Made by a program: the position numbers and the translations under genes | Notes under the pieces: generated by a model | The model's input: only the letters and a program-made list of their open reading frames with translations | The model's database searches: none | Told to the model about the DNA's origin: nothing | In this document: in pieces, positions 1 through 32,176 of the stretch | Numbering within the stretch: the stretch's first letter is position 1 | Layout: the number at the start of each line of letters is the position of its first letter | UHGV virus genome: UHGV-1443735 | DNA: 32,176 nt | Direction: 5' to 3' (one strand) | Origin: a virus

Positions 1-52
1 CGTTCCACTCCTGAAGTGTCAAGTACATCGCAAAGTCTCCGCAATTACACGC

Positions 53-78
53 AAGAAAAAACCGCCATCAGGCGGCTT
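53..78 (-). terminator. rho-independent terminator (minus strand)
   Basis: On the minus strand: 5-bp GC stem (CCGCC/GGCGG) with 4-nt loop, followed by a run of 7 T. Lies at the 3-prime end of the leftward gene block. Confidence 0.6.
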
Positions 79-235
79 GGTGTTCTTTCAGTTCTTCAAT
101 TCGAATATTGGTTACGTCTGCATGTGCTATCTGCGCCCATAGCATCCAGTGGTTATAGCAGTCGTTGATGTCCTCTGCTTCGATAACCCTGTTGAATGGC
201 TCTCCATTCCATTCACCTGTGACTCGGAAGTGCAT
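68..235 (-). CDS. small hypothetical protein (55 aa, MHFRVTGEWNGEPF...)
   Basis: Found by manual translation; below the 60-aa cutoff of the ORF track. ATG at 235 is preceded by GGAGA 6 nt upstream; the TGA stop sits inside the terminator stem. Confidence 0.4.
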   Translation of the reverse strand: MHFRVTGEWNGEPFNRVIEAEDINDCYNHWMLWAQIAHADVTNIRIEELKEHQAA

Positions 236-307
236 TTATCATCTCCATAAAACAAAACTCGCCGTAGCGAGTTCAGATAAAAGAAATCCCCGCGAGTGCG
301 AGGATTG

Positions 308-592
308 TTATTCATTGCCGATATTCACCTTTATCGCGAACACCTTTACCGGTTTATCGCCGAAGTGCGGATGTGTGATTGTCTTGATTTCATATCCGTC
401 ATACGGAACATCAATTCTACGGCTGGAGTCGTCGCGCTTCGGATATCCCTTTGTGATAATCAGGCGGTCATACTCGCGTAACATAATTCGCTTATTCCAG
501 TAGTCATTACACAGGCGATACTCTTCCGTTTTCTCTCCGCGAATCATGGCATCGAAGTATTCACCTTTGACGGCAAGTTGCAGGTTAGCCAC
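308..592 (-). CDS. ASCH/DUF3850-like domain protein (about 94 aa)
   Basis: Motif EYFDAMIRGEKTEEYR resembles ASCH-type small phage proteins (from memory). Start refined to GTG at 592, which has GGAGG 6 nt upstream and overlaps the stop of the upstream gene (GTGGCTAA); ORF-track start at 664 is less likely. Confidence 0.55.
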   Translation of the reverse strand: MANLQLAVKGEYFDAMIRGEKTEEYRLCNDYWNKRIMLREYDRLIITKGYPKRDDSSRRIDVPYDGYEIKTITHPHFGDKPVKVFAIKVNIGNE

Positions 593-1415
593 GGTTAACC
601 TCCAGTTGTGGTGCTGCCTCAAGAGCAGCCCTGTAACCAGCAGCATGACCGCGAAAGTTAGCAATCTCTGATAGCCACGCTTTAATCATGGCCTGAGTTG
701 GCTCCTTCGGCACCATAACCCAACCATCCGGAGTTACCGGAGAGTTGCCAGCCTGAACAGTAGGCATATCCGGACCTTTGCGAATCGCCCTGGCAAGATC
801 GATTGGGTCGTCGTATAACCAGTCACCTGTTTGCGGATGATTGGCCTCTGCCAGTTGCGCCGCCCATTCAAGGCCGTCTTTGTGACCTTGCAGATAGTCC
901 AACGGCAACTCATCACGATTACTTACGGGTTCGATTTGTTCGGAATTACCGGACAACTGCATGGTACCTTCATTGGTGAGGGTACCATCGGACTGAAGCA
1001 TGGCGGCGCGGCAGGCGTTCACATCACCGTAAATCGGACCGATTAGATTAAATCCTTTCATGGGCCAGCCAGCAGGAGAATAAGCAACTGAGCCATCATC
1101 GGACACGAATAAAAAGCCAACTGGTTTCAAATCAGGCACAGATACCGGCGCTGGCGGGGAGGCGTAAAGCGGCGTTACTTCTCGCAGCGGGTCGGCATAA
1201 GCATTGCCACTATCGAAGCTGACGTTGTTTTTTGCGCCGCCGCCTGACAGCAGCCACGCCACCGGCTCCTGCTCCATGCCAGCCGTCAGCGCTTCCAGTG
1301 CGATTTTGAAGATTTGCGCATCGAGTTGCGCTTCTTCAAAATCAGGGTAATGGGTTGTTACCGCAAGACGGCGCTCAAGCTTCTCAATCAACTGCTCTTT
1401 CGTAAATTCAGCCAT
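585..1415 (-). CDS. hypothetical phage protein, ea-region (276 aa)
   Basis: Long ORF with ATG at 1415 and AAGGGGGAG RBS overlapping the end of the upstream gene. Family assignment not verified. Confidence 0.65.
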   Translation of the reverse strand: MAEFTKEQLIEKLERRLAVTTHYPDFEEAQLDAQIFKIALEALTAGMEQEPVAWLLSGGGAKNNVSFDSGNAYADPLREVTPLYASPPAPVSVPDLKPVGFLFVSDDGSVAYSPAGWPMKGFNLIGPIYGDVNACRAAMLQSDGTLTNEGTMQLSGNSEQIEPVSNRDELPLDYLQGHKDGLEWAAQLAEANHPQTGDWLYDDPIDLARAIRKGPDMPTVQAGNSPVTPDGWVMVPKEPTQAMIKAWLSEIANFRGHAAGYRAALEAAPQLEVNRG

Positions 1416-1419
1416 ATCC

Positions 1420-1881
1420 CTACTCCCCCTTGATGCCAGCGGCGCTAAGCTTGGTATTCACATCACCTTCAAAAATAGGCAGTACACCAATTGCAGCGGC
1501 CCAGTTTTTAGCTAACTCAGGGTCAGATGTCTCGTCGGTGTAGTCTGATGCCCGCCACCCAATCAGTCGTTTCTGACCAGGAATGTCAGAGTTTCGCTTC
1601 TCCGTTGCTTGCTCTAGAGCATTAAGAAGTGTACGTATTTCATGCTGCTGAGTAGAGATGCTTGAGTCTTTGGCTTCCAGCTCATCCAGCAGCGCCAGCA
1701 CGGTAGTGGGGTTTGCTGCGGAGTTCAGCGCGTTCAAGGCAGTGATATCTGCATCAAGCTGAGTTCCTTCTGCCAGTGAGATATCGAAAATGTCATCAGG
1801 CGGCATAACACTAAGGCGCTCATGTGCGCCAACTGCTGCCGCTGCGATTTCACGCAGCGCCTGTTTGTCGATGTTGCTCAT
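1420..1881 (-). CDS. Ea22-like family protein, short paralog (153 aa)
   Basis: N-terminus MSNIDKQALREIAAAA and motif VLALLDELEA are shared with the paralog at 2147-2890. ATGA start/stop overlap with the upstream gene. Confidence 0.7.
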   Translation of the reverse strand: MSNIDKQALREIAAAAVGAHERLSVMPPDDIFDISLAEGTQLDADITALNALNSAANPTTVLALLDELEAKDSSISTQQHEIRTLLNALEQATEKRNSDIPGQKRLIGWRASDYTDETSDPELAKNWAAAIGVLPIFEGDVNTKLSAAGIKGE

Positions 1882-2150
1882 TGGGCGGTTCCTTCGTAAC
1901 CGATGGCTTCTGCAATTTCAGCAAGTGTCTCTGCACTTTCACCCACTGGCTCATTCATCCAGTCGAAGGAAACAAGCTTACCGCCTTCGATAACGCCGAT
2001 GTTGAAATCATCACTACCTTGTGTTTTCAGACCATGCTTGATTGCCTTATCGCGCTTATCGAAGTCAACGCCGTCTGTCGTGTATTCAACTCCATGGCCT
2101 TTCTCGTTGCACCACCAGTACTGCTGAATAACGATGTATGATTTTCTCAT
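1878..2150 (-). CDS. hypothetical protein (90 aa)
   Basis: ORF with ATGA-type overlaps to both neighbours, indicating translational coupling within the operon. Confidence 0.55.
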   Translation of the reverse strand: MRKSYIVIQQYWWCNEKGHGVEYTTDGVDFDKRDKAIKHGLKTQGSDDFNIGVIEGGKLVSFDWMNEPVGESAETLAEIAEAIGYEGTAQ

Positions 2151-2890
2151 GACTGCACTCCTTTGCGAATTTGGTAGGCATGGACGCGCATTATGTCGAT
2201 TGCCTTCGATGTGACAGGATGCTGATGGTTCATCATCGCAATGACTGTGTTAATCGCTGAATCCACACCCTGCGCCCGCACTTCAGCCAGAAAAGCATCG
2301 GTGGCTGGGGTTTTGTTATCTGACTCCAGCCACTGGTTGTAGTAATAATCGAACATGCCAGTAGGATAACCACATCCGCTGTGCACGTGGTCTTTCATAG
2401 CAGAACCACACATGCAGTAGTCATTGTCAGTATTACTAATGATGTCGATAAGTTGCTGTGTCCGTTGCTTCAACATCGCATTCTCCGCCGCCAGCGCCGA
2501 AAACTTCTCGTGTGCCAACTTAACAGCTGCATCAGCCTGCTTAATTGACTCAGTCGCTTTCTGGTGGTCTTCGGCCAGCCCTGCTAAATCAGCCTCCAGT
2601 TCGGCTAGGCGTTCATTTAATGCATCTCGTTCATCCAGTAGTGCCAGCGCAACATTTGGATTAAAAGCAGCAATAAATTCAGCGTTTGCATAAGCCTGAA
2701 CATCTGTTTCAACCAGGCAGTTAACATGACATTCCGCAATCACACCACCGGGTTCTCCTTTCCATTTTTGACAAACAAAAACTCCTGTTATATTCCCATG
2801 CTGATTGCCCGATGTATGCCCTACGATGTAGCTCCCTTTCGTTGCCTGCTCTGCCGCCTCACGCAGTGCCTGATAGTCAATCTTGCTCAC
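2147..2890 (-). CDS. Ea22-like family protein (about 247 aa)
   Basis: Motifs [15 protein letters not shown] and ALALLDERD plus a coiled-coil middle. Start refined to GTG at 2890, preceded by GGAGG at 6-nt spacing; the ATG at 2911 lacks an RBS. Confidence 0.7.
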
Positions 2891-3072
2891 TGGTTGCCTC
2901 CTTTGCGCCACATCGCATTCAGATATTTGTTGTCATTAACAGAACCGAAACTCTTTCTCTTAAGCAATTCCTCTCTCGATGGCATTGGCTTTACGCGTTG
3001 GCGAATAATCATTTCTGCCGGAAGAATGCCGGGATTGTATGCAAGTCCTCTCATGGTAAATTCCTCAGTCAT
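2887..3072 (-). CDS. small hypothetical protein (about 61 aa)
   Basis: ATG at 3072 overlaps the stop of the upstream gene (ATGACTGA). The longer ORF-track version (to 3207) overlaps the neighbouring gene out of frame and is less likely. Confidence 0.4.
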
Positions 3073-3361
3073 TACTGATAGCGCCATAGCGTGAGCGGTA
3101 ATTACGCAGGCGCGGGTCGATATATTCAGGGAAGTGGGTATATGTGGCTTTGCGGAATGGTCGGATTGATGTCTGGTAAATTCGCTCGCGTTCTTCTTTC
3201 TCTGCAAGCCATATACAATGGCGAAATTCCTTTTCCTCTTTCGTTTCCTGCGGTAGCGACATTATCAGGTCGTAGTTTTTTCTGAATTTATCCAGCACCT
3301 CCGATACGGAATTGCCGGAACAGCGGCGCGGGTCATCCGCACCATACAGAGGCGCTGGCAT
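3065..3361 (-). CDS. hypothetical protein (98 aa)
   Basis: ORF immediately downstream of the SSB-like gene; AAGG-like RBS upstream of the ATG. Confidence 0.55.
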
Positions 3362-3384
3362 AATGGGAGCCTTATTTTCAGTAA

Positions 3385-3972
3385 TCAGAAAGGAGGGTAA
3401 TCGTTCTGGCTGTAACCATAATCATCTGCATGATTCTGGCTTACGTTTTTAGAGCGATTGTCTTTATCTTTGAGATTGGCAACCATGTTGGCGATAGTTT
3501 CTGGTTGCTTGCCTTCTGCCTTTTCTTTAAGGGTTTGACCTGTTTGTGCAATAAACGGGATGCGTATTTCCATCTGGTAGCTGTCTGCGCCAGTCTTTTT
3601 GTTTGTGGTTAATACTTTCTGAAGCACTAACCCGATTTTCTTTCCATGAAATTCAGGTGCAACAAATTTACTGGCGGAAACCATATGCTGCGTTAATTGT
3701 CCAATCCCGGCACACCCCATCATGGCGTGAACGACATTTGCGCCAAATTTGTTTTCCGTTCCGTCATTTTTCTGAACACAGACGCTAAGATATTGGATTT
3801 TACGTCCGTCGTCGGATTCGCCAGAAAACTCAATAAATTTGGCTCCTTTTTCTGATTGCTTTAGTTCTGCTTCAGTAATGGTAATGATATGAGCGCCAGT
3901 TTCGTTAATAAAACCACCTTGCCCTGCGGTCAGTGCTGCTTCTTCGTTATAAGTAAAAATCACGTTGCTCAT
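3385..3972 (-). CDS. phage SSB-like ssDNA-binding protein, probable partner of Sak4 (195 aa)
   Basis: C-terminus DDYGYSQNDYPPF resembles the acidic SSB tail ending in (D)IPF. Start overlaps the stop of the upstream ATPase gene (ATGA). The pairing of Sak4-type ATPase with a cognate SSB is known from phage recombination modules. Confidence 0.6.
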   Translation of the reverse strand: MSNVIFTYNEEAALTAGQGGFINETGAHIITITEAELKQSEKGAKFIEFSGESDDGRKIQYLSVCVQKNDGTENKFGANVVHAMMGCAGIGQLTQHMVSASKFVAPEFHGKKIGLVLQKVLTTNKKTGADSYQMEIRIPFIAQTGQTLKEKAEGKQPETIANMVANLKDKDNRSKNVSQNHADDYGYSQNDYPPF

Positions 3973-4649
3973 GCGGCGTTTTCCTTAATTTGATGAACAT
4001 TATTGATGCCGTAGTAATCACAAACAGTGGCATCGACGAAAGAGAGATCGTTATCAATCTCATTGGAATCAAACATTCCCATTGGGGATTTAACAGTGTC
4101 TGCACCGTTGTTTTTCGTGGTGAAAAAGAACTGGTCATCGCGGGTAAGAGTGCGAAGAACTATAGTAAACATGCCTTCGACAGTGATTTTCTCGTCCAGC
4201 ATTTTGCCGATAGTTTTCATTTTCACGCGCCCCATAGGGGTTTCTTCGGTGTGCGCAAGAAAATAGACTCTCAGGTCATCAGGTGCATCCTGTGCAGCCT
4301 TAATCACCTCCCATGCGTGGCGGCCTATCTCAGTAAATTTATCAAACGATTTTTCTTCTGAGCGGCGCATAAACTCATTGCTCATCACATACTGGAAGTC
4401 ATCAACAATAACGATTCTTTTCCCGTATTCGTGAGCACGCTTAATTACGGCAACTATTACGTCCCATTTGTCAGTGGTAACTACGGTTCCTTTTTTTGCT
4501 CTGGCATCCCATGCCAGCCATTCTTTTGATTTAAATGGTAGCGGCTTGCCTATTGGTTTTATAAGTATTGCTTCCTCTGGATTGATATTTCTCATGCTGG
4601 TTGATTTTCCGGTGCCAGACTCACCGAGTATTAATGTCGCAGTTCCCAT
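3969..4649 (-). CDS. sak4: Sak4-like RecA-fold ATPase (AAA_24 family) (226 aa)
   Basis: N-terminal Walker A GESGTGKS and Walker B-like IVIVDDF; size and single-domain architecture match phage Sak4-type recombination ATPases. Confidence 0.75.
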   Translation of the reverse strand: MGTATLILGESGTGKSTSMRNINPEEAILIKPIGKPLPFKSKEWLAWDARAKKGTVVTTDKWDVIVAVIKRAHEYGKRIVIVDDFQYVMSNEFMRRSEEKSFDKFTEIGRHAWEVIKAAQDAPDDLRVYFLAHTEETPMGRVKMKTIGKMLDEKITVEGMFTIVLRTLTRDDQFFFTTKNNGADTVKSPMGMFDSNEIDNDLSFVDATVCDYYGINNVHQIKENAA

Positions 4650-4657
4650 AATTCACC

Positions 4658-4846
4658 TCAGAATGGTAATTCGGATGGGGAGGAAAGAAATTCGCGCTCA
4701 TTCATGCGCTCTCTTTGTGCTTGCCATAAACAAAGTTGTTTCTTTGATTTATCTCCCGCTTTACGCCAGTAACGAGCCTCAGCAATGTGATATTCTCTTT
4801 TTAATCGACTTAACTCTGGAGTTTTCGCCAGCTCTACCGGAATCAT
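4658..4846 (-). CDS. small hypothetical protein (62 aa), C-terminus ...SPSELPF
   Basis: ORF with ATGA overlap to the upstream kil-like gene; occupies the position of gam in lambda but is not Gam-like. Confidence 0.5.
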   Translation of the reverse strand: MIPVELAKTPELSRLKREYHIAEARYWRKAGDKSKKQLCLWQAQRERMNEREFLSSPSELPF

Positions 4847-4956
4847 TTAGACCTCCATTTTCTGTAGGCTTCGACGGCCTCACCAAACATCTTTTCATCG
4901 CCAATAAAAGTGGCGATAGTGAATTTAGTCTGAATAGCCATAAGTGTTTTATCCAT
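4843..4956 (-). CDS. kil: Kil-like host division inhibitor (37 aa)
   Basis: MDKTLMAIQTKFTIATFIGDEKMF matches my recollection of the lambda Kil N-terminus. AGGAG lies 9 nt upstream, and the start overlaps the cIII stop (ATGGATAA). The ORF-track version (start 5046) has no RBS. Confidence 0.5.
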   Translation of the reverse strand: MDKTLMAIQTKFTIATFIGDEKMFGEAVEAYRKWRSK

Positions 4957-5095
4957 TTTTTGGAACTCCTGGCTGATTAAGTACGTCGATGAGTCGTTTC
5001 CATCCGTCACGTAATTTACGGGTGATTCGTTCAAGTAAAGATTCATTTAATTGGAAGGCACCCATGCGAGCGCCTCCCGCGATTGCGTAAATCAT
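4949..5095 (-). CDS. cIII: CIII-like protein (48 aa)
   Basis: Found by manual translation: ...ESLLERITRKLRDGWKRLIDVLNQPGVPKNG matches the conserved core of lambda CIII. AAGGA RBS upstream; below the ORF-track size cutoff. Confidence 0.75.
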   Translation of the reverse strand: MIYAIAGGARMGAFQLNESLLERITRKLRDGWKRLIDVLNQPGVPKNG

Positions 5096-5119
5096 GGGTG
5101 GTTCCTTATGTTGGTTTTA

Positions 5120-6088
5120 TTAGTAGGTTATTTTTGTTGCGAATACTTCGCCTTTTACGATGGCTGTTATGATATTTTTAGCAACATCTTCTGATGCGCC
5201 AACCTTGATAAGGTCAGCAAGTATTTTGTTATTTACTTCTTTCCGGTGAGCTTTATCCTTTGCTCTACACTCTTCTTCTTCCTTGATTCTTTTTTCTTCT
5301 GCTATTCTGGCTTGCTCTTTTGCTTCAGCCTCGCGCCGGATTCGTTCAGCCTCCTCCTGTGCTTTTCGGCGTTCTGCTTCAATTGCCGCCTGCTTTTCTC
5401 TTTCAGCTCGTTCTGCTGCCTCTTTTGCTTCGCGCTGTGCTCGTTGCTCGGCTTCAATGCGTTCACGCTCTGCACGTTCCGCTGCGGCCTTAGCTTCTGC
5501 TTCTCGCCTTGCTGCTGCTTCAATTTCGGCTTTTGCCTTTGCTTCGGCTTCTGCTCTGGCTTTCTCTTCAGCTTCTCTTTTTAAGCGTTCTTCATGCTCT
5601 CGCTTTTCCTGCTCCGCTTTGAGTCTTGCCTCTTCTCTTTGGCGGTCAAATTCGCGATCCATCAAAATAGCTATTTCATGGTCAGACTCAATTTGCTTTG
5701 CGAGAGCTTCAGCTGCTGCCTTAGCTTCTTCTTCGGCTTTAATCCGTGCCTGTTCCTCCTCATAATCAGTAAGAGGCTGGCGTGCCTTGGATTTCAGCTC
5801 ATCAAGGCGATCACGCACTGTCTTGCGGTTGGCATCAATTAGCTTTGGAATTTCCTTCAGTTCAGCAACAAGGTCTTTTCCAAGACCATCGAGATATGTT
5901 TTCGTCTGCGCAACTTTATACGCCAGAGAAGCGATCTCCTTTCTGCCCTTTGCCGTTGTGATATCAGGCACAAAGGACATAACTTCACGTTCAACCTTTT
6001 GAAGGATTTCTTCAATCTGGTCGGCAGACTGAAATACAGTCATTGCATTTGCTTTTTCAATAACAACTAAATCTGTTACTTCACTCAT
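5120..6088 (-). CDS. coiled-coil protein with TolA-like E/A/K/R-rich repeat region (about 322 aa)
   Basis: Start refined to ATG at 6088 with GGAGG at 5-nt spacing. The central ~130 residues are low-complexity charged repeats (AEAKAKAEIEAAARREAEAK...); N- and C-terminal regions are non-repetitive. Confidence 0.7.
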   Translation of the reverse strand: MSEVTDLVVIEKANAMTVFQSADQIEEILQKVEREVMSFVPDITTAKGRKEIASLAYKVAQTKTYLDGLGKDLVAELKEIPKLIDANRKTVRDRLDELKSKARQPLTDYEEEQARIKAEEEAKAAAEALAKQIESDHEIAILMDREFDRQREEARLKAEQEKREHEERLKREAEEKARAEAEAKAKAEIEAAARREAEAKAAAERAERERIEAEQRAQREAKEAAERAEREKQAAIEAERRKAQEEAERIRREAEAKEQARIAEEKRIKEEEECRAKDKAHRKEVNNKILADLIKVGASEDVAKNIITAIVKGEVFATKITY

Positions 6089-6100
6089 ATATCCTCCATC

Positions 6101-6127
6101 AAAAAAATCGCCCTCACATCGGAGGGC
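6101..6127 (-). terminator. rho-independent terminator (minus strand)
   Basis: 6-bp stem GCCCTC/GAGGGC with 6-nt loop, followed on the minus strand by a run of 7 T, immediately upstream of the RBS of the 5120-6088 gene. Confidence 0.6.
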
Positions 6128-6222
6128 AAAGAAGATTTCCAATAATCAGAACAAGTCGGCTCCTGTTTAGTTACGAGCGACATTGCTCCGTGTATTCACT
6201 CGTTGGAATGAATACACAGTGC

Positions 6223-6411
6223 TTATTCGTCATGCATTTCAGGTAATTCTTCGTATTCGACTCCCCATACGAGTTTACACCAAGTGACTCGCTCATATCT
6301 TTTACAAAAATCAGACCACATAACTTGTGTTCCATCATGGTTTGTTATTACTTCTGTAATATCACCAACACTAACAAAACTGGTATTAGAAGCAGTTATT
6401 TTTACTTTCAT
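6223..6411 (-). CDS. small hypothetical protein (62 aa)
   Basis: ORF whose start overlaps the upstream gene's stop (TAATG). Confidence 0.5.
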   Translation of the reverse strand: MKVKITASNTSFVSVGDITEVITNHDGTQVMWSDFCKRYERVTWCKLVWGVEYEELPEMHDE

Positions 6412-6698
6412 TACTTATCCCCAAGAGCTTTTCTGATTGCTGCAAGACCTTTATTAACAGCTTCATACCATTCTGGATATGTTGTCGTTGTTCTATTTTT
6501 GGATTGCTTAAGTAATAACTGAAGTGCTTCGAGAAGGTCAGGTGCTGCCGCTATCAGTAGCGCATCCTCCCTTTCATTTCTTGTTGCTGCTTCAATGTAT
6601 GTGTCACCAATCGTCACACCATGGAACGTAGTCATCATCTCGTTGACGTTTCTAACCGTGTACTTCCATTTACCAGGCGTACCCTTAAACTCTTTCAT
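6411..6698 (-). CDS. hypothetical protein (about 95 aa)
   Basis: Start refined to ATG at 6698 (the ORF-track start at 6704 is a GTG) with GAGGTG RBS. Confidence 0.55.
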   Translation of the reverse strand: MKEFKGTPGKWKYTVRNVNEMMTTFHGVTIGDTYIEAATRNEREDALLIAAAPDLLEALQLLLKQSKNRTTTTYPEWYEAVNKGLAAIRKALGDK

Positions 6699-6715
6699 AT
6701 TCACCTCTGTTGTTT

Positions 6716-6746
6716 ATGCCCAAAATAAAGGCCGACTATGCGGCCT
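6716..6746 (-). terminator. terminator-like hairpin (minus strand), copy A of a repeated intergenic element
   Basis: Stem AGGCCG/CGGCCT with 6-nt loop followed by TTTATTTTG on the minus strand; lies between the membrane-protein gene and the next gene. Confidence 0.45.
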
Positions 6747-6750
6747 GAAA

Positions 6751-7200
6751 TTACTTAACCAATGATGCTGCATATTCGATAAGGTAAAGCTTTGGGGCCA
6801 GCCAAATTTTTAACCAAGTCATATTGGTTACTACACCAATAATAAAAATCCCCCACAGAGTCAAAACTACAACCAATGGCATGATAAGAAGATTAATATC
6901 ACCTTTGCTATCCCAAACCATTGTCGGCCTGTATTTGGGATTTCCTTTCTCCCATGAATATCCTTCATCACCGATTTTACCTGTCTCAACTCTTTGGCAC
7001 TGCTTCTTCATAAACCAGAAAACCAGTGGGATTGTTAGAATGGCCATTAATGTTTTAATCAGACTGTCAACCATATTCCATAGCAGCAACTGATGAACAA
7101 CATCAGGAATCTGTGCCTGGCTAAATGAAACAGCCGCGTCTATTCCATTACTGGCTTTTTGCAGTAGTTCTACGAGAATCTTGTTTGCTTGTTCTTCCAT
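6751..7200 (-). CDS. membrane protein with two predicted TM segments (149 aa), possible superinfection-exclusion-type function
   Basis: Two hydrophobic stretches (LMAILTIPLVFWF and LLIMPLVVVLTLWGIFIIGVV); ATG at 7200 with GAGGTG RBS. It sits where lambda and P22 carry sieB; functional call is by position only. Confidence 0.6.
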   Translation of the reverse strand: MEEQANKILVELLQKASNGIDAAVSFSQAQIPDVVHQLLLWNMVDSLIKTLMAILTIPLVFWFMKKQCQRVETGKIGDEGYSWEKGNPKYRPTMVWDSKGDINLLIMPLVVVLTLWGIFIIGVVTNMTWLKIWLAPKLYLIEYAASLVK

Positions 7201-7247
7201 ATCTCACCTCAAATAATTCAGTGCAGTGTTTATTCTGTTGTTTATGC

Positions 7248-7271
7248 CAAAAGAAGGCCGACTATGCGGCA
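7248..7271 (-). terminator. weak terminator-like hairpin (minus strand), copy B of the repeated intergenic element
   Basis: About 36 of 38 nt identical to the element at 6708-6746; shorter stem (GCCG/CGGC) and T-rich tail CTTCTTTTGG. Confidence 0.3.
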
Positions 7272-7280
7272 TAATTATTT

Positions 7281-7469
7281 TTAACTATCATCAATACATG
7301 GCACTTTATTCCAGTCGATATCGTTTTTATTGTCGTCCCACATGTCTTTGTTTTTGTATTTCTCGCTACATCCTAGGCAAATGTTGTATGGCCTACCGAT
7401 AAGGTTTAACGAAATACGTTGCATTTCATTTGATTCAAACATGTATCCACAGAACTGACATTTATGCAT
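7281..7469 (-). CDS. small zinc-ribbon protein (62 aa; CxxC...CxxC)
   Basis: MHKCQFCGY...NICLGCSEKY carries two CxxC pairs; ATG at 7469 preceded by a GAGGGGTG RBS. Confidence 0.55.
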   Translation of the reverse strand: MHKCQFCGYMFESNEMQRISLNLIGRPYNICLGCSEKYKNKDMWDDNKNDIDWNKVPCIDDS

Positions 7470-7472
7470 ATC

Positions 7473-7609
7473 TCACCCCTCATACAGTAGCTTACTGCCT
7501 AATTTCATTTTCTGGCGACCAACACAAGTCACACCCATTTCACTGCGTGGCTTGCGGTAGCTCTACGAGAATCTTGTTTGCTTGTTCTTCCATATATCAC
7601 CTCAAATAA
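7473..7609 (-). pseudogene. recombination scar: 5-prime fragment of the membrane-protein gene fused to a 3-prime fragment of an N-like gene
   Basis: 7560-7609 is a near-identical copy (about 50 bp, including 34 identical nt) of 7167-7216, i.e. the RBS plus the first 12 codons of the 6751-7200 gene. 7528-7555 is 28 nt identical to 7849-7876 inside N, and the frame continues as KPRSEMGVTCVGRQKMKLGSKLLYEG*, an N-type C-terminus. Confidence 0.6.
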
Positions 7610-7647
7610 GTGGTTTGCTGCGAAAGTAAATACGCTTAAGTTACCTG

Positions 7648-7785
7648 TTATTTATCCCACCAAGTTCCGTATCTATCTATCCAGTTACACCAATCATCGA
7701 CACTCCATTTTGTTGTGTCGCATTTTGGCAACTGGCATGAATATCTACCTTCTTTGTAAAGTCGGCGTTTGACTTTCTTGAGCAT
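7648..7785 (-). CDS. small Cys-containing hypothetical protein (45 aa)
   Basis: Found by manual translation (MLKKVKRRLYKEGRYSCQLPKCDTTKWSVDDWCNWIDRYGTWWDK). ATG lies 8 nt after the N stop with a GAGGTGAG RBS; below the ORF-track cutoff. Confidence 0.3.
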   Translation of the reverse strand: MLKKVKRRLYKEGRYSCQLPKCDTTKWSVDDWCNWIDRYGTWWDK

Positions 7786-7793
7786 GGCTCACC

Positions 7794-8126
7794 TCAATCG
7801 TAATAAGCTGGAATTGATTTTCCGCGTTGCTTCTGGCGGCCTGAGCATGTCACACCCATTTCACTGCGTGGCTTGCTGTACCATGTGCGATGATTCTTGC
7901 GCTCAACAGCTTCAGCGCGTTTTTCCATCTCTTCCCGATACTCAGCCAGCACCGTTAAATCAATCGGGTTCAGAGCGCTTTCTACGCGTGATTTAGGCTT
8001 TCGAGTCAGCGAGAGAATTTTGCGGGTGTCTGGCTTGGCGCTTACCCCAACTAACAGGGGGTTTGCTGCTTTCCATTGAGCCTGTTTCTCTGCGCGACGT
8101 TCGCGGCGGCGTGTTTGTGCATCCAT
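7794..8126 (-). CDS. N: antitermination protein N, lambda type (110 aa)
   Basis: N-terminus MDAQTRRRERRAEKQAQWKAANPLLVGVSAKP matches lambda N (arginine-rich boxB-binding motif); RBS CAGGAGAATCCAG-ATG; nutL lies upstream. Confidence 0.92.
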   Translation of the reverse strand: MDAQTRRRERRAEKQAQWKAANPLLVGVSAKPDTRKILSLTRKPKSRVESALNPIDLTVLAEYREEMEKRAEAVERKNHRTWYSKPRSEMGVTCSGRQKQRGKSIPAYYD

Positions 8127-8394
8127 CTGGATTCTCCTGTCAGTTAGCTTTGGTGGTGTGGTGGCTGGTAGTCTAGCTCCAGCTTGTTGAGTCTCATTCG
8201 GAGGGGTATAACCGGCACCCCAGTGATTTTTCCATGCGACAACGTGCGCGTTATGGCGGCCTTATCGCCCGCGGCTCCCCATCTCGTCCACGCTATTGCT
8301 AGCGTTGGGAGCGCTTCACCGCTCAACAGTAGGTAAGCACTTGCCAGTGACTAGCTGGCTTCACCACACCCCAAAGCCTTCTGCTTTGAATGCT

Positions 8395-8424
8395 GCCCTT
8401 CTTCAGGGCTTAATTTTTAAGAGC
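8395..8424 (-). promoter_or_regulatory. nutL: nutL (boxA-like GCTCTTAAA, boxB GCCCTGAAGAAGGGC)
   Basis: Read on the minus strand, boxB is GCCCTGAAGAAGGGC (plus 8395-8409) with a boxA-like TGCTCTTAA just 5-prime of it, about 270 nt upstream of N, as in lambda. Confidence 0.85.
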
Positions 8425-8457
8425 ATCACCTTCATGGTGGTCAGTGCGTCCTGCTGA

Positions 8458-8493
8458 TGGCTAGATAATCACAAATTGTGTTCGTGCTGTCAA
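8458..8493 (-). promoter_or_regulatory. pL-like early leftward promoter
   Basis: On the minus strand: -35 TTGACA (8493..8488), 17-nt spacer, -10 GATTAT (8470..8465); overlaps two operator-like sites. Confidence 0.55.
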
Positions 8494-8528
8494 CACGAAA
8501 TGTGATTGTTTTTATCACAACACGTGTT
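8468..8528. promoter_or_regulatory. OL operator cluster: three 15-bp sites, ATCACA-N4-GTGTT (core CACR-N3-YGTG)
   Basis: Sites at 8468-8482 (ATCACAAATTGTGTT), 8492-8507 (inverted) and 8514-8528 (ATCACAACACGTGTT); three related sites recur in the OR region. Confidence 0.6.
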
Positions 8529-8564
8529 TTCATTGATTTTTAAGGTAATTTAATTTTCTTTGGG

Positions 8565-8598
8565 CAACAAAAAACCCGCCGAAGCGGGTTTGATGTTT
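8565..8598 (-). terminator. rho-independent terminator downstream of the repressor gene (hairpin flanked by A/T runs on both sides)
   Basis: Stem CCCGC/GCGGG with CGAA loop; the minus strand has a run of 6 T after it, the plus strand has TTTGATGTTTTT. Lies 26 nt past the cI stop and insulates pL. Confidence 0.7.
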
Positions 8599-8614
8599 TT
8601 AAGTGGCGGGTATA

Positions 8615-9256
8615 TCAGGAGAATTTCATCATCATCTGCACTGCTACGCCGATTATCTTGCAGTTGCCGTCGATTGGGATCAACGGATAGGCAGGGTTAA
8701 GCCCTTTCAGGTATTTGTTACCGCCATCAATGATTAGCTTCTTGAACGTGGCTTCATTAGCATCTGTCAGCTTCGCAACTACCAGGCTTCCATTAACGGC
8801 TTCCTTTCCAGTGTCGAACAGAACCAGCATACCCTCAGGAACGCTAAGGCCGGTAGGAGCTGTCATTGAGTCGCCCTGAACCCTGAGCCAGAAGGCGTCA
8901 CCGACAACGTGACAATCTGATTCATACCACTCATCCACTGCCTGAGGGTTGTACGGCTCTACGGCCTCACTCCATGCACCTGCGCTAACCCAGCTAATCA
9001 ACGGAAACTTTTCCCCTGGCTTGTATTGTCCCTGATAGTTGTCGCCAAAAAGCAGTTCTGCCGGAGCGACGCCCAAAGCTTTAGCTATTACCTCTGCGTC
9101 ATCAACACTAACGCTTCTGGTTCCTGATTCATAGTTGCCGATCCGAGATTGTGAAGCCCAGCCGCAAAGCTCCGCCAGCGCCTTCTGTGAAAGCCCTTTA
9201 TCTTCCCGTAATCGCTTGATACGCGCGGCGATAGTTTCTGTTCTGTTCATGCGCAT
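8615..9256 (-). CDS. cI: CI/C2-family prophage repressor (HTH_XRE N-terminal domain, S24 LexA-like C-terminal domain)
   Basis: HTH LSQKALAELCGWASQSRIGNYE, then a C-terminal domain (PLISWVSAGAW...VQGDSMTAP...LVVAKL...) with the Ser/Lys dyad, very similar to P22 C2. No RBS before the ATGs at 9256/9250, consistent with a leaderless pRM transcript. Confidence 0.9.
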   Translation of the reverse strand: MRMNRTETIAARIKRLREDKGLSQKALAELCGWASQSRIGNYESGTRSVSVDDAEVIAKALGVAPAELLFGDNYQGQYKPGEKFPLISWVSAGAWSEAVEPYNPQAVDEWYESDCHVVGDAFWLRVQGDSMTAPTGLSVPEGMLVLFDTGKEAVNGSLVVAKLTDANEATFKKLIIDGGNKYLKGLNPAYPLIPIDGNCKIIGVAVQMMMKFS

Positions 9257-9261
9257 TTTAT

Positions 9262-9323
9262 ATCACATTCCGTGGTTTAAGGCTTTACACGATTTGTGTT
9301 GACTATCAATCACAATATGTGTT
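9262..9323. promoter_or_regulatory. OR operator cluster: three sites of the same family
   Basis: Sites at 9262-9276 (ATCACATTCCGTGGT), 9286-9300 (TACACGATTTGTGTT) and 9309-9323 (ATCACAATATGTGTT), between the divergent cI and cro genes. Confidence 0.6.
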
Positions 9324-9328
9324 TAATA
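9299..9328 (+). promoter_or_regulatory. pR-like early rightward promoter
   Basis: -35 TTGACT (9299-9304), 17-18 nt spacer, -10 TTTAAT/TTAATA (9322-9328); overlaps two OR sites; cro RBS AAGGA follows. Confidence 0.5.
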
Positions 9329-9360
9329 AAGACTGAGTGAACTAGCTCTTAAGGAAACCT

Positions 9361-9576
9361 ATGAACAACATTGCCAACGAACGGAAAAAGCTTGGCATCA
9401 CTCAATCTGCGTTAGCAGGCGCGTGTGGCTGGAACCAGTCCCGCTTAGCTAACTACGAGTCAGGTATCCGGACTCCAGATTTAGAGTCGTGCCGTCGCCT
9501 GGTAAAGGCGCTGAATAAATTGGGGAGCAAGACAACGCTAGATGGCTTGTTCCCGCCGGAACACAAAGCCGCTTAA
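9361..9576 (+). CDS. cro: Cro-like HTH (XRE-type) repressor (71 aa)
   Basis: HTH LGITQSALAGACGWNQSRLANYESG; first gene rightward of OR, divergent from cI. Confidence 0.8.
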   Translation: MNNIANERKKLGITQSALAGACGWNQSRLANYESGIRTPDLESCRRLVKALNKLGSKTTLDGLFPPEHKAA

Positions 9577-9584
9577 GACATTCC

Positions 9585-9616
9585 CGCTCTTACACATCCC
9601 CGCCCTGAAAAAGGGC
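9585..9616 (+). promoter_or_regulatory. nutR: nutR (boxA CGCTCTTAC, boxB GCCCTGAAAAAGGGC)
   Basis: Both boxes match lambda nutR as I recall it (boxA 9585-9593, boxB 9602-9616); the following leader up to cII looks lambda-like (tR1 region). Confidence 0.85.
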
Positions 9617-9695
9617 ATCAAATTAAACCACACCTATGGTGTATGCATTTATTTGCATACATTCAATCAATTGTTATCTAAGGAAATACTTACAT

Positions 9696-9989
9696 ATGGT
9701 TCGTGCAAACAAACGCAACGAGGCTCTACGAATCGAGAGTGCGTTGCTTAACAAAATCGCAATGCTTGGAACTGAGAAGACAGCGGAAGCTGTGGGCGTT
9801 GATAAGTCGCAGATCAGCAGGTGGAAGAGGGATTGGATTCCAAAGTTCTCAATGCTGCTTGCTGTTCTTGAATGGGGCGTCGTCGACGACGATATGGCTC
9901 GATTGGCACGACAAGTTGCTTCGATTCTCACCAATAAAAAACGCCCGGCGGCAACCGAGCGTTCTGAACAAATCCAGATGGAATTTTAA
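9696..9989 (+). CDS. cII: transcriptional activator CII, lambda type (97 aa)
   Basis: MVRANKRNEALRIESALLNKIAMLGTEKTAEAVGVDKSQISRWKRDW... matches lambda CII; RBS TAAGGAAATACTTACAT-ATG. The ORF-track start at 9636 is an upstream extension. Confidence 0.92.
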   Translation: MVRANKRNEALRIESALLNKIAMLGTEKTAEAVGVDKSQISRWKRDWIPKFSMLLAVLEWGVVDDDMARLARQVASILTNKKRPAATERSEQIQMEF

Positions 9990-10010
9990 CTGCTTTCTAT
10001 GGAGTTAATT

Positions 10011-10811
10011 ATGGCAAAAAAACCTACACCAGACCAGGTAAAAAAGATTCGTTCCGGCATTACCAAGAAAATACGGTTTGAGGTTTTCAAGCGCGATGGC
10101 TTCAAATGCCAGTACTGTGGGAGTTCTGCGCCAGACGTCATCCTTCATGTCGACCATATCAACCCAGTTAGCAAGGGTGGCGATAACGACATGATGAACC
10201 TTATTACTTCTTGCGATAGTTGTAATGGCGGGAAAAGCGACAAACTGCTCAGCGATAACTCAATAATGGAAAAGCAAAGGCAGCAACTCCAGGAACTTAA
10301 TACCAAGCGAGAGCAACTGGAGATGATGATCAAGTGGCGAGATGGTCTTAAGAGCCTGAAAGACGATGTTGTTGATATTGTCGCTACCAAAATTGACGAC
10401 TGCATTGCGCCATTTACTGTTAATGACAATGGGCGAAAATCTATCAAGAGATGGCTTCGAATATATAAGCTTGAAGAAATCCTCGATGCGATTGAGATTG
10501 CTGCAGACAAAAAACTCACCCAAGAAATAACCCATGAGCTTACTGGTGAATTCTTTGAGTACATCCCTCGCATAGCAGCGACAAAAAGAAAACCGCCAAA
10601 AGAACAAAGGATTCTATACATCAGAGGAATCCTTAAAAACCGCATATATATCAATCAAAACCATGTAATGAGTTATCTCAAGGCATGGCTTTCATACGAC
10701 TTAGATCTCGATGAACTTACTGAGTTTGCGAAAACAGTACCTAACTGGACAACGTTCAAGGAGTGGGTATCTGAACGCATTCGTGAAGCTCAGGAAGAAC
10801 TCCCGTACTAA
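10011..10811 (+). CDS. HNH endonuclease (N-terminal HNH domain, uncharacterised C-terminal domain; about 266 aa)
   Basis: HNH motif CQYCGSS...HVDHINPVSKGG...CDSCNGGK; start refined to ATG at 10011 with GGAG RBS. The gene is AT-rich compared with the lambda-type cII flank. Confidence 0.8.
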   Translation: MAKKPTPDQVKKIRSGITKKIRFEVFKRDGFKCQYCGSSAPDVILHVDHINPVSKGGDNDMMNLITSCDSCNGGKSDKLLSDNSIMEKQRQQLQELNTKREQLEMMIKWRDGLKSLKDDVVDIVATKIDDCIAPFTVNDNGRKSIKRWLRIYKLEEILDAIEIAADKKLTQEITHELTGEFFEYIPRIAATKRKPPKEQRILYIRGILKNRIYINQNHVMSYLKAWLSYDLDLDELTEFAKTVPNWTTFKEWVSERIREAQEELPY

Positions 10812-10822
10812 AGGTGGACAAA

Positions 10823-11710
10823 ATGGCACGTTCAAGAAATATCAAACCAGGCTTTTTCACCAATGATGAATTAGCTGAGTGTTCTCCATATGCCCGTCTC
10901 CTTTTTGCCGGGTTATGGACTATTGCTGACAAAGAAGGGCGGTTGGATGATCGCCCAAAGAAAATTAAAGCAATGGTACTGCCTTTCGATGATGTGGACT
11001 GCAATGATCTGCTTCAGCAACTTCACAGTCACAAATTCATCAATCGATATCAGGTAAATGGCGGCTCATATATCCAAATCAATAACTGGAAAAAGCACCA
11101 GAACCCTCACTGCAAAGAAGCGGCCAGTGAGATACCAGAACCAGTAGAGAATAATAACAGCATCCTGCAAGTACAGTGCAAGGACGATAAAGAGGAAGAG
11201 AAGGAGGATACAGAATCACTTCAAGTCATTGAAAACAATGAAGCACCAGAAAAGCACCATGCAAGTACAGTGCAAGAACAAGTTGAGAACAGTTTAAATC
11301 CTGCTGATTCCCTTAACCTGATTCCTGATTCCCTTAACCTGATTCCTGATTCCCTTTCTAACACCCAAGCCGCTGACGCGACTTGTGAAGGGGGTGGGGC
11401 TGATGTCCATAAAATTTCAAGTCGCTATGCATTCGAAGGAAATATCGTTCGGTTAAACCACAAGGATTACGAAGCATGGAAGCGCCTGTATCCGAACATT
11501 GACCTGAATTACGAGCTGGAAAGGCTGGATATCGAATTTAGCCATGAGAAGCCAAAGAACTGGTTTATCACTGCCAGCCAGAAACTCAGCTACCAGAACA
11601 AGCAGGCGTTATCCAGACCGGTACGCAAGGTTGCTAATGGACTTAAGGCTGAAAACTTTGCCACCAAGGATTACGGACAAACTGAAATGCCTTCATGGGC
11701 GCAGGAGTGA
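10823..11710 (+). CDS. replication initiation protein, O-like, with internal iterons (about 295 aa)
   Basis: Position after cII and before the DnaC-like loader; internal direct repeats encode SLNLIPDSLNLIPDSL. Start refined to ATG at 10823 (AAGGTGGA RBS); the ORF-track start at 10814 is a GTG. Confidence 0.7.
   Translation: MARSRNIKPGFFTNDELAECSPYARLLFAGLWTIADKEGRLDDRPKKIKAMVLPFDDVDCNDLLQQLHSHKFINRYQVNGGSYIQINNWKKHQNPHCKEAASEIPEPVENNNSILQVQCKDDKEEEKEDTESLQVIENNEAPEKHHASTVQEQVENSLNPADSLNLIPDSLNLIPDSLSNTQAADATCEGGGADVHKISSRYAFEGNIVRLNHKDYEAWKRLYPNIDLNYELERLDIEFSHEKPKNWFITASQKLSYQNKQALSRPVRKVANGLKAENFATKDYGQTEMPSWAQE
11304..11355 (+). repeat. putative origin iterons inside the O-like gene (CTGATTCC... 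repeated 5 times)
   Basis: Direct repeats CTGATTCCCTTAAC / CTGATTC in tandem within the initiator gene, as with the lambda ori iterons inside O. Confidence 0.6.
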
Positions 11711-11712
11711 AC

Positions 11713-12558
11713 ATGACGCTGGATGAAAAGATCTCCCAACTGGAGAAAAAACTTGCAGAATTGAGTTCTCCGCCAATTGCTATCGAGCATACAGCTGTAG
11801 AAATTGGCACTGGCATCTGTGAAAAACACGGTGAGTTTGAGCAGCGTAACCGTTACTCGACTGGGCCAATTAAGTTTGCCTCAAGACCTAGCGAATGCCC
11901 GGAATGCATGAGAGATGAGCTTATTCGGCTACAGGCAGAGAAGATTAAAATCGACGAAGAATCACGTAAGCGCAATGTCGAATTTCTGTTGAATAATCTT
12001 GATATTCCTGAACGATTCAAGGGTTGCACACTACAGAACTACGAGCCAGTCAACGACGATGCAAAGAGAGTGCTCAGGGTGTGTCAGGCATACGCCAGCA
12101 AATGGCCTGAGAGGTTACAGAAAGGCGGTGGGCTGGTTATGTGTGGAAAGCCTGGTACTGGAAAGAATCATCTTGCACTGGCTATCGCCCGGCACGCAAT
12201 TACGGAACATCAAAGCTCAGCTATTTTCACAACGGCGCTGAAAATTGCCAGAGAATATAAATCAACATGGTCGAAAAACTCCACCCGCACTGAGGATGAA
12301 GTGATCCGACAGTTCACTAAACCTGACCTGCTAATTATCGATGAGGTTGGTGTGCAGTTTGGAAGCGAGGCGGAAAAGATGATCATGTTCGAAATCATCA
12401 ACACCCGCTACGAGCGCATGAAGCCAACAATCCTGATTAGTAATCAGAGCAAAGATGAACTTTCGGCATTCATTGGTGAGCGTGTTATTGACAGGATGAA
12501 TGATGGCGGAGGGTGCACTCTTGCGTTTACATGGGATAGTTACAGGAGCAGATCGTGA
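11713..12558 (+). CDS. DnaC-like helicase loader (IstB-like ATPase) (281 aa)
   Basis: Walker A GKPGTGKNHLA and Walker B LLIIDEVG; start refined to ATG at 11713 with AGGAG RBS overlapping the O-like stop. Confidence 0.85.
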   Translation: MTLDEKISQLEKKLAELSSPPIAIEHTAVEIGTGICEKHGEFEQRNRYSTGPIKFASRPSECPECMRDELIRLQAEKIKIDEESRKRNVEFLLNNLDIPERFKGCTLQNYEPVNDDAKRVLRVCQAYASKWPERLQKGGGLVMCGKPGTGKNHLALAIARHAITEHQSSAIFTTALKIAREYKSTWSKNSTRTEDEVIRQFTKPDLLIIDEVGVQFGSEAEKMIMFEIINTRYERMKPTILISNQSKDELSAFIGERVIDRMNDGGGCTLAFTWDSYRSRS

Positions 12559-12845
12559 CTGGAAAAGAAATCATCCTGGAATATCTGAAAACTCATGAAC
12601 AATTCTCCCCACATGAATTAGCACTGATCACCGGAATACCAAATAACAGAATCGCTCAAGCAGCAAGGCATATGGTGAAACAAGGACATTTGAGTGTTGT
12701 TGAGCGTAAGTGGAAGACGGTTATTTATGCAAAACGCAAAGTGAAGAAGGAGCCAATTAAAAGAAATCCAGATGGTACGGGGTGGGGATGTGCAAATCCA
12801 ATGACGGCGTTTATTAATAGGGCGCTTATGGAGGTAAGGCAATGA
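12555..12845 (+). CDS. small winged-helix-like DNA-binding protein (96 aa)
   Basis: GTG start overlapping the DnaC-like stop, with AGGAG 7 nt upstream. HTH-like segment SPHELALITGIPNNRIAQAARHMVKQGHL; function unverified. Confidence 0.5.
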   Translation: MTGKEIILEYLKTHEQFSPHELALITGIPNNRIAQAARHMVKQGHLSVVERKWKTVIYAKRKVKKEPIKRNPDGTGWGCANPMTAFINRALMEVRQ

Positions 12846-12870
12846 CCATCTACATCACTGAGCTAATAAC

Positions 12871-12902
12871 AGGCCTGCTGGTAATCGCAGGCCTTTTTAT
12901 TT
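12871..12902 (+). terminator. rho-independent terminator (tR2-like) after the replication module
   Basis: Perfect 8-bp stem AGGCCTGC/GCAGGCCT with 8-nt loop, followed by TTTTTATTT. Confidence 0.8.
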
Positions 12903-12931
12903 GGGGGAGAGGGAATTGGAGGCTTTAAGAA

Positions 12932-13147
12932 ATGAGTACGATAGCTGAGCTTGTCAGGGCTAATTTTCGTGAAGAGTTGGTGCGTTGGTATCGGTATCGT
13001 TCATCGTCCAGTTTGCCGATTGATGAGTTGTATGAGCATTCACCTGCTGCACGACGCTATCCGCGTGACCGTGTTCTTCGACGGTTGTCCAAACTCAACA
13101 ATGAGTTTCAGCGCAACAGAATTATTCGGAGTCTGGATTTAAAGTAA
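12932..13147 (+). CDS. hypothetical nin-region protein (71 aa)
   Basis: ATG preceded by a GGAGG RBS immediately after the terminator. Confidence 0.55.
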   Translation: MSTIAELVRANFREELVRWYRYRSSSSLPIDELYEHSPAARRYPRDRVLRRLSKLNNEFQRNRIIRSLDLK

Positions 13148-13157
13148 ATGAGTGAGC

Positions 13158-13364
13158 ATGACAAATCAGCAGCAAATAGAGTTCATCCTTGAGCAGATTC
13201 GAAAAATGCGAGAAAAGAACCAGCCAGACATGATGGAAATATGGAGACGCCAGCAGGAAGAATACCGCAAGCATATTTTTGGTGAGAGAAAACAGGATGA
13301 CTGGAGCCTATATGGCTATGGCACCAGGACAAATAAAAACGGATATAGCCTTTACACATATTGA
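13158..13364 (+). CDS. hypothetical nin-region protein (about 68 aa)
   Basis: ORF; ATG at 13158 (the ORF-track start at 13152 is a GTG); weak RBS. Confidence 0.45.
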   Translation: MTNQQQIEFILEQIRKMREKNQPDMMEIWRRQQEEYRKHIFGERKQDDWSLYGYGTRTNKNGYSLYTY

Positions 13365-13372
13365 GGAATTCC

Positions 13373-13726
13373 ATGAAACAGACAATTTTCCTCAGGAGTA
13401 AGCAACAACAGCAAGCCGCAATCACCGCCATCCTCGCAACACCACTCGATAAAGACAAGCCAGTTACCATCCGCATTACTGACTACAAGCGCAACCTTGA
13501 CCAGAACGCAAAATTTCACGCGATGCTGGCGGATATCGCAAGTCAGGTTCAATGGTGCGGCAAATGGTTAAAACCAGAACAATGGAAGGTTTTGTTGATA
13601 AGCGGTCATGCAGTGGCAACAAAGCAGGAAGCTGATGTTTTGCCCGGGCTTGAAGGCGAATACGTCAACATTCGCGAAAGTAGCGCGCAGATGAGCGTGA
13701 AGCGCATGGCAAGCCTGATTGAGTAA
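13373..13726 (+). CDS. ninB: NinB-like recombination protein (about 117 aa)
   Basis: Similar to lambda NinB (…[27 protein letters not shown]…); ATG at 13373 with GAGGAA RBS (the ORF-track start at 13361 is a TTG). Confidence 0.75.
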
Positions 13727-13779
13727 ACGACAGCATGGGCTATTGGTCAGGGTGTCAGATTTACCGACAGGAGGTACGA

Positions 13780-13962
13780 ATGAGACGACAGCGACGAAGC
13801 ATCACCGACATCATCTGCGAAAACTGCAAATACCTTCCAACGAAACGCTCCAGAAATAAACGCAAGCCAATCCCAAAAGAATCTGACGTAAAAACCTTCA
13901 ACTACACGGCTCACCTGTGGGATATCCGGTGGCTTAGAGAACGTGCGAGGAAAACAAGGTGA
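13780..13962 (+). CDS. ninE: NinE-like protein (60 aa)
   Basis: [22 protein letters not shown]... matches my recollection of lambda NinE; AGGAGG RBS; the ORF-track start at 13735 is an upstream extension. Confidence 0.75.
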
Positions 13963-14129
13963 TTGACCAAAATCGAAGTTACGAACAAGAAAGCGTCGAG
14001 CGAGCTTTAACGTGCGCTAACTGCGGTCAGAAGCTGCATGTGCTGGAAGTTCACGTGTGTGAGCACTGCTGCGCAGAACTGATGAGCGATCCGAATAGCT
14101 CAATGTACGAGGAAGAAGACGATGAGTGA
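13959..14129 (+). CDS. ninF: NinF-like protein (56 aa)
   Basis: Found by manual translation ([44 protein letters not shown]...); GTG start overlapping the ninE stop; below the ORF-track cutoff. Confidence 0.65.
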
Positions 14130-14631
14130 TGTTAAAGAAAAAGATATCCCCGGCTTTGAGGGTATATATAAAGTAACTGAAAATGGAGACATCATTTCAT
14201 GCCGTAAATCAAAAAAATTATCTCATGGCATTAAACCAGGAGGATATGCATTTGTCGGTCTGTATCCAGGTGGCGGGAAAAGACCATCATATAAAATGGT
14301 TCACAGAATTGTTGCAGAAGTATTTATTGATAACCCAGATGGCAAACCGGAAGTTAATCACAAGGATGGAAATAAACTTAATAATAAAGTTGAAAATCTT
14401 GAGTGGGTAACGCGAACAGAAAATGCGAAACATGGATTTGATTCCGGATTGCTTGTTCATGGGTTTAATCATCACTTCTGCAAACTAACGCCAGAACAAG
14501 TGAAATCAATATATAAATCAAAAGGCAAATACAGAGATATAGCCAAAGAATTTGGTGTTTGTGCGCAGACAGTGTGCAACATAAAAAACAAATCAGCGTA
14601 CCGACGTTTTTTGGAGGGGATTGATGTTTAG
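14122..14631 (+). CDS. HNH homing endonuclease (NUMOD4 plus HNH_3 type, C-terminal HTH) (169 aa)
   Basis: NUMOD4-like IPGFEGIYKVTENG and HNH motif NHKDGNKLNNKVENLEW, with a C-terminal HTH-like segment. The start overlaps the ninF 3-prime end and the stop overlaps the DUF1364 start. AT-rich. Confidence 0.8.
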   Translation: MSDVKEKDIPGFEGIYKVTENGDIISCRKSKKLSHGIKPGGYAFVGLYPGGGKRPSYKMVHRIVAEVFIDNPDGKPEVNHKDGNKLNNKVENLEWVTRTENAKHGFDSGLLVHGFNHHFCKLTPEQVKSIYKSKGKYRDIAKEFGVCAQTVCNIKNKSAYRRFLEGIDV

Positions 14632-14899
14632 AAGCAAAAAATGGCTTCAGGCAGTCAGGGATATTGAATTTTGCGTTCTTTGCGGAAGATACGGAGTTCA
14701 GGCCGCTCATAGAAATGAAGGGAAGGGGGTTGGGATTAAAGTAGATGATTGCCTTACTGCTGCGCTATGTGTTGATTGTCATTCAAGAATTGATAATGGG
14801 AGAGATATGAGCAGGGAAGAGCGAAGGGCTGAAATGGATCGGGCCATTGTGCTTACCCTTAAAAAATTGGTTAACAATGGGAGGGTGTTTGTCCAATGA
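14624..14899 (+). CDS. DUF1364 (YbcO-like) putative zinc-binding nuclease (about 91 aa)
   Basis: Cys/His pattern CVLCG...AH...CLTAALCVDCH; ATG at 14624 with GGAGGGGA RBS; ATGA overlap with rusA. Confidence 0.6.
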   Translation: MFRSKKWLQAVRDIEFCVLCGRYGVQAAHRNEGKGVGIKVDDCLTAALCVDCHSRIDNGRDMSREERRAEMDRAIVLTLKKLVNNGRVFVQ

Positions 14900-15258
14900 A
14901 CGAATATCAGTTTGTGCTTCCATACCCGCCGTCGGTGAACACCTACTGGCGAAGACGGGGAAGCCAATACTACATCAGCGATAAAGGCCAGAAATACCGA
15001 AAAGATGTACAGCAAATAATCCGCCAACTCAAGTTAGACATTTTCACCAAATCACGACTCCGCATCAAAGTCATCGTAGACGTTCCGGACTCCCGCCGTC
15101 GCGACCTCGACAACATCCTGAAAGGTTTACTCGACTCCCTTATCCACGCCGGATTTGCGGAAGACGACGAGCAATTCGATGAAATTCGCGTAATTCGTGG
15201 TGTGAAAGTACCAGGCGGACGGCTTGGAATAAAAATCACTGAACTGGAGAACGTATGA
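14896..15258 (+). CDS. rusA: RusA-family Holliday junction resolvase (120 aa)
   Basis: Similar to E. coli RusA (...PPSVNTYW...VPDSRRRDLDNILKGLLDSL...GGRLGIKITEL). Confidence 0.88.
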   Translation: MNEYQFVLPYPPSVNTYWRRRGSQYYISDKGQKYRKDVQQIIRQLKLDIFTKSRLRIKVIVDVPDSRRRDLDNILKGLLDSLIHAGFAEDDEQFDEIRVIRGVKVPGGRLGIKITELENV

Positions 15259-15443
15259 ACGCCACAATTCAAACGATACCAGAGCTTCTTATCCAGACAC
15301 GAGGCAATCAGACCGAAGTGGCGAGGATGCTTTCCTGCGCAAGAGGAACAGTGCTCAAGTACAACCGAGACAGCAAAGGCGAGCGTCACGTAATAGTTAA
15401 CGGCGTCCTGATGGTCAAACAGGGCAAGAGGGGAAGACGATGA
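15255..15443 (+). CDS. ninH: NinH-like protein (62 aa)
   Basis: ...GNQTEVARMLSCARGTVLKY...IVNGVLMV resembles lambda NinH. Confidence 0.7.
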   Translation: MNATIQTIPELLIQTRGNQTEVARMLSCARGTVLKYNRDSKGERHVIVNGVLMVKQGKRGRR

Positions 15444-15928
15444 GCATAAGAGAAATAAACCTCACCAAAGAACAGCACGATTGGCTGAATGGCTGGCTTG
15501 AACTGTGGGGCGCATGGGTTTATTCAGGTCGTCTGGAAAAGCGCATGAGCAGCGTAATAGCGAAGTTCATGGAGAGCGTAGAGCCGGGAAGAGTTATGAC
15601 AAGGCCAATGTGTAATGATGATGATGGAATGTTGATTTCTCAGGTCGTCGATTCCGTCATGTGCATTGACAAGAAAGCCTTTGGAATCCTCCTCAGCTAC
15701 TACGCTCATGGCTCTTCCAAGCACGCCATTGCATCTTACTATCATCGCGTCGCAAGACCTCGCAAGATGTTATGCCGGGGCGGCGGGCGCATTCAAAAAC
15801 CATCGCTCGCAACCTGTCGCCGGGAAGTTGACGAAATCCTCAATGCCTCGTTGTTTATGATTTATCCGGTTCTGGATAGTGCGTTTAAAAACCGGAAACG
15901 TGTAGAGAAAATTAAACATGTAGCATAG
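15440..15928 (+). CDS. putative late-gene antiterminator, Q-like (162 aa)
   Basis: Last gene before the tR-prime-like terminator and lysis cassette; family assignment is from position and weak recall only. Confidence 0.5.
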   Translation: MSIREINLTKEQHDWLNGWLELWGAWVYSGRLEKRMSSVIAKFMESVEPGRVMTRPMCNDDDGMLISQVVDSVMCIDKKAFGILLSYYAHGSSKHAIASYYHRVARPRKMLCRGGGRIQKPSLATCRREVDEILNASLFMIYPVLDSAFKNRKRVEKIKHVA

Positions 15929-15972
15929 AACGTGTTGATATCATTGAGCAAATGAGCAACACTATTCGCATA

Positions 15973-16017
15973 AGCTGCCGTTAGTGACTCTTAAGTTGCA
16001 ACGGTGGCTTTTTTTTG
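15973..16017 (+). terminator. rho-independent terminator (tR-prime-like) shortly downstream of the Q-like gene
   Basis: 10-bp stem (two G-U pairs) with 17-nt loop, followed by a run of 8 T. Confidence 0.7.
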
Positions 16018-16267
16018 CTTGCACAACAGGTAAGAGCATTGAACCCGCAGACCTCGCGGAATTGGTGAAAGGTGCCGCGCAGTGCAATTATCGTTGTGGT
16101 GAATGCGCAGGCTGATGCGCTAACTTATCAGCTAGATGGTGAGGTAAAGGCTCACCATGGCGACGACGGGTAGTTCATTTACATGCCGGAAAACACAGCA
16201 CCGGTCACCACACACCAAATACATACCAGGACCATAAGAGCAAAAGCTCAACGCACTACCCTCTATT

Positions 16268-16292
16268 GCCCACCGCGCCGTGGGCTTTTTTA
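16268..16292 (+). terminator. second rho-independent terminator upstream of the holin gene
   Basis: Stem GCCCAC/GTGGGC with CGCGCC loop followed by TTTTTTATT. Confidence 0.7.
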
Positions 16293-16399
16293 TTGCAGGC
16301 CGCAGATATCATTTTCAGATGCCATGTAGCAATCAGAGTCTGACGGCCTTTCCCCTACAAACACACACAGCACCATCCGGAAAATCGGAGGTGAGGCCT

Positions 16400-16723
16400 A
16401 TGAAAATGCCATACAAACAAGATTTCATCGCTGCGCTACTTGCCGCCAAGGAGCAGGGTATTGGTGCAATGCTGGCTTTTATCATGGCGTATCTGCGTGG
16501 TCGCTATAACGGCGGCGCGGTAACAAAAACGCTAATTGATGCGCTGATGTGCGCGATGATTGCCTGGTTCGTTCGTGACCTTCTGGACTTTATCGGCCTG
16601 AGCAGCAACCTCGCCTACATAGCCAGCGTCTTTATTGGATACATCGGCACCGATTCGATCGGCAATCTTATTAAAAAACTTGCAGCAAAAAAGGCGGGAG
16701 TTGACGATGCAAACCAGTCCTGA
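16400..16723 (+). CDS. S: holin S, lambda type, with dual-start motif (107 aa)
   Basis: [39 protein letters not shown]... closely matches lambda S, including the Met1-Lys2-Met3 dual start; the ORF-track start at 16280 is an extension. Confidence 0.9.
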
Positions 16724-17156
16724 CGGAATTGCTCTGATAAAAAAATTTGAAGGTTGTCGGCTGACTGCTTACCCCGACCCCGGAACGGGAGATGCGCCGT
16801 GGACCATCGGCTATGGCTGGACCCATCCGGTTGACGGAAAGCCAGTAAAGCGCGGTATGACTATCGACCAGCAAACCGCTGACAGGCTTCTGAAAACAGG
16901 GCTTGTTGGTTATGAGAATGACGTGCTGAAAGTTGTCAGGGTGAAGCTGACACAAGGCCAGTTCGACGCACTGGTGTCGTTCGCTTACAACGTTGGGTCG
17001 CGTGCTCTTTCCACATCTACACTGCTGAAAAAGCTGAATGCTGGCGATATAAAAGGCGCGGCAGATGAATTTCTGCGCTGGAATAAATCAGGCGGAAAGG
17101 TGATGCCGGGGCTCACGAATCGCCGCAAGGCAGAGCGAGCTCTGTTCCTGTCATGA
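16707..17156 (+). CDS. R: endolysin, phage lysozyme (GH24, T4/P22 gp19 type) (149 aa)
   Basis: ...[31 protein letters not shown]... lysozyme motif; ATG at 16707 with GGCGGGAG RBS overlapping the holin 3-prime end. Confidence 0.88.
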
Positions 17157-17620
17157 TTAGCGCACTGGTTAAGCGTTACTGGCTGCAGTTGCTGGTGCTG
17201 GCGTTAATCGGCGCACTGGCTTTCTTCGTGAACCACTACCGCGACAACGCCATCACTTACAGAGACCAGCGCGATAAGGCCACTGAGAAACTCCTCCTGG
17301 CGACCGCCACCATTAAAGACATGCAGACCCGCCAGCGTGATGTCGCTGCACTGGATGCCAAATACACCGGAGAACTGGCTGATGCGAAAGAAACCATTGA
17401 GCGTCTGCATAGCGATGTCATTGCTGGCCGTAAGCGGCTGCAAGTCGCCGCCACCTGTGCAAAGTCAACGACCGGAGCCAGCAGCATGGGCGATGGAGAA
17501 AGCCCAAGACTTACAGCAGATGCTGAACTCAATTATTACCGTCTACGAAGTGGAATCGACAGGATAACCGCGCAGGTTAACTACCTGCAGGAGTACATCA
17601 GGACGCAATGCCTGAAATAA
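17153..17620 (+). CDS. Rz: i-spanin Rz (155 aa)
   Basis: ...[22 protein letters not shown]...[20 protein letters not shown] closely matches lambda Rz. Confidence 0.88.
17382..17567 (+). CDS. Rz1: o-spanin Rz1 (lipoprotein), embedded in Rz in the +1 frame (61 aa)
   Basis: [20 protein letters not shown] has a signal peptide and lipobox (LAVSGC), followed by a Pro-rich segment; lies wholly within Rz. Confidence 0.75.
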
Positions 17621-17651
17621 TTTTTTTGCAAATCACAAAGTCCATTTAATG

Positions 17652-17676
17652 AGCCTCGCGATGCGGGGCTTTTTGC
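17652..17676 (+). terminator. rho-independent terminator after the lysis cassette (first of two)
   Basis: 8-bp stem (one G-U pair) followed by TTTTTG. Confidence 0.55.
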
Positions 17677-17681
17677 AATAA

Positions 17682-17706
17682 ATGCGTACCGCAACGCATG
17701 TTTTTT
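17682..17706 (+). terminator. rho-independent terminator after the lysis cassette (second of two)
   Basis: Stem ATGCGT/ACGCAT with 6-nt loop followed by a run of 6 T. Confidence 0.65.
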
Positions 17707-17821
17707 ACACCGAACCTGCCCCTTTGGAATGGGCCTTTGAGGATACCAGTTAGTGCTGGCGAGCCTCGGTGGGCTGGTTTCCTGTGCGGCAAAGGTTCAT
17801 TTCAAAGAGTAGGTACACGCT

Positions 17822-18319
17822 ATGAAATCATTAACCCTCTTCAATCAACCAATTCGTATCGGTGAAGATGGCATGATCTGCCTCACTGATATGTGGAAAG
17901 CCAGTGGTAAAAGTGAATCTGAATCGCCTTACCACTACCTGCGAAACAAGCAGACCAAAGAGTTCTTAGCCGAGTTGGAGAAAAACCACGAATCTGTGGT
18001 TTTTACTGAGCGCGGTGTACACGGTGGAACATATGGCGGGAAGTTTGTTGCTTACGATTATGCGGCTTGGTTAAACCCCGGGTTCAAGTACGCGGCCTAT
18101 AAAGTCCTCGATGACTACTTCACCGGAGAACTTCAGCATCGCAACAGCTTAAGTGCGCAGCTCAACATGAAATGTCATGAGTTTGACCAGAAGAAAGACA
18201 TGGCGAGCTTCTGCGGACAAGGGCTGGCAGCATGGCGCTATACGAAGCCAGTGTTGGTCGCTGAGATTAACTCCCTGGCTAACCAGCTGCAGATTACGAT
18301 CCCCGGGCTTCCGGGATGA
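17822..18319 (+). CDS. KilA-N domain protein (165 aa)
   Basis: N-terminal region (...IRIGEDGMICLTDMWKASGKSE...EFLAELEKN...YAAWLNPGFKYAAYKVLDDYF) resembles the KilA-N/APSES-type DNA-binding domain. Confidence 0.6.
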   Translation: MKSLTLFNQPIRIGEDGMICLTDMWKASGKSESESPYHYLRNKQTKEFLAELEKNHESVVFTERGVHGGTYGGKFVAYDYAAWLNPGFKYAAYKVLDDYFTGELQHRNSLSAQLNMKCHEFDQKKDMASFCGQGLAAWRYTKPVLVAEINSLANQLQITIPGLPG

Positions 18320-18585
18320 GTGATCGTGTCATTGAATGCGCCTCCAGAGCGGGGCGCGACTTCTCAGAGTTCATGAAAGGCGAGAAGGGCATGATGGAAG
18401 CATTGGCCTCGGTGGATGAGTTTGGCGAGCAGCTGCGCCTCAACGGCTGTGTCAATCATCACTTTGTTAGCTACATGATGCGGAACTCGATCATGCAGGC
18501 ATTCATGGACATGGCAAAAGCCGAGAGGAAAGAAGAGCGCCGGCGTAAGCGAGCGGAAGCAAAAGCAAAAGCAAAAGTGAAGTAG
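18316..18585 (+). CDS. hypothetical protein (89 aa), basic C-terminal tail
   Basis: ATGA overlap with the KilA-N gene; Lys/Arg-rich C-terminus. Confidence 0.5.
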   Translation: MSDRVIECASRAGRDFSEFMKGEKGMMEALASVDEFGEQLRLNGCVNHHFVSYMMRNSIMQAFMDMAKAERKEERRRKRAEAKAKAKVK

Positions 18586-18879
18586 CCATTACAAAGCCTA
18601 TCTACGGATGGGCTTGATAATGAAACCAAAATTTATTCTTGGCAACCAGTTACGGCAGTACCACGAAGCAACCCAAGCCAGTAAGTGGGGAAATAACACT
18701 GGCAGCCACTGAAAGATGAACCTCCTGCCTTATGGCAAAAAAGATTATTTGTGGTGGCGGACTGATGGAAAGACATCGGTTATTGCAGAGACCATTCAAT
18801 GAGTGGTCTCGACAATGGCTTATACCCTACACGGGATAACTTAACTGATATCCCTTTTAACGGATAAACGGAGCCAACA

Positions 18880-19122
18880 ATGGCAGAGATTATTCCCATG
18901 ACTGAAGAACAGAAATTCCAGTTAGAGATTTACAAGCTGGTCATGAACCAGAACGCAGCCGCAGAAGAAGCATTTCAATTCATTGGCACTGACGAACTGA
19001 AGCTTGAGCTATTTAAAATTCACTTCCAGTCAGGTGGCGCTAATTCAGATATCACGACCCGAACTATCGAAGCGGTGCGTAAATCGAGGGAAGCGTTAGA
19101 CCTGTTCACCACCGGAGCATGA
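18880..19122 (+). CDS. hypothetical protein (80 aa), translationally coupled to the HslV-like gene
   Basis: ATG with ACGGAG RBS; stop lies 1 nt before the start of the downstream gene. Confidence 0.55.
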   Translation: MAEIIPMTEEQKFQLEIYKLVMNQNAAAEEAFQFIGTDELKLELFKIHFQSGGANSDITTRTIEAVRKSREALDLFTTGA

Positions 19123-19123
19123 T

Positions 19124-19612
19124 ATGACCACTATTGCATGGGATGGAAAGACCCTGGCATCTGACACCCAGGCATCATCTGGTGATGTTGTGTGTTCGTA
19201 TACAGAACAAAAGATTTACACACCGCCAGAATCTGGGTGGGAGGTTTGCGGCAGTAAAGTGGTTGCATTAGGTTGTTCTGGTGATTGCGGCGCGGAGATG
19301 GAATTGCAGGAACTGCTTAAGAACAACCTGACGTATGCATCAGAATTTCTCCCGACATTCTCTTTCACCGCGCTTGCTATCATCGGTGCTGGTCGTGCTT
19401 ACATCATCTCAAAAGAGAAAGGCGAAACGCGGGCGAGTATTTCGCGACAGGTTGAACCGTATGCCATTGGTAGTGGTTGGCTGATTGCTCGCACAGCCAT
19501 GCACTGCGGCAAAAATGCGAGAGAAGCGGTACAAGTCGCAATTGATATTGACTGCTATTCCGGCGGCAGCGTTGATTCGTTCCCCGCTGGGAAGCAAACA
19601 GAAGGGAAATAA
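19124..19612 (+). CDS. HslV/proteasome-like Ntn-hydrolase family protein (162 aa)
   Basis: After Met removal the N-terminus is TTIAW... (Thr nucleophile). Segments align by eye to E. coli HslV: SDTQASSG vs GDGQATLG, a Lys near position 30, [10 protein letters not shown] vs AGFAGGTADA, and AIGSG vs AIGSG. Confidence 0.6.
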
Positions 19613-19617
19613 TCAAT

Positions 19618-20106
19618 ATGGCAGCACCAAAGGGCAACCGATTTTGGGAGGCCCGCAGTAGTCATGGGCGAAATCCTAAATTCGAATCGCCTGAGGCGCT
19701 GTGGGCTGCTTGTTGTGAATACTTCGAGTGGGCTGATGATAACCCACTATGGGAGGGTAAGGTATTTTCATATCAGGGAGAAATAATTAAGGCTAATGTC
19801 CCTAAGATGCGAGCCATGACTATTTCAGGATTGTGTACCTTCCTTGATATCACCAGGCAAACGTGGGGAACCTTCCGGTCAATGGAAGGTTTTTCTGACG
19901 TCACATCACGAGCGGAAGACATCATCTACGACCAGAAATTCTCTGGCGCAGCCGCTGACCTTCTCAACGCTAACATCATCGCCCGTGATTTGGGCCTCAA
20001 AGAGCAGTCGCAAGTTGAAGACGTGACACCTGATAAGGGAGATCGCGATAAGCGGCGCTCTCGTATCAAGGAGCTATTCAACCGTGGAACTGGACGCGAT
20101 TCTTGA
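19618..20106 (+). CDS. terminase small subunit (P22 gp3-like) (162 aa)
   Basis: [38 protein letters not shown]... matches my recollection of P22 gp3; directly upstream of the large subunit. Confidence 0.85.
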
Positions 20107-21580
20107 TAACCTGAGCGACGAAGAGCAAATCGAGTTGCTCGAGCTACTCGAAGAAGAAGAGAACTACCGGAACACACACCTGCTATATGAATTTACGCCA
20201 TACAGCAAACAGCGTGAGTTCATCGACGCCGGACATGACTATCCAGAGCGCTGTTTTATGGCTGGTAACCAGCTTGGTAAGTCATTTACTGGTGCTGCTG
20301 AAGTCGCGTTTCACCTTACCGGGCGTTATCCGGGCACAAAAGGCTATCCTGCTGATGGTAAATATGGCGGTGAGTGGAAAGGTAAGCGTTTCTATGAGCC
20401 TGTTGTCTTCTGGATTGGCGGCGAGACAAACGAGACGGTAACCAAAACGACTCAACGCATCCTGTGCGGTCGTATTGAAGAGAATGATGAGCCGGGCTAC
20501 GGTTCAATACCGAAAGAGGACATCATTAGCTGGAAGAAGTCTCCTTTCTTTCCGAACCTTGTTGATCATCTTCTGGTTAAGCATCACACGACTGATGGCG
20601 TTGAAGATGGCATTTCAATCTGCTACTTCAAACCATACTCGCAAGGCCGCGCTCGCTGGCAGGGTGACACAATCCACGGCGTGTGGTTTGACGAAGAGCC
20701 ACCATACAGCATTTATGGCGAAGGTCTTACCCGTACCAACAAATACGGGCAATTCTCAATTCTGACGTTTTCCCCGCTGATGGGGATGTCTGACGTTGTT
20801 ACCAAGTTCCTGAAGAATCCCAGCAAGTCGCAGAAAGTGGTCAACATGACCATCTATGACGCTGAGCACTATACCGACGAGCAGAAAGAGCAAATCATCG
20901 CATCCTATCCTGAGCATGAGAGAGAGGCGCGTGCTCGCGGTATTCCTACGATGGGTAGTGGTCGAATCTTCCAGATACCGGAAGAGACTATTAAGTGTCA
21001 GCCGTTCGAGTGTCCTGATCACTTCTACGTCATCAATGCAATGGACTTCGGATGGGATCACCCACAGGCACACATCCAGCTTTGGTGGGATAAAGACGAG
21101 GACGTGATTTATCTTTCTCGCGTCTGGAAGGCCAAACAGAAGAAGGCGACAGAGGCATGGAGTGCTGTTAAAGCATGGAGCAAAAACACCCCTACGGCTT
21201 GGCCTCATGACGGGCATCAGCACGAAAAGGGAGGCGGCGCTCAGCTCAAGGAACAATACGCCGACGCTGGGTTCGATATGTTGCCAGATCATGCAACATG
21301 GCCTGATGGAGGTAATGCGGTCGAACCCGGGATAGCAGAGATACGCGACATGATGCTCGACGGTCGTTTCAAGGTATTTAACACCTGCGAGCCATTCTTT
21401 GAAGAGTTTCGCCTGTATCACCGCGATGAGAACGGGAAGATCGTCAAGCTAAATGACGACATCCTTTCTGCTGTTCGCTATGGCTACATGATGAGGCGTT
21501 TTGCAATACAGATGCGAGACATCAAAGATCCTAAAGAGATTGATTACTCAAGCTACAACATACCTTGCGGAGTTGGATGA
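20084..21580 (+). CDS. terminase large subunit (P22 gp2-like) (498 aa)
   Basis: Large ORF after the small subunit, with conserved ATPase and nuclease regions; GTG start overlapping the small-subunit 3-prime end. Confidence 0.88.
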
Positions 21581-23781
21581 TGGCTGATGATAGAAAGATG
21601 ACTGACTGGCATCGCAAGGTGCTGTGCAACTTTGATAATGCCTGGTCAGCAACGCAGGATATGCGTGAGCAGATTATTGAGGCTCAACGTTTCGTCCGGG
21701 TGTCCGGCGCACAGTGGGAAGGCAGCACAAACGCTGGTTACTCATTTGATGAAGGCAGGTTCGAGCATTATCCGCGTTTTGAATTGAATAAGATTGCCCG
21801 TGAATGTGATCGCATCATTGGCGAGTATCGACAGAATCGCATCAGCGTTAAATTCAGGCCGAAGGACGATAAGGCATCGGAAGCGTTAGCCGAAAAGATG
21901 AACGGCAAATTCCGCGCTGACTATCAGGAAACATCCGGTGGCGAAGCGTGTGATAACGCATTTGATGATGCTGTAACGGGCGGATTCGGTTGTTTCCGCA
22001 TGTGTGCCGATTACGAAGATGAAATGGACCCAAGTAACGAGCAGCGACGCATCAGCCTTCTTCCTGTTTACGACCCAGCGACATGCGTCTTCTTCGATCA
22101 GGACAGCAAGCAATATGACCGCTCTGATGCTATGTGGGCTATGGAAATGTTCTCCATGACGCCTAAAGCGTTCGAAGCTGAATACCCTGATTCCATCGCT
22201 GCAAGTCTTTCTCGTGATGACACTGGCACTCAATATGACTGGTCAACTCCTGATGCTATCTATGTTGGTCGCTACTATGAAGTCCGCATAGAGAAGGTGA
22301 AGCTCACGGCGTGGCGCAACCCTGTTAGCGGAGAAACGGCAATCTATGATGAAGAGCAAATCAAAGATATTGTCGACGAGCTAACCGATGGCGCATTCGA
22401 ACTGATTGGTGAGCGAACTGTGAAGAAACGCCGCGTTTATTGCGGCCTTCTGTCTGGCGCTGAATGGCTGGAAGAACCGAAGCGTATTCCGGGCGAACAT
22501 ATTCCACTCATCCCGGTATATGGGCGTCGCTCATTTGTTGATAATCAGGAGCGAATCGAAGGCCACGCAGCAAAAGCGATGGATGCACAGCGTCTTGAGA
22601 ACCTGATGGTTTCCATGATTGCAGATAACGCTACTCAGGCTGGCGGTGATGGCATTCCTGTAGTTGATGTTGACATGATTCCTGGTCCTCTCGCCAATCA
22701 TTGGGCGGAGCGCAACAAAAAGCGCCCGGCGTTCCTGCCGATGGTCAGTCTGAAAAACAAAAACGGAGATATTACTGCGCAGGCTCAGGTCAGCAGTTAT
22801 ACGCCTCCGACACAAATGCCGCCAGCTCTTGCCGGGCTATTGCAGTACACCGGAACGGCTATTCAGCAAATTACAGGTGCGTCGCAGCTTGAGAACATGC
22901 CGAGCAACGTCGCCACCGATACCGTTGATAGCATCTTTAACCGGATGGACACGCAGTCCTATATCTACATGGACAACATGGCTAAATCCATGCGCCGCGC
23001 TGGCGTTGTGTGGCTTTCTATGGCGCGTGAGGTCTATGGCAGCGATACGCCAATGCGCATCGTTAATGAGGACGGCAGCGATGACGTGGCGCTGATGACT
23101 GGTGAAGTGATTGACCGTCAGACAGGGCAGGTTATCGCGCTTAACGACCTTTCGCAGGGTAACTATGAAGTGACTGTCGATGTTGGTCAGTCGTTCGCTA
23201 CTCGCCGTGATGCAACGGTTAAGTCGTTACTTTCCATGCTGGCACTTATCCCACCAGGAACGCCGAAGCACGACCTTGTATCGTCGATGATTCTCGACAA
23301 TATGGACGGCGAAGGGATGGACGACCTGAAAGAATACAACCGCAATCAGTTGCTTCTGTCTGGCGTTATCAAGCCGAGAACGCCAGAAGAACAGCAAATG
23401 GTTGAGCAGGCGAAACAACAACAGGCCAGTCAGCCAGATCCGGCTATGGTTGCAGCGCAAGGTCAGCTTCTTGCTGGTCAGGCTGAATTGCAGAAAGCGC
23501 AGAACGAACAGGCAGCCATTCAGGTTAAAGCATTCCAGGCACAGACTGATGCTCAGGTTGCAGCGGCAAATGTTGTGAAAATCCTCGCATCTGCCGATAG
23601 CCAGCAGAAATCTGATATCCGCGAGGCTCTGAAACTGCTCGGACAGTTCCAGCAACAGCAAGGAGACAATGCCCGTGCTGATGCAGAGCTTGTCCTGAAA
23701 AGTCAGGCACAGGGCCATGCGCAGCGCATGGACATCAGCAGCATCCTGCAAAAATCAACTCAGCAACAACCACAGCAGTAA
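21577..23781 (+). CDS. portal protein (P22 gp1 family, divergent) (about 734 aa)
   Basis: Size, position and Gln/Ala-rich C-terminal barrel region fit P22-like portals; start refined to ATG at 21577 (GCGGAG RBS), since the ORF-track start is a TTG. Confidence 0.85.
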   Translation: MMADDRKMTDWHRKVLCNFDNAWSATQDMREQIIEAQRFVRVSGAQWEGSTNAGYSFDEGRFEHYPRFELNKIARECDRIIGEYRQNRISVKFRPKDDKASEALAEKMNGKFRADYQETSGGEACDNAFDDAVTGGFGCFRMCADYEDEMDPSNEQRRISLLPVYDPATCVFFDQDSKQYDRSDAMWAMEMFSMTPKAFEAEYPDSIAASLSRDDTGTQYDWSTPDAIYVGRYYEVRIEKVKLTAWRNPVSGETAIYDEEQIKDIVDELTDGAFELIGERTVKKRRVYCGLLSGAEWLEEPKRIPGEHIPLIPVYGRRSFVDNQERIEGHAAKAMDAQRLENLMVSMIADNATQAGGDGIPVVDVDMIPGPLANHWAERNKKRPAFLPMVSLKNKNGDITAQAQVSSYTPPTQMPPALAGLLQYTGTAIQQITGASQLENMPSNVATDTVDSIFNRMDTQSYIYMDNMAKSMRRAGVVWLSMAREVYGSDTPMRIVNEDGSDDVALMTGEVIDRQTGQVIALNDLSQGNYEVTVDVGQSFATRRDATVKSLLSMLALIPPGTPKHDLVSSMILDNMDGEGMDDLKEYNRNQLLLSGVIKPRTPEEQQMVEQAKQQQASQPDPAMVAAQGQLLAGQAELQKAQNEQAAIQVKAFQAQTDAQVAAANVVKILASADSQQKSDIREALKLLGQFQQQQGDNARADAELVLKSQAQGHAQRMDISSILQKSTQQQPQQ

Positions 23782-23871
23782 TTAACCCATAACGTGCAAT
23801 GGCTGTCTTTATGAGGCCTGGCACCCTATTGCCTTCCGATGGGCTGAACATCGAGTAAACAGGGGTAACAA

Positions 23872-24765
23872 ATGGACCAGATGGCAGAAAACACACCAGA
23901 AGTTGAAATCGAACCCGACGCGTCAGAGCAGATTCCTGATGATGTCGAACTGGCTGAAGAAGTCGAAAAAGCAGATGGCAGTGAGTCCTCAGGAAATGAT
24001 GCAGAGGAAGCTACTGACACTGATGACGACGAATCAGAACAGGAATTCTACTTTGGTGACGAAAAGCTGGATTCGCCAACCAGCGAAGATGGCGCAGAGC
24101 ATGGACTGGTAAAACACCTGCGCAAGACGATTAAAGAGAAAGACCGCGAGCTGAAAGAGCTGATGCGTCAGTCTCAGAAACCCGTCGAGCAGCAGCCGGT
24201 AATCACTCAACCACCGCGAATGCCAAAACTGGATGATGAGGACATCGGTTTCGATGAAGAAATCTACCAGCAACGCATGGCTAAGTGGGCAGAGGATAAC
24301 GGCAAGTACCAGCAACAGGAGATGGCTCGCAAGCAGAAGGAGCAGGAGCTTCAGGCTGCCTATCAAGAGCGATTATCCAAATATCAGCAACGTGTTAAGG
24401 CTCTCAAAGTTCCTGGCTATCAGGAAGCTGAGCAGGCCGTACTCGAGGAAATCCCCATCGAGACACAAAACGCGATCCTGTTTGAGTCAGAGAAGCCGGA
24501 AATCGTTGTTCTGGCACTCGGTCGCAACGCTGAACTGCGCAAGCAACTGGCAGAAGCTACCAACCCCGTAGCAATTGGTCGTCTGCTGGAACGTATCGAA
24601 TCGAAGGCCAGAATCATGCCAAAAGCAAAAACCACGGCAGCCACAACCCCGACAGTTAAGGGGAGCAACGGCGCAGTAATCAACAACCTCGACAAATTGA
24701 AAGCCAAGGCGCTGGAAACTGGTGACTGGACGCCGTATTTCGCCGCTAAAAAGGCAAAAAAATAA
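23872..24765 (+). CDS. scaffolding protein (P22 gp8-like) (297 aa)
   Basis: Acidic N-terminus, coiled-coil middle and basic C-terminus (...KAKALETGDWTPYFAAKKAKK); located between portal and coat. Confidence 0.8.
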   Translation: MDQMAENTPEVEIEPDASEQIPDDVELAEEVEKADGSESSGNDAEEATDTDDDESEQEFYFGDEKLDSPTSEDGAEHGLVKHLRKTIKEKDRELKELMRQSQKPVEQQPVITQPPRMPKLDDEDIGFDEEIYQQRMAKWAEDNGKYQQQEMARKQKEQELQAAYQERLSKYQQRVKALKVPGYQEAEQAVLEEIPIETQNAILFESEKPEIVVLALGRNAELRKQLAEATNPVAIGRLLERIESKARIMPKAKTTAATTPTVKGSNGAVINNLDKLKAKALETGDWTPYFAAKKAKK

Positions 24766-24783
24766 CCTATCGGAGCATTAAGC

Positions 24784-26037
24784 ATGGCTAACCAATTAGC
24801 AAAAGACCTTGAAATCATGTTCGAAAACTACGTTGAAGGCTTTGAGGCCGCCTGCGTAGTTTCCCGTAACGCTAAAAAATTCCGTCCCGGTGATACAGCA
24901 ATGCAGCGAGCAGGTGATGTTCTGTATCGTCCGCAGCATTACCACATGAACATTGAAGAAGGCCTCGATCTCAGCAGCAAAACGCCAACAGCACTGGTTC
25001 AGCGCCTTGTTCCTTCTGTGTTCAAGGAGCCGAAAAACATTCTGTACACTCTGGATGCGCGTGAAATGCGTGACCCGGAACATAAAACTGAAGCTGGTCG
25101 AGCCGCAGGTATGCGCCTTGCTGCACAGATTGACTCTGACCTGATTTCCATGGTCACGCAGCGTGCTACTAACGTGGTCGCAATTCCTGCCTCAGAAAAT
25201 GGCTCACGGGGCCTTGCCTTGTGGAATGGTGCGGCAGATATTGATGCCACCATGACGGCGATTGGTGTACCTCAGGGTATCAACCGTCGCTCTTTCTGGA
25301 ACCCCTTCAACTACAAAGACCTTGCTGGCGAGCTTGGTCACCGTGCCTACGCTCAGGGCGCAACCCTGACAGCATACGAAAAAGCGCAGATCCCTCCGGT
25401 TGCTTCCTTTGATAGCTACAAGACCGATATTTCTGGTCGATTACCGAAAGGAAGCGCTGAATCCTTGACAGTATCAGGCCAACCTGAACACAAGGTTGAA
25501 GCGAAAGATTCAAATGGTATGCCAGTTGATAACCGACAGGGGACTATTACGGTATCTGCATCTGGCTTGCAGGTTGGTGATGCGTTCACCATTGCCGGTG
25601 TGAATTCCGTACACCAGATCACAAAAGATACCACCGGGCAACCGCAGGTATTCCGTGTTCTGGCTGTTAGCGGAACTACCGTAACAATCTCTCCAAAGAT
25701 TCTCCCTGTTGAAAATACCGATGTTGCGAGTCGTCCATATGCAAACGTCGATGCCAAACCGGCAGAATCAGCAGCAATCACCATTCTCAACAAGAACGCA
25801 GCACCTGCTAACCTGTTCTGGGCTGATGGTTCTGTTGAGCTGATGTACGGCAAACTGGCGTTCCCGACTGGTCAGGGTCCACAGGTAATGACGGCAACCA
25901 CCGAGCAGGGCGCTACGCTGATCATGTCTTACGCCTTCGACCACATCAAAGGCGTAACCACTGCGCGTTTCACCACTCTGTACGGTTGCTCTGTACTGGT
26001 TCCTGAATATACGGGCATCGTTATTGCCTGGCAGTAA
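24784..26037 (+). CDS. major capsid (coat) protein, P22 gp5 family (417 aa)
   Basis: Position after the scaffold gene; segments similar to P22 coat (YANVDAK...ILNKNAAPANLFWAD); a strong terminator follows. Confidence 0.85.
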   Translation: MANQLAKDLEIMFENYVEGFEAACVVSRNAKKFRPGDTAMQRAGDVLYRPQHYHMNIEEGLDLSSKTPTALVQRLVPSVFKEPKNILYTLDAREMRDPEHKTEAGRAAGMRLAAQIDSDLISMVTQRATNVVAIPASENGSRGLALWNGAADIDATMTAIGVPQGINRRSFWNPFNYKDLAGELGHRAYAQGATLTAYEKAQIPPVASFDSYKTDISGRLPKGSAESLTVSGQPEHKVEAKDSNGMPVDNRQGTITVSASGLQVGDAFTIAGVNSVHQITKDTTGQPQVFRVLAVSGTTVTISPKILPVENTDVASRPYANVDAKPAESAAITILNKNAAPANLFWADGSVELMYGKLAFPTGQGPQVMTATTEQGATLIMSYAFDHIKGVTTARFTTLYGCSVLVPEYTGIVIAWQ

Positions 26038-26044
26038 TTTAGGT

Positions 26045-26067
26045 GGGGCTTCGGCCCCATTTTTATT
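26045..26067 (+). terminator. rho-independent terminator after the coat gene
   Basis: Stem GGGGC/GCCCC with UUCG-type tetraloop followed by ATTTTTATT. Confidence 0.75.
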
Positions 26068-26078
26068 GGGAGAAGACA

Positions 26079-26267
26079 ATGGCACGAACAATGCTCTATA
26101 AGCCGGGCAACATGATCACCTGTGGTCAGTTTGCTGTCGATTACATCATTGTTGATGACGAAGAAGTTAAATCTCACCTGAAAAAAGGCTGGGTAAAAAC
26201 TCCTGAAGAAACCGCAACGAAGCAAAAAGTGGCTAAGGCGGAAGAAGATGGCGAAAACGAAGGGTGA
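26079..26267 (+). CDS. small hypothetical protein (about 62 aa)
   Basis: ATG at 26079 with GGGAGAAG RBS; the ORF-track start at 26043 falls inside the terminator. Confidence 0.5.
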   Translation: MARTMLYKPGNMITCGQFAVDYIIVDDEEVKSHLKKGWVKTPEETATKQKVAKAEEDGENEG

Positions 26268-26709
26268 TCTCGTTCTTAAGGCTTTACGAAAAGCCGGGCT
26301 GTATTCCAATGCCACGTTGACAGATGCTGACCCTCAGGCAATTGAAGATGCCATTAATGACCTCGAAGACATGATGGCAGCATGGCAGGCAAAAGGTATC
26401 GAGCTTGGGTATCAGTTTGCTGATACAGAAAACGGCATCATGCCGTTACCTGACGATGATTCAGGTATCCCTGCATGGGCAAATGATGGCGTCGCTTTGA
26501 AACTCGCTGTGCAAGTGTGCATGGATAACGTCATTCAGCCGTCAGACGCTCTCCTTACCGCTGCTGACAGTGCATATCAGACAATCTGTATCGCTTTAAC
26601 CAAAATACCACCACTTGAGCGGCGAAATGACATGCCTCGCGGTAGTGGTAACAAAAGCGCGTTTACGTGGAATCGGTTTTACATCGAGAAAGATGATCCG
26701 AGTACGTGA
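26248..26709 (+). CDS. head completion protein (P22 gp4-like) (153 aa)
   Basis: ...KGDLVLKALRKAGLYSNATLTDADPQAIEDAINDLEDMMAAW... resembles P22 gp4. Confidence 0.8.
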   Translation: MAKTKGDLVLKALRKAGLYSNATLTDADPQAIEDAINDLEDMMAAWQAKGIELGYQFADTENGIMPLPDDDSGIPAWANDGVALKLAVQVCMDNVIQPSDALLTAADSAYQTICIALTKIPPLERRNDMPRGSGNKSAFTWNRFYIEKDDPST

Positions 26710-26718
26710 GGTGAATAA

Positions 26719-26823
26719 ATGCCGATTCAGCAACTTCCGCTTATGAAAGGTGTCGGCAAAGACTTTCGAAACGCCGACTATATCGACTATCTGCCAGTGA
26801 ATATGTTGGCAATTTTGATATAA
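26719..26823 (+). pseudogene. orphaned 5-prime fragment of gene 10 (34 codons then stop)
   Basis: ATG with GAGGTG RBS directly after the gp4 stop encodes [34 protein letters not shown]. This is a P22 gp10-like N-terminus, truncated where the endonuclease cassette begins. Confidence 0.7.
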
Positions 26824-26859
26824 TAAGTACATGAAAAATCGAAACTTTAAGGAGTAGAT

Positions 26860-27444
26860 ATGCTTTCTGAGAATGCTAAAGATATACCTGGATTTGAAGG
26901 TGTTTATGCCGTAACAGAAGATGGCAGGGTGCATTCTCACTCACGTGTTGTTAAGGCTGCGCATGGCAGCACGCAACTCAGAAAGGGGCGCTGGTTAAAG
27001 CCTAAAATAAATCAGGGAAGGGTGCTTTATAATATCGGAGCAAAATGGACTTTTGCCCATCGAATCGTTGCAATGACATTCCTGCCAAATCCTGAAAACA
27101 AGCCTCAGGTAAATCATATTGATGGCAATCCACTCAATAATAACGTCAATAATCTTGAGTGGTGCACTCAAAGCGAAAACATCAAACATGCATACGCCAC
27201 AGGATTAAAGAAACCAATCAAGTTTTTCGGAACCAAGCACCCAAAACACAAGTTGAGTGATGACGATGTTCTTGCAATCAAGTCATCAAAAGAAAGCTTG
27301 TCAGTAATTGCGGCTAAGTACGGGATATCTAAGACCTGGGCAAGTAGGCTAAAGCGTGATGCTAACTGGGTTCATATAAAGGTTGATTCCAATGGCAATA
27401 CAACAACTACCACTAATGAAGGGATTAGGGAAAAGTGCGGTTAA
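26860..27444 (+). CDS. HNH homing endonuclease (NUMOD4 plus HNH_3 type) inserted in the 5-prime end of gene 10
   Basis: AAGGAG RBS; NUMOD4-like IPGFEGVYAVTEDG, HNH motif NHIDGNPLNNNVNNLEW, C-terminal HTH-like region. AT-rich. Paralog-like to the endonuclease at 14122-14631. The last ~18 codons read through the restored gene 10 start in another frame, so the true C-terminus is uncertain. Confidence 0.8.
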   Translation: MLSENAKDIPGFEGVYAVTEDGRVHSHSRVVKAAHGSTQLRKGRWLKPKINQGRVLYNIGAKWTFAHRIVAMTFLPNPENKPQVNHIDGNPLNNNVNNLEWCTQSENIKHAYATGLKKPIKFFGTKHPKHKLSDDDVLAIKSSKESLSVIAAKYGISKTWASRLKRDANWVHIKVDSNGNTTTTTNEGIREKCG

Positions 27445-28810
27445 TGCTGATTATATAGACCAACTTCCAGTCAATCTTTTAGCTACGCCCAAGGAGGTGT
27501 TGAATTCATCGGGATATCTTCGCTCATTTCCGGGCATTGCCAAACGCTCTGATGTGAACGGCGTATCTCGCGGAGTCGAGTACAACATGGCGCAGAATGC
27601 TGTTTATCGCGTGTGTGGTGGCAAACTGTACAAAGGAGAAAGTGAAGTCGGTGACGTCGCCGGAAGTGGTCGCGTATCAATGGCGCATGGTCGGACATCT
27701 CAGGCTGTAGGCGTTAATGGTCAACTGGTCGAGTATCGCTATGATGGCACGGTTAAAACCGTCTCAAACTGGCCTACAGACAGCGGATTCACGCAGTATG
27801 AGTTAGGTTCGGTTCGTGACATTACTCGCTTACGTGGGCGTTATGCGTGGTCAAAAGACGGTACTGATTCATGGTTCATCACTGACCCTGAAGACGAATC
27901 GCATCCTGACCGCTACAGTGCACAATATCGTGCAGAATCGCAGCCGGACGGCATCATCGGCATCGGAACATGGCGAGACTTCATCGTCTGCTTTGGTTCA
28001 TCGACGATTGAATATTTCTCCCTGACTGGTGCAACCACCGTTGGTGCTGCTTTGTATGTCGCACAGCCATCGTTGATGGTGCAGAAAGGCATTGCAGGAA
28101 CCTACTGCAAAACGCAGTTTTCTGATTCGTATGCGTTCATCAGCAATCCGGCAACAGGTGCGCCGTCTGTTTACATCATCGGATCCGGTCAGGTGTCACC
28201 AATCGCCAGCGCGAGCATTGAGAAAATCCTCCGCTCCTACACCGCGGATGAACTGGCTGATGGCGTGATGGAGTCTCTGCGATTTGATGCGCATGAACTG
28301 CTGATTATCCATCTTCCGCGCCATGTCCTCGTGTACGACGCATCTTCAAGCGCCAATGGTCCGCAATGGTGCGTACTGAAAACAGGACTGTATGACGATG
28401 TGTACCGCGCTATCGACTTCATTTACGAAGGCAATCAGATAACGTGCGGCGATAAGCTGGAATCCGTGACCGGGAAATTGCAGTTCGATATCAGCAGCCA
28501 GTACGACAAGCAGCAGGAACACCTGCTGTTTACTCCGTTGTTCAAAGCGGATAACGCCAGAGTGTTCGACCTTGAGGTTGAGTCGTCAACTGGCGTTGCG
28601 CAGTATGCTGACCGCCTGTTCCTCTCTGCAACCACTGACGGCATCAATTACGGACGTGAGCAGATGATTGAGCAGAATGAACCGTTCGTTTACGACAAAC
28701 GCGTTTTGTGGAAGCGAGTCGGGCGCATCAGGAAAAATGTCGGCTTCAAATTGCGCGTTATCACGAAGTCACCTGTCACTCTTTCTGGCTGCCAGATAAG
28801 GATTGAGTAA
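27392..28810 (+). CDS. tail accessory protein (P22 gp10-like), restarted after the endonuclease cassette (about 472 aa)
   Basis: [49 protein letters not shown]... is a gp10-type N-terminus; its first ~30 codons are a recoded duplicate of the orphaned fragment at 26719-26823. Confidence 0.8.
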
Positions 28811-29511
28811 TGGCGGATTCATCACTGAATAATCCTGTCGCGGTTCAGGCTACGCGCCTTGATGCTTCAATTTTGCCACGCAATATCTTCTCGCAGTCGT
28901 ATCTGCTGTACGTTCTCGCGCAAGGTACTGATGTTGGTAACGTGGCGAACAAGGCCAATGAAGCAGGGCAGGGCGCTTATGATGCACAGGTCAGGAACGA
29001 TGAGCAGGATGTGATTCTGGTCGATCACGAAGAAAGAATTCGTCAGCTCCGCATTGAAGTAGATGACCATGAAATCCGTATTGCTGCGAATACTGCGGCA
29101 ATTGCAGCGCTGGATGTCAGACTAACCACGGCTGAAGGAGAAATAGTCACTTTACAGGCTGACGTCAGCGCTCTTGATGGCCGGGTTACGACTGCTGAGA
29201 GCAACATTTCTGCATTACAGGACGACTATGTATCGAAAACAGCCACTGCAACACAATCGCTGGCATCTCCCCTCAATGTAACAACATCCTATTCGGTCGG
29301 CGGCACCAAGGTTATTGGTGCTCGTCAGACAGGGTGGACAGCGGCTACAGGTACGGCTCTTCGCGGCTCATTCAACGCTAACCAGACATACACGGTAAGT
29401 GCCACATACACACGGTCTGAGGTGTCGGCTATGGCTACAGGATTGCAGCAGGCGCGGCAGCGTATCAAAGCTCTGGAAGATGCATTACGGACTCATGGGT
29501 TGATTGACTGA
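28810..29511 (+). CDS. tail needle protein (P22 gp26-like) (233 aa)
   Basis: [43 protein letters not shown]... followed by a trimeric coiled-coil region, matching P22 gp26. Confidence 0.85.
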
Positions 29512-29966
29512 TGATTACATTCAAACCAACGCGAAACATCGACCTGATAGAAGCAGTAGGAAATCACCCTGACATTATCGCCGGGAGCAACAACGGTGAT
29601 GGATACGACTACAAACCTGATTGCCGTTACTTTGAGGTGAACGTGCACGGGCAGTTCGGCGGCATTGTTTACTATCAGGAGATTCAGCCGCTGACATTCG
29701 ATTGCCACGCCATGTACCTGCCAGAGGTTCGTGGCTTCAGCAAGGAAATCGGGCTGGCGTTCTGGCGATACATTCTGACTAACACCACCGTTCAGTGCGT
29801 CACATCGTTCGCCGCACGCAAATTCCGCCACGGGCAGATTTACTGCGCAATGATTGGCCTTAAGCGTGTCGGAACCATCAAGAAATACTTTAAAGGCGTG
29901 GATGACGTGACTTTTTACAGCGCCACACGCGAAGAACTAATCGACTTCCTGAATCACGGGAGATAG
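29511..29966 (+). CDS. P22 gp14-like head/ejection-associated protein (151 aa)
   Basis: Position between the gp26-like and gp7-like genes in conserved P22 order; TGATG overlap with the upstream gene. Confidence 0.7.
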   Translation: MITFKPTRNIDLIEAVGNHPDIIAGSNNGDGYDYKPDCRYFEVNVHGQFGGIVYYQEIQPLTFDCHAMYLPEVRGFSKEIGLAFWRYILTNTTVQCVTSFAARKFRHGQIYCAMIGLKRVGTIKKYFKGVDDVTFYSATREELIDFLNHGR

Positions 29967-29968
29967 CC

Positions 29969-30661
29969 ATGTTATATGCATTTAAGCTGGGCAGAAAACT
30001 GCGCGGCGAGGAACCTTATTGCCCTGAAAAAGGCGGGAAAGGTGGCAGTTCTGATAAAAGCGCAAAGTATGCAGCAGAAGCCCAGAAGTATGCCGCAGAC
30101 CTGCAAAATCAGCAGTGGCAGACGATCATGAAAAACCTTGCTCCGTTCACGCCGCTTGCGGAGCAGTATGTTAACCAGCTTCAGAATCTTTCCAGTTTAG
30201 AAGGTCAGGGGCAGGCACTTAATCAGTATTACAATTCTCAGCAGTATAAAGACCTTGCAGGTCAGGCTCGTTACCAGAGTCTTGCTGCTGCGGAGGCGAC
30301 TGGCGGACTTGGTTCGACAGCTACAAGCAATCAACTGGCTACGATCGCGCCGACTCTCGGTCAGTCGTGGTTATCAAACCAGATGAGCAATTACAACAAT
30401 CTGGCAAACGTTGGGCTTGGTGCGCTGCAAGGTCAGGCAAACGCTGGGCAGACATACGCCAACAACATGAGCAGCATTGCACAGCAAAGTGCAGCACTTG
30501 CCGCTGCTAATGCCAATAAACCATCAAGTCTTCAGACTGCAATTAGCGGTGGCACGTCTGGTGCGATTGCCGGTGCAGGTCTTGCCAGTCTTTTGGGAAC
30601 ATCAACGCCTTGGGGCGCTGGCATTGGTGCTGGTATCGGATTGCTTGGCTCGTTGTTTTAA
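29969..30661 (+). CDS. ejection protein (P22 gp7-like) (230 aa)
   Basis: Gln/Ala-rich protein with a Gly-rich hydrophobic C-terminus, in the P22 gp7 position. Confidence 0.75.
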   Translation: MLYAFKLGRKLRGEEPYCPEKGGKGGSSDKSAKYAAEAQKYAADLQNQQWQTIMKNLAPFTPLAEQYVNQLQNLSSLEGQGQALNQYYNSQQYKDLAGQARYQSLAAAEATGGLGSTATSNQLATIAPTLGQSWLSNQMSNYNNLANVGLGALQGQANAGQTYANNMSSIAQQSAALAAANANKPSSLQTAISGGTSGAIAGAGLASLLGTSTPWGAGIGAGIGLLGSLF

Positions 30662-30670
30662 GGGGTAATC

Positions 30671-32059
30671 ATGGCTACTTGGCAAGGAACAAACGGCGGA
30701 TTGTTGGCTGGTATCGGCGGCGTCAACTCAAACGCTCCGAGCGTAAATGACATCGGCAATACGCTTCAGCTTATCAGGCAGAACAATGATATTGAGCGTT
30801 CAGGCGCTAACAATGTTGGGCTGACTGCTTTGCAAGGCCTTTCAGGTATTGCAGGGGTGTTTCAGCAGGAAAAGCAGGCTCAGCGGCAGAAAGAATTTCA
30901 GCAGGCGTACGCTAATGCTTATGCGTCTGGTGATCGCGGCGCTTTGCGTCAGTTGGCTACTCAATATCCAGACCAGATTGAATCCGTTCGTAAAGGCATG
31001 GGATTCATTGATGAAGACCAGCGTAATTCTATCGGCACCTTAGCGGCTGGCGCACGCCTTGCGTCATCGTCTCCAGAAGCAATGCAATCATGGCTGCAAA
31101 ACAACACCAAGGAACTGACTCGCGTCGGTGTTGACCCTAACAGCGTTGCTCAGATGTATCAGCAGAACCCTTCAGGATTTGGTGAGTTTGTTGATCACCT
31201 TGGAATGGCTGCTCTTGGTCCGATTGATTACTTCAATGTTCAGGACAAGATGGCTGGTCGTGAAATTGACCGAGGCAGGCTGGCAGAGACAATCCGCAGC
31301 AATCAGGCTGGCGAGGCGCTAACAGCACGAGGTCAGAACATCACGATGCGCGGTCAGGATTTATCTGCTTCTACTGCGCGACGCGGGCAGGATTTGGCAA
31401 TGCAGCGAGCGTCAACAAGAGGAACCGCTGGGAATGATGAGCGTACAGTTCAGTTATCAGATGGCAGAACTGTAACGGTAGGCGGGAAACTTCACGGCGC
31501 TGGGGCTAATGCGTTCTACGAAGGTATCGACAACGAGGGGAATATGGTTCGCGTCCCTGCTGGCTCTATTGCCGCTCCGGCTACATCGGCAGCAAGCGCG
31601 CAGAATTACGCAATGAAGAAAGATCTTGATGCAATTTCTGGTGCATCAATTGACGATCTTGGCTTCATGACTGGCATTACAGGCTCTTCAGGTTCTCCTG
31701 CTCTTGGTGCAGATATTCGTAGCCGTGCATCTGGTGGTGATCAGAGGAAACTATACAACGCTGCACAGCGAATCCAAGGAAAGATGCAGAATCAGGGCAT
31801 TGCAGCAGCCAGAGACATGGGGGCATCCGGTATCAACACCGTTGCAGAAGCAAAGCTGTATTTTCAAGGTATGCCACAGGTTGATTTCTCAAGCCCTGAA
31901 GCACTGCAACAATCAATGCGCGACATTCAGCAATATACCGACAATTACAACCAGCAATATAACGTTAATGTTGGTAAATCTCAGCGGCAGCAATCTCAAC
32001 CTACACAGGTATCACAGCCAGCAGCCAGCAGTAATTTTTCTTCACTATGGGGTGATTAA
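30671..32059 (+). CDS. ejection protein (P22 gp20-like) (462 aa)
   Basis: Large ORF in the P22 gp20 position, starting [17 protein letters not shown]. Confidence 0.75.
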
Positions 32060-32176
32060 TGGCTAAAGCATGGAAAGATGTTATCGCCTCTCCACAGTAT
32101 CAGGCGTTAGCACCAGAACAAAAAGCGCAGGCTCAGGAGCAATACTTCAATGAAGTCGTGGCCCCGCAAGCCGGAG
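32059..32176 (+). CDS. ejection protein gp16-like, 5-prime partial (runs off the window)
   Basis: ATG overlaps the gp20-like stop (TAATG); the open frame continues to the window end; position fits P22 gene 16. Confidence 0.5.
   Translation, partial: MAKAWKDVIASPQYQALAPEQKAQAQEQYFNEVVAPQAG

Follow-up and report, generated by a model that had tools for sequence, protein, structure and literature searches.

The Red genes of lambda (gam, bet and exo) lie in the slot after cIII and kil, where they blunt RecBCD and anneal ssDNA; Red-beta reads the C-terminal peptide of SSB through its own C-terminal domain (PMC6393309). The P22 counterpart, arf-erf-abc1-abc2, is placed between kil and the ea genes, and holds a small gene (arf) directly before the gene of the annealing protein Erf. 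Arf has been described as an aid to Erf recombination, and Abc2 has been published to bind RecC and to turn RecBCD into a helper.

The closest described system is the recombination module of phage HK620, hkaM-hkaL(sak4)-hkaK(ssb)-hkaJ(abc2) (Clark 2001; PMC5928155). Its Sak4 is an ATP-dependent annealase that binds ssDNA in vitro (Hutinet et al. 2018, PMC5928155), and the adjoining gene encodes a true SSB that coats ssDNA (PMC5928155). The binding of Sak4 to SSB-covered ssDNA requires the C-terminal NDYPPF tail of this SSB, and once the tail is deleted, Sak4 recombineering falls about 10-fold and annealing is no longer stimulated (PMC5928155). Another annealing protein that reads an SSB tail is Sak from phage 80alpha, in which the C-terminal domain recognises the final 7 residues of the SSB from the same phage (PMC11846896). 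In oligonucleotide recombineering, the complete HK620 module (sak4, ssb, abc2, and hkaM) performs like sak4 plus ssb (PMC5928155). HkaM itself has been published as an orphan; in the literature it was found to be discussed only in Hutinet 2018, and no such discussion stands among the top-ranked papers for the name 'hkaM'.

The window (the whole stretch of 32,176 nucleotides analyzed here, from the virus genome UHGV-1443735) holds three minus-strand ORFs, at 3385-3972, 3969-4649, and 4658-4846, located downstream of cIII and kil in the ORF listing, and these are exactly the ORFs described in the first-pass annotation, with the ends SPSELPF (smallest protein) and DYPPF (195-aa protein). The features of the locus are:

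3065-3361, minus strand: abc2 (hkaJ), anti-RecBCD, last gene of the module; Pfam Anti-RecBCD_p2 at 4.4e-63, PHROG 656
3385-3972, minus strand: ssb (hkaK), 195 aa, ending in ...SQNDYPPF; predicted OB-fold core at about residues 24-139 (3556-3903)
3388-3405, minus strand: codons of NDYPPF, the tip by which SSB recruits and stimulates Sak4
3969-4649, minus strand: sak4 (hkaL), 226-aa core-only RecA-like ATPase, ATP-dependent single-strand annealing protein
4398-4415, minus strand: Walker B of Sak4, IVIVDD, residues 79-84 (motif search)
4602-4625, minus strand: Walker A of Sak4, GESGTGKS, residues 9-16 (motif search)
4650-4660, minus strand: hkaM stop and 8-nt spacer, TGAGGTGAATT, holding the Shine-Dalgarno-like GAGGTGA for sak4
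4658-4846, minus strand: hkaM, first gene of the module, 62-aa basic helical-hairpin protein
4661-4672, minus strand: codons of the E-L-P-F tip of HkaM, with a Pro-Phe-COOH conserved in the family
4843-4956: kil, immediately upstream of hkaM in transcription order; Pfam Lambda_Kil at 1.3e-19
4949-5095: cIII, upstream in transcription order, beside kil; PHROG 550
7794-8126: N
8615-9256: repressor

With cIII and kil on one side and abc2 downstream, the module fills the slot of lambda gam-bet-exo, as the first-pass annotation had stated. The locus is a homologous-recombination module of the HK620 type, carried by a coliphage or prophage that is a P22-like (lambdoid) mosaic; the genes are read leftward from pL, with kil first and then hkaM, sak4, ssb, and abc2. 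Judging by sequence comparison, it is almost certainly a near-identical copy of the published HK620 module, ordinary and already known, a point absent from the first-pass annotation. HK620 and the window share 98.3% DNA identity over 2,045 nt, together with the genes, their order and overlaps, and the NDYPPF tip. The residues identical to HK620 amount to 226/226 in Sak4, 193/195 in SSB, 61/62 in HkaM, and 95/98 in Abc2; the differences (window first) comprise E153V and N166S in SSB and S56V in HkaM, and the module otherwise differs by point substitutions only. The surrounding phage, in contrast, is another mosaic, in which the N-terminus of cIII differs and a 340-aa charged protein replaces hkaP/hkaQ. 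The module is present in 179-232 of 5,426 complete E. coli genomes (~3-4%), and many Stx-converting phages also carry it.

Compared to lambda Red, the slot and the task are common, but no protein is homologous: the module of the window lacks an exonuclease, its annealing protein needs ATP, and it holds an SSB of its own. abc2 is the functional counterpart of gam, and resection is presumed to be carried out by the Abc2-modified RecBCD. The slot, Abc2, and a small gene directly before that of the annealing protein are shared with P22, although the fold of Erf is unlike that of Sak4, and P22 holds Abc1 where the window has SSB. The small genes themselves are not homologous, since P22 Arf (47 aa, acidic, ending in GYYS, PHROG 2445) and HkaM (basic, ending in PF, PHROG 1723) exhibit no sequence similarity, opposite charge, and different ends, and only the gene position is shared.

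Sak4 was proposed in the first-pass annotation to be a Sak4-like RecA-fold ATPase, which is borne out by a Pfam AAA_24 match above the cutoff (30.0 bits vs 27, E 5.8e-7) and by a match to PHROG 2872 ('Sak4-like ssDNA annealing protein') at 3e-108 over residues 1-220, placing it in a recombination family. As published for the identical HK620 protein, the Sak4 of the window is expected to anneal ssDNA in an ATP-dependent manner. No additional DNA-binding domain is present at either terminus, and a C-terminal domain of the Erf type is absent by profile search; a PDB sequence search gave nothing useful. The start of ssb overlaps the stop of sak4 at 3969-3972 (ATGA), and sak4 and ssb are found side by side in about 65 of the 80 related loci.

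The 195-aa protein matches PHROG 743 at 5.9e-67. Structure prediction (AF2, pLDDT 80.1) supports an OB-fold ssDNA-binding core, as the first reading of the sequence had anticipated, followed by a tail that is disordered from residue 176 (pLDDT below 50 for residues 176-192); the nearest folds are those of PrgE, SsbA, Rim1, RPA, and PriB. The resemblance to PrgE from plasmid pCF10, a non-canonical OB-fold SSB (PDB 8S4S/8S4T), is one of fold and not of family membership, with 12-14% identity and no relationship in the PDB sequence search. Likewise, the protein is SSB-like in function without being a member of the canonical bacterial SSB family PF00436, for which neither a Pfam match nor a PDB sequence match was obtained. 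Many of the 147 homologues found are named 'DUF669 domain-containing protein' by NCBI, and no DUF669 match was obtained in the Pfam-A copy used, at E up to 1, nor a match to any other family there; the same type of SSB has been called 'SSB-2' (PMC12315714). Among full-length homologues, 65 of 116 end in PF, and a terminal F is present in nearly all. That the DYPPF tip would act like the DIPF tip of SSB, as previously suggested, is already an experimental fact for HK620 (PMC5928155), and the tip is identical here.

The ATG of hkaM overlaps the stop of kil (ATGA). HkaM matches PHROG 1723 at 1.6e-33; profile searches found no Pfam family for it, and no NCBIfam match for HkaM, Sak4, or SSB. The 'Recombinase' label of PHROG 1723 was rejected for HkaM, which, as a two-helix hairpin of only 62 aa, has neither a catalytic domain nor one for DNA pairing; the gene was at first annotated as 'arf' by its position, and the label apparently stems from there. 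The AF2 model (pLDDT 87.7) holds helices at residues 9-29 and 32-53, with the hairpin above 90, and its confidence is lowest at the C-terminal blocks, residues 51-61 (tail 54-61), with pLDDT of 71 and 60. Foldseek returned only generic Rop-like hairpins for this model, with E of 2.9 or worse, and these matches are therefore uninformative on function.

The HkaM family has been found only in Enterobacterales. A Pro-Phe end is present in 84 of 103 clusters, and the remaining 19 either show a truncation, frameshift, or fusion or differ by one P-to-S change. At identities down to ~32%, the invariant alignment columns are A23, E45, P60, and F61, and the diverse alignment holds no conserved stretch of 7-10 columns. 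Across the family, the Pro codon of the tip is CCA, CCG, or CCT and the Phe codon is TTC or TTT, and this synonymous variation indicates that the constraint acts on the protein. The tip is preceded by a variable region: the spacer between FL and PF ranges from 3 to 6 residues, and S56 is replaced by A, C, or V even among near-identical alleles. The tail comprises 4-8 residues, a tether far shorter than the linker of SSB. Mean net charge is +5.7 for the body and -0.36 for the last 8 residues, and the acidic run before the tip (as in DDD-IPF) is absent; the only acidic residue in the HkaM tail of the window is the Glu at -3, and most family tails, among which GPCPF is the commonest and GPAPF also occurs, have no acidic residue.

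Within Sak4-type loci, a crude count of unique mutations (22 synonymous vs 10 non-synonymous in hkaM) gave pN/pS values of 0.12 for hkaM, 0.13 for sak4, and 0.19 for ssb; hkaM is under purifying selection. Among 4,921 ORFs on both strands of ~110 related loci, a PF end occurs in 184 that have 40 aa or more, and 182 of them are of the HkaM type or SSB. The two PF-COOH ends in the module are a non-chance feature.

In every intact diverse context examined, hkaM lies 7-12 nt upstream of the gene of an annealing protein, with the exception of one HNH insertion. The partners downstream comprise three cores: short Sak4 or long AAA_24, Erf, and Rad52-like. About 65 loci have short Sak4 directly after HkaM, about 16 have a Rad52-like-core SSAP there, and HkaM is also found before Erf (PF04404), Rad52_Rad22 (PF04098), and long AAA_24 genes. 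In one locus with a tandem double module, each module holds one HkaM homologue, and the RecT module of an otherwise similar phage holds none. HkaM variants of ~33% identity accompany annealing proteins that are almost the same, and one and the same HkaM accompanies unrelated ones. The window has exactly the junction between hkaM and the next gene that is found in CurroJimenez_Bas106, ST64T, and ES18; in other phages this sequence precedes Erf-type genes. A contig scan with HkaM gave two loci only, one of them spurious.

Several candidate regularities of this context were rejected. PF-tipped small ORFs are not general before Erf, as only those of the HkaM family (23) end in PF in 80 Erf loci; the upstream ORFs without a PF end include P22-type Arf (2 loci), a '...MGVGYE' family (6 loci), and others. 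Abc2 is not a constant partner of HkaM, being absent in 8 of 19 diverse loci, nor are Kil or the phage SSB, neither of which is present in every locus. Profile searches gave no support for an Erf-type C-terminal domain in the RecT protein of phage Louie, nor for one anywhere else in the window.

As a whole, the locus is very probably best explained as an HK620-type module. For the tip taken by itself, a plausible but tentative proposal is that HkaM docks through its PF-COOH end, a peptide of the SSB-tail kind. The tip would be read by the machinery of the module, that is, by Sak4 here and by the Erf-type C-terminal domain in other modules, and HkaM would serve annealing as an accessory or adaptor protein, not as a recombinase. 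HkaM might, a shade more tentatively, be an SSB-tail mimic on a non-SSB scaffold that plugs either into the tail site of the annealing protein or into the SSB-tail pockets of the host. In the former case, it would control the loading of the annealing protein onto SSB-coated ssDNA; in the latter, it would occupy the pockets of host nucleases or helicases. No phage SSB-tail mimic on a non-SSB scaffold was reported in the literature searched.

Pro-Phe-COOH is common to the bacterial SSB-Ct (...DDDIPF), the phage SSB, and HkaM, and partner recruitment has been demonstrated for the phage SSB tail. In bacterial SSB, genetics has singled out Pro176 and Phe177 as the critical residues of the tip, as exemplified by ssb-113 (P176S) and by deletions of the terminal Phe. 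The HkaM tail, however, differs from the SSB-Ct in having at most one acidic residue and no long disordered linker, and in being borne by a basic hairpin instead of an OB fold. Against docking stand the non-acidic tails (GPCPF, GPAPF), which together with the strongly basic body are the opposite of an SSB tail, the lack of co-variation with the annealing protein as partner, and the restriction of PF-tipped small ORFs before Erf to the HkaM family. The first-pass annotation had speculated that a small protein with such a tip could compete for SSB-tail binding sites. As oligonucleotide recombineering is equal for the whole HK620 module and for sak4 plus ssb, HkaM is not required for it and does not inhibit it, and simple competition is thus disfavoured; the invariance of the tip supports docking. 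The published data also argue against a large effect of HkaM on oligonucleotide recombineering.

Docking competes most closely with a structural role of the terminal Pro-Phe, which is possible though rather unlikely. The two residues would either close off the hairpin as a cap or make up the interface of a four-helix dimer of the Rop kind, the likeness to the SSB tip would be coincidental, and HkaM would act via its basic helices, for example on DNA, RNA, or another protein. The nearest folds, Rop-like helical hairpins, do dimerise, the conserved F52 and L53, mostly 3 residues before PF, are hydrophobic residues that could pack, and the short, non-acidic tail fits such a role. A rigid cap, nevertheless, should not tolerate a spacer between FL and PF of variable length, the most polymorphic part of the protein; furthermore, the blocks that contain the tail are the lowest in model confidence, and the other PF-COOH ends in these loci are found only on SSBs.

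Somewhat less probable still is the host-directed form of the speculation in the first-pass annotation, with HkaM as a decoy SSB tail. Its PF-COOH would fill the pockets of host proteins such as exonuclease I, RecJ, RecQ, RecO, or PriA, and 3' ssDNA ends would be protected, or replication restart redirected, during phage recombination. A constant host target would explain why the same HkaM serves modules with unrelated annealing proteins, and the family occurs only in Enterobacterales, a group with an SSB that ends in DDDIPF. PF represents the two critical residues in host SSB, and the E-L-P-F of the window is nearer to D-I-P-F than the Y-P-P-F of the phage's own SSB. The non-acidic tails (PCPF, PAPF) and very basic body of HkaM, though, fit poorly with the basic rims of the SSB-Ct pockets, and an inhibitor of the host needs neither strict adjacency nor apparent translational coupling to the annealing gene. 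Moreover, the presence of hkaM gave no gain in oligonucleotide recombineering (PMC5928155).

It is improbable that hkaM is a hitch-hiker in the Sak4 module. According to this proposal, a Sak4-SSB pair replaced an Erf-type pair at the start codon, leaving HkaM functionless here, with its true partner being the Erf-type C-terminal domain, which is absent from this module. HkaM is 100% identical in Sak4- and Erf-type modules, and so is the junction TGAGGTGAATTATG, which indicates that the swap is recent; the short HK620 Sak4 is also the only annealing protein adjacent to HkaM without an Erf-type C-terminal domain, and recombineering works without HkaM (PMC5928155). Nonetheless, the pN/pS of hkaM within Sak4-type loci is as low as that of sak4, its ORF is intact in essentially all of the ~65 Sak4-type loci, and diverged HkaM proteins also accompany modules with long AAA_24 and DUF669-type SSB.

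A role of hkaM as a mere leader ORF, in which coupling brings ribosomes to the annealing gene and the peptide is irrelevant, would suit the overlap of the Shine-Dalgarno-like GAGGTGA of the next gene with the hkaM stop and the gap of always 7-12 nt, but is very improbable given the conservation at the protein level (invariant residues at 32-100% identity, confident fold, synonymous codons, and low pN/pS). The beta-clamp-binding motif (QL[SD]LF) was another candidate for the tip, set aside because the two do not match.

The Sak4-SSB-Abc2 part of the locus is therefore one more copy of a common published module, with nothing new to add. The only lead is the small first gene, whose PF-COOH end and place before annealing genes of three cores raise the concrete hypothesis of docking. 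If HkaM were an SSB-tail mimic, it would also define a small family of accessory proteins of enterobacterial lambdoid phages, with its gene always first in the module, a joint proposal that we hold only tentatively. If the hypothesis holds, it could account for the way in which phage annealing proteins are passed onto SSB-coated DNA, and it might matter for the design of recombineering tools.

The ATPase, its SSB-like partner, and the small ELPF-ending protein recognized in the first-pass annotation are encoded by three consecutive minus-strand ORFs at exactly the positions proposed there. Their neighbors agree with a location downstream of cIII and kil, in the position that gam, bet, and exo fill in lambda. 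The three genes thus belong to a lambdoid early-left operon.

Early-left operon and nearby genes (hkaM, sak4, and ssb from the ORF table)
3065-3361, downstream of ssb: abc2 (Pfam Anti-RecBCD_p2, 4.4e-63)
3385-3972, minus strand: ssb (hkaK), 195 aa, C-terminus ...YSQNDYPPF
3969-4649, minus strand: sak4 (hkaL), 226 aa
4658-4846, minus strand: hkaM, 62 aa, C-terminus ...FLSSPSELPF
Upstream of hkaM in transcription order: kil (Pfam Lambda_Kil, 1.3e-19)
4949-5095, minus strand: cIII (PHROG 550), upstream of the module
7794-8126: N-like antiterminator
8615-9256: repressor

The start of hkaM overlaps the stop codon of kil, and that of ssb overlaps the stop codon of sak4 (ATGA in both cases). Positions 3000-5100 are 98.3% identical over 2,045 nt to phage HK620 (megablast against phage genomes), with the same gene order (hkaJ (abc2), hkaK, hkaL, hkaM, and kil). 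The ATPase is identical to HkaL (Sak4) at 226 of 226 residues, the 195-aa protein to HkaK at 193/195, the 62-aa protein to HkaM at 61/62, and Abc2 to its HK620 counterpart at 95/98. Outside the module, the window is a mosaic of P22-like coliphages that differs from HK620, and its best whole-window match covers only 40%. The three-gene block recurs in dozens of Stx-converting phages, and 179-232 of 5,426 complete E. coli genomes carry it. Compared with HK620, cIII differs at residues 2-17 (IYAIAGGARMGAFQLN vs. QYAIAGWPVAGCPS) and is identical in the remainder, which marks the module's upstream mosaic boundary. In place of the hkaP/hkaQ region of HK620, the window encodes a 340-aa protein (5120-6142, minus strand) between cIII and the N region; it has a central low-complexity, E-, A-, K-, and R-rich stretch of ~150 residues (EAEAKAKAEIEAAARREAEAK...), and its matches are confined to PHROGs of unknown function (1376, 21365, and 17211).

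The HK620 module has been characterized experimentally (Hutinet et al. 2018, PMC5928155). Its Sak4 binds ssDNA and anneals complementary strands in an ATP-dependent manner, HkaK is a bona fide SSB, and with the SSB co-expressed, Sak4 recombineering reaches about 210-fold over background instead of 15-fold. The NDYPPF tail was chosen for study there owing to its likeness to the E. coli DDDIPF; once these six residues are deleted, recombineering falls about 10-fold, Sak4 no longer binds SSB-covered ssDNA, and annealing is no longer stimulated. Recombineering with sak4 and ssb alone equals that with the full module, which adds abc2 and hkaM, and HkaM was termed an "orphan" of "unknown function" (PMC5928155). 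Due to these experiments, the main interpretation of the first-pass annotation, including the role of DYPPF as an SSB-like tip that recruits partners, was already established knowledge.

Profile searches agree with membership of the ATPase in the HK620 Sak4 family and of the 195-aa protein in the HK620-type SSB family. The ATPase matches Pfam AAA_24 (30.0 bits, cutoff 27) and PHROG 2872, "Sak4-like ssDNA annealing protein" (3e-108), thus belonging to a recombination family, with Walker A (GESGTGKS) at residues 9-16 and Walker B (IVIVDD) at residues 79-84. The 195-aa protein matches PHROG 743, "single strand DNA binding protein" (5.9e-67), and is predicted to adopt an OB fold: its AlphaFold2 model (47 homologues, pLDDT 80.1) exhibits a beta-barrel with one inserted helix and a tail disordered from residue 176, and Foldseek retrieves PrgE (8e-4) and B. 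subtilis SsbA (6e-3). Since it matches neither PF00436 in Pfam nor any PDB sequence, it falls outside the canonical SSB family at the sequence level. Its C-terminal residue is nearly always Phe among 116 full-length homologues, 65 of which end in PF.

For HkaM, an initial search retrieved 19 relatives, and a full-library profile search followed by a second profile search extended these to 103 clusters. All of them come from Enterobacterales (Escherichia, Salmonella, Citrobacter, Enterobacter, Klebsiella, Kosakonia, Atlantibacter, Buttiauxella, Pantoea, Serratia, Yersinia, Erwinia, and Symbiopectobacterium). A Pro-Phe C-terminus is present in 84 clusters, the other 19 being truncations, frameshifts reading into sak4, fusions, or one P-to-S variant. 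An alignment of 56 sequences, the most distant about 32% identical, has just four invariant columns (A23, E45, P60, and F61), with S12, R16, R27, G30, N48, F52, and L53 nearly so. Position -2 admits L, C, P, M, A, I, Q, or T; at position -3, E, P, and D predominate, and the spacer between the conserved F-L and P-F ranges from 3 to 6 residues. The codons at the tip vary (CCA/CCG/CCT for Pro, TTC/TTT for Phe, and TGA/TAA for the stop), and the Shine-Dalgarno-like GAGGTGA sits in the stop codon and spacer; therefore, it is the protein that is constrained, rather than the ribosome-binding site used by the following gene.

The AlphaFold2 model of HkaM (pLDDT 87.7) consists of a two-helix hairpin (residues 9-29 and 32-53, pLDDT >90), with lower values at the C-terminus (71 for residues 51-60 and 60 for residue 61), and its comparison with the PDB returned only generic Rop-like hairpins, none significant. 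The body carries a strongly positive charge (mean net +5.7), and the last eight residues are near neutral. On the model and the alignment, HkaM would thus comprise a conserved hairpin, a short variable tether, and an invariant PF-COOH. It belongs to PHROG 1723, but the "recombinase" label of that family, also followed by RefSeq records, is not credible for a 62-aa hairpin; the name seems to derive from the original positional "arf" label in HK620 and is no guide to function. P22 Arf is not a homologue of HkaM, gene position being all that the two have in common. Among HkaM-family proteins outside the window, P0077 (122 aa, from a Logan contig) joins the hairpin in frame with a Lar-like zinc ribbon (PF14354); its HkaM end ...YFLGPCPF runs directly into CGGAAH..., so that PCPF coincides with the first zinc knuckle of Lar (PCPFCGG). 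This fusion is probably a deletion across microhomology, with loss of the whole recombination module. P0009, an HkaM-Abc2 fusion, is similar.

In a set of 80 IMG/VR loci whose HkaM is ≥97% identical, the order HkaM, Sak4, DUF669-type SSB, and Abc2 occurs in about 65, and about 16 exhibit the order HkaM, an "Erf-like" annealing protein, a bacterial-type SSB ending in ...DDSDIPF, optional HNH and exonuclease genes, and Abc2. Annotated phages follow this pattern: CurroJimenez_Bas106 has a 100% identical HkaM followed by Erf-like, SSB, HNH, exonuclease, and abc2; in ST64T, Erf-like, Abc1, and Abc2 follow, and in ES18, Erf-like, SSB, HNH, and abc2. Diverged HkaM proteins (about 33-66% identical) are encoded 7-12 nt upstream of annealing-protein genes of three kinds, as listed for the comparison loci.

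Gene downstream of diverged hkaM
Pfam ERF: L089, L091, L095-97, L103-105
Pfam Rad52_Rad22: L092-94, L099-102, L106-107
Long AAA_24: L007, L109

The exceptions to this adjacency are an HNH insertion (L108) and one truncated prophage end (L110). In the former, a Buttiauxella prophage and the sole intact non-adjacent locus among those examined, an HNH_3 endonuclease gene (L108:4192-4662) lies between hkaM and erf; HNH genes recur within Erf-type modules (CurroJimenez, ES18, and L091). Abc2 is missing from 8 of 19 diverse loci, Kil and the phage SSB are likewise inconstant, and phage Louie, which resembles the window in other respects, lacks HkaM and carries a RecT module. This survey indicates that hkaM is part of the recombination module, with the annealing-protein gene as its single constant neighbor.

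One locus (L047:1304-6262, IMGVR_UViG_2681813004_000020) carries two complete recombination modules in tandem, each preceded by an HkaM homologue: cIII, kil, HkaM, Sak4, DUF669-type SSB, and partial Abc2, and then a 56-aa homologue (ending in PCPF), Erf-like, bacterial SSB, exonuclease, and Abc2. Across about 110 loci, 182 of 184 PF-ending ORFs are HkaM or SSB. One of the other two is an unrelated 62-aa ORF ending in ...EFTNCPF, without PHROG match, directly upstream of the HkaM homologue of a Phytobacter ursingii prophage (L007:5798-5986). In the IMG/VR Erf loci L135-L140, a family of 51-97 aa ending in ...MGVGYE or ...MGMTYE lies directly upstream of erf and overlaps its start, being a third unrelated occupant of the "arf position" beside Arf and HkaM.

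The 14-nt junction TGAGGTGAATTATG, comprising the hkaM stop, the Shine-Dalgarno-like sequence, and the start codon, is identical before sak4 and Erf-like genes (window 4650-4660; the same in comparison loci L002, L003, and L004), and HkaM may be 100% identical between both module types. Together, these identities show that the swap of annealing proteins is recent and that its mosaic boundary lies exactly at the start codon. With the exception of the short HK620-type Sak4 found in the window, all HkaM-adjacent annealing proteins, as well as P22 Erf, share a C-terminal domain of ~56 residues, present in L003:2698-3405, L092:1663-2364, L007:6191-7063, and L006:3255-3872 (P22 erf), among others. 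Its consensus (...EQ[IV]LK.F..YA......L...Y...W..L.G.......C..V..IR..ELK...) recurs in annealing proteins with three kinds of core, namely Erf (PF04404), Rad52-like (PF04098), and long AAA_24/Sak4-like. It behaves like a mobile domain and, by analogy with the C-terminal domains of Red-beta and 80alpha Sak, may read SSB tails.

With identical or near-identical proteins, it is established that the SSB coats ssDNA, that its NDYPPF tail recruits Sak4, which anneals with ATP, and that Abc2 reprograms RecBCD. In SSB tails, Pro and the terminal Phe are genetically critical (ssb-113 P176S and terminal-Phe deletions). For this reason, and because a fixed end on a polymorphic tether of variable length is the hallmark of a linear motif, the HkaM C-terminus might be a docking peptide of the SSB-tail kind, a tentative proposal with somewhat less than an even chance of being right. 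Its partner would most economically be the product of the adjacent, apparently translationally coupled annealing-protein gene. That HkaM mimics an SSB tail on a non-SSB scaffold, either controlling the loading of the annealing protein or blocking host SSB clients, likewise has somewhat less than an even chance. As a counterpoint to these readings, the whole module and sak4 plus ssb performed equally in published oligonucleotide recombineering, an assay that HkaM thus neither needs to support nor strongly inhibits. Upstream of Erf genes, PF-tipped small ORFs came only from the HkaM family, and hence nothing points to a wider principle.

A structural role of PF, as a cap or dimer interface, is possible, as F52, L53, and F61 could pack together; however, the varying spacer length and the low model confidence in the C-terminal blocks argue against it. 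The host-directed decoy, raised as a speculation in the first-pass annotation, is favored by the interchangeability of HkaM among unrelated annealing proteins, but is weakened by tails that are not acidic, by the basic charge of the body, and by recombineering that does not improve with HkaM. Finally, the absence of the shared C-terminal domain from the short Sak4 raises the possibility that hkaM is a relic beside it. In a crude count of unique mutations across 61 Sak4-type loci, hkaM exhibits 22 synonymous and 10 non-synonymous changes (pN/pS 0.12, compared to 0.13 for sak4, 0.19 for ssb, and 0.36 for abc2), with four of the non-synonymous alleles at spacer residue 56. Thus, hkaM is under purifying selection beside Sak4 too, which disfavors both a relic and a mere leader ORF.

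In the literature found, the molecular function of the accessory genes in the hkaM/arf slot is still described as unknown, and the papers found report neither the family-wide PF-COOH end of HkaM nor the fixed position of its gene before annealing-protein genes with three different cores.

Follow-up and report, generated by a model that had tools for sequence, protein, structure and literature searches.

We analysed a DNA stretch of 32,176 nucleotides from the virus genome UHGV-1443735 (the window), in which an N gene and a nutL boxB-like site lie upstream of the element studied here. The region was therefore assigned to the pL (early-left) operon, with the minus strand as the sense strand (Table 1). 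Along this strand the operon continues through a terminator-like stem-loop, a 97-aa gene and its direct neighbour, a 62-aa gene whose end and TAA stop fall inside a conserved ..GAATAA that precedes a hairpin. Compared with lambda and Sf6, the 62-aa and 97-aa genes are an insertion of two genes, placed between 'GGCATAAACAACAGA' and 'ATAAGCACTG'; the terminator-like stem-loop is positioned ~25 nt upstream of the hairpin in lambda, Sf6 and mEp234. Beyond the hairpin and one linker nucleotide lies a homologue of the lambda sRNA PreS (LPR1), which ends at the intrinsic terminator tL2a, and the homologous site is labelled 'tL2A' in the Sf6 record. The PreS sRNA and the tL2a terminator, both absent from an earlier note on this DNA, give the hairpin its context.

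Table 1. Features of the early-left region in the window, in order of transcription.
Feature	Position	Strand	Details
nutL boxB-like site	8395-8409		upstream of the hairpin
N gene	7794-8126	-	upstream of the hairpin
Terminator-like stem-loop	6729-6746	-	AGGCCGCAUAGUCGGCCU then UUUAUUUU
97-aa gene	6411-6704	-	PHROG 1273; directly upstream of the 62-aa gene
62-aa gene	6223-6411	-	PHROG 10407
Extended hairpin	6185-6222	-	quasi-palindrome, 17 positions; folded at -20.2 kcal/mol
Upper hairpin, allele A	6190-6217	-	RNA GUGUAUUCAUUC-CAAC-GAGUGAAUACAC; 12-bp stem, one G.U pair, tetraloop
Unpaired linker nucleotide (-1)	6189	-	between hairpin and PreS +1; G, U, A or C in relatives
PreS (LPR1) sRNA homologue	6101-6188	-	88 nt; starts GAGCAAUGUCGC, ends with the tL2a terminator; from the lambda alignment
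Intrinsic terminator tL2a	6101-6129	-	GCCCUCC-GAUG-UGAGGGC then U7; 3' end of PreS
Sf6 gene 33-like gene	5120-6088	-	322 aa; occupies the place of ea10 in lambda

The earlier note had described a perfect 9-bp inverted repeat with a 10-nt spacer just past the 62-aa gene. The repeat is present and directly follows that gene on the minus strand, with arms GTGTATTCA (6190-6198) and TGAATACAC (6209-6217) and the spacer at 6199-6208, as read from the sequence; the coordinates given for it, 6191-6219, were wrong by 1-2 nt. Perfect 9-bp inverted repeats with a 3-12 nt loop occurred 4 times in the window, versus 1.4 ± 1.3 (maximum 5) in 40 first-order Markov simulations, and the bare repeat is within chance expectation. 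The reality of the feature rests on conservation and context and not on the 9-mer.

RNA folding, the check that had been proposed for the repeat, revealed the 12-bp stem of the upper hairpin on the minus strand. In this version, termed allele A, the minus-strand RNA folded at -14.2 kcal/mol (z = -7.1) and 0 of 200 shuffles were equally stable, whereas the plus-strand version contains an A.C mismatch and folded more weakly (-11.6 kcal/mol). The extended hairpin consists of the upper hairpin and two conserved flanks, GCAC on the 5' side and GAGC on the 3' side, whose pairing can give a short lower stem of G-C, C-G, an A.A mismatch and then C-G(+1). Two rare variants (loci L049 and L254) have made this lower stem perfect through conversion of opposite arms. 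The linker at -1 differs in 44 of the 187 allele-A loci, and homology with other phages starts at window position 6222.

The hairpin is identical to positions 34013-34040 of phage lambda (J02459), and in the alignment the hairpin and the following 88 nt are essentially identical to lambda. Window positions 6188-6101 carry the same RNA gene as lambda PreS, with an identical seed, and differ only in the terminator loop and the length of the U-run. Both RNAs end at a GC-rich stem followed by poly-U (tL2a) and both lie in the pL operon downstream of N, but the neighbours differ: lambda has ral and a terminator upstream and ea10 downstream, while the window has the 62-aa gene and the Sf6 gp33-like gene. 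In lambda, PreS is an Hfq-dependent sRNA located between ral and ea10, whose 3' end has been equated with tL2a; it binds Hfq, activates dnaN and raises host DnaN, aiding lambda replication, and lysogens do not express it (Silverman et al., bioRxiv 10.1101/2024.10.31.621285). This silence in lysogens is expected of pL-dependent synthesis.

To place the hairpin relative to the sRNA, we compared it with the boundaries used in that study. The published lpr1 deletion arm ends '...GTGAATACACG' and the in-vitro transcript begins GGAGCAATG. The authors' primers P969 and P1103 and the alaS pairing numbering (Supplementary Fig. S3E) put PreS +1 at the G of GAGCAATG, a 5' end that reflects primer design and an approximate 88-nt northern band, so that the exact cut site could differ. 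According to these primer boundaries and the alaS numbering, the hairpin stops 1 nt before PreS +1 (at -2). It is thus not part of the sRNA in the authors' definition, and their full deletion keeps the hairpin intact. Neither the preprint (10.1101/2024.10.31.621285) nor a review (PMC12197685) discusses a role of the hairpin or addresses how the 5' end of PreS is made. Among the searchable papers on tL2a, ral/ea10, pL processing and boundary sequences, nothing was found on the hairpin itself.

Related prophages and phages provided further comparisons. In the Rac prophage of E. coli K-12, the equivalent early-left interval upstream of kil likewise carries an sRNA gene, KilS (b4833), but KilS is unlike PreS in sequence and is not preceded by a hairpin unit. 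Since the Rac prophage of K-12 carries KilS without the hairpin unit, the RNase maps of K-12 are unusable here. The PreS block is absent from the pL region of phi80.

The earlier note had held that absence or lack of conservation in close relatives would count against the repeat. The opposite is clearly the case: the hairpin was found at 2886 places in 2048 complete E. coli genomes. It is present in ~40% of complete E. coli genomes and also in Salmonella P22-like, ES18-like and epsilon34-like phages; 327 phage records carry the conserved block of which it is part. A scan of GTDB genomes gave 21 matches, mostly lambda DNA contamination in unrelated genomes, and did not increase the diversity. 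The hairpin is unannotated in the E. coli genome records examined. In phage BTP1, a CDS for a 'hypothetical protein' is annotated across both the hairpin and the sRNA.

Comparison of these loci revealed a unit with a constant layout: GCAC, a stem of 11-12 bp, a loop of 3-5 nt, one nucleotide, and GAGCAAU. A hairpin of at least 8 bp was found within 30 nt upstream of 382 of the 383 GAGCAAT sites, nearly all with 11-12 bp and a 3-5-nt loop, and the gap from the last paired base to +1 was exactly 1 nt at 376 of them; these counts do not represent independent events, since most of the loci belong to closely related prophages of E. coli and Salmonella. The hairpin slot holds at least five alleles that are unrelated in sequence and share the same fold, with arms GUGUAUUCAUUC / GAGUGAAUACAC (A), UAUAGCAGAUU / AGUCUGCUAUG (B), AAUGCGGA / UCCGCAUU (C), UAAUGACCAU / GUGGUCAUUG (D) and UUAUCGACUUUC / GAGAGUCGAUAG (E). 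Because a MAFFT alignment of alleles A and B mis-registers the arms, we relied on per-sequence folding. Every tested allele out-folded its shuffles by far (0 of 200), and a dG of -9 kcal/mol or lower immediately 5' of +1 was found at 98% of 330 loci, compared to 5% of 652 control windows.

Variation within alleles followed the same fold. A compensatory change from A-U to U-A was found inside allele B (L309 with three identical loci, and L389), and changes that keep a G.U pair occurred at L167, L234 and L286. Among the 187 allele-A loci, 58 variant occurrences fell at the 4 loop sites, giving at least 9 loop versions, compared to 7 at the 24 stem sites. The covariation score was 0.233 versus 0.093 for shuffles, with 0 of 500 reaching 0.233, in a covariance-model alignment that partly mis-registers allele B, so that its 81% paired figure understates pairing. 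All fixed wobble pairs were G.U on the sense strand, and the sense fold was stabler than the antisense fold in 39 of 44 versions; singleton stem variants are uninformative on strand, since transitions yield G.U about equally on sense and antisense. What counts as independent evidence is the set of five alleles, a small number of compensatory changes and the difference in variability between loop and stem. Judged from these comparisons, it is the fold itself, rather than the sequence, that appears to be under selection.

These results bear on the possibility that the palindrome has no function, being either a chance repeat or a neutral hitch-hiker with a selected PreS. Perfect 9-bp inverted repeats are not rare in the window (4 versus 1.4 expected), and the whole block is 96-100% identical in relatives, so that conservation of allele A alone has little power. 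HK022, moreover, keeps PreS with a mere 6-bp remnant of the hairpin (-4.9 kcal/mol); the hairpin is therefore dispensable for carrying the sRNA, and its truncation is tolerated there. However, absence of function leaves unexplained the four other hairpins of equal length at an equal distance from +1, as well as the compensatory change in allele B and the excess of loop over stem variation. It also fails to account for the retention of the hairpin without PreS, since the unit is not exclusive to PreS and also precedes cIII or a small protein gene. Chance and hitch-hiking are both contradicted by the comparison of alleles, and this explanation is rejected as very unlikely.

The comparison also addresses the protein-binding site that the earlier note had offered as one interpretation, in the form of a palindromic DNA operator for a dimeric phage or host protein. 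Perfect 9-bp half-sites spaced 19 bp centre to centre in an intergenic position would suit such an operator, but the five alleles have no common half-site, and the flanking genes shuffle independently of the allele, leaving no co-varying cognate protein. Nor does the window show an excess of the half-site (10 matches with at most 1 mismatch versus 6.8 expected). In addition, the loop or spacer is hypervariable, and arm pairing is kept partly by G.U pairs found on the sense strand only, which would be meaningless in double-stranded DNA. The protein-binding proposal is thus unsupported, and an operator is extremely improbable. Consensus sequences for LexA and CRP sites were compared informally and did not match.

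A transcription signal, whether a weak or factor-dependent terminator, a pause hairpin or a promoter for PreS, is just as improbable. The hairpin is stable, lies in a terminator-rich operon (the tL2 cluster) and sits immediately upstream of an RNA 5' end, all of which would suit such a signal. Yet no U/T tract follows it on either strand and none is found in any allele, so that it is no intrinsic terminator, as the earlier note had thought probable; the sequence after the hairpin is GGAGCAAUGUCGC, and a terminator scan flagged only the separate tL2a at 6129-6101(-). The absence of PreS in lysogens fits synthesis from pL, and the two main alleles are wholly different where a -10 element would lie. 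A scan for sigma-70-like -10/-35 elements found none on the minus strand, and a PreS promoter was rejected after manual inspection, which revealed no TAnnnT hexamer in the -10 region of alleles A and B. Rfam covariance models gave no match in the window at gathering thresholds, and a permissive scan of 5950-6400 gave only chance-level hits (E > 1).

The conserved block forms an island that extends from the hairpin foot (6222) to the T-run of the terminator (6101), with unrelated flanks on both sides. Allele A alone occurs in ~25 distinct upstream contexts, and the block has several downstream contexts. It is a short conserved intergenic block between non-homologous modules, as expected of a lambdoid 'boundary sequence', and it corresponds to an annotated one: the 113-bp bsq4 of Sf6 (AF547987, 24156-24268) is equivalent to window positions ~6110-6222, comprising the hairpin and PreS up to the terminator, with its upstream end at the hairpin foot. 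That annotation treats bsq4 as a conserved DNA linker at a mosaic junction and recognises neither the sRNA nor the structured core with multiple alleles. Being conserved between unrelated modules, the block is a de facto homology patch for lambdoid module exchange.

Given this position, the element could instead be a cassette-boundary or recombination signal acting as DNA, with flanks ..GAATAAGCAC and GAGCAAT.. around a variable structured core, by which accessory genes are swapped in the early-left operon through a hairpin in single-stranded DNA or simply through a homology patch. Besides the naming of the block in the Sf6 GenBank record ('bsq4; boundary sequence'), the clustering of mosaic junctions at the 5' foot, the loop (HK022), +1 (allele swaps), +8 (the cIII-adjacent form) and ~+20 (E-type versus S-type sRNA body) is consistent with such a signal. 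So are the two-gene insertion exactly in front of the element in the window, the loci at which tandem units with different hairpin alleles, A and B, flank one small gene, and the variants L049 and L254, which resemble quasipalindrome correction, a DNA process. Template switching or other palindrome-generating DNA mechanisms could also make complementary arms without selection at the RNA level. However, homologous exchange requires a conserved sequence and not a fold, and it leaves five unrelated pairs of complementary arms of equal length unexplained. Every wobble pair is G.U on the transcribed strand, antisense or DNA-symmetric folding is weaker, and the element has no dedicated recombinase associated with it. 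Cruciform-driven events would also require a palindrome longer than 12 bp. A DNA-level signal is therefore unlikely, although less so than an operator or a transcription signal.

We consider it likely that selection maintains the element as a sense-strand RNA structure, with a role in processing, stability or insulation at this junction. Somewhat less firmly, we regard the inverted repeat as probably a conserved intergenic RNA 'punctuation' hairpin of the pL transcript, with a role in processing or stability as a whole. The earlier note had named an RNA processing or stability element as its other interpretation, and this is now favoured by the better fold on the transcribed strand, the position abutting the 5' end of PreS and the conservation of the fold across at least five alleles. 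In the mechanism that we infer, an endonuclease would cleave the long pL transcript between -1 and +1, where the 3' foot of the hairpin lies. Cleavage would generate the 5' end of PreS or, at units in front of cIII or a small gene, that of the message downstream; the upstream mRNA, which in the window is that of the 62-aa gene, would retain the hairpin at its 3' end, where it would block 3'-5' exonucleases. In lambda-type contexts a purely 3'-stabilising role would be partly redundant, since a terminator hairpin already lies ~25 nt upstream.

The hairpin may, on the other hand, be only passive, serving the upstream message as a 3'-5' exonuclease barrier, preventing variable upstream sequence from pairing with the PreS seed as a folding insulator, or both. 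The 5' end of PreS would then be made by another nuclease, either RNase E/G in the adjacent region or RNase P at the base of the 5' stem of PreS itself. RNase E is responsible for the release of most known Hfq sRNAs derived from 3'UTRs. Within the surrounding RNA the hairpin folds independently, PreS's own stem (GAGCAA/UUGUUC) begins right after it, and insulation would help where ~25 or more unrelated sequences occur upstream. RNase P prefers U at -1 and G at +1, and the 'M3 RNA' of phi80 is a classical substrate of this enzyme; here, +1 is G, and U occupies -1 in alleles B, D and E as well as many copies of allele A. Against this, the junction ..CACG|GAGCAAUG is not AU-rich and offers only 1 unpaired nucleotide, which makes it a poor RNase E site, and an RCCA-like 3' tail for RNase P is absent. 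Moreover, a barrier or insulator would need neither a length of 11-12 bp nor a fixed 1-nt gap in five alleles. A passive role thus appears doubtful, but it is the most credible of the alternatives.

If the punctuation hairpin is cut, the most likely cutter would be RNase III in the single-cut mode known from phage T7 signals, a tentative assignment to which we give a little less than an even chance. It is based on the 11-12 bp stem in every allele, the free loop sequence and the putative scissile position at the mismatch between upper and lower stem. Internal loops or bulges confine RNase III to cutting one strand, and a protective hairpin remains at the 3' end (PMC1540722). The helix of at least 11 bp between cut and loop, with any loop sequence, described for this enzyme (PMC1540722) was found in our element as 11-12 bp in nearly all 383 sites. 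The putative target site comprises one unpaired or mismatched position at -1 and the A.A mismatch in the 3-bp lower stem. Like the R1.1-type single-cut signals of T7 early mRNA (PMC1540722), the element has ~11-12 bp from loop to putative cut and an irrelevant loop sequence; below the upper stem, a mismatch that may act as an internal loop coincides with the putative scissile position, and a lower stem follows. The two would also have a similar outcome, in that the upstream RNA would keep a protective 3' hairpin and the downstream RNA would begin just past it. Unlike the T7 signals, the hairpin of the window has a lower stem of just 3 bp and a mismatch, has no sequence similarity to them, and its cleavage is putative.

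The base of the stem is less favourable to RNase III in allele A. Cleavage of the minimal substrate uR1.1 is suppressed by a G-C or C-G pair beside the scissile bond (PMC1540722). On informal inspection, the stem base of alleles B, C, D and E consists of three A/U pairs and then G-C or C-G, whereas allele A starts with G-C; by analogy with uR1.1, this outermost upper-stem pair of allele A would be unfavourable and counts against cleavage. Among stem-loop stability elements of polycistronic mRNAs, lambda sib, an RNase III site downstream of int that acts in retroregulation, lies on the same pL transcript and is likewise thought to set the fate of a neighbouring message. However, cleavage at sib, a long double-cut site, destabilises int mRNA, whereas the hairpin studied here is short and would stabilise the upstream RNA if cut once.

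The sequence was already known, and its punctuation role is apparently undescribed. A broader idea, that the unit 'GCAC, 11-12-bp hairpin, N, GAGCAAU' is a general, shape-recognised cassette punctuation of lambdoid early-left operons, is a long shot. If true, accessory genes and sRNAs would travel with a border hairpin, each cassette RNA would be cut and stabilised alike, and the arms may have diversified because identical tandem copies would recombine and delete the intervening gene. Integron attC sites, with conserved flanks and a structured, sequence-free core, would then be a functional parallel. Both the tandem A/B units and the fact that hairpin alleles reassort with two different sRNA bodies agree with this idea without proving it.

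Genome annotation should mark the hairpin and the sRNA at this junction. In the engineering of lambda and Stx phages, deletions or insertions here may change sRNA biogenesis and the stability of neighbouring mRNAs. The length-constrained hairpin one nucleotide upstream of +1 is a candidate determinant of the PreS 5' end, and with it the old 'boundary sequence' of lambdoid mosaics would gain functional RNA content.

The perfect 9-bp inverted repeat that the earlier note had placed at 6191-6219 was confirmed, with its coordinates corrected by 1-2 nt and its arms separated by a 10-nt spacer. As that note had stated, it lies just downstream of the 62-aa gene and is followed by no U/T-tract on either strand, making an intrinsic terminator unlikely; a terminator scan flagged only one, separate site. 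The window contained 4 perfect 9-bp inverted repeats with loops of 3-12 nt, compared to 1.4 ± 1.3 in Markov simulations, and such a repeat is by itself unremarkable. The other repeats returned by the chance-expectation script (loops 6-11 nt) lie at 17981, 23359 and 25929. Folding of the minus-strand RNA, a check proposed in the earlier note, gave a longer stem of 12 bp, which includes one G.U pair and is capped by the tetraloop CAAC (-14.2 kcal/mol; 0/200 shuffles as stable), whereas the plus-strand fold contained an A.C mismatch and reached only -11.6 kcal/mol. A quasi-palindromic extension of this hairpin spans 6185-6222.

The window represents a lambdoid or P22-like phage with its early-left (pL) operon on the minus strand; a Sf6 gene 33 homologue and a recombination gene resembling Sak4 are encoded downstream. 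Two genes, of 97 and 62 aa and both in PHROGs of unknown function, are inserted between GGCATAAACAACAGA and ATAAGCACTG, bordered upstream by a terminator-like hairpin and on the other side by the hairpin studied here. Sf6 and lambda lack this insertion and have CAGAATAAACACTGCACTG at the same spot. A conserved ATAA provides the 62-aa gene with its stop codon. In other phages, a number of unrelated genes upstream of the conserved block likewise end in ..CGAATAA and take their stop codon from it.

Coordinates and sequences of the features
Feature	Sequence	Position	Strand	Remark
Left arm	GTGTATTCA	6190-6198		window
Right arm	TGAATACAC	6209-6217		window
Hairpin		6217-6190	minus	window
PreS		6188-6101	minus	window
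tL2a		6129-6101	minus	window; sole site in terminator scan
62-aa gene ORF		6223-6411	minus	window; adjoins the repeat
Two-gene insertion		6223-6710	minus	window
Terminator-like hairpin		6746-6729		window
N antiterminator gene		7794-8126	minus	window; Pfam N36, PHROG 271
boxB-like stem	GCCCUGAAGAAGGGC	8395-8409		window
Lambda hairpin		34013-34040
Lambda PreS		~33925-34011
Salmonella-type sRNA		701-806		ES18 (L273)
Salmonella-type sRNA		701-806		BTP1 (L274)
cIII-adjacent form		2490-2560		VL40 (L258)
Tandem units		280-760		L277
Allele A	GUGUAUUCAUUC-NNNN-GAGUGAAUACAC			194 loci; this window, lambda
Allele B	UAUAGCAGAUU-URCG-AGUCUGCUAUG			96 loci; mEp043
Allele C	AAUGCGGA...UCCGCAUU			27 loci; ES18
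Allele D	UAAUGACCAU-UUUAAUA-GUGGUCAUUG			28 loci; BTP1
Allele E	UUAUCGACUUUC-ACA-GAGAGUCGAUAG			3 loci; L377, L292

The hairpin abuts an sRNA gene. LPR1, renamed PreS, was described in 2024 as an Hfq-bound lambda sRNA of ~88 nt (processed form ~68 nt). Its gene lies between ea10 and ral and ends at the terminator tL2a; the RNA is made only in the lytic cycle and activates dnaN translation (Silverman et al., bioRxiv 10.1101/2024.10.31.621285). The first nucleotide (+1) of the sRNA is the G of GAGCAAUG, as fixed from the authors' constructs and numbering together with an approximate northern size: the homology arm used to delete lpr1 in full ends '...GTGAATACACG', GGAGCAATG is the start of the primer for T7 transcription, and in the alaS pairing GAUUAUUG begins at position 42 (10.1101/2024.10.31.621285). 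This +1 sets the PreS coordinates in the window, and the hairpin stops one nucleotide (-1) before PreS, outside the sRNA as defined. We found no discussion of the hairpin in Silverman et al., its supplement or a 2025 review. Among relatives, the tL2a loop varies (CGAU, CAGU, CAAU, UAAU; U-run 5-7 nt), unlike the nearly invariant tL2a stem and PreS body. In phage PA45 (L126, KP682389, ~1274-1330), an IS element ('mobile element protein' genes) lies inside PreS just upstream of GTAACTAAAC, removing the 5' part of PreS and the hairpin. In the Rac prophage of E. coli K-12 (L390, 8406-8503), the equivalent interval upstream of kilR holds an unrelated annotated sRNA, KilS (b4833); an sRNA gene at this operon position may be a recurring lambdoid feature.

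We compared several hundred loci from IMG/VR and reference phages, anchored on the PreS start. The conservation island ran from the hairpin foot through the terminator T-run, with unrelated sequence on either side. The slot directly 5' of GAGCAAU held a hairpin throughout, but its sequence was not constant, and at least five sequence-unrelated alleles (A-E) were found. The stem was at least 8 bp in 382/383 sites with the motif (nearly all 11-12 bp, loops 3-5 nt) and the last paired base lay exactly 1 nt from +1 in 376/383. The site counts given here and below come from closely related prophages and are not independent events. A predicted energy of -9 kcal/mol or lower in the 34 nt before +1 was found in 98% of 330 loci compared to 5% of 652 same-strand control windows. 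In 187 allele-A loci, 58 variant occurrences fell at the 4 loop positions (at least 9 loop versions) versus 7 at the 24 stem positions, and the -1 nucleotide varied freely. In five allele-B loci a U-A pair replaced A-U, a genuine compensatory change, and several variants held pairing via a G.U pair. All fixed wobble pairs were G.U on the transcribed strand, and the sense fold was more stable than the antisense fold in 39/44 versions. The covariation score was 0.233 against 0.093 for shuffles (reached by 0/500), in a covariance-model alignment that partly mis-registers allele B and thus understates pairing. The flanks GCRC and GAGC were kept in all alleles and can pair into a short lower stem interrupted by an A.A mismatch, with the +1 G pairing at the top of this stem. 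In two rare variants (L049, L254) this lower stem was perfect through changes of opposite arms (GCACTG to GCTCCG; CGGAGC to CAGTGC), a pattern that resembles either compensatory selection or quasipalindrome (template-switch) correction. In HK022 a junction falls within the hairpin, leaving only 6 bp. Overall, the evidence shows a sense-strand RNA hairpin at a junction between genes in the pL transcript, with its fold, length and position under selection.

Several readings were rejected. No allele carried the U-tract of an intrinsic terminator. A PreS promoter was dismissed: no -10/-35 elements were found, the expected place of a -10 has a different sequence from allele to allele, and lysogens do not express PreS. 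The earlier note's protein-binding site, taken as a DNA operator, also failed, as the alleles had no half-site in common, the half-site was not enriched and G.U pairs are meaningless in duplex DNA. As a homology patch, the site is certainly a recombination boundary at the DNA level in a weak sense, but this leaves unexplained why unrelated arms stay complementary and equal in length.

The earlier note's other suggestion, an RNA processing or stability element, is favoured by the conservation of fold, length and position across alleles on the sense strand, and the hairpin is probably a selected punctuation of this kind. We propose that the transcript is cut endonucleolytically between -1 and +1; the PreS 5' end would arise from this cut, and the hairpin would stay as a protective 3' end of the upstream message. 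E. coli RNase III needs at least 11 bp between cut and tetraloop and sets no condition on the loop sequence; at internal loops or bulges it makes single-strand cuts that leave protective 3' hairpins (PMC1540722). The uniform 11-12-bp stem and free loop sequence match these requirements and the mismatch at the putative cut may do so, which tentatively suggests RNase III, though at somewhat less than even likelihood. The main alternatives are RNase E or RNase P in its place, or a hairpin that acts only passively, as a barrier or an insulator.

The search for the same palindrome in related phages, also proposed earlier, recovered the hairpin-to-terminator block at 95-100% identity in 327 phage records, including lambda, Sf6, HK-series, mEp, Stx-converting and some Salmonella phages. 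Complete E. coli genomes contained it at 3193 places (2234/5426 genomes), and most E. coli records inspected had no annotated feature under it. The Sf6 GenBank record names the terminator 'tL2A' by homology to lambda and annotates 113 bp reaching the hairpin foot as 'bsq4; boundary sequence'. Some GTDB contigs (L235-L238, L241-L247, L249, L250, L253) were identical to lambda here, several being ~48.4-48.5 kb or of low coverage, in assemblies of unrelated bacteria such as Pseudoxanthomonas, Shewanella, Bradyrhizobium, Kitasatospora and Neobacillus; these are almost certainly library contamination with lambda DNA.

The unit (GCAC, hairpin, 1 nt and GAGCAAU) is not confined to PreS. Two sRNA bodies reassort with the hairpin alleles: the E. 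coli-type PreS and a Salmonella-type relative (roughly 75% identity by eye; putative seed and terminator differ) in ES18, epsilon34, g341c, BTP1 and P22-like phages (L263, L269, L277 and others). The latter shares GAGCAAUAUCGCUCGUAAC with PreS and diverges after it, so that the putative seed is different, continuing with ...CAAACGAGGACGACGACUCGUUCUGGUUAAUCGAAAAAUCAUCCCUUGAUGUUAUUU and the terminator GCCGCUC..GGGCGGCUUUUUU; records annotate it at most as a 'terminator', or place a hypothetical CDS across the locus (BTP1_033). Hairpin A plus GGAGCAAU runs straight into the cIII leader, with PreS missing, in E. coli VL40 and roughly eight IMG/VR prophages (L260-L262, L265, L267, L268, L270, L272); here GGAGCAAT abuts the leader (TTAAAGCGTAAATAAGGAGCACACCATG), with at least two junction variants and at least two upstream contexts. 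Several Salmonella-type loci (L277; also L284, L345, L360, L372, L378) carry a second unit ~270 nt upstream, an allele-B hairpin plus GAGCAAUAUCGC, in the order allele-B unit (hairpin plus GAGCAATATCGC), small protein gene ending ..GAAUAA, allele-A hairpin, sRNA. Tandem copies in one operon bear different alleles. It is conceivable, though improbable, that these units punctuate cassettes and are recognised by their shape, the alleles diversifying so that tandem copies do not recombine.

The sequence (lambda, 1982), the Sf6 boundary-sequence annotation of the block and the adjacent sRNA are already known. We found no description in the literature of a hairpin abutting the PreS +1, of several sequence-unrelated, length-matched hairpin alleles, or of the unit recurring before other genes. 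No new principle is demonstrated; these results make PreS biogenesis directly testable and give RNA-level content to the lambdoid 'boundary sequences'.

Follow-up and report, generated by a model that had tools for sequence, protein, structure and literature searches.

What is a short non-coding element doing when it stands twice in the same early operon of a phage, each time at the boundary between two successive genes? We addressed this question in a stretch of 32,176 nucleotides of viral DNA (UHGV virus genome UHGV-1443735), referred to as the window, which an earlier note had found to carry such an element. The relevant part of the window is the minus-strand immunity and early-left region of a P22-like/lambdoid coliphage, with a lambda-type N gene and nutL boxA and boxB upstream of both copies of the element, and without the sieB/tL1 segment (Table 1). 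Louie is the nearest sequenced phage overall, with 40% coverage of the first 25 kb. Positions 6000-8200 are covered to at most 51% by the best phage record, and positions 6150-7800 to at most 66% by the best complete E. coli genome; since both coverages are partial, this mosaic is absent from those collections. In a consensus scan of the minus strand from 4500 to 9500, pL is the sole promoter-like site, and no convincing -35/-10 pair was seen in the element when both strands were checked by eye. The accessory ORFs between N and the conserved block that ends at tL2a, here called cassettes, all match PHROG families of unknown function in a PHROG comparison, and are therefore real phage genes.

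The repeat is genuine. On the plus strand, the 15-mer TCTGTTGTTTATGCC is found exactly at 6706-6720 and 7234-7248 and the 17-mer AAGGCCGACTATGCGGC exactly at 6728-6744 and 7254-7270, both in register, and in a global alignment the two copies are identical in 37 of 41 columns, with two 1-nt gaps in the A/T run. Shuffling the window 30 times gave exact repeats of at most 13-16 nt, and the 15-mer GGCCGACTATGCGGC has exactly two occurrences in the 32 kb; together these rule out chance similarity of the copies. The earlier note had located both copies correctly, with start positions that were off by 1-2 nt. Both are on the pL transcript (minus) strand, and they flank the 149-aa cassette, copy 2 on its upstream side and copy 1 on its downstream side. 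Copy 1 starts 5 nt past the stop codon of the 149-aa gene (6751-6753) and ends in the RBS of the 95-aa ORF, the ATG of which is at 6698. Copy 2 starts 10 nt past the stop codon of the 62-aa CxxC gene (7281-7283) and ends 23 nt ahead of the RBS of the 149-aa ORF (7210-7203). The element had been described as lying in front of genes; the leader does indeed go with the downstream gene, but the hairpin is part of the upstream gene's 3′ end.

Table 1. Features of the immunity and early-left region of the window. Positions are those of the window; motifs are given on the transcript strand.
Feature	Positions	Strand	Description or basis
cro	9361	plus	
cI-like repressor	8615-9256		
pL promoter	8493-8465	minus	consensus promoter scan
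nutL boxB	8409-8395	minus	GCCCUGAAGAAGGGC; upstream of N
N antiterminator gene	7794..8126	minus	lambda-type
Recombination scar	7510..7609	minus	repeat-family search
orf62	7281..7469	minus	62-aa CxxC...CxxC protein, phrog_19863; 3′ end carries copy 2
Junction module copy 2	7234..7272	minus	5′ arm truncated
Copy 2 hairpin region	7270-7267 with 7260-7257	minus	AUGCCG-CAUAGU-CGGCCU; GCCG pairs CGGC
Copy 2 U-tract	7255-7249	minus	variant UUCUUUU
Copy 2 leader	7248-7234	minus	GGCAUAAACAACAGA
149-aa ORF	6751..7200	minus	predicted membrane protein, phrog_3054, Sf6 gene 34 homolog
Inverted partial copy	6919..6939	plus	module 3′ arm and U-tract, 18/21 nt; within 149-aa ORF
Junction module copy 1	6706..6746	minus	repeat alignment, folding, terminator scan
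Copy 1 hairpin	6746-6729	minus	AGGCCG-CAUAGU-CGGCCU
Copy 1 U-tract	6728-6719	minus	UUAUUUUGGG
Copy 1 leader	6718-6706	minus	CAUAAACAACAGA; runs into RBS
RBS of 95-aa ORF	6709-6702	minus	CAGAGGTG; fused to copy 1 leader
95-aa ORF	6411..6698	minus	phrog_1273; RBS fused to copy 1 leader
62-aa ORF	6223..6411	minus	phrog_10407; last inserted gene ahead of PreS/tL2a block
PreS/tL2a block	6100..6222	minus	conserved; usually directly after module; corresponds to Sf6 bsq4
17-bp hairpin	6222-6185	minus	in conserved block
PreS/LPR1-like sRNA sequence	about 6100-6188	minus	
tL2a terminator homolog	6129-6108	minus	

Read on the transcript strand, the element is a module of roughly 43 nt that consists of a hairpin with its U-tract, UUUAUUUUUGG, and an A/C-rich leader, CAUAAACAACAGA. 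An earlier suggestion that it be sought in other lambdoid pL operons proved productive: a 46-nt query found the module in 216 of 50,697 phage records, from Escherichia, Stx-converting, Shigella and Salmonella phages and one Klebsiella phage, and in none of 40 sampled phage-record rows is it annotated as a feature. Two exact-word scans of IMG/VR viral contigs, with at least 120 matching stretches each, gave more than 150 loci; because the loci were retrieved by exact words within the module, these counts are biased lower bounds. The set used for comparison comprises 158 instances from 155 loci. Two types of hairpin are joined to the same U-tract and leader. The G type, to which copy 1 belongs, is AGGCCG-CAUAGU-CGGCCU, with a median of -9.7 kcal/mol. 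The R type, AAGGCUGCC-UGAU-GGUGGCCUU, with -13.9 kcal/mol, occurs downstream of ral and of an 83-aa gene, as in VT2-Sakai. The orientation of the module is always that of the pL transcript, and across the 158 instances a stop codon is found 0-21 nt upstream of the hairpin or inside its loop. In five unrelated upstream families the reading frame enters the hairpin and terminates as (K/E)-A-A-stop, the stop codon falling within the loop; the contexts are AAG GCC GCA UAG in the G type and AAG GCU GCC UGA in the R type. Judged by these matches, the module is widespread among lambdoid phages and not a local duplication.

The genes on either side of the module vary greatly. Among the 158 instances we counted at least 11 upstream and at least 15 downstream protein families in at least 50 combinations, and two protein families, that of the 149-aa gene among them, are seen on both sides. 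When different contexts are compared, the breaks in homology cluster at two places, the 5′ hairpin edge (17 nt) and a point 13 or 28 nt inside the leader; both breaks fall within 60 nt in 1943 of the 3916 context pairs. This clustering delimits a homology island of about 43 nt. The alignments show the module to be such an island between otherwise unrelated genes, where cassettes have been exchanged. The earlier proposal that the intervening genes arrived as cassettes is therefore strongly supported, since other lambdoid phages have the module between many unrelated genes, members of the 149-aa family stand on both sides of it, and the same pair of orf62 and module continues into different downstream sequence in Louie and in mEp213.

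The relatives of the window illustrate how the two copies came together. In Louie and mEp213, orf62 directly follows N and is itself followed by the module with the same truncated arm. The order is N-orf62-module-PreS in Louie, with the canonical block, and N-orf62-module-orf95 in mEp213, where the join is the same as that at copy 1 in the window; in Sf6 it is gene 34-module-PreS. In the window, the module of orf62 leads into the 149-aa gene, so that orf62 and the truncated arm are common to all three phages and have three different downstream continuations. Furthermore, the variant of the U-tract (UUCUUUU or UUUAUUUUU) assorts independently of both flanks, which indicates that crossovers have taken place both within the module and at its borders. 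The two copies in the window can thus be attributed to recombination that stacked accessory cassettes (orf62; the 149-aa ORF; the 95-aa and 62-aa ORFs) between N and the PreS/tL2a block. A scar between N and orf62 combines the start of the 149-aa gene, from the RBS through codon 12, with a 3′ fragment of N; its parts are duplicates of 7159-7216 (149-aa gene) and 7831-7880 (N). Such a scar would be the expected product of a single illegitimate crossover between an "N-orf45-gene34" phage and an "N-orf62-module-gene34" phage.

In most phages a strong 17-bp hairpin comes next after the module, followed by PreS-type sequence. This block (6222-6100 in the window) is nearly identical in lambda, Sf6, Louie and the window, and ends at tL2a. 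In lambda the counterpart of the module lies directly after the ral stop codon, at about 34,044-34,090 (...GCUGCC UGA UAGUGGCC UUUAUUUUUGG CAUAAAUAACAGAAUAAACACUGCACUG...), just upstream of the PreS sRNA and tL2a, and no further match to the module beyond this site was found between 31,000 and 36,000 of lambda. The counterpart is unannotated as a terminator in the records of lambda (NC_001416), Sf6 and HK620. PreS (LPR1) is an 88-nt Hfq-dependent lambda sRNA that is processed to 68 nt, is encoded between ral and ea10 with its end at tL2a, is made in the lytic cycle, and activates dnaN (bioRxiv 10.1101/2024.10.31.621285). The module shares the lambda intergenic region with PreS, occupying the stretch from the ral stop codon to the PreS block, but it is not a part of PreS: it lies outside the 88-nt RNA, and in the window, where about 1 kb of cassettes stands between the module and the PreS-like RNA, the distances from the copies down to the PreS-like sequence are about 520 and 1050 nt. 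Identity with tL2a or another named lambda terminator (tL1, tL2a-d, tL3) was likewise rejected, the tL2a homolog being a separate site in the window (6108-6129). The module resembles tL1, tL2a-d and tL3 in operon, in strand and in having a small GC stem-loop with a U-run, but it is homologous to none of them. A search of the whole window against Rfam 15 gave no hit at the gathering score; the sub-threshold hits are terminator-like (e.g., RyhB with 16.9 bits, against a gathering score of 55).

The hairpin of copy 1 has a stem of 6 bp (5 of them G-C pairs), a loop of 6 nt and a folding energy of -9.7 kcal/mol. It is called by the terminator scan, and its stem, loop and adjoining U-tract lie within the limits of a Rho-independent terminator (stem of at least 5 pairs, loop of 3-8 nt). 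As predicted, this fold has the shape of a modest intrinsic terminator. The earlier note had both copies forming a GC hairpin followed by a T-rich tract, and had named folding on the minus strand as a check. Folding returns a stable hairpin for copy 1 but not for copy 2, in which only the 4 bp of GCCG/CGGC remain (about -5 kcal/mol), the minimum free energy (MFE) structure is a different one, and neither a call by the terminator scan nor the shape of an intrinsic terminator was found. In strand and in position after a stop codon, both copies are placed as intrinsic terminators are. The energy of the copy 1 hairpin is unexceptional, since among 200 shuffles 15 fold equally well (z = -1.56), and the region has no excess of terminator-like patterns (8 seen, 5.5 +/- 2.6 expected). 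No minus-strand terminator-like site lies between N and copy 1, and tL2a (-12.9 kcal/mol) follows ~600 nt downstream of copy 1.

N-modified RNA polymerase reads through intrinsic terminators, as is well established for lambda. The predicted shape of copy 1, its position and orientation, and the presence of N and nutL upstream all fit an N-readthrough terminator or attenuator, and such a reading is reasonable. Copy 1 would then be a weak-to-moderate Rho-independent terminator or attenuator, the first after N, which may hold down transcription that is independent of N while letting N-modified polymerase pass. Copy 2 is probably inert as a terminator; with a 5′ arm reduced to 4 pairs, it may be a largely inert relic that still provides homology and a leader. 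Intra-operon terminators are common in P22-like phages such as phage L, where their roles are unknown to the authors, who propose partial termination or the blocking of non-antiterminated transcription (PMC8022706). The terminators predicted in phage L likewise lie inside single-promoter operons and are likewise Rho-independent; that report is a general observation, however, with no specific repeated module and no role in recombination (PMC8022706).

Taking these lines together, we hold with moderate confidence that both copies are instances of a widespread pL intercistronic junction module of ~43 nt which acts as a recombination linker, and that copy 1 is in addition a weak terminator. In this arrangement the hairpin would form the 3′ end of one accessory gene, and the leader would run to the RBS of the next gene or to the PreS-tL2a block. 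The short identity offered by the module could be used by phage recombinases of the Red, RecT or Erf type. The minimal identity is 23-27 bp for Red-beta versus 31-34 bp for RecA (PMC3945230), and in the module exact matches run for 15-28 bp, with near-identity over about 43 bp.

A terminator function of the module is plausible from the predicted folds, but the comparative data lend no support to the terminator reading. Neither hairpin type shows compensatory (two-sided) pair changes in relatives, the sequences of which are too close to one another to give this comparison much power. In this closely related set about 90% of the stem cells are paired across relatives, which is no better than in shuffles, and the majority of single-site stem variants break pairs. 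As many as 50 of the 158 instances are weaker than -5 kcal/mol, including that of lambda, the stem of which is weakened to -4.3 kcal/mol. The nucleotide diversity of the module (about 0.05-0.06, from biased sampling) does not fall below that of the homologous genes on either side, and extra purifying selection therefore lacks support. The evidence against a selected terminator is substantial, and the same observations can be read in favor of a different explanation, namely that the module is an old 3′ untranslated tail of ral or of gene-34-like genes that was kept through the close kinship of these phages. Its duplication would then be a matter of recombination history, and it would have no role in termination or as RNA, although it could still serve as passive homology. 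The pair-breaking variants, the absence of covariation, the weak hairpins in about one third of the instances and the diversity of the module are all as expected from such a tail, and so is the persistence of the truncated arm in copy 2 and in the related modules of Louie and mEp213. It is harder to reconcile with the two hairpin types, each of which retains a stable stem abutting the same U-tract, with the constant pL orientation and short distance from a stop codon, and with the 100 of 158 instances that fold at -8 kcal/mol or better. We consider this explanation unlikely, though not negligible.

A further explanation, to which we give somewhat less credence, is that the module is an element of RNA processing or stability, in which the hairpin guards the 3′ end of the upstream message and the AU-rich stretch is an entry site for RNase E. 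The pL polycistron would thereby be segmented, and in the canonical context the release of the PreS precursor would be aided. Where the arrangement is canonical, the 88-nt PreS is expected to begin about 30-80 nt downstream of the module, and the stretch behind the hairpin is AU-rich and predicted to be unpaired; the confinement of PreS to the lytic cycle and its processed 68-nt form also agree with such a role (bioRxiv 10.1101/2024.10.31.621285). However, the module can also stand 12 nt from a start codon, away from any sRNA, as copy 1 does, and a U-tract right behind the stem is more simply explained by termination.

The 149-aa ORF contains, on the opposite strand, an inverted partial copy of the module, which is matched as well in 0 of 100 shuffles. 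In the MFE structure of 6712-6950, which takes in the 3′ half of the 149-aa gene, this inverted copy is paired and displaces the terminator hairpin. It is kept in 13 loci without informative variation, shows no covariation in them, and is missing from the 140-aa variant of the 149-aa gene. Its location in coding sequence, its absence from that variant and the lack of covariation led us to reject it as a conserved antiterminator or as a MITE-like terminal repeat. That absence and that lack of covariation also speak against a translation-sensitive attenuator, which we regard as very improbable and in which a stopping ribosome or the pairing of copy 1 with 6919-6939 blocks the stem and read-through into the next cassette depends on translation of the previous one: it would be in keeping with the inverted match and its preference in the MFE structure, with the loop stop codons of the five unrelated families and with the stop codon 5 nt ahead of the stem in copy 1, but pairing over 178 nt within a translated ORF is kinetically unlikely, and recombination joints placed shortly before the hairpin would account just as well for the KAA-stop endings that these families have in common.

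If the module is a recombination linker, as we favor, it should be compared with the joints already described in lambdoid phages. The term "boundary sequences" is reportedly due to the genome papers on HK620 and Sf6, those of Clark et al. in 2001 and Casjens et al. in 2004. Like the boundary sequences annotated in Sf6 (AF547987), the module is short, conserved and non-coding and lies at the joint of non-homologous segments, with unrelated flanks in different phages. The single Sf6 copy comes after gene 34 and directly adjoins the annotated bsq4 and the tL2A terminator; bsq4 (24156-24268) ends where the module begins, so that the module is outside the annotated bsq and equals none of the annotated bsq features. 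HK620 differs in being without the hairpin and U-tract part of the module. Compared with the bsq features, the module is delimited to about 43 nt, has two hairpin types and is found in at least 50 combinations of flanks.

The cassettes also invite comparison with morons, which are said, following Juhala et al. in 2000, to be promoter-gene-terminator insertions in lambdoid phages. Here, too, cassettes are inserted between genes that are adjacent in relatives, and each is followed by a terminator-like hairpin. Morons have their own promoter, however, whereas the cassettes are without a promoter-like site on the transcript strand. The consensus scan thus speaks against classical morons, and the absence of a promoter-like site ahead of the cassettes makes them members of the pL operon instead.

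The module is thus a sharply defined and new element that belongs with the N-suppressible intra-operon terminators and with the lambdoid boundary sequences: it resembles the N-suppressible terminators of lambda by mechanism and the boundary sequences of Sf6 by evolutionary role. It does not reveal a new kind of mechanism and is rather a clean example of an ordinary kind of feature. It is conceivable, though in our view doubtful, that the module is a selected, portable cassette linker serving the hypervariable accessory region of lambdoid pL operons, and as such a recombinase-free analogue of an integron attachment site. If this were true, it would combine a stop codon in the loop for the upstream gene and a leaky, translation-sensitive terminator with a leader or RBS for the downstream gene and ~43 bp of homology tuned to the annealing proteins of the Red/Erf type, and accessory genes would be swapped as ready-to-express units.

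For the annotation of phage genomes, these results flag a conserved non-coding element that is unmarked in current phage records. It is located in the accessory-gene region, among ral, a membrane protein and other genes of unknown function, and next to the newly described PreS sRNA. It also provides a defined substrate for recombination crosses and for the study of the effects of intra-operon terminators on N-dependent expression. An old question about lambdoid phages is whether their mosaicism arises through homologous exchange at conserved "linkers" or through random joins that are filtered by selection. The module is a compact and countable case of the linker route, with ~43 nt, at least 50 gene pairings and internal crossovers that are visible.

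Genes of five unrelated families that precede the module, the ~43-nt junction of hairpin, U-tract and leader, share a common ...(K/E)-A-A-stop ending in related loci (e.g., at 1150-1230 in L127, the VT2-Sakai locus, and in many IMG/VR loci), because their reading frames enter the hairpin and the stop codon lies in its loop. This stop codon is UAG in the G-type hairpin and UGA in the R-type hairpin, and the 5′-arm differences between the two types are synonymous in the frame of the upstream genes. An inverted match to part of the module is also present in the window. It was equaled in none of 100 shuffles and is kept in 13 other loci, across which no covariation was found at this match. In the predicted MFE structure of 6712-6950, module copy 1 is paired with the inverted match and the terminator hairpin is displaced.

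Features of the window, with strand and properties
Feature	Position (strand)	Properties
tL2a hairpin	6129-6108 (-)	-12.9 kcal/mol; terminus of PreS-like block
17-bp hairpin	6222-6185 (-)	very stable: -21.7 kcal/mol, z = -6.4
~1-kb block		149-aa gene, copy 1, 95-aa ORF, 62-aa ORF
Inverted match to module 3′ arm + U-tract	6919-6939 (+)	within 149-aa ORF; 18/21 nt
Recombination scar	7510-7609 (-)	duplicates 7159-7216 and 7831-7880
DUF5484 gene	7648-7785 (-)	45 aa; PF17583; directly 3′ of N
298-aa ORF	10814-11710	contains both repeats below
Tandem repeat	11304-11356 (+)	perfect, 21 bp, 2.5 copies, unit CTGATTCCCTTAACCTGATTC
Separate direct repeat	11166-11182 / 11260-11276 (+)	17 nt

By sequence comparison, window positions 6100-6222 (-) match the lambda ral-ea10 intergenic block almost exactly. 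The lambda block is the coding region of the Hfq-dependent sRNA PreS/LPR1, whose 3′ end is at tL2a. The 17-bp hairpin is located at the expected 5′ end of the 88-nt PreS/LPR1 RNA and could be a processing site.

The repeats in the 298-aa ORF are probably iterons of a replication origin that lies inside a replication gene.

The DUF5484 gene is similar to Sf6 gene 36. The sieB/tL1 segment that follows N in lambda and HK620 is missing here, and the phage therefore has no tL1 equivalent ahead of the module copies. The scar joins the start of the 149-aa gene, from its RBS through codon 12, to a 3′ fragment of N, a fusion that produced a 17-codon remnant ORF. This arrangement is consistent with a single illegitimate crossover between phages arranged N-orf45-gene34 and N-orf62-module-gene34. 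Both ends of the ~1-kb block, defined against the canonical uninterrupted junction ...CACUGCACUG^UGUAUUC..., carry the hexamer GCACTG on the transcript strand (7222-7227 and 6217-6222), and this pair could be microhomology left at an old insertion joint.

Follow-up and report, generated by a model that had tools for sequence, protein, structure and literature searches.

A probable recombination scar in the leftward early operon of a lambdoid phage, with the 5' part of a membrane-protein gene fused to the tail of another N allele

The feature under study, 137 bases long, belongs to the leftward early (pL) operon of UHGV virus genome UHGV-1443735, a mosaic phage of the lambdoid, P22-like kind. 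A stretch of 32,176 nucleotides, referred to here as the window, was analyzed. All genes of this region are on the - strand. The nearest isolate was phage Louie, with 98% identity over 40% of 25 kb. The features of the locus are the following:

9256..8615, - strand: repressor, the first in transcription order
7794..8126, - strand: intact lambda-type antiterminator N, 110 aa (Pfam N36, 9.4e-23; phrog_271)
7831..7880, - strand: N 3' core (C), copy 1 of repeat D2, encoding ...KPRSEMGVTC, 86% identical to 7510-7559
7648..7785, - strand: orf45, small accessory gene with DUF5484, Sf6 gene 36 family (Pfam 2.6e-12; phrog_1871; gene 36 in the Sf6 annotation)
7591..7621, - strand: copy 1 of the linker L, GCAGCAAACCACTTATTTGAGGTGATATATG, with RBS and ATG, a conserved intergenic boundary sequence
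7473..7609, - strand: the scar, between orf45 and the zinc-ribbon gene
7560..7609, - strand: 5' remnant of the membrane gene, RBS and codons 1-11/12, within copy 2 of repeat D1, 95% identical to 7159-7216
7552..7559, - strand: the junction, microhomology CTAC[C]GCAA (TTGCGGTA(G) on the + strand), located by three-way alignment of E. coli BEN2908, the window and locus L023
7473..7559, - strand: 3' remnant of N', the final 29 codons of another N allele, holding the Shine-Dalgarno sequence GAGGGG of the zinc-ribbon gene (matches in mEp213 and L023)
7281..7469, - strand: zinc-ribbon gene (ZnR), 62 aa, two CxxC pairs (phrog_19863, 5.6e-47)
7234..7285, - strand: T', degenerate copy of the terminator-like spacer T (repeat families D5 and D7)
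7159..7216, - strand: copy 1 of D1, linker TTATTTGAGGTGAGATATG and first 12 codons of the intact membrane gene (repeat search)
6751..7200, - strand: intact membrane-protein gene (mem), 149 aa (phrog_3054, 1.1e-64)
6706..6759, - strand: T, intrinsic-terminator-like hairpin, AGGCCGCATAGTCGGCCT + TTTATTTT (terminator scan; fold)
6411..6704, - strand: orf97, downstream of T

Positions 7582-8462 were 95.4% identical to Sf6 N-gp36. No Pfam match was found for ZnR, mem, orf97 or orf75, and all four were assigned to PHROGs families of unknown function. The membrane gene is bracketed by a third repeat pair, the terminator-like spacer at 6706-6759 and 7234-7285. The downstream copy, T, keeps a good hairpin and U-tract (-10.9 kcal/mol), and in the upstream copy, T', the stem is lost and the hairpin is weak (-6.8 kcal/mol, z -0.3). 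Further downstream, positions 6085-6222 are homologous to the Sf6 "bsq4 boundary sequence" / tL2A region, with 94-98% identity in mEp213, Sf6, SfI, Louie, LF82, BEN2908 and Stx phages. It was always found beside a T-like hairpin and always formed the downstream limit of the variable post-N region. Directly downstream of this bsq element, in the position of Sf6 gene 33, a 340-aa ORF (5120-6142; phrog_1376, function unknown) has a long, highly charged and repetitive centre rich in E, A, K and R. An HNH-endonuclease-like gene of 270 aa (9999-10811) lies between the cII-like region and the replication initiator, and its homologues occupy the equivalent site in Louie, Dewey and several contigs (L020, L026, L028).

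The scar is built of two halves, each repeated elsewhere in the operon. The first-pass annotation had read 7560-7609 as a duplicate of about 50 bp of the membrane-gene start. Repeat search and direct comparison gave a somewhat longer repeat, D1, in which 7552-7609 and 7159-7216 agree at 55 of 58 positions (95%) with a longest exact run of 34 nt. The 149-aa gene contributes to D1 its RBS, its start codon ATG and its first 12 codons (MEEQANKILVEL). The other half belongs to D2 (7510-7559 and 7831-7880, 50 nt, 86% identical), and the 28-nt identity to N at 7849-7876 reported earlier was found again as the exact run 7528-7555. Among 200 shuffled versions of 6500-8400, none had an exact direct repeat longer than 17 nt (mean of the longest, 10.2), compared to 34 observed. 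Both repeats are far above chance, and neither was shorter or less identical than had been read at first.

D1 and D2 overlap at 7552-7559 (TTGCGGTA on the + strand), and this overlap is the junction. Read in the N frame, 7473-7559 ends in ...KPRSEMGVTCVGRQKMKLGSKLLYEG* with its stop 3 nt before the ATG of ZnR, in agreement with the divergent N-type C-terminus proposed for this half. The N' tail in the scar is without its N-terminal 81 codons. The fusion to mem is out of frame, and the ATG at 7593 opens an ORF of only 17 codons, MEEQANKILVELPQATQ*, ending at 7540. Neither a tandem repeat nor a transposon fits as the origin, and both were rejected: the 58-nt repeats are the 5' end of a gene, and neither inverted repeats nor a transposase were found. 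The two overlapping direct-repeat pairs are spaced 393 bp (58 nt) and 321 bp (50 nt). They predict two viable deletion products, a BEN2908-like N-orf45-mem and an N-ZnR-mem in which N has a hybrid tail. The N protein of locus L012 (= L020) is exactly the predicted hybrid, with residues 1-94 of the window's N followed by the N' tail.

A synthetic join of window positions 7060-7216 and 7610-7790 was used as a pre-event query. It matched E. coli BEN2908 in one piece over 338 nt with 98.5% identity. BEN2908 carries N-orf45-linker-mem without interruption, that is, an "empty site", and the intact arrangement of N, a small ORF and the membrane gene that had been predicted from the window is therefore present in a bacterial genome. 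Contiguous similarity extended over 6706-7216 (T through mem, 99.4%) and 7552-8168 (linker, orf45 and N, 91.6%). Compared to BEN2908, the window holds a 393-bp insert between the 58-nt direct repeats.

The other half of the scar has its counterpart in genomes in which ZnR directly follows an intact N. In mEp213, window 7234-7559 was matched at 99.7% over 326 bp by the last 87 nt of an intact N (gp51, C-terminus ...EMGVTCVGRQKMKLGSKLLYEG*), gp50 (= ZnR) and the spacer, and Louie holds the N'-ZnR unit at 98.3%. The window's spacing of 3 nt between the N stop and the ZnR ATG recurs in mEp213, Louie and loci L020, L021, L023, L024 and L025. An exact-protein look-up placed the ZnR protein in 1015 blocks of the assembly collection, and it is common in enterobacterial assemblies. 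ZnR was the next gene after N in 10 out of 10 places listed among the 1015 blocks indexed, and in the places listed the gap was 3 nt after a lambda-type or HK620-type N and 59 nt after a 933W-type N. The second predicted arrangement, an N allele directly followed by the zinc-ribbon gene, was thus found in mEp213, Louie, L023 and others.

Locus L023 (GCA_000408625.1, scaffold KE137202.1) was the most informative, with the order N'(101 aa)-ZnR-T'-linker-149-aa membrane gene. It matched window 7560..6706 contiguously with 99.3% identity over 855 bp, and the match begins exactly at the junction. This supports the earlier proposal that the event itself placed the zinc-ribbon gene here. The ZnR-T'-mem join (7100-7480) was absent from the complete E. 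coli genomes and present in the draft assembly of L023. The N' protein of L023 reads ...IYYRKPRSEMGVTC..., with the DNA TACTACCGCAAGCC. The N' parent at the junction is of a type with an HK620-type N-terminus and a lambda-like C-terminus (YYRKPRSEM, TAC CGC AAG). The junction base C is native to this allele, the window's own N having A and mem having T. It is explained by the L023-type allele, which natively has TACTACCGCAAGCC.

Two other observations concern N genes in such operons. mEp213 (L001) holds two N-type genes in one pL operon, the lambda-type gp51 and the HK620-type gp47 (1798-2070 and 3223-3555); no discussion of these two genes was found in the searchable literature. A second, independent scar was seen in L016, L017, L018 and L022 around 2438-2500 (window equivalent 7532/7525..7473). 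Here GTGA is the point where the stop of a 127-aa N of the 933W/H-19B type meets a lambda-type N' tail remnant of about 53 nt, which lies directly upstream of the same zinc-ribbon gene (100% identity to window 7532-7198).

In the three-way alignment, the window equals BEN2908 through ...GTAGA(G)CTAC and equals L023 from CTACCGCAAGCC on. Likeness to each parent ends within the crossover microhomology CTAC[T/C]GCAA, 9 nt with one mismatch, and the short shared sequence noticed earlier at the mem/N fusion point is thereby located. The two halves of the scar come from non-allelic positions, both parental arrangements exist uninterrupted, the homology at the joint is a few bases and both gene remnants are broken. 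These are the features of an illegitimate-recombination scar, of which lack of function would be a further one, suggested here indirectly. The proposal that recombination fused the beginning of the membrane gene to the terminal part of another N allele is upheld.

The same junction was found in five other loci with four other combinations of flanks, five combinations with the window included. The holders are the E. coli genomes ABWA45 and L4_E1441, two IMG/VR viral contigs and one metagenome contig. A junction-spanning 86-mer was found in one piece in 2 of 5,426 complete E. coli genomes, ABWA45 (100%) and L4_E1441 (98.8%). In the other 68 E. coli genomes listed, where the joined place covered at least 80% of the 86-mer, the halves were separate, in parental-type arrangements. 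The junction patterns were also found in the two IMG/VR contigs and the metagenome contig; a degenerate junction pattern found nothing in viral contigs beyond these two exact matches, and the exact 29-nt junction string had no match in 185,579 species-representative genomes. For the whole arrangement 6400-8200, no place with at least 80% coverage was found in phages and complete E. coli genomes, and it was recovered in full solely by exact-protein look-up. The gene orders around the junction are:

ABWA45 and L013: N(933W-type), orf75, scar, Sf6-type N tail, orf45, then DUF7446 or another gene
L4_E1441 and L011: N-like gene, orf75, scar, N' tail, Nmad5 gene
L012 (= L020): N, ZnR, T', scar, N tail, orf45, DUF7446 (the DUF7446 gene called in L020)
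Window: N, orf45, scar, N' tail, ZnR, T', mem

The order of the modules is opposite in the window (orf45 before ZnR) and in L012 (ZnR before orf45). In the alignment all copies of the junction were identical from the linker through ...GAAATGGGTGT(G/T)AC, and the breakpoints to the right of the junction lay at varied positions within the N 3' region. All six loci have GAG instead of GAA beside the junction, and the parental-type copies of mem and N examined do not have it. Since neither sampled parent has GAG, the actual parental alleles must lie outside the sample. Judged by this distribution the scar is inherited and reshuffled, and not private to this phage. A single origin of the junction is probable, since later homologous exchange of one junction would be far more parsimonious than its repeated formation. 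The junction cores of the five contexts are too similar to polarise for the ancestral one. Because the junction is shared between different flanks, the event need not have taken place in the lineage of this phage; the junction could be older, formed in the orf75-linker-mem context (four loci) or in L012 and transferred later by homologous recombination. The earlier interpretation essentially holds for the nature of the scar and for its parents, and was incomplete regarding its history.

Some further features of these genomes were observed. In GCA_000351345.1, which also holds the junction-bearing prophage L012/L020, scaffold KB732598.1 (L018, L019) carries a putative tandem duplication of the whole N(933W-type)-ZnR-orf156 module. 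The joint between the copies connects a bsq-like sequence (window 6158) with sequence immediately before N (window 8214). ABWA45 (L004) has an intact 127-codon ORF for a 933W-type N at 3369-3752 (Pfam N_peptide, 2.1e-15), and RefSeq gives there just a 69-nt pseudogene, "regulator, incomplete, missing N-terminus". A similar 69-nt annotation is found in L4_E1441. The call in ABWA45 looks like an annotation gap and not like a true pseudogene.

Both ends of the scar lie in sequences that are conserved between otherwise different flanks. The linker of about 31 nt (GCAGCAAACCACTTATTTGAGGTGAKATATG; window copies at 7591-7621 and 7198-7216) was found in 15 loci (L001-L015); N tails, orf45 or orf75 precede it, and at least five unrelated genes, each beginning with ATGGAA, follow it. 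At the left end of the core shared by the junction copies it reads GCAGCAAACCACTTATTTGAGGTGA(T/G)ATATG. Over its first 20 nt the linker corresponds to the end of an N reading frame, which is GCAGCAAACCACTTATTTGA where the linker follows N tails. The spacers after orf45 and orf75 consequently look like older and shorter N-tail remnants. The sister contigs L027 and L028 were 98.6-99.3% identical to the window through repressor, N and orf45, and diverge exactly at the ATG, 7591. An identical short sequence between non-homologous flanks in several phages is what defines a boundary sequence in the HK620-Sf6 sense, and, judged from these alignments, both ends of the scar, the linker and the N 3' core, behave like boundary sequences. 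The breakpoints at 7591, at 7621 and within 7504-7528 suggest recombination within the linker and the N 3' core. The phage encodes a Sak4-like annealing protein and an SSB at 3385-4649. Two sources of mosaic joints are under debate, short conserved boundary sequences and illegitimate recombination (PMC3029335), and Rad52-like phage recombinases are able to recombine short diverged sequences (PMC3945230).

Taken together, there is good reason to regard 7473-7609 as the non-functional scar of one microhomology-mediated illegitimate recombination between two lambdoid genomes. Both halves, both parental arrangements, the microhomology, the disruption of the frame and the occurrence of the junction in other loci were observed directly. 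The left parent would have been of the BEN2908 type, N-orf45-linker-mem, and the right parent of the GCA_000408625.1 type, N'-ZnR-T'-linker-mem. A crossover at CTAC[T/C]GCAA would have joined codon 12 of the pL-operon membrane gene to codon -29 of the N gene of the other genome. The product would have retained the intact N and orf45 of the left genome and acquired ZnR from the right genome, with its RBS inside the N' tail, together with that genome's copy of mem. The event presumably happened once. A junction fragment of about 85-118 nt, bounded by the conserved linker GCAGCAAACCACTTATTTGAGGTGAKATATG on one side and the conserved N 3' core on the other, may then have spread to other prophages by homologous recombination. 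Phage annealing proteins, such as the Sak4-like protein of this phage, would be the likely agents of the transfer.

The same product would result from a deletion in cis, if N-orf45-mem... and N'-ZnR-T'-mem... had once been in tandem and the segment from codon 12 of the first mem to codon -29 of the second N had been lost. This was the reading preferred in the first-pass annotation, which proposed an internal deletion between adjacent pL modules. Such a route is possible, since natural tandems of N modules occur in mEp213 (gp51, and the second N-like gp47 about 1.1 kb downstream) and in GCA_000351345.1 (the duplicated N(933W-type)-ZnR-orf156, L018 and L019). However, no genome with the required tandem N-orf45-mem...N'-ZnR was found, the search with 6400-8200 giving no place of at least 80% in phages and complete E. 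coli genomes, and an unequal crossover between two co-resident genomes needs one event and not two, the formation of the tandem and its deletion. Furthermore, the junction occurs with another left flank (orf75) and other right flanks, so its formation in this lineage is unnecessary. The deletion in cis is therefore not borne out and is regarded as unlikely. An independent repeated formation, with the microhomology acting as a hotspot, is hardly credible: CTAC.GCAA is indeed present in mem and in the L023-type N alleles examined, but repeated use of exactly one point in an imperfect microhomology of 9 nt would not be expected, and all six loci share the identical crossover point and the GAG absent from the parental-type copies examined. 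An error of short-read assembly, in which two co-occurring phages were merged through the 50-58-nt repeats, was given equally little weight. Such repeats are long enough to mislead assemblies made with small k, and Logan contig L029 stops at 7592, just inside D1 (7552-7609), a break typical of short-read assemblers. The junction itself, however, is present in two finished E. coli chromosomes, and an independent ENA contig of 49,970 bp was 100% identical over the 5,333 bp retrieved (2 samples, with 3 further similar places). On this evidence the arrangement is real and not an assembly artefact.

It is also very improbable that the fragment is functional, either as a translational-coupling relay that drives expression of ZnR or as an active micropeptide. 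A strong RBS, the 17-codon ORF, a TGAAATG stop-restart and a 21-codon ORF in the N' frame ending 3 nt before the ZnR ATG could form such a relay, and the N' tail always accompanies ZnR, its 53-nt remnant persisting even behind the unrelated 933W-type N. ZnR, however, has its own Shine-Dalgarno sequence (GAGGGG) in the last 15 nt of the N' tail, and the membrane-gene part is missing from almost all ZnR loci. A promoter scan gave no promoter-like site inside the scar or on the - strand of 7200-7650. The RNA fold of the scar had no excess stability compared to shuffles (z = +0.15), and Rfam at a permissive threshold gave no match in the scar, a chance match to rsmX lying outside the feature. Nor was wide conservation seen in relatives, the junction being present in 2 of 5,426 E. 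coli genomes, 2 viral contigs and 1 metagenome contig. A small ORF conserved for its function in many relatives, which would have spoken against a recombination scar, was thus not seen. Since the scar is rare and has neither RNA structure nor promoter, a conserved functional element is unlikely, and because all copies of the junction are nearly identical, no selection signal can be extracted from them. Rarity and the lack of such signals suggest that the scar has no function of its own. The last approximately 15 nt of the N' tail, with the Shine-Dalgarno sequence of ZnR, are probably kept for a reason; ZnR keeps a remnant of the N' tail even behind the unrelated 933W-type N in L016, L017, L018 and L022.

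The scar is a clean example of known lambdoid mosaicism. In the model of Hendrix and Juhala, the mosaic joints of lambdoid phages are reportedly produced by illegitimate recombination; PMC3029335 and PMC3945230 give summaries. Like such joints, the scar is a novel joint of non-homologous positions with a few bases of microhomology, and it owes its survival to a product in which every essential function is kept. Most lambdoid joints described lie at gene boundaries and have no recognisable remnants, whereas this one lies inside two genes, and for that reason both remnants and both parental arrangements are still identifiable. The linker GCAGCAAACCACTTATTTGAGGTGAKATATG and the N 3' core resemble the "bsq" features of HK620 and Sf6 in being identical between non-homologous flanks in many phages. 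The scar itself differs in that it is not an annotated bsq and is a composite that ends in two different boundary sequences, and it can therefore connect modules that are normally found in alternative positions. Morons are autonomous accessory gene cassettes in phage genomes. ZnR resembles them in being a small accessory gene that is followed by a terminator-like element and that may be there or missing where the neighbours are conserved. Unlike a moron, it has no promoter that could be found and its T' is degenerate with a weak hairpin; it appears to be expressed within the pL operon and to travel with the N tail. In mEp213 (NC_019720) the N'-ZnR-T unit, 99.7% identical to 7234-7559, is followed by a second N-like module downstream, so that pL-proximal modules are naturally stacked, but both N genes are intact and there is no mem::N junction. 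The relaxed recombination described by De Paepe et al. 2014 (PMC3945230) would explain how a fragment of about 100 bp moves by homologies of 30-50 nt, with the difference that Rad52-like proteins acted there on hundreds of bp and that a Sak4-type protein and homologies of 30-58 nt would be involved here.

It is conceivable, but quite doubtful, that the scar acts as a portable adapter, with its linker end closing a post-N accessory module and its N 3' core end opening one. With ends of two kinds, such an adapter could allow homologous recombination to place side by side, or in a changed order, modules that would otherwise exclude each other as alleles. If so, each module would be reversibly deletable by single-strand annealing at the direct repeats, and a population might switch among N-orf45-mem, N(hybrid tail)-ZnR-mem and the stacked form.

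The scar reveals no new mechanism or gene function. For annotation, it indicates that a short fragment labelled "N-like" or "regulator, incomplete" behind the N gene of a lambdoid prophage can be such a scar. The debate on mosaicism, illegitimate recombination versus homologous recombination at short conserved sequences, is usually argued from joints without a reconstructable history. At this compact locus both processes are legible: one illegitimate joint has its remnants, parental arrangements and microhomology preserved, and the same joint is redistributed to at least four other combinations of flanks through the conserved sequences on either side of it. It is thus a useful worked example of lambdoid mosaicism and a ready substrate for recombination assays.

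Follow-up and report, generated by a model that had tools for sequence, protein, structure and literature searches.

The locus lies in the window, by which we mean the whole 32,176-nucleotide stretch of UHGV virus genome UHGV-1443735 that was analyzed. Reading of positions 7400 to 10400 revealed, in this order, an N gene on the minus strand, a long leader, a group of palindromes, a terminator, a repressor gene on the minus strand, a second group of palindromes, and the plus-strand genes cro and cII, followed in the window by a full complement of early and virion genes. The genes and transcription signals, together with the sources of their assignment, are as follows.

7794 to 8126, minus strand: N antiterminator, 110 amino acids (aa), lambda type at its N terminus (Pfam N36, E = 9e-23)
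8174 to 8364, minus strand: 191-nt non-lambda cassette in the long stem of the N leader, in the left flank and outside the immunity module
8395 to 8425, minus strand: nutL, with boxB at 8395 to 8409 (GCCCTGAAGAAGGGC, as in lambda) and boxA at 8417 to 8425 (TGCTCTTAA; lambda, CGCTCTTAA), by base-level alignment
8458 to 8493, minus strand: pL, with a −35 hexamer TTGACA (8493 to 8488), a 17-bp spacer, and a −10 hexamer GATTAT (8470 to 8465), by promoter scan (10/12 matches)
8572 to 8591, both strands: bidirectional intrinsic terminator with an 8-bp GC-rich stem and T runs on both strands, by terminator scan
8615 to 9256, minus strand: prophage repressor, 213 aa from the first ATG (Pfam HTH_3, 3e-14; Peptidase_S24, 3e-25)
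9250 to 9264, minus strand: putative pRM, with a −10 element GATATA/TATAAA at 9264 to 9257 and a start near 9250, read from the sequence
9297 to 9325, plus strand: pR, TTGACT (9297 to 9302), a 17-bp spacer, and TTTAAT (9320 to 9325), read by eye
9361 to 9576, plus strand: cro, 71 aa, HTH_3/XRE fold (Pfam HTH_3, 1.3e-12)
9585 to 9616, plus strand: nutR, with boxA CGCTCTTAC (9585 to 9593) and boxB GCCCTGAAAAAGGGC (9602 to 9616), both as in lambda, by base-level alignment
9696 to 9989, plus strand: cII, 97 aa, 96/97 identical to lambda cII
9704 to 9717, minus strand: cII box of pRE, TTGC-N6-TTGC
9938 to 9965, minus strand: oop terminator

Alignment to lambda by blastn divided the region into five segments, in which DNA homology to lambda is present on both sides of the repressor-cro module and absent within it.

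7810 to 8173: 82% identity, N
8174 to 8364: no match, N-leader cassette
8365 to 8459: 98.9% identity, nutL to pL +1
8460 to 9582: no match, immunity module
9583 to 9985: 97.8% identity, nutR to cII

The initial annotation had proposed a non-lambda repressor, cro, and operator cassette between lambda-type N-nutL and nutR-cII, and this reading was borne out. The lambda alignment ends at 8459 and resumes at 9583, which places the breakpoints at 8459/8460, beside the inferred pL +1 at 8458, and at 9582/9583, just after cro; when phage 434 was used for comparison, the left junction was the same (8462), and the right one lay 18 bp further left (9565), within the last cro codons. The further description of N, nutL, nutR, and cII as lambda identical was nearly correct for the nut sites, which differ only in the first base of the nutL boxA and at two bases of the nutR spacer, and for cII, but it did not hold for N, which shares 79% aa and 82% DNA identity with its lambda counterpart, the first ∼60 aa being nearly identical and the C terminus divergent. 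The N36 peptide and the two boxB elements identical to those of lambda nevertheless mark the antitermination system as lambda type. The nutL boxB hairpin was also picked up by the terminator scan. In addition, a duplicated 3′ end of N was observed at 7473 to 7560, a sign of rearrangement to the left of the module.

To place the left junction among other phages, a 19-mer from the N leader was scanned against IMG/VR, which returned 53 contigs. Contigs with an identical lambda-type pL leader continue into at least four operator types (434-like, TAGTACGATTTGTACT, TATACCTACAGGTA, and the mEp213 type, the last in 4 contigs), and divergence from the window begins at 8463 to 8464 in every non-mEp213 case. 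The left junction therefore represents a shared linker for the exchange of immunity cassettes. Judged from these alignments, the chimeric look of the region is ordinary modular exchange at conserved linkers, namely, the pL transcript start on the left and the cro end and nutR on the right. Cassette exchange at such linkers is a well-known phenomenon, and joint transfer of cI and cro has been reported for the mEp collection (PMC9836094).

The cassette in the N leader is a separate non-lambda segment, which substitutes for 80 nt of lambda (35409 to 35488) and is 99.5% identical in Sf6, HK544, HK446, HK633, mEp043, and mEp213. The leader folds with a z score of −3.8, and its long stem, which we take to be the counterpart of the RNase III stem in the lambda N leader, retains both arms around the 191-nt segment. 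This segment was nearly invariant across 19 phage records and 60 Escherichia coli genomes; together with its stem (8148 to 8376, 229 bp), it was 100% identical in contigs with P22-type nutL and N, and one contig (L040) carried a tandem leader duplication with a third cassette of ∼105 nt. Application of RNAalifold to leader variants gave limited covariation, with two compensatory pairs in one hairpin, the diverged sequences being too few for a firm structure. Searches of Rfam at the gathering threshold across the whole window, and at an E value of ≤5 across 7700 to 10100, returned nothing relevant, only weak terminator look-alikes. A 60-aa TTG open reading frame (ORF) at 8144 to 8326 on the minus strand, annotated in phage Bas106, was rejected as a coding sequence, given an in-frame stop in one variant (L014), a frameshift in another (L019), and the location of 13 of 25 variable sites at codon position 2. 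The 191-nt segment looks like an exchangeable structured loop of the N leader.

Within the module, the repressor comprises an HTH_3 domain (residues 13 to 68) and a Peptidase_S24 domain (residues 85 to 206) according to Pfam, and its length would be 211 aa with translation from the second ATG (9250), the start codon chosen in the Bas106 annotation. Alignment to lambda CI structures located a predicted autocleavage site at Ala92-Gly93 and a Ser130/Lys172 dyad, with VSA92-G93AW corresponding to VQA-GMF of lambda, GDS130MT to GNSMT, and TFK172KL to TFKKL. An N-terminal helix-turn-helix (HTH) joined to a C-terminal S24 domain with an Ala-Gly site and a Ser/Lys dyad is the architecture of LexA/CI-type proteins. 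The two domains differ in their relationships: identity to P22 C2 was 30% in the N-terminal domain versus 60% in the C-terminal domain, and the corresponding values for lambda CI were 32% and 38%. Hence, the earlier reading of a P22 C2-like C-terminal domain behind an unrelated HTH, with an N-terminal domain that does not match lambda CI, is upheld, yet the C-terminal domain is closer to those of the 434, HK620, Sf6, and HK446 repressors (68 to 70%) and to that of a Serratia phage repressor (75%). At the DNA level, similarity to 434 cI (∼69%) was detectable over 8646 to 9015 only, that is, in the part coding for the C-terminal domain, so that mosaicism extends into the repressor gene itself, its two domains meeting in the hinge, near residue 80. 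The fusion is old, the nearest C-terminal domains being only 70 to 75% identical.

The cro product proved to be of the XRE type, as had been annotated. Its Pfam match was to HTH_3, and neither the lambda Cro family (PF09048) nor the P22 Cro family was matched in the same search; identity was 19% to lambda Cro and 24% to P22 Cro, compared with 32% to the N-terminal domain of the window's own repressor. A homologue with a solved structure was found in PDB 28tn (E = 3e-12). Moreover, the recognition-helix motif of cro, GW-QSRLANYE, matches that of the repressor, GWASQSRIGNYE.

Six operator-like sites, located by motif search, flank the repressor gene.

8468 to 8482: OL1-like operator ATCACAAATTGTGTT, center at −17 from pL +1; same in mEp213 and Bas106
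8492 to 8506: OL2-like operator AACACGAAATGTGAT, center at −41, overlapping the pL −35; same in mEp213
8514 to 8528: OL3-like operator ATCACAACACGTGTT, center at −63; same in mEp213
9262 to 9276: OR3-like operator ATCACATTCCGTGGT, overlapping the putative pRM −10; equivalent in five related phages
9286 to 9300: OR2-like operator TACACGATTTGTGTT, overlapping the pR −35; same in mEp213
9309 to 9323: OR1-like operator ATCACAATATGTGTT, overlapping the pR spacer and −10; equivalent in five related phages

The core pattern CACR-N3-YGTG was counted over the 32-kb window and in 100 shuffles, and it occurred 8 times versus 2.3 expected, with no shuffle reaching 8. Six of the eight cores fall in the two groups (8470 to 8480, 8494 to 8504, and 8516 to 8526 on the left; 9264 to 9274, 9288 to 9298, and 9311 to 9321 on the right). 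With the symmetric 15-mer AWCACRNNNYGTGWT and at most one mismatch, seven matches were obtained versus 1.14 expected, comprising the same six sites and a stray at 5810, whereas the looser ATCACANNNNGTGTT with two mismatches gave 15 matches versus 10 expected in the window and was uninformative. The full sites are 15-bp pseudo-palindromes, AWCACR-N3-YGTGWT, arranged in two triplets (8468 to 8528 and 9262 to 9323); all 12 half-sites read A-W-C-A-C-R, and OR2 and OR3 each carry one deviation from the consensus. Thus, the proposal of six non-lambda operator-like sites is supported by a motif that is essentially confined to two clusters, with few strays, in DNA without homology to lambda (8460 to 9582). 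No operators are annotated in the three records inspected (two of mEp213 and one of Bas106), and in the searchable literature we found neither binding, footprinting, or transcript-mapping studies of the repressor or cro of the window or mEp213 nor operator mapping for mEp213 or H-19B-type repressors.

The geometry of these sites relative to the promoters is that of a lambdoid tripartite OL/OR layout, with three spaced pseudo-palindromes at pL and three at pR/pRM. Measured between centers, the left triplet is spaced by 24 and 22 bp and the right triplet by 24 and 23 bp; the lambda coordinates give 24 and 20 bp and 24 and 23 bp, respectively. Homology with the start of the lambda pL transcript (ATCAGCAGG) puts the pL +1 at 8458, and the left centers then lie at −17, −41, and −63, compared with −17, −41, and −61 in lambda; from the inferred pR start, the right centers lie at −17, −40, and −64, which also fits lambda. 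The layout of three sites over pL and three over pR/pRM had been noted from the start, and it stands as a layout, but overlap with the pL hexamers is limited to OL1 and OL2, while OL3 lies upstream as in lambda. The pR promoter was absent from the promoter scan solely because the scan accepts nothing but an A as the second base of the −10 hexamer. With a pRM +1 at 9250, the centers of OR3, OR2, and OR1 would lie at −19, −43, and −66 (lambda, −19, −42, and −66), and this agreement suggests that the repressor mRNA may be leaderless or nearly so, starting at the second ATG (9250) and yielding the 211-aa product. Between the repressor stop and OL3 (8529 to 8614), the ORF listing contained no ORF, so that the rex genes are missing there, as had been observed, and the bidirectional terminator at 8572 to 8591, with A/T runs on both sides, occupies the position of lambda rexA-rexB-timm.

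To look for the same sites beside related repressors, tblastn was run with the repressor N-terminal domain, and the 3.2-kb loci of five relatives with 53 to 67% identity in this domain were inspected, namely, Citrobacter phage Chris1, Salmonella phage S107, coliphage mEpX1, Edwardsiella phage GF-2, and Aeromonas phage pAEv1818. In the repressor-cro intergenic region of all five, CACR-N3-YGTG occupies the OR1 and OR3 positions, and a more degenerate site lies in between. An OL triplet with spacings of 22 and 24 bp was seen in GF-2 as well, a single additional site follows the repressor gene in both Chris1 and pAEv1818, and the pattern was not found elsewhere within these 3.2-kb loci. The surrounding intergenic DNA differs among the five phages, which come from five host genera. 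Family alignments showed that the repressors share LCGW..SR.GNYE and the cro proteins share GW.QSR..NYE; these motifs and the CAC-N5-GTG core are both conserved, and the protein motif and the DNA core therefore go together. The recurrence of the sites in five relatives supports their assignment as putative operators. The same N-terminal domain was found on three C-terminal modules. That of the window is an S24 domain of the P22/434 class; S107, mEpX1, and GF-2 have an S24 domain of the lambda class, whereas Chris1 and pAEv1818 end in a short tail that is not S24.

In a megablast search with positions 8400 to 9700, mEp213 (three records, JQ182733, NC_019720, and PV340538) and CurroJimenez_Bas106 matched over the full length at 99.6%, and ECP1 matched at 98.5%. 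The window differs from mEp213 by 5 mismatches in 1,301 bp, of which a single one, synonymous and at 9179, lies inside the module (8460 to 9582). The repressor is 100% identical in amino acids over both halves (83 and 131 aa), cro has no mismatches over 9361 to 9576, and all six 15-bp sites are the same. Among complete E. coli genomes, 14 of 5,426 carried the module at full length. Phage mEp213 was sequenced in 2012, and Bas106 comes from Swiss sewage. The former, isolated in Mexico in the 1990s, is part of the Mexican phage collection published by Kameyama et al. 1999. Experiments place this viable phage in an immunity group of its own (PMC3442831). Since the cassette is the known mEp213 immunity region, the chimera is a catalogued immunity type rather than a new one.

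Gene content, sites, positions, and identity to mEp213 together make it very probable that a temperate, P22-like lambdoid phage or prophage of E. coli has its lysis/lysogeny switch here, in an immunity module of the mEp213 type. Three other readings were weighed against this one. The six palindromes could be chance or promoter-associated sequence, with something else serving as the true operators; their operator role is a prediction, they overlap AT-rich promoter DNA, and a near-match exists at 5810. Such a reading is nonetheless highly improbable in view of the shuffling result (0/100), the uniform half-sites (12/12), the lambda-like spacing of 22 to 24 bp, and the recurrence in five relatives. 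That the module is a decayed, nonfunctional remnant in a cryptic prophage would agree with the possibility that the window is a prophage and with the nearby duplication of the N 3′ end (7473 to 7560), but we regard this as quite unlikely: all ORFs are intact, the repressor and cro are the proteins of the plaque-forming phages mEp213 and Bas106, the promoters, nut sites, terminator, and cII/pRE are all present, and complete early and virion genes adjoin.

It might also be supposed that a recent recombination between lambda and a P22-like phage created a new immunity specificity unique to this genome, and flanks with 98 to 99% identity to lambda around a center without lambda or P22 DNA homology, as well as a P22/434-class C-terminal domain on an unrelated N-terminal domain, would suit such an origin. 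However, the cassette with its flanks already exists in mEp213 and Bas106 (99.6%) and in ECP1 (98.5%), the module recurs in 14 of the 5,426 E. coli genomes, and the domain fusion is old; a unique recent recombinant was ruled out by these matches and by the occurrence in E. coli genomes. The element is thus an already sequenced and phenotypically defined immunity type, that of mEp213, carried in a P22-like mosaic backbone, and as such it is already known.

For this mEp213-type module, a switch can be proposed whose mechanism is drawn from lambda and 434, the pRM position, leaderless start, cooperative binding, and order of site occupancy all being assigned by analogy. Repressor dimers would bind the 15-bp AWCACR-N3-YGTGWT sites through HTH_3, and occupation of OL1/OL2 and OR1/OR2 would block pL and pR. 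Repressor at OR2 would activate the weak and probably leaderless pRM, OR3 would shut pRM at high repressor levels (negative autoregulation), and the repressor transcript would stop at the terminator at 8572 to 8591. Upon DNA damage, RecA-stimulated self-cleavage at Ala92-Gly93 by Ser130/Lys172 would be expected, and Cro, with nearly the same recognition helix, may bind the same sites and lock in lytic growth. N would act at nutL and nutR to lengthen the transcripts from pL and pR, and the establishment of repressor synthesis would depend on cII at pRE.

Beyond annotation, the result is of little consequence. Placement in the mEp213 group would predict which phages are excluded as well as SOS inducibility, and the analysis supplies operator, promoter, and junction coordinates that are unannotated in the two mEp213 records and in Bas106. 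The module is, moreover, a clean textbook case of linker-bounded modular exchange combined with domain shuffling inside the repressor gene. A wider implication, which we put forward as speculative and rather doubtful, concerns the family across Escherichia, Salmonella, Citrobacter, Edwardsiella, and Aeromonas phages, the Stx1 phage VT1-Sakai/mEpX1 type among them, which may use one A-W-CAC-R half-site. The half-sites of mEpX1 are near-identical to those of the window, and mEpX1 and mEp213 are listed as separate immunity groups (PMC3442831). Should their specificity depend solely on non-core bases, whether flanking or central, prophages residing in the same cell might partly cross-repress one another or show anti-immunity, and such cross-talk could include Shiga toxin phages.

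Among the known systems, P22 immC resembles the module in its C-terminal domain (60%) and in its compact layout without genes between c2 and OL, but its Cro, its N (gp24), and its nut sites are of other types, blastn of the window against the P22 immC locus gave no match, and the identities of the N-terminal domain (30%) and cro (24%) set the module apart from that type. The likeness to lambda extends to operator number and spacing, promoter geometry, the S24 residues, and the nutL, nutR, cII, pRE, and oop flanks (98 to 99% identical), whereas lambda has an OL-OR distance of about 2.4 kb (about 0.84 kb in the window), a Cro of another fold family, and rex genes; with an N-terminal domain at 32% and no DNA homology across 8460 to 9582, the module is not imm-lambda. 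Phage 434 comes closer, having an HTH_3 repressor with S24, an HTH_3 paralogue as Cro, three OL and three OR sites, the same left junction at pL +1, and 68.5% protein identity in the C-terminal domain, but its N-terminal domain and 14-bp operators are unrelated (ACAAGAAAGTTTGT type versus ATCACA-N3-TGTGTT in the window), and the interval from cI to OL holds the hex gene in 434 but only a terminator in the window. The relationship to mEpX1/VT1-Sakai (Stx1 phage), S107, GF-2, Chris1, and pAEv1818 lies in the repressor N-terminal domain (53 to 67%) and cro (54 to 64%). The mEp213 backbone is that of a lambda-like siphovirus (Aguilavirus), whereas the window, like Bas106, is P22-like, has an extra ∼320-bp insert at the 3′ end of N, and differs in its replication genes beyond 9898; outside the module itself, mEp213 shares with the window the lambda-type nutL, nutR, and cII flanks as well as the N-leader cassette.

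Within the leader of the N gene, the conserved long stem was found to carry a non-lambda cassette, the feature being as follows.

8174-8364, minus strand: non-lambda cassette of 191 nt, enclosed by the stem at 8148-8376.

At the place taken by this cassette, lambda has 80 nt. The cassette was nearly invariant among 19 phage records and 60 Escherichia coli genomes, and in contigs with a P22-type nutL and N, the cassette region was 100% identical to that of the window. Folding of the N leader gave a z score of -3.8, and two compensatory pair changes were observed, both in one leader hairpin. An Rfam search returned no match. The 60-aa open reading frame annotated in the N leader of Bas106, a phage with a near-identical immunity module, was rejected as coding. 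At the adjoining nutL, the first base of boxA (window 8425) was polymorphic between otherwise near-identical phages, being, on the transcribed strand, T in the window, C (the lambda base) in mEp213 and G in Bas106.

In one IMG/VR contig (IMGVR_UViG_3300045988_069239), the N leader occurred as a tandem duplicate around the match at 1834-2062. Copy 1 contained the 191-nt cassette, and copy 2 contained a different cassette of ∼105 nt between the same stem arms; the alternative loop cassettes thus number at least three.

Within 7473-7880, N is duplicated at its 3' end, with GTCACACCCATTTCACTGCGTGGCTTGC at 7529-7556 and again at 7848-7876, and the N remnant ending in YRKPRSEMGVTCVGRQKMKLGSKLLYEG before the stop is the counterpart of the mEp213 stretch encoding the N C terminus. 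Compared with mEp213, the window has ∼320 bp inserted (7560-7830), inside which one open reading frame was located.

7648-7785, minus strand: open reading frame of 45 aa.

Immediately to the right of cII and oop, and ahead of the replication genes, lies a further open reading frame.

9999-10811, plus strand: HNH endonuclease open reading frame of 270 aa (Pfam HNH, 1e-13).

Several HNH genes are carried by related P22-like phages (Louie, Dewey). In the assemblies of E. coli 0H24, 0H25, and 0H26 (NZ_CP081778, NZ_CP081694, and NZ_CP081786), the immunity module was both chromosomal and on a second record of 29.7 or 39.4 kb classed as a plasmid; this second record probably represents the phage genome in excised circular form, assembled separately.

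Outside its two clusters, the operator 15-mer had a sole near-match in the window, ATCACGCACTGTCTT at 5810-5824, with the YGTG arm broken, and this lone stray is consistent with the chance expectation of 1.14. Comparison of the repressor (8615-9256) with those of Chris1, S107, mEpX1, GF-2, and pAEv1818 revealed one N-terminal domain family, having one operator core, joined to three different C-terminal modules, the hosts of this N-terminal family spanning five genera. For cro (9361-9576), a homologue with a solved structure was found over the full length (PDB 28tn, "lambda repressor-like protein," 82 aa, E = 3e-12), its recognition helix differing from that of the window cro. mEpX1 and mEp213 have almost identical operator half-sites, yet they are listed in different immunity groups (PMC3442831).

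Follow-up and report, generated by a model that had tools for sequence, protein, structure and literature searches.

A conserved HNH nuclease gene in a swappable slot beside the replication initiator of a lambdoid phage: a possible homing-type cassette

The HNH gene lies at the junction of the immunity and replication modules

The window (the whole stretch of DNA analyzed, 32,176 nucleotides of virus genome UHGV-1443735) carries a gene for an HNH protein in the order CI-like repressor (minus strand), Cro-like HTH gene, cII, HNH gene, replication initiator, and DnaC/IstB-like helicase loader. The features from cII onward are as follows.

9696-9989, plus strand: lambda-type cII, the left flank (PF05269, E=1.7e-48)
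9938-9965, minus strand: intrinsic, oop-type terminator inside the 3' end of cII (terminator scan)
10001-10004, plus strand: GGAG ribosome-binding site, 7 nt before the ATG at 10011 (read from the sequence)
10011-10811, plus strand: HNH-CTD nuclease gene, 266 amino acids (longest open reading frame from 9999)
10812-10817, plus strand: ribosome-binding site AGGTGG for the initiator, adjoining the end of the HNH gene (stop codon TAA, 10809-10811; read from the sequence)
10823-11710, plus strand: replication initiator, 295 amino acids, the constant right-hand partner (PHROG 17247, E=7e-190, and other "replication initiation protein" PHROGs)
11304-11356, plus strand: origin iterons, three copies of CTGATTCCCTT spaced 21 nt, in the initiator linker (peptide repeat DSLNLIP; repeat search and protein alignment)
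11695-12558, plus strand: DnaC/IstB-like helicase loader (PF01695, E=1.8e-18; PHROG 50); the annotation of phage Louie starts it at 11713

Read from its first ATG, at 9999, the HNH open reading frame (9999-10811, plus strand) codes for 270 amino acids; the ATG at 10011 gives 266 and is the start annotated in Louie. Gaps of 21 and 11 nt separate the gene from its two neighbors. An earlier note on this DNA, made from the sequence alone, had placed the gene at a module junction, between a lambda-type cII and a non-lambda initiator, and this was borne out. The upstream gene matches PF05269, the initiator has no Pfam match and is recognized by PHROG, and the megablast match to lambda/434 phages stops at 9982-9985, in the last codons of cII, which places the HNH gene where the immunity module meets the replication module. 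The hairpin at 9938-9965 on the minus strand is presumably the lambda oop terminator, retained here. The scan detected neither a promoter-like site before the gene nor, to its left or right, a terminator on the plus strand, which indicates that it is embedded in the early-right (pR) operon. The AT richness relative to the flanks, claimed in the same note, holds only marginally: the GC content is 42.6%, compared with a mean of 48.0 +/- 3.7% for the window (800-nt windows), but 11% of such windows are lower and the neighboring initiator is also low (44.7%).

The protein joins an HNH core to a conserved helical domain

The N-terminal HNH motif withstood profile searches, matching PF01844 (E=1.1e-13, 51.6 bits, cut-off 21.4) and PF14279 (HNH_5; E=3.6e-12, 46.5 bits, cut-off 27.5). 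The protein could be divided into three parts.

10107-10247, plus strand: catalytic HNH core, residues 33-79, including a Cys4 zinc site (motif CQYCG...VDHINPVSKGG.N...NLITSC..CNGGKSD, Cas9/IscB/McrA type)
10257-10403, plus strand: single long helix, residues 83-131, with invariant R100, Q102, M105, and W109 (AlphaFold2 model and alignment)
10425-10799, plus strand: C-terminal seven-helix bundle, residues 139-263, with invariant Y203, I207, R211, and W246

The core residues C33, C36, D48, H49, N63, C68, C71, and N72 were invariant in all 47 diverse homologs aligned, and so were several residues of the long helix and of the bundle. The full-length AlphaFold2 model, built with these 47 homologs (pLDDT 87.7), shows the HNH core at about residues 30-80, the long helix, and an all-helical domain. 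The predicted fold agrees with that of HNH nucleases, and the model contains the beta-beta-alpha-metal fold. The long helix may be a coiled-coil or dimerization element. Modeled alone, the C-terminal domain forms the seven-helix bundle with a pLDDT of 95.2. The description of the C-terminal ~180 amino acids as unassigned proved correct: Pfam, NCBIfam, and PADLOC gave no match to them when thresholds were relaxed either, the domain has none in PDB or BFVD, and no DNA-binding module (NUMOD, AP2, IENR1, HTH, or CapR-like zinc finger) was found in these residues. Judged from its sequence, the protein is a real and intact HNH nuclease that is presumably active.

An RNA-guided (IscB/Cas9) nuclease was considered and rejected: the IscB profile scored 60 bits, far short of its cut-off of 175, a RuvC domain is missing, and no guide-RNA locus was detected (no Rfam match in 9000-11800, and flanking gaps of only 21 and 11 nt). 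A defense role, the second of the functions suggested in the earlier note, is not supported. A nuclease of the prophage, for instance a type IV restriction enzyme like McrA, could protect the lysogen, and PADLOC does report matches to PtuB, ZorE, Cas9, and restriction enzymes; these are confined to the HNH domain, with E values of 1e-7 or weaker, and the C-terminal domain matches no defense model. Neither partner genes nor a modified-base reading domain accompany it. The gene lies inside the pR operon without a promoter of its own, and in lambda, genes of this operon are repressed in the lysogen, so that by this precedent the gene would be silent there. We regard lysogen defense as very unlikely.

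The right-hand neighbor is almost always a replication initiator

We collected 89 loci using the HNH protein, 85 of which had a callable downstream open reading frame (calls were heuristic). In nearly all the 85 this frame codes for 250-330 amino acids and either adjoins the HNH stop codon or shares a few bases with it, and an iterated HMM assigned 70 of them to the initiator family of the window. Other downstream genes were initiators of the HTH_36 type, several with a lambda-O-like C terminus, or of the DUF1376/YdaU type, and the "DnaD-like" organizer of Oenococcus turned out to be a distant member of the window's family. Overall, in about 80 of the 85 loci, from phages or metagenomes, an initiator gene follows the HNH gene directly, often with an overlap of 4-8 nt. 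Since at least three initiator families occupy this position, the linkage is positional and not bound to one DNA sequence. The upstream neighbor is CII-like in about one-third of the loci and otherwise a methyltransferase, Erf/RecT, a helicase, an anti-repressor, or a gene of unknown function. The left neighbor thus varies while the right one is constant, indicating that the HNH gene moves along with the initiator and that the module junction lies at the 5' end of the HNH gene. The HNH gene is present in 18 of 5,426 complete Escherichia coli genomes; the initiator is likewise found in 18 E. coli genomes, at adjacent coordinates among the matches listed. The two proteins can also be joined. The HNH protein and the N-terminal domain of the initiator are both matched by PHROG 5718, and in E. 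coli 20AR0300 an in-frame HNH domain interrupts the initiator (345 amino acids) immediately ahead of the iteron linker.

This partnership could mean that the protein is a replication-accessory nuclease, working together with the initiator at the origin or close to it. It might, for example, nick or break replication intermediates and so start rolling-circle or recombination-dependent replication, and sibling phages would rely on unrelated proteins such as T5orf172 instead. We consider such a role unlikely on balance. The position directly 5' of the initiator, found also in phages of Oenococcus, Vibrio, and Komagataeibacter, the variable left against the constant right neighbor, the equal number of E. 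coli genomes (18) with either gene, the mostly joint inheritance, and the fusions all speak for it. Against it, no nuclease is known to be required in lambda-type or SPP1-type theta initiation. Further evidence on both sides comes from the comparison of sibling phages and from the spread of the family.

The HNH gene occupies a swappable slot

Among the 79 closest viral relatives (the viral contigs with the closest initiators, from the best 80 matches, with heuristic ORF calls), the gene abutting the initiator was a T5orf172/GIY-YIG gene in 59, the HNH gene in 8, a gene for a 134-amino-acid protein in 8, and another gene in 4. The slot was filled in about 76 of the 79; in the other 3, a cII-like or other gene apparently abuts the initiator. 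No empty (nuclease-less) allele was found in E. coli. Named examples of other occupants are the T5orf172/GIY-YIG gene of OW1E2 (E. coli), the 134-amino-acid protein of HK639, and a beta-clamp-like fragment in Hafnia phage yong1. The earlier note had allowed that the HNH gene might be a universally conserved core component of its replication module, and it is not: 8 of the 79 closest relatives have it, as do 31 phage records, compared with 104 that have the initiator N-terminal domain. No homology among the occupants or between them and the initiator was detected by blastp, hmmsearch, or hhalign (probabilities of <=1% bar one). The sole hhalign match, between T5orf172 and the 134-amino-acid family, covers 29 N-terminal residues and probably reflects ORF calls over-extended into shared upstream sequence.

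The replacement by unrelated proteins that share no domain (hhalign <=1%, the one short match aside) shows that the gene is optional, which weighs against an accessory role in replication, while the filling of about 76 of 79 slots, once with a beta-clamp-like protein, weighs in its favor.

Comparison with loci carrying other occupants also delimited the cassette. Homology between these and the window breaks at ~9973-10013 and returns at 10821-10823, giving a swappable cassette of ~10014-10820. The ribosome-binding site and the first three codons of the initiator are specific to each type of occupant, and these codons are followed by a block common to all alleles.

10835-10860, plus strand: ultra-conserved 26-nt block AGAAATATCAAACCAGGCTTTTTCAC, after the occupant-specific codons (junction alignment of 80 alleles)

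From its place in the alignment, this block is likely to be the right-hand crossover point of cassette exchange, and it is also a candidate for the target of the nuclease. We considered whether HNH-linked initiator alleles carry "immunity" substitutions and rejected this: no more than the first three codons change with the type of occupant, and the place where crossover happens is the better explanation for that.

The alternation of two nuclease superfamilies in a single slot, together with expression early and alongside the replication genes, would also suit a nuclease of competition during lytic growth, one that serves the phage, and not purely itself, by cutting co-infecting phages or satellites that share or hijack its replication machinery. 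Odn of ICP1 is a precedent: it combines a T5orf172 domain with a mimic of the RepA N-terminal domain and cuts the origin of a satellite. For the T5orf172/RepA_N proteins of coliphages, a similar use against satellites has been proposed (PMC10448857, PMC9040626, PMC8263062). Proteins that fuse HNH with an initiator N-terminal domain occur in the same gene neighborhood. However, the protein of the window has no initiator-like DNA-binding domain (hhalign <=1%), no target element was identified, the PADLOC matches touch only its HNH domain, and solitary copies in chromosomes would be left unexplained. We therefore judge this function improbable.

Inheritance is mostly vertical and the gene is under purifying selection

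In a neighbor-joining tree of the initiator, the presence or absence of the HNH gene required about 5 changes, compared with about 41 when labels were shuffled, which indicates that HNH gene and initiator are mostly co-inherited vertically and that the cassette is replaced occasionally. The enterobacterial clade of this tree has HNH-linked initiators at four positions, implying at least 4-5 switches. The replication modules linked to HNH cluster at ~97% identity and differ by ~19% from those with other occupants. Swaps between T5orf172 and the 134-amino-acid gene were found on ~95% identical backgrounds. The gene had been presented as an insertion into a lambda-like cII-O junction, where cII would otherwise be followed directly by O; it is not a recent insertion of this kind, as the HNH gene is inherited with the initiator lineage and the slot is almost never empty.

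The HNH gene has a dN/dS of ~0.05, a sign of strong purifying selection that also counts toward the accessory role. In the closer comparisons its dS was below that of its right-hand neighbors, and at one locus (L178) dS was 0.18 for the HNH gene, 0.45 for the initiator, and 0.98 for the loader. As to a gradient of co-conversion away from the cassette, dS rises from HNH through initiator to loader in some pairs, but the sliding-window identity profile is a patchy mosaic and not graded; the rise was not counted as evidence for homing.

Sibling phages do without the gene, as they might if it were a decaying or inert remnant of an old insertion. This is near-excluded by the low dN/dS, by the invariance of catalytic and zinc residues in 47 of 47 homologs, and by the state of the gene in E. 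coli, where 22 records carry it, all over at least 80% of its length and 21 with >=99% identity. Decayed copies were not encountered.

The family is widespread and includes solitary chromosomal copies

The family comprises >1,100 clusters at 50% identity, from most bacterial phyla, and keeps its full architecture throughout. The same or a nearly identical gene is found in phages Louie and Dewey and in an Stx1a-converting phage. Full-length homologs of 38-57% identity occur in Pseudomonas phages (JBD44 and others), in phages of Vibrio, Komagataeibacter, and the Gram-positive Oenococcus, and in species of most bacterial phyla. We also considered a component of plasmid replicons, which was rejected: only 6 of 72,556 plasmid records had the gene, all of them ~30-40 kb or fragmentary circular copies of one enterobacterial phage sequence. 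This near absence from plasmid replicons also stands against an accessory role in replication.

Samples of the best 80 of at least 528 genomic loci and of the best 80 of at least 525 viral loci were analyzed, and both are therefore biased. Within the genomic sample, 22 of the 80 loci have the initiator family immediately downstream, and these are taken to be prophages. Another 20 encode long forms of ~417-444 amino acids, none of which adjoins an initiator. The additional C-terminal region of the long forms belongs in most cases to one conserved family; these ~170 extra residues were considered as a possible relative of the initiators, to which they proved unrelated, and they are missing from phage loci. 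Around the genomic loci without initiator, 104 neighbors yielded 106 Pfam families and no recurrent partner, being varied housekeeping genes. In Ca. Electronema, for example, a lone copy lies between pyrH and frr, within the cluster rpsB-tsf-pyrH-frr-uppS-cdsA-dxr. Such solitary copies amid housekeeping genes, which occur in many phyla, show that the gene can exist, and evidently move, as a single-gene unit. Many of them are intact and far from any replication gene, which argues against an accessory role. That role is nevertheless kept alive by the constant placement beside the initiator, the conserved C-terminal domain, the filled slot, the fusions, and the lack of decayed copies.

Taken further, the HNH-CTD protein and its T5orf172 substitutes might together be an unrecognized nuclease component of temperate-phage replication modules, a proposal that we find doubtful. 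The component would be a nickase or breaker close to the origin, which acts together with the initiator and starts replication or switches it to a rolling-circle or recombination-dependent mode, a mechanism about which we are just as skeptical. It would explain why unrelated initiators lie downstream from Proteobacteria to Firmicutes and why HNH domains are fused into initiators.

A homing-type cassette is the preferred reading

Our preferred reading, held with a little less than even confidence, is that the gene is a free-standing, homing-type (selfish) HNH nuclease cassette at an exchange boundary. Where phages have HNH or T5orf172 genes next to essential ones, including those of the replisome, published work has treated them as homing-type elements that mark such boundaries (PMC10448857, PMC9040626). 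The left edge of the cassette is the end of the immunity module, with the cII stop codon and the ribosome-binding site, and the right edge the first codons of the initiator. As a member of the early-right operon, the gene would be transcribed from pR after cII, with the GGAG site serving for its own translation. In relatives with another cassette or with none, the enzyme would then cut, and probably nick, the DNA close to the origin or to the conserved start of the initiator gene, and recombinational repair would copy the cassette together with the adjoining replication module. Cutting followed by repair would account for the position at an exchange boundary and the tight attachment to an essential gene, as well as for the replacement by T5orf172/GIY-YIG genes in siblings and the lone copies in bacterial operons. 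Nuclease activity, target, the choice between a nick and a double-strand break, and biased inheritance are what we infer within this scheme.

The alternation of HNH and GIY-YIG genes in the slot, the sharp breakpoints, the patchy occurrence, and the lone operon copies favor homing over the other readings. The HNH profile match with its invariant catalytic and zinc ligands, and the lower dS of the HNH gene in the closer comparisons, also count in its favor. The homing-type nuclease, the first of the functions offered in the earlier note, is accordingly the best supported, by slot alternation, sharp cassette ends, and lone copies, though it stays short of proof. Several observations run against it. 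The whole protein, including the C-terminal domain, is kept across phyla, which is odd for a reader of different targets. Inheritance is mostly vertical, the slot is nearly always filled, and some of its occupants are not nucleases. No decayed copies and, in E. coli, no empty allele were seen, dN/dS is ~0.05, the identity profile is a patchy mosaic, and none of the DNA-binding modules characterized in HNH homing enzymes is present. Finally, the linkage is positional and spans at least three initiator families (the window's type, HTH_36, and DUF1376/YdaU).

Comparison with known nucleases

Free-standing phage HNH nucleases are a known kind, and a protein identical to that of the window has already been deposited as "HNH endonuclease." Like the free-standing HNH homing endonucleases (T4 MobE, the I-HmuI-like enzymes with NUMOD and HNH_3, and hdg/IPA-HNH of ICP1), it is encoded by a single-gene cassette and has an N-terminal HNH followed by a non-catalytic C-terminal domain; also like them, its gene lies beside a conserved essential gene at an exchange boundary, is patchily distributed, and is replaced by other cassettes. 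Unlike them, its HNH is of the Cas9/IscB/McrA zinc-ribbon type (PF01844/PF14279) and not HNH_3, a conserved helical bundle stands in place of a NUMOD, AP2, IENR, or zinc-finger module, and the gene is under purifying selection, without decay and with mostly vertical co-inheritance with its neighbor. The T5orf172 phage nucleases share the identical slot before the same initiator family in 59 of 79 relatives. They and Odn are initiator-associated, and fusions of nuclease and initiator domains occur near the HNH gene too, whereas the proteins themselves are unrelated (hhalign <=1%) and that of the window has no DNA-binding domain mimicking an initiator. The chimeric feature of Odn is seen in the 345-amino-acid initiator of E. 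coli 20AR0300 and not in the window protein. The latter also differs from Cas9 and IscB in having neither RuvC nor a guide-RNA locus and from EcoKMcrA in lacking the McrA-type domain that binds modified bases.

Many small phage HNH enzymes are nickases, and genes of the gp74 type adjoin cos and terminase and work in packaging. The terminase-associated HNH proteins of HK97-like phages (gp74 type) resemble the window protein as small phage HNH proteins acting in the phage's own DNA metabolism, but the window gene lies in the early-right operon beside the initiator and encodes a large extra domain. In the literature searched, we found no functional study of this HNH-CTD family, and the C-terminal domain, the pairing with initiators across distant phages, the slot with multiple occupants, and the lone operon copies appear to be undescribed there.

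If the homing reading is true, the gene is another nuclease cassette marking a seam of phage mosaicism, here between the immunity and replication modules of lambdoid phages. If instead the accessory role is true, the gene bears on how temperate phages switch their mode of replication. Louie and Dewey, with the HNH gene, and HK639 and the OW1E2 prophage, with other occupants, offer a test system in E. coli, where the locus could serve to study the competition of HNH and GIY-YIG-type cassettes for a single site. The pattern of the family gives a concrete handle on what such nucleases recognize. Elsewhere in the window, a canonical NUMOD4+HNH_3 gene was found, and this phage thus hosts homing-type nuclease elements.

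Occupants of the position upstream of the initiator

The gene directly 5' of the initiator differs among relatives of this initiator. Among the 79 viral contigs whose initiators are closest to that of the window, the commonest occupant of this position is a T5orf172/MUG113 protein of the GIY-YIG superfamily, found in 59 of them, and the stop codon of its gene abuts or overlaps the start of the initiator. A further occupant is gp27 of Hafnia phage yong1, a protein of 178 aa. Its match to the DNA polymerase III beta clamp, in the central domain, is weak and does not reach the cut-off (PF02767, E=2e-4); the protein may be a fragment of a clamp or a mimic of one.

L091 2810-3502, and L181-L254, mostly at ~3260-4001: T5orf172/MUG113 protein, ~230-245 aa
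L003 2956-3492 (yong1), also in L234: 178-aa protein

HNH domains can also lie within the initiator itself. In Escherichia coli 20AR0300 (NZ_CP195498; L092 3010-4047), the initiator of 345 aa carries an in-frame HNH insertion (PF01844, E=5e-13) that separates the iteron linker from the conserved N-terminal domain, and the free-standing HNH gene of 266 aa is there as well, upstream of the fused initiator. From PHROG 5718 and some records of Bordetella phages, it seems that HNH-initiator fusions of this kind occur elsewhere too.

Presumed iterons and mosaicism in the initiator gene

The initiator gene of the window contains three exact copies of CTGATTCCCTT at a spacing of 21 nt (11304-11356), which are presumably the origin iterons. 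These copies encode the peptide repeat DSLNLIP, and the motif is retained even in Pseudomonas homologues. Compared with three related loci (L178-L180), the part of the gene encoding the N-terminal domain includes a patch of only ~70% identity (10950-11050), while the sequences flanking it, the 5' half of the HNH gene on one side and the iteron region on the other, are 96-99% identical. Judging from this identity profile, the patch is a local mosaic replacement inside the origin-binding domain of the initiator.

Flanking genes and a second nuclease

Upstream, the 3' end of cII holds a terminator that we take to be of the lambda oop type. Where lambda has the oop promoter, downstream of cII, this phage has the first part of the HNH gene instead, and a promoter scan of this stretch found no promoter-like site. 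Downstream, the helicase loader is followed by a small ORF whose one match, MarR-like, is weak (E=0.004) and which is annotated as "MarR family" in phage Louie, and then by a gene for a DUF7301 protein. The nin region encodes another nuclease, of canonical homing type, so that HNH cassettes of at least two different types are present in this phage.

9938-9965 (-): lambda oop-type terminator
12555-12845: small ORF, MarR-like
12932-13147: DUF7301 protein
14122-14631 (+): NUMOD4 and HNH_3 nuclease, 169 aa
14621-14899: 92-aa ORF after the nuclease gene, weak DUF968 match
14896-15258: RusA

HNH family members in bacterial genomes

Among the 80 best bacterial-genome matches to the HNH family, long forms of 417-444 aa have an additional C-terminal region of ~150-180 aa (L116, L119, L128, L133, L138, L154, L163, L174 and others, at ~4990-6290), and these were never found beside initiators. 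Their hosts are Bacteroidota, Melainabacteria, Patescibacteria, one cyanobacterium, Dehalococcoidia and some Proteobacteria. No Pfam family matched the additional regions, which fall into a large sequence family (12 loci), a second family (5 loci) and three singletons. A member of 269 aa in Candidatus Electronema sp. (JBLWEN010000008; L010 6001-6810) is a single gene between pyrH and frr, on the same strand and separated from them by gaps of 26 nt and 55 nt, at a site belonging to the conserved rpsB-tsf-pyrH-frr-uppS cluster.

What the first reader, a model, noticed from the sequence alone, without database searches (positions are those of the whole stretch)
14122..14631. Second NUMOD4/HNH homing endonuclease wedged between ninF and the DUF1364 gene, overlapping both
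Its ATG and RBS lie inside the ninF 3-prime end and its stop overlaps the DUF1364 start, so it is inserted without breaking either neighbour. It shares architecture (NUMOD4, HNH_3, C-terminal HTH) with the endonuclease at 26860-27444 but is clearly diverged from it. With the HNH gene at 10011, the window carries three HNH nucleases.
Basis: partly seen in the sequence, partly recalled or inferred. Interest (0 to 1): 0.5.

Follow-up and report, generated by a model that had tools for sequence, protein, structure and literature searches.

The report
Selfish HNH nuclease gene in phage
The ORF is a real, intact I-HmuI-type HNH homing-endonuclease gene in the nin region of a lambda/P22-like E. coli phage; it is ordinary in kind, but it always travels with the small nuclease gene just downstream of it.

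Summary
Window 14122-14631 (+) encodes a 169-aa protein with NUMOD4 and HNH_3 domains above the Pfam cut-offs. Its only significant solved relative is the homing endonuclease I-HmuI, by sequence (E 9e-19) and by full-length fold (E 6e-10). The catalytic His80/Asn92/Asn101 are conserved. It overlaps ninF by 8 nt and the next gene by 8 nt, and is 39% identical to the 26860-27444 protein. The window carries three HNH genes.

Two refinements. The downstream "DUF1364" gene is a 91-aa, sub-threshold relative of YbcO/DUF1364, not the common hkbD allele. Compared with HK620, mEp043, mEp235 and 683R2, the HNH plus this gene (14131-14895) form one foreign, low-GC3 two-gene block that replaces "slot gene + hkbD".

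Every close HNH relative examined (57-77% identity) sits directly 5' of a 91-aa-family gene, yet most 91-aa genes lack an HNH (114 of 136 loci). Relatives begin with the first ~15 codons of canonical DUF1364. One window-type variant is joined at nt 29 of hkbD.

Best reading: an active or recently active free-standing homing endonuclease that spreads with a replacement allele. Identical copies are already annotated in phages Dewey and Louie and in 33 E. coli genomes. Interest is modest.

The parts
13959..14129 (+). ninF (56 aa). Its last 8 nt overlap the HNH start, and it carries the HNH Shine-Dalgarno sequence (GAGGA, 14109-14113).
   Evidence: Pfam NinF 47.4 bits against a 27.5 cut-off. Sequence read directly. 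The 3' end GACGATGAGTGAT is shared as a junction by several alternative downstream cassettes.
14122..14631 (+). I-HmuI-like HNH endonuclease gene (169 aa), the finding itself.
   Evidence: Pfam NUMOD4 and HNH_3. I-HmuI 1U3E by sequence, E 8.9e-19. AF2 model pLDDT 91 with Foldseek match to 1U3E, E 6e-10 over 165 columns. 100% identical copies in phages Dewey and Louie. Copies at 98.5% identity or higher in 33 E. coli genomes.
14140..14265 (+). NUMOD4 N-terminal beta-strand DNA-binding module (aa 7-48).
   Evidence: Pfam PF07463, 29.2 bits against 23.4. Strands E6-8, E16-19, E24-26 and E43-47 in the model.
14293..14427 (+). HNH (beta-beta-alpha-metal) catalytic core, aa 58-102. His80 codon is 14359-14361 (CAC), Asn92 is 14395-14397, Asn101 is 14422-14424.
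   Evidence: Pfam PF13392, 42.2 bits against 24.8. Aligns with I-HmuI His75/Asn87/Asn96; I-HmuI Asp74 is Asn79 here. N79, H80, N92, N101 and H104 are invariant in 53 homologues.
14491..14619 (+). C-terminal helical / helix-turn-helix DNA-binding domain (aa ~124-166). It also carries the Shine-Dalgarno sequence GGAGGGG (14613-14619) of the next gene.
   Evidence: Helices H124-132, H137-144, H148-155 and H161-166. Included in the full-length I-HmuI fold match. Weak CENP-B_N HTH hit, E 0.006. The motif 'FGVCAQTVCNIK' is conserved in the clade.
14624..14899 (+). 91-aa Cys/His-rich protein gene, a distant sister of YbcO/DUF1364 and DUF968 (predicted His-Me/treble-clef nuclease). It co-travels with the HNH gene.
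   Evidence: Sub-threshold YbcO and DUF968 hits. 27 of 28 family members hit YbcO weakly, best E 2.8e-6. PDB YbcO 3G27 at E 0.023. 28% identity to HK620 HkbD with a shared C..C..H..K.DD..C..CH..ID pattern. GC3 0.37.
14131..14895 (+). Two-gene block (HNH + 91-aa gene) with no DNA homology to the corresponding segment of HK620, mEp043, mEp235 or 683R2. Homology stops 9-14 nt into the HNH ORF and resumes exactly at the rusA ATG.
   Evidence: blastn breakpoints at window 14130/14135 and 14896. Junction sequences shown.
14283..14612 (+). Segment removed by a 330-bp in-frame deletion in degenerate copies (E. coli AH19B041, L008; IMG/VR L078). The deletion leaves a 59-aa NUMOD4-only stub.
   Evidence: blastn breakpoints and junction sequence. 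PGAP annotates the stub as 'NUMOD4 domain-containing protein', 180 bp. L078 shows the same endpoints.
14896..15258 (+). rusA (Holliday-junction resolvase), the first gene of resumed homology. It is the right-hand flank shared with HNH-less phages.
   Evidence: Pfam RusA. 96-98% DNA identity to HK620, mEp043 and mEp235 starting at 14896.

Best explanation
Window 14122-14631 is a free-standing homing-endonuclease gene of the I-HmuI type. It has an N-terminal NUMOD4 DNA-binding module, an HNH catalytic core and a C-terminal helix-turn-helix. It sits in the early-right (nin) operon of a mosaic lambda/P22-like E. coli phage.

Shown:
- The protein is intact, under purifying selection and catalytically plausible.
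- It is translationally coupled to ninF upstream and to a 91-aa YbcO/DUF1364-like gene downstream.
- It is compositionally foreign.
- It is sporadically distributed. Its clade is tied to one genomic site: directly next to the small DUF1364-superfamily nuclease gene of lambdoid nin regions.
- The HNH gene and the 91-aa gene travel together as a two-gene block.
- Many relatives still begin with the first ~15 codons of the canonical DUF1364 (hkbD/ybcO) gene, fused in frame.
- One variant of this very allele is joined at nt 29 of hkbD.

Inferred mechanism: during lytic co-replication with a related phage that lacks it, the enzyme nicks or cuts the rival's DNA near the 5' end of its DUF1364-family gene. 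Recombinational repair then copies the HNH gene into the rival. Co-conversion carries along the linked 91-aa allele, which lacks the canonical target sequence. This would be 'intronless homing' with local marker exclusion, as described for the T4 Seg and Mob enzymes.

In this window the hkbD remnant has been lost. The gene instead uses the ninF-embedded start codon (ATGAGTGAT) that other cassettes in this slot also use.
For: Identity of the protein
- Pfam NUMOD4 and HNH_3 are above their cut-offs.
- I-HmuI is the best and only significant solved relative, by sequence (E 8.9e-19) and by fold (pLDDT 91; Foldseek E 6e-10 over 165 columns).
- His80, Asn92 and Asn101 are invariant in 53 homologues.

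Functional constraint
- Among 19 full-length copies there are 11 synonymous and 3 non-synonymous polymorphisms, and no stop codons.
- The related P0003-type alleles differ by 9 synonymous and 0 non-synonymous changes.

Foreign origin
- GC3 is 0.276 for the HNH gene and 0.370 for the 91-aa gene, against 0.53-0.57 for ninB, ninE, ninF, rusA, ninH and Q.

Sporadic presence
- The HNH gene is in 34 of 5426 complete E. coli genomes.
- The 91-aa family has 56 loci in species-representative genomes and at least 547 in IMG/VR.
- An HNH gene lies upstream in only 22 of the 136 loci examined. All 20 loci whose 91-aa allele is at least 99% identical have it.
- Three E. coli genomes carry the same 91-aa allele without the HNH gene.
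- Degenerate copies exist with a 330-bp in-frame deletion.

Site specificity of the clade
- Relatives P0003, P0016, P0014, P0019 and P0022 and loci L030 and L092 (57-77% identity) all sit directly 5' of a 91-aa-family gene. Their upstream neighbours differ: ninF, roi, small hypothetical genes, a DNA methylase, DUF1367.
- P0037 (52%) lies 5' of a canonical YbcO gene.
- P0044 (55%) lies between YbcO and RusA.
- P0049 (45%) lies 5' of a DUF968-like nuclease gene.
- Relatives at 44% identity or less are in unrelated contexts.

Linkage and co-divergence
- HNH identity of 73% and 65% goes with 91-aa identity of 78% and 62%.
- DNA homology between loci with and without the HNH gene starts within the first ~3 codons of the 91-aa gene.

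Footprints of landing in canonical DUF1364
- The relatives' N-termini read 'MANLRKEARGRECQV', matching hkbD codons 1-15 at the DNA level as well.
- L009, L087 and L088 have the order ninF-roi-[hkbD nt 1-29]-[ninF tail]-HNH-91aa-rusA.
- The window contains no canonical hkbD 5' sequence.

Literature parallels
- Free-standing endonucleases, co-conversion and marker exclusion in T4 (PMC2988022).
- I-HmuI-like HNH genes of lactococcal phages cluster by insertion site and show marker exclusion (PMC12724721).
Against: - No cleavage activity, target site or super-Mendelian inheritance has been shown for this protein or any close relative.
- The metal ligand Asp74 of I-HmuI is Asn79 here. It is invariant in the clade, so it is probably tolerated, but this is untested.
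- The lambdoid nin region is notoriously mosaic. The same ninF-embedded start codon serves roi and two other cassettes. Ordinary recombination at gene boundaries could therefore produce the same presence/absence pattern without any endonuclease activity.
- The canonical hkbD-type DUF1364 gene, the proposed target, is still present in 957 of 5426 E. coli genomes, against 34 with the HNH cassette. There has been no sweep.
- The P0003-type lineage is absent from complete E. coli genomes.
- The three 'empty' loci with the same 91-aa allele also differ in their ninF type and in the first ~6 codons. They are not a clean, scar-free empty site.
- The hkbD-remnant junctions amount to only two independent events.
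Confidence: 0.68

Rival explanations
1. This is an immobile or domesticated nuclease gene. It is simply one of several interchangeable accessory cassettes in the ninF-rusA variable slot. It is shuffled among lambdoid phages by ordinary homologous or illegitimate recombination at conserved gene-boundary joints, not by its own cutting activity. Its function would be some benefit to the phage, for example degrading competitor or host DNA, or processing recombination intermediates alongside NinB and RusA.
For: - The slot after ninF holds roi (HK620), a 70-aa gene (mEp043, 683R2), an 89-aa gene (mEp235) or the HNH gene. All use the same ninF-embedded ATG, and several share the first three codons ATGAGTGAT.
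- Module boundaries fall exactly at gene boundaries (14130/14135 and 14896), as is usual for lambdoid mosaicism.
- The block appears in many upstream and downstream backgrounds.
- Purifying selection fits a useful gene as well as an active selfish one.
- The cassette has not swept against canonical hkbD.
Against: - The protein has the complete architecture of a sequence-specific homing enzyme (I-HmuI), including both DNA-binding modules.
- The clade is tied to one site across 45-77% identity, while more distant relatives sit next to classic homing targets such as a DNA polymerase gene.
- In-frame hkbD 5' remnants, and a second junction 16 nt away in the same gene, point to repeated breakage at that spot.
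- Degenerate copies fit the invade-fix-decay cycle of selfish endonuclease genes.
Confidence: 0.2
2. The HNH protein and the 91-aa His-Me-like protein form an obligate two-protein functional unit. One possibility is that the 91-aa nuclease supplies second-strand cleavage, because I-HmuI-type enzymes are nickases. Another is that the pair acts as an inter-phage competition or anti-defence module. In this reading the linkage reflects function rather than co-conversion.
For: - All seven close HNH relatives examined (57-77% identity) have the 91-aa gene immediately downstream with overlapping stop and start codons, which implies translational coupling.
- The two genes have diverged to similar extents.
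- Both have low GC3.
Against: - The 91-aa family mostly stands alone: 114 of 136 loci have no HNH gene upstream. It therefore does not need the HNH protein.
- Copies in which the HNH catalytic and HTH domains are deleted still keep an intact 91-aa gene and its Shine-Dalgarno sequence.
- More distant HNH relatives pair with other subfamilies (YbcO, DUF968-like), and once in the opposite order. This fits positional linkage in a syntenic nin region better than a specific protein partnership.
Confidence: 0.08
3. The gene is a decaying, non-functional relic of an old invasion.
For: - Truncated versions exist (L008, L078).
- Asp74 of I-HmuI is replaced by Asn.
Against: - The window copy is full length.
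- The 11:3 synonymous to non-synonymous polymorphism ratio, with no stops in 19 copies, indicates selection. So do the 9:0 ratio in the sister lineage and the invariant catalytic residues in 53 homologues.
Confidence: 0.04

Closest known systems
I-HmuI (Bacillus phage SPO1 intron-encoded HNH homing endonuclease; PDB 1U3E)
   Same: - Same three-part architecture and length (169 aa against 174 aa).
- Sequence match at E 8.9e-19 over aa 6-121.
- Full-length fold match at E 6e-10.
- The catalytic His, Asn and Asn are conserved.
   Different: - I-HmuI is encoded inside a group I intron of a DNA polymerase gene of a virulent Bacillus phage, and it is a nickase. This gene is free-standing, in a temperate enterobacterial phage, next to a DUF1364-like gene.
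- The metal ligand Asp74 is Asn79 here.
- Only ~29-40% identity. Activity and target are unknown.
Free-standing HNH/GIY-YIG homing endonucleases of T-even phages (MobE, SegF, SegG; 'intronless homing' with marker exclusion; PMC2988022, PMC2790892)
   Same: - A stand-alone ORF tucked between or overlapping conserved genes.
- Sporadic distribution among related phages.
- Flanking alleles are co-inherited. Here the 91-aa allele takes the role that T4 gene 56 takes with segF.
   Different: - Those systems are shown experimentally in virulent T4-like phages. Here everything beyond the sequence is inferred.
- The linked flanking gene here is a very divergent paralogue (28% identity to hkbD) rather than a slightly diverged allele.
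- Relatives are fused in frame to the first 15 codons of the displaced gene.
I-HmuI-like HNH endonucleases of lactococcal Skunavirus phages (PMC12724721)
   Same: - The same enzyme family.
- Members cluster by insertion location.
- That paper reports marker-exclusion activity for expressed HNH endonucleases (abstract).
- DNA-level hits to lactococcal phage HNH genes over the catalytic core.
   Different: - Gram-positive virulent phages and different insertion sites.
- Only ~70% nucleotide identity over ~150 nt of the HNH core.
Identical annotated genes: Escherichia phage Dewey CDS0060 (XPK40831.1), phage Louie CDS0054 (XPK42211.1), and RefSeq 'NUMOD4 motif-containing HNH endonuclease' in 33 E. 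coli genomes
   Same: 100% (phages) and 98.5-100% (genomes) nucleotide identity, in the same ninF-HNH-91aa-rusA arrangement.
   Different: Nothing of substance. These are automatic annotations without functional study. Upstream and downstream mosaic backgrounds differ.
The window's other NUMOD4/HNH_3 gene (26860-27444)
   Same: The same Pfam architecture and 39% identity, E 3e-28. It is also a presence/absence insertion.
   Different: - A different site, between the P22 gp4-like and gp10-like head-completion genes.
- A different lineage, 25 aa longer, with GC3 of 0.40.

Membership tests
HNH_3 (PF13392) His-Me finger endonucleases | Profile match above the Pfam gathering score. | tested here: met
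   42.2 bits against a 24.8 cut-off, aa 58-102.
HNH_3 (PF13392) His-Me finger endonucleases | Catalytic His, structural Asn and metal-binding Asn/His in a beta-beta-alpha fold. | tested here: met
   His80, Asn92 and Asn101 align with I-HmuI His75, Asn87 and Asn96. They are invariant in 53 homologues. The model shows strands E77-80 and E93-96 followed by helix H98-107. I-HmuI Asp74 is Asn79 here.
NUMOD4 (PF07463) | Profile match above the gathering score at the N-terminus. | tested here: met
   29.2 bits against a 23.4 cut-off, aa 7-48.
I-HmuI-like homing endonucleases (structural family) | Full-length fold: N-terminal beta-sheet DNA-binding domain, HNH core and C-terminal HTH. | tested here: met
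   AF2 model with pLDDT 91.1. Foldseek against PDB gives 1U3E as rank 1, E 6e-10, probability 1.00, 165 aligned columns, and no other hit below E 1e-3.
Free-standing homing endonuclease genes (functional class) | Own ORF, not inside an intron or intein. | tested here: met
   A separate ORF with its own ATG and Shine-Dalgarno sequence, between ninF and the 91-aa gene. Relatives are in-frame fusions to a 15-codon remnant of DUF1364, not inteins.
Free-standing homing endonuclease genes (functional class) | Sporadic presence/absence at a conserved locus among related genomes, including degenerate copies. | tested here: met
   34 of 5426 E. coli genomes. HNH gene upstream of 22 of 136 loci of the 91-aa family. 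Three E. coli loci carry the same 91-aa allele without it. 330-bp deletion derivatives exist.
Free-standing homing endonuclease genes (functional class) | Site-specific cleavage of alleles that lack the gene. | not testable with these tools
   Only indirect evidence: hkbD 5' remnants at nt 44/45 and nt 29, and no canonical hkbD 5' sequence in the window.
Free-standing homing endonuclease genes (functional class) | Unidirectional gene conversion (super-Mendelian inheritance) with co-conversion of flanks. | not testable with these tools
   Indirect evidence only: complete linkage of the HNH gene with one 91-aa allele, and the constant HNH-91aa-rusA-ninH block in varied backgrounds.
YbcO / DUF1364 (PF07102), for the downstream gene 14624-14899 | Profile match above the Pfam gathering score. 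| tested here: not met
   18.9 bits against a 29.9 cut-off. DUF968 gives 19.3 bits against 27.8. 27 of 28 family members hit YbcO only weakly, best E 2.8e-6. No NCBIfam hit. PGAP names it 'hypothetical protein' but names hkbD 'DUF1364 domain-containing protein'.
YbcO / DUF1364 (PF07102), for the downstream gene 14624-14899 | Conserved Cys/His zinc and active-site pattern, and the same genomic position (just 5' of rusA). | tested here: met
   Alignment with HK620 HkbD gives 28% identity with shared C, R, G.G, K, DD, C..CH and ID columns. YbcO structure 3G27 is the best PDB hit, though marginal at E 0.023. The gene occupies the same position before rusA.
NinF (PF05810), for the upstream gene 13959-14129 | Profile match above the gathering score. 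| tested here: met
   47.4 bits against a 27.5 cut-off. 95-99% DNA identity to ninF of HK620, mEp043 and 683R2.

The most novel reading that the evidence does not exclude
The HNH gene and the 91-aa gene together may be a natural 'cleave-and-rescue' cassette. In this reading the endonuclease breaks the canonical DUF1364 (hkbD/ybcO) gene of rival lambdoid phages within its first ~30-45 nt. Repair then installs the endonuclease gene together with a highly divergent, cleavage-immune paralogue (the 91-aa gene) that restores the lost function. The drive would thus replace a whole gene family member rather than merely inserting beside it.

The 15-codon hkbD remnant that many clade members carry as their N-terminus would be the left 'exon' of this event.
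Probability: 0.3. Interest if true: 0.6.

Novelty: new member of a known kind. Interest (0 to 1): 0.3.

Why it matters
In itself this is a routine selfish element. Identical copies are already auto-annotated as HNH endonucleases in two sequenced phages and in 33 E. coli genomes.

The surroundings offer something modestly useful. They give a clean, tractable case of a homing-endonuclease clade specialised on one locus of temperate lambdoid phages, the DUF1364/YbcO-like gene before rusA. The case has several informative features:
- a co-travelling replacement allele;
- recognisable footprints of the displaced gene;
- an intact form, an empty form and a degenerate form, all available in public genomes.

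Homing has been studied mostly in virulent T4-like, SPO1-like and lactococcal phages. This case could show how much endonuclease-driven gene conversion contributes to the well-known mosaicism of the lambdoid nin region. It also points to a concrete 30-45-nt candidate target for experiment.

Tried and rejected
- Flanking repeats. I looked for direct or inverted repeats that would mark a transposon-like insertion. Only chance 10-13-nt matches were found. Rejected.
- NCBIfam. It gave no family for the HNH protein, the 91-aa protein or the 26860 protein.
- Solved relative of the 91-aa family. A profile search of PDB gave only a marginal YbcO hit (E 0.023). Membership of DUF1364 is therefore stated only as a distant relationship.
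- Disrupted 91-aa gene. One Citrobacter-type locus (L155) seemed to have a truncated 91-aa gene beside an intact HNH gene, which would have argued against a functional partnership. The sequence is identical to the intact L154 gene, and the 56-aa call is a gene-caller artefact. Dropped.
- P0003-type lineage in E. coli. I expected this hkbD-fused lineage to be common in E. coli. It has no match in 5426 complete genomes.
- Sweep of the target. I tested whether the cassette had displaced its proposed target in E. coli. It has not: canonical hkbD is in 957 genomes against 34 for the cassette.
- Literature. Searches for a described homing endonuclease in the lambdoid nin region found nothing specific. 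The nearest was an eaE::HNH fusion in phage epsilon34, at another locus.
- Terminase-associated HNH. I considered an HK97 gp74-type role in packaging. It is rejected because the gene lies in the early nin operon of a P22-like phage and has the I-HmuI architecture, not the small PF01844 type.
Full report
**1. What is at the coordinates**

The ORF list and the raw sequence confirm an ATG-to-TAG ORF at 14122-14631 on the + strand, encoding 169 aa.
- The upstream ORF 13959-14129 is ninF (Pfam NinF, 47.4 bits).
- The HNH ATG lies 8 nt inside ninF (ATGAGTGA). A GAGGA Shine-Dalgarno sequence at 14109-14113 is also inside ninF.
- The HNH stop codon (TAG, 14629-14631) lies inside the next ORF, whose ATG is at 14624. 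That ORF's GGAGGGG Shine-Dalgarno sequence (14613-14619) lies inside the HNH coding sequence.
- The gene order around it is ninB (13361-13726), ninE (13735-13962), ninF, HNH, a 91-aa gene (14624-14899), rusA (14896-15258), ninH (15255-15443) and Q (15440-15928).
- The window as a whole is a mosaic lambda/P22-like phage with no full-length match. The best partial matches are E. coli phages Louie and Dewey.

**2. What the protein is**

- Pfam finds NUMOD4 (aa 7-48, 29.2 bits against a 23.4 cut-off) and HNH_3 (aa 58-102, 42.2 bits against 24.8).
- Against all PDB sequences, the only real hit is the SPO1 homing endonuclease I-HmuI (1U3E), E 8.9e-19 over aa 6-121.
- In that alignment His80, Asn92 and Asn101 fall on I-HmuI His75, Asn87 and Asn96. 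I-HmuI Asp74 is Asn79 here.
- In an alignment of 53 homologues, N79, H80, N92, N101 and H104 are invariant.
- An AlphaFold model built on that alignment is confident (mean pLDDT 91.1).
- Its only significant Foldseek match in PDB is again 1U3E, over 165 of 169 columns (E 6e-10, probability 1.00). The C-terminal helix-turn-helix is therefore confirmed as part of an I-HmuI-type architecture.
The protein is 39% identical (E 3e-28) to the 26860-27444 protein, which has the same two Pfam domains.
- The ORF 9999-10811 is a third HNH protein, of type PF01844.

**3. Is it a maintained gene?**

Identical or near-identical copies are common.
- Phages Dewey and Louie carry 100% identical copies.
- 34 of 5426 complete E. 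coli genomes carry it; 33 cover at least 80% of the query and one (AH19B041) has the internal deletion. RefSeq annotates it as 'NUMOD4 motif-containing HNH endonuclease'.
- It is also in 20 IMG/VR contigs.
- Among 19 full-length copies (10 DNA alleles) there are 14 polymorphic sites: 11 synonymous, 3 non-synonymous, and no stop codons or frameshifts.
- In a sister lineage (P0003-type), two loci differ by 9 synonymous and 0 non-synonymous changes.

This indicates purifying selection, so the protein is functional or was until very recently.

**4. Is it foreign?**

- GC is 0.367 and GC3 is 0.276 for the HNH gene.
- GC3 is 0.53-0.57 for ninB, ninE, ninF, rusA, ninH and Q.
- The 91-aa gene is also low, at GC3 0.370.
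- There are no flanking repeats.

**5. What 'inserted' means here**

Compared with HK620, mEp043, mEp235 and 683R2, DNA homology runs through ninF and stops 9-14 nt into the HNH ORF (window 14130/14135). It resumes exactly at the rusA ATG (14896). The differing unit is therefore HNH plus the 91-aa gene, not the HNH gene alone.

In those phages the same interval holds two genes:
- a variable 'slot' gene: roi (HK620), a 70-aa ORF (mEp043, 683R2) or an 89-aa ORF (mEp235);
- followed by the canonical DUF1364 gene hkbD/gp66.

Each slot gene starts at the same ninF-embedded ATG. Several share the first three codons, ATGAGTGAT. The overlap with ninF is thus a standard lambdoid module joint, not something the endonuclease created.

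**6. The downstream gene**

- The 91-aa protein scores below threshold for YbcO/PF07102, the former DUF1364 (18.9 bits against 29.9), and for DUF968.
- 27 of 28 family members hit YbcO weakly.
- The E. coli YbcO structure 3G27 is the best PDB hit, but only marginally (E 0.023).
- It aligns with HkbD at 28% identity, with the Cys/His pattern conserved.
- The DUF1364 family has been predicted to be a treble-clef/His-Me nuclease (PMC4999995, PMC5714182).

It is therefore a sister family of DUF1364 that occupies the DUF1364 position. The family is widespread, with 56 loci in species-representative genomes (Erwinia, Xenorhabdus, Serratia, Enterobacter, Providencia and beyond) and at least 547 in IMG/VR.

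**7. Distribution of the HNH gene relative to that family**

- tblastn over 136 fetched loci finds an HNH gene immediately upstream in only 22. That is 1 of 56 genome loci and 21 of 80 viral loci.
- All 20 loci whose 91-aa allele is at least 99% identical to the window's have it. One of these (L078) has only a 54-aa stub.
- In complete E. coli genomes, this 91-aa allele occurs 33 times with an intact HNH gene.
- It occurs once with a 330-bp in-frame deletion (window 14283-14612) that removes the HNH and HTH domains.
- It occurs three times without any HNH gene: RM8082, DETEC-S565 and NCTC9104.
- In those three genomes, homology to the window begins at 14633, two bases after the HNH stop codon. 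Their ninF type and the first ~6 codons also differ.
- In general, alleles without the HNH gene begin M-(A/K/T)-I-(Y/F)-R-S, and alleles with it begin M-(F/Y)-R-S. DNA homology between the two kinds starts within the first ~3 codons of the 91-aa gene.

This is the invade, fix, decay pattern expected of a selfish endonuclease gene.

**8. Site specificity of the clade**

A protein search gave 1326 homologues at E <= 1e-10. I looked up the genomic context of representatives.

| Relative | Identity to window HNH | Context |
|---|---|---|
| P0003 (E. coli) | 73% | directly 5' of a 91-aa-family gene |
| P0016 (Salmonella) | 65% | directly 5' of a 91-aa-family gene |
| P0014 | 65% | directly 5' of a 91-aa-family gene |
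| P0019 (Klebsiella) | 63% | directly 5' of a 91-aa-family gene |
| P0022 (Citrobacter) | 60% | directly 5' of a 91-aa-family gene |
| L030, L092 | not measured against the window copy (71% and 78% to P0003) | directly 5' of a 91-aa-family gene |
| P0037 | 52% | 5' of a canonical YbcO gene |
| P0044 (Basfia) | 55% | between YbcO and RusA |
| P0049 | 45% | 5' of a DUF968/RecA_dep_nuc-like gene |
| P0100 | 44% | after a DNA polymerase gene |
| P0093 | 42% | unrelated context |

- For the relatives 5' of a 91-aa-family gene, the stop and start codons overlap. Their upstream neighbours differ: small hypothetical genes, a 658-aa DNA methylase, or DUF1367. Their downstream neighbours are RusA or Q.
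- The HNH and 91-aa proteins have diverged in parallel: 73% with 78%, and 65% with 62%.
- The window-type HNH-91aa-rusA-ninH block is constant across many different upstream (NinB type, with or without Dam, with or without roi) and downstream (Q type) backgrounds.
- This matches what was reported for I-HmuI-like genes of lactococcal phages, which cluster by insertion site (PMC12724721).

**9. Footprints of the displaced gene**

- Many clade members (P0003, P0005, P0007, P0009, P0011, P0018, P0022, P0024; loci L010-L012, L030, L092) begin with 'M(A/S)(N/D)LRK(E/A)ARGREC(Q/R)V'.
- This is the first ~15 codons of canonical DUF1364/hkbD, similar at the DNA level as well. It is fused in frame to the NUMOD4 start.
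- P0016 retains a decayed version.
- Separately, a variant of the window's own allele (E. coli QML220601 = L009; IMG/VR L087 and L088) has the order ninF-roi-[hkbD nt 1-29]-[~15 nt of ninF 3' end]-HNH-91aa-rusA.
- So there are two independent left junctions, 16 nt apart, inside the 5' end of the same gene. This is circumstantial evidence that breaks occur there.
- The window itself contains no canonical hkbD 5' sequence.

**10. Mechanism proposed**

Shown: an intact, selected, I-HmuI-type enzyme gene. It is translationally coupled into the nin operon. It is foreign in composition, sporadic in distribution, specific to one site, linked to one allele of its neighbour, and accompanied by remnants of the displaced paralogue.

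Inferred: during lytic co-replication with an HNH-less relative, the enzyme nicks or cuts near the 5' end of the DUF1364-family gene. Recombinational repair copies in the HNH gene and, by co-conversion, the 91-aa allele. This is intronless homing with marker exclusion, as for T4 SegF, SegG and MobE (PMC2988022, PMC2790892).

Points against:
- There is no biochemical or genetic evidence.
- The nin region is mosaic anyway.
- The proposed target is still in 957 of 5426 E. coli genomes, against 34 for the cassette.
- The 'empty' loci are not scar-free.

I put 0.68 on an active or recently active homing element. The alternatives are an immobile accessory nuclease shuffled by ordinary mosaic recombination (0.20), an obligate two-protein module (0.08) and a dead relic (0.04).

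**11. Novelty and verdict**

- The gene is already present and auto-annotated in public records. Its kind, a free-standing I-HmuI-like homing endonuclease, is well known.
- I did not find three things described in two full-text searches: the clade's fixed association with the DUF1364-superfamily gene of lambdoid nin regions, the co-travelling 91-aa replacement allele, and the hkbD-remnant N-termini.
- These are worth a short experimental follow-up but do not change the category.

Noticed in passing
window 26860-27444 (with 26248-26709 and ~27450-28810): The other NUMOD4/HNH_3 gene is a clean presence/absence insertion between the P22 gp4-like (P22_Tail-4) and gp10-like (Phage_stabilise) genes. 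It is present at 96% identity in Salmonella phage UPF_BP1. It is absent from CUS-3, Sf101, Kapi1, Huey and others, where the flanks are about 670 bp closer together. Its GC3 is 0.40 against 0.46-0.55 in the flanks.
   Followed up: partly
window 9999-10811: The third HNH gene (270 aa) is a PF01844/HNH_5-type protein, not the I-HmuI type. Its HNH region weakly resembles the HNH domain of IscB/Cas9d in NCBIfam, far below their cut-offs (60 bits against 175). It sits immediately upstream of a 298-aa ORF with no Pfam hit and a DnaC/IstB-like loader gene. Its role was not examined.
   Followed up: no
window 14109-14134, and the same joint in L002, L004, L005 and L006: The ninF 3' end, GAGGAAGAAGACGATGAGTGAT, acts as a universal joint. 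At least four unrelated downstream cassettes (roi, a 70-aa ORF, an 89-aa ORF and the HNH gene) start at the same embedded ATG. Three of them share the first three codons, M-S-D. This is a neat example of a lambdoid mosaic boundary placed at a translational-coupling site.
   Followed up: partly
L011 1996-2544 (Logan ERR702855 contig); also L077 784-972: Some related nin regions carry a second, unrelated HNH_3 gene a few genes upstream of the DUF1364-site HNH gene. L011 has a 182-aa HNH_3 protein two genes upstream. L077 has a partial 43%-identity hit. One nin region can therefore host several endonuclease genes.
   Followed up: no
L007 1329-1767 (E. coli RM8082), and L016, L093-L100: In loci without the HNH gene, a divergent NinF-family gene overlaps the 91-aa gene by 23 nt. 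The dual-coding junction sequence (…GGAGATATCTCAGATGGCAATATACCGGAGCAGTAAATGGCT…) is strongly conserved across many loci. It is a second plausible recognition site for the endonuclease.
   Followed up: no
window 12932-13147 and 13152-13364: Two small ORFs lie between the MarR-like gene and ninB. One is DUF7301 (E 6e-25). The other is a 70-aa ORF with no family. Both recur at 100% identity in IMG/VR loci L084 and L090. Their function is unknown.
   Followed up: no
L088 3273-3633: In one IMG/VR locus with the roi-HNH arrangement, the rusA match is split into two overlapping pieces (3273-3428 at 96% and 3361-3633 at 78%). This suggests a recombination joint or frameshift inside rusA, just downstream of the cassette.
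   Followed up: no
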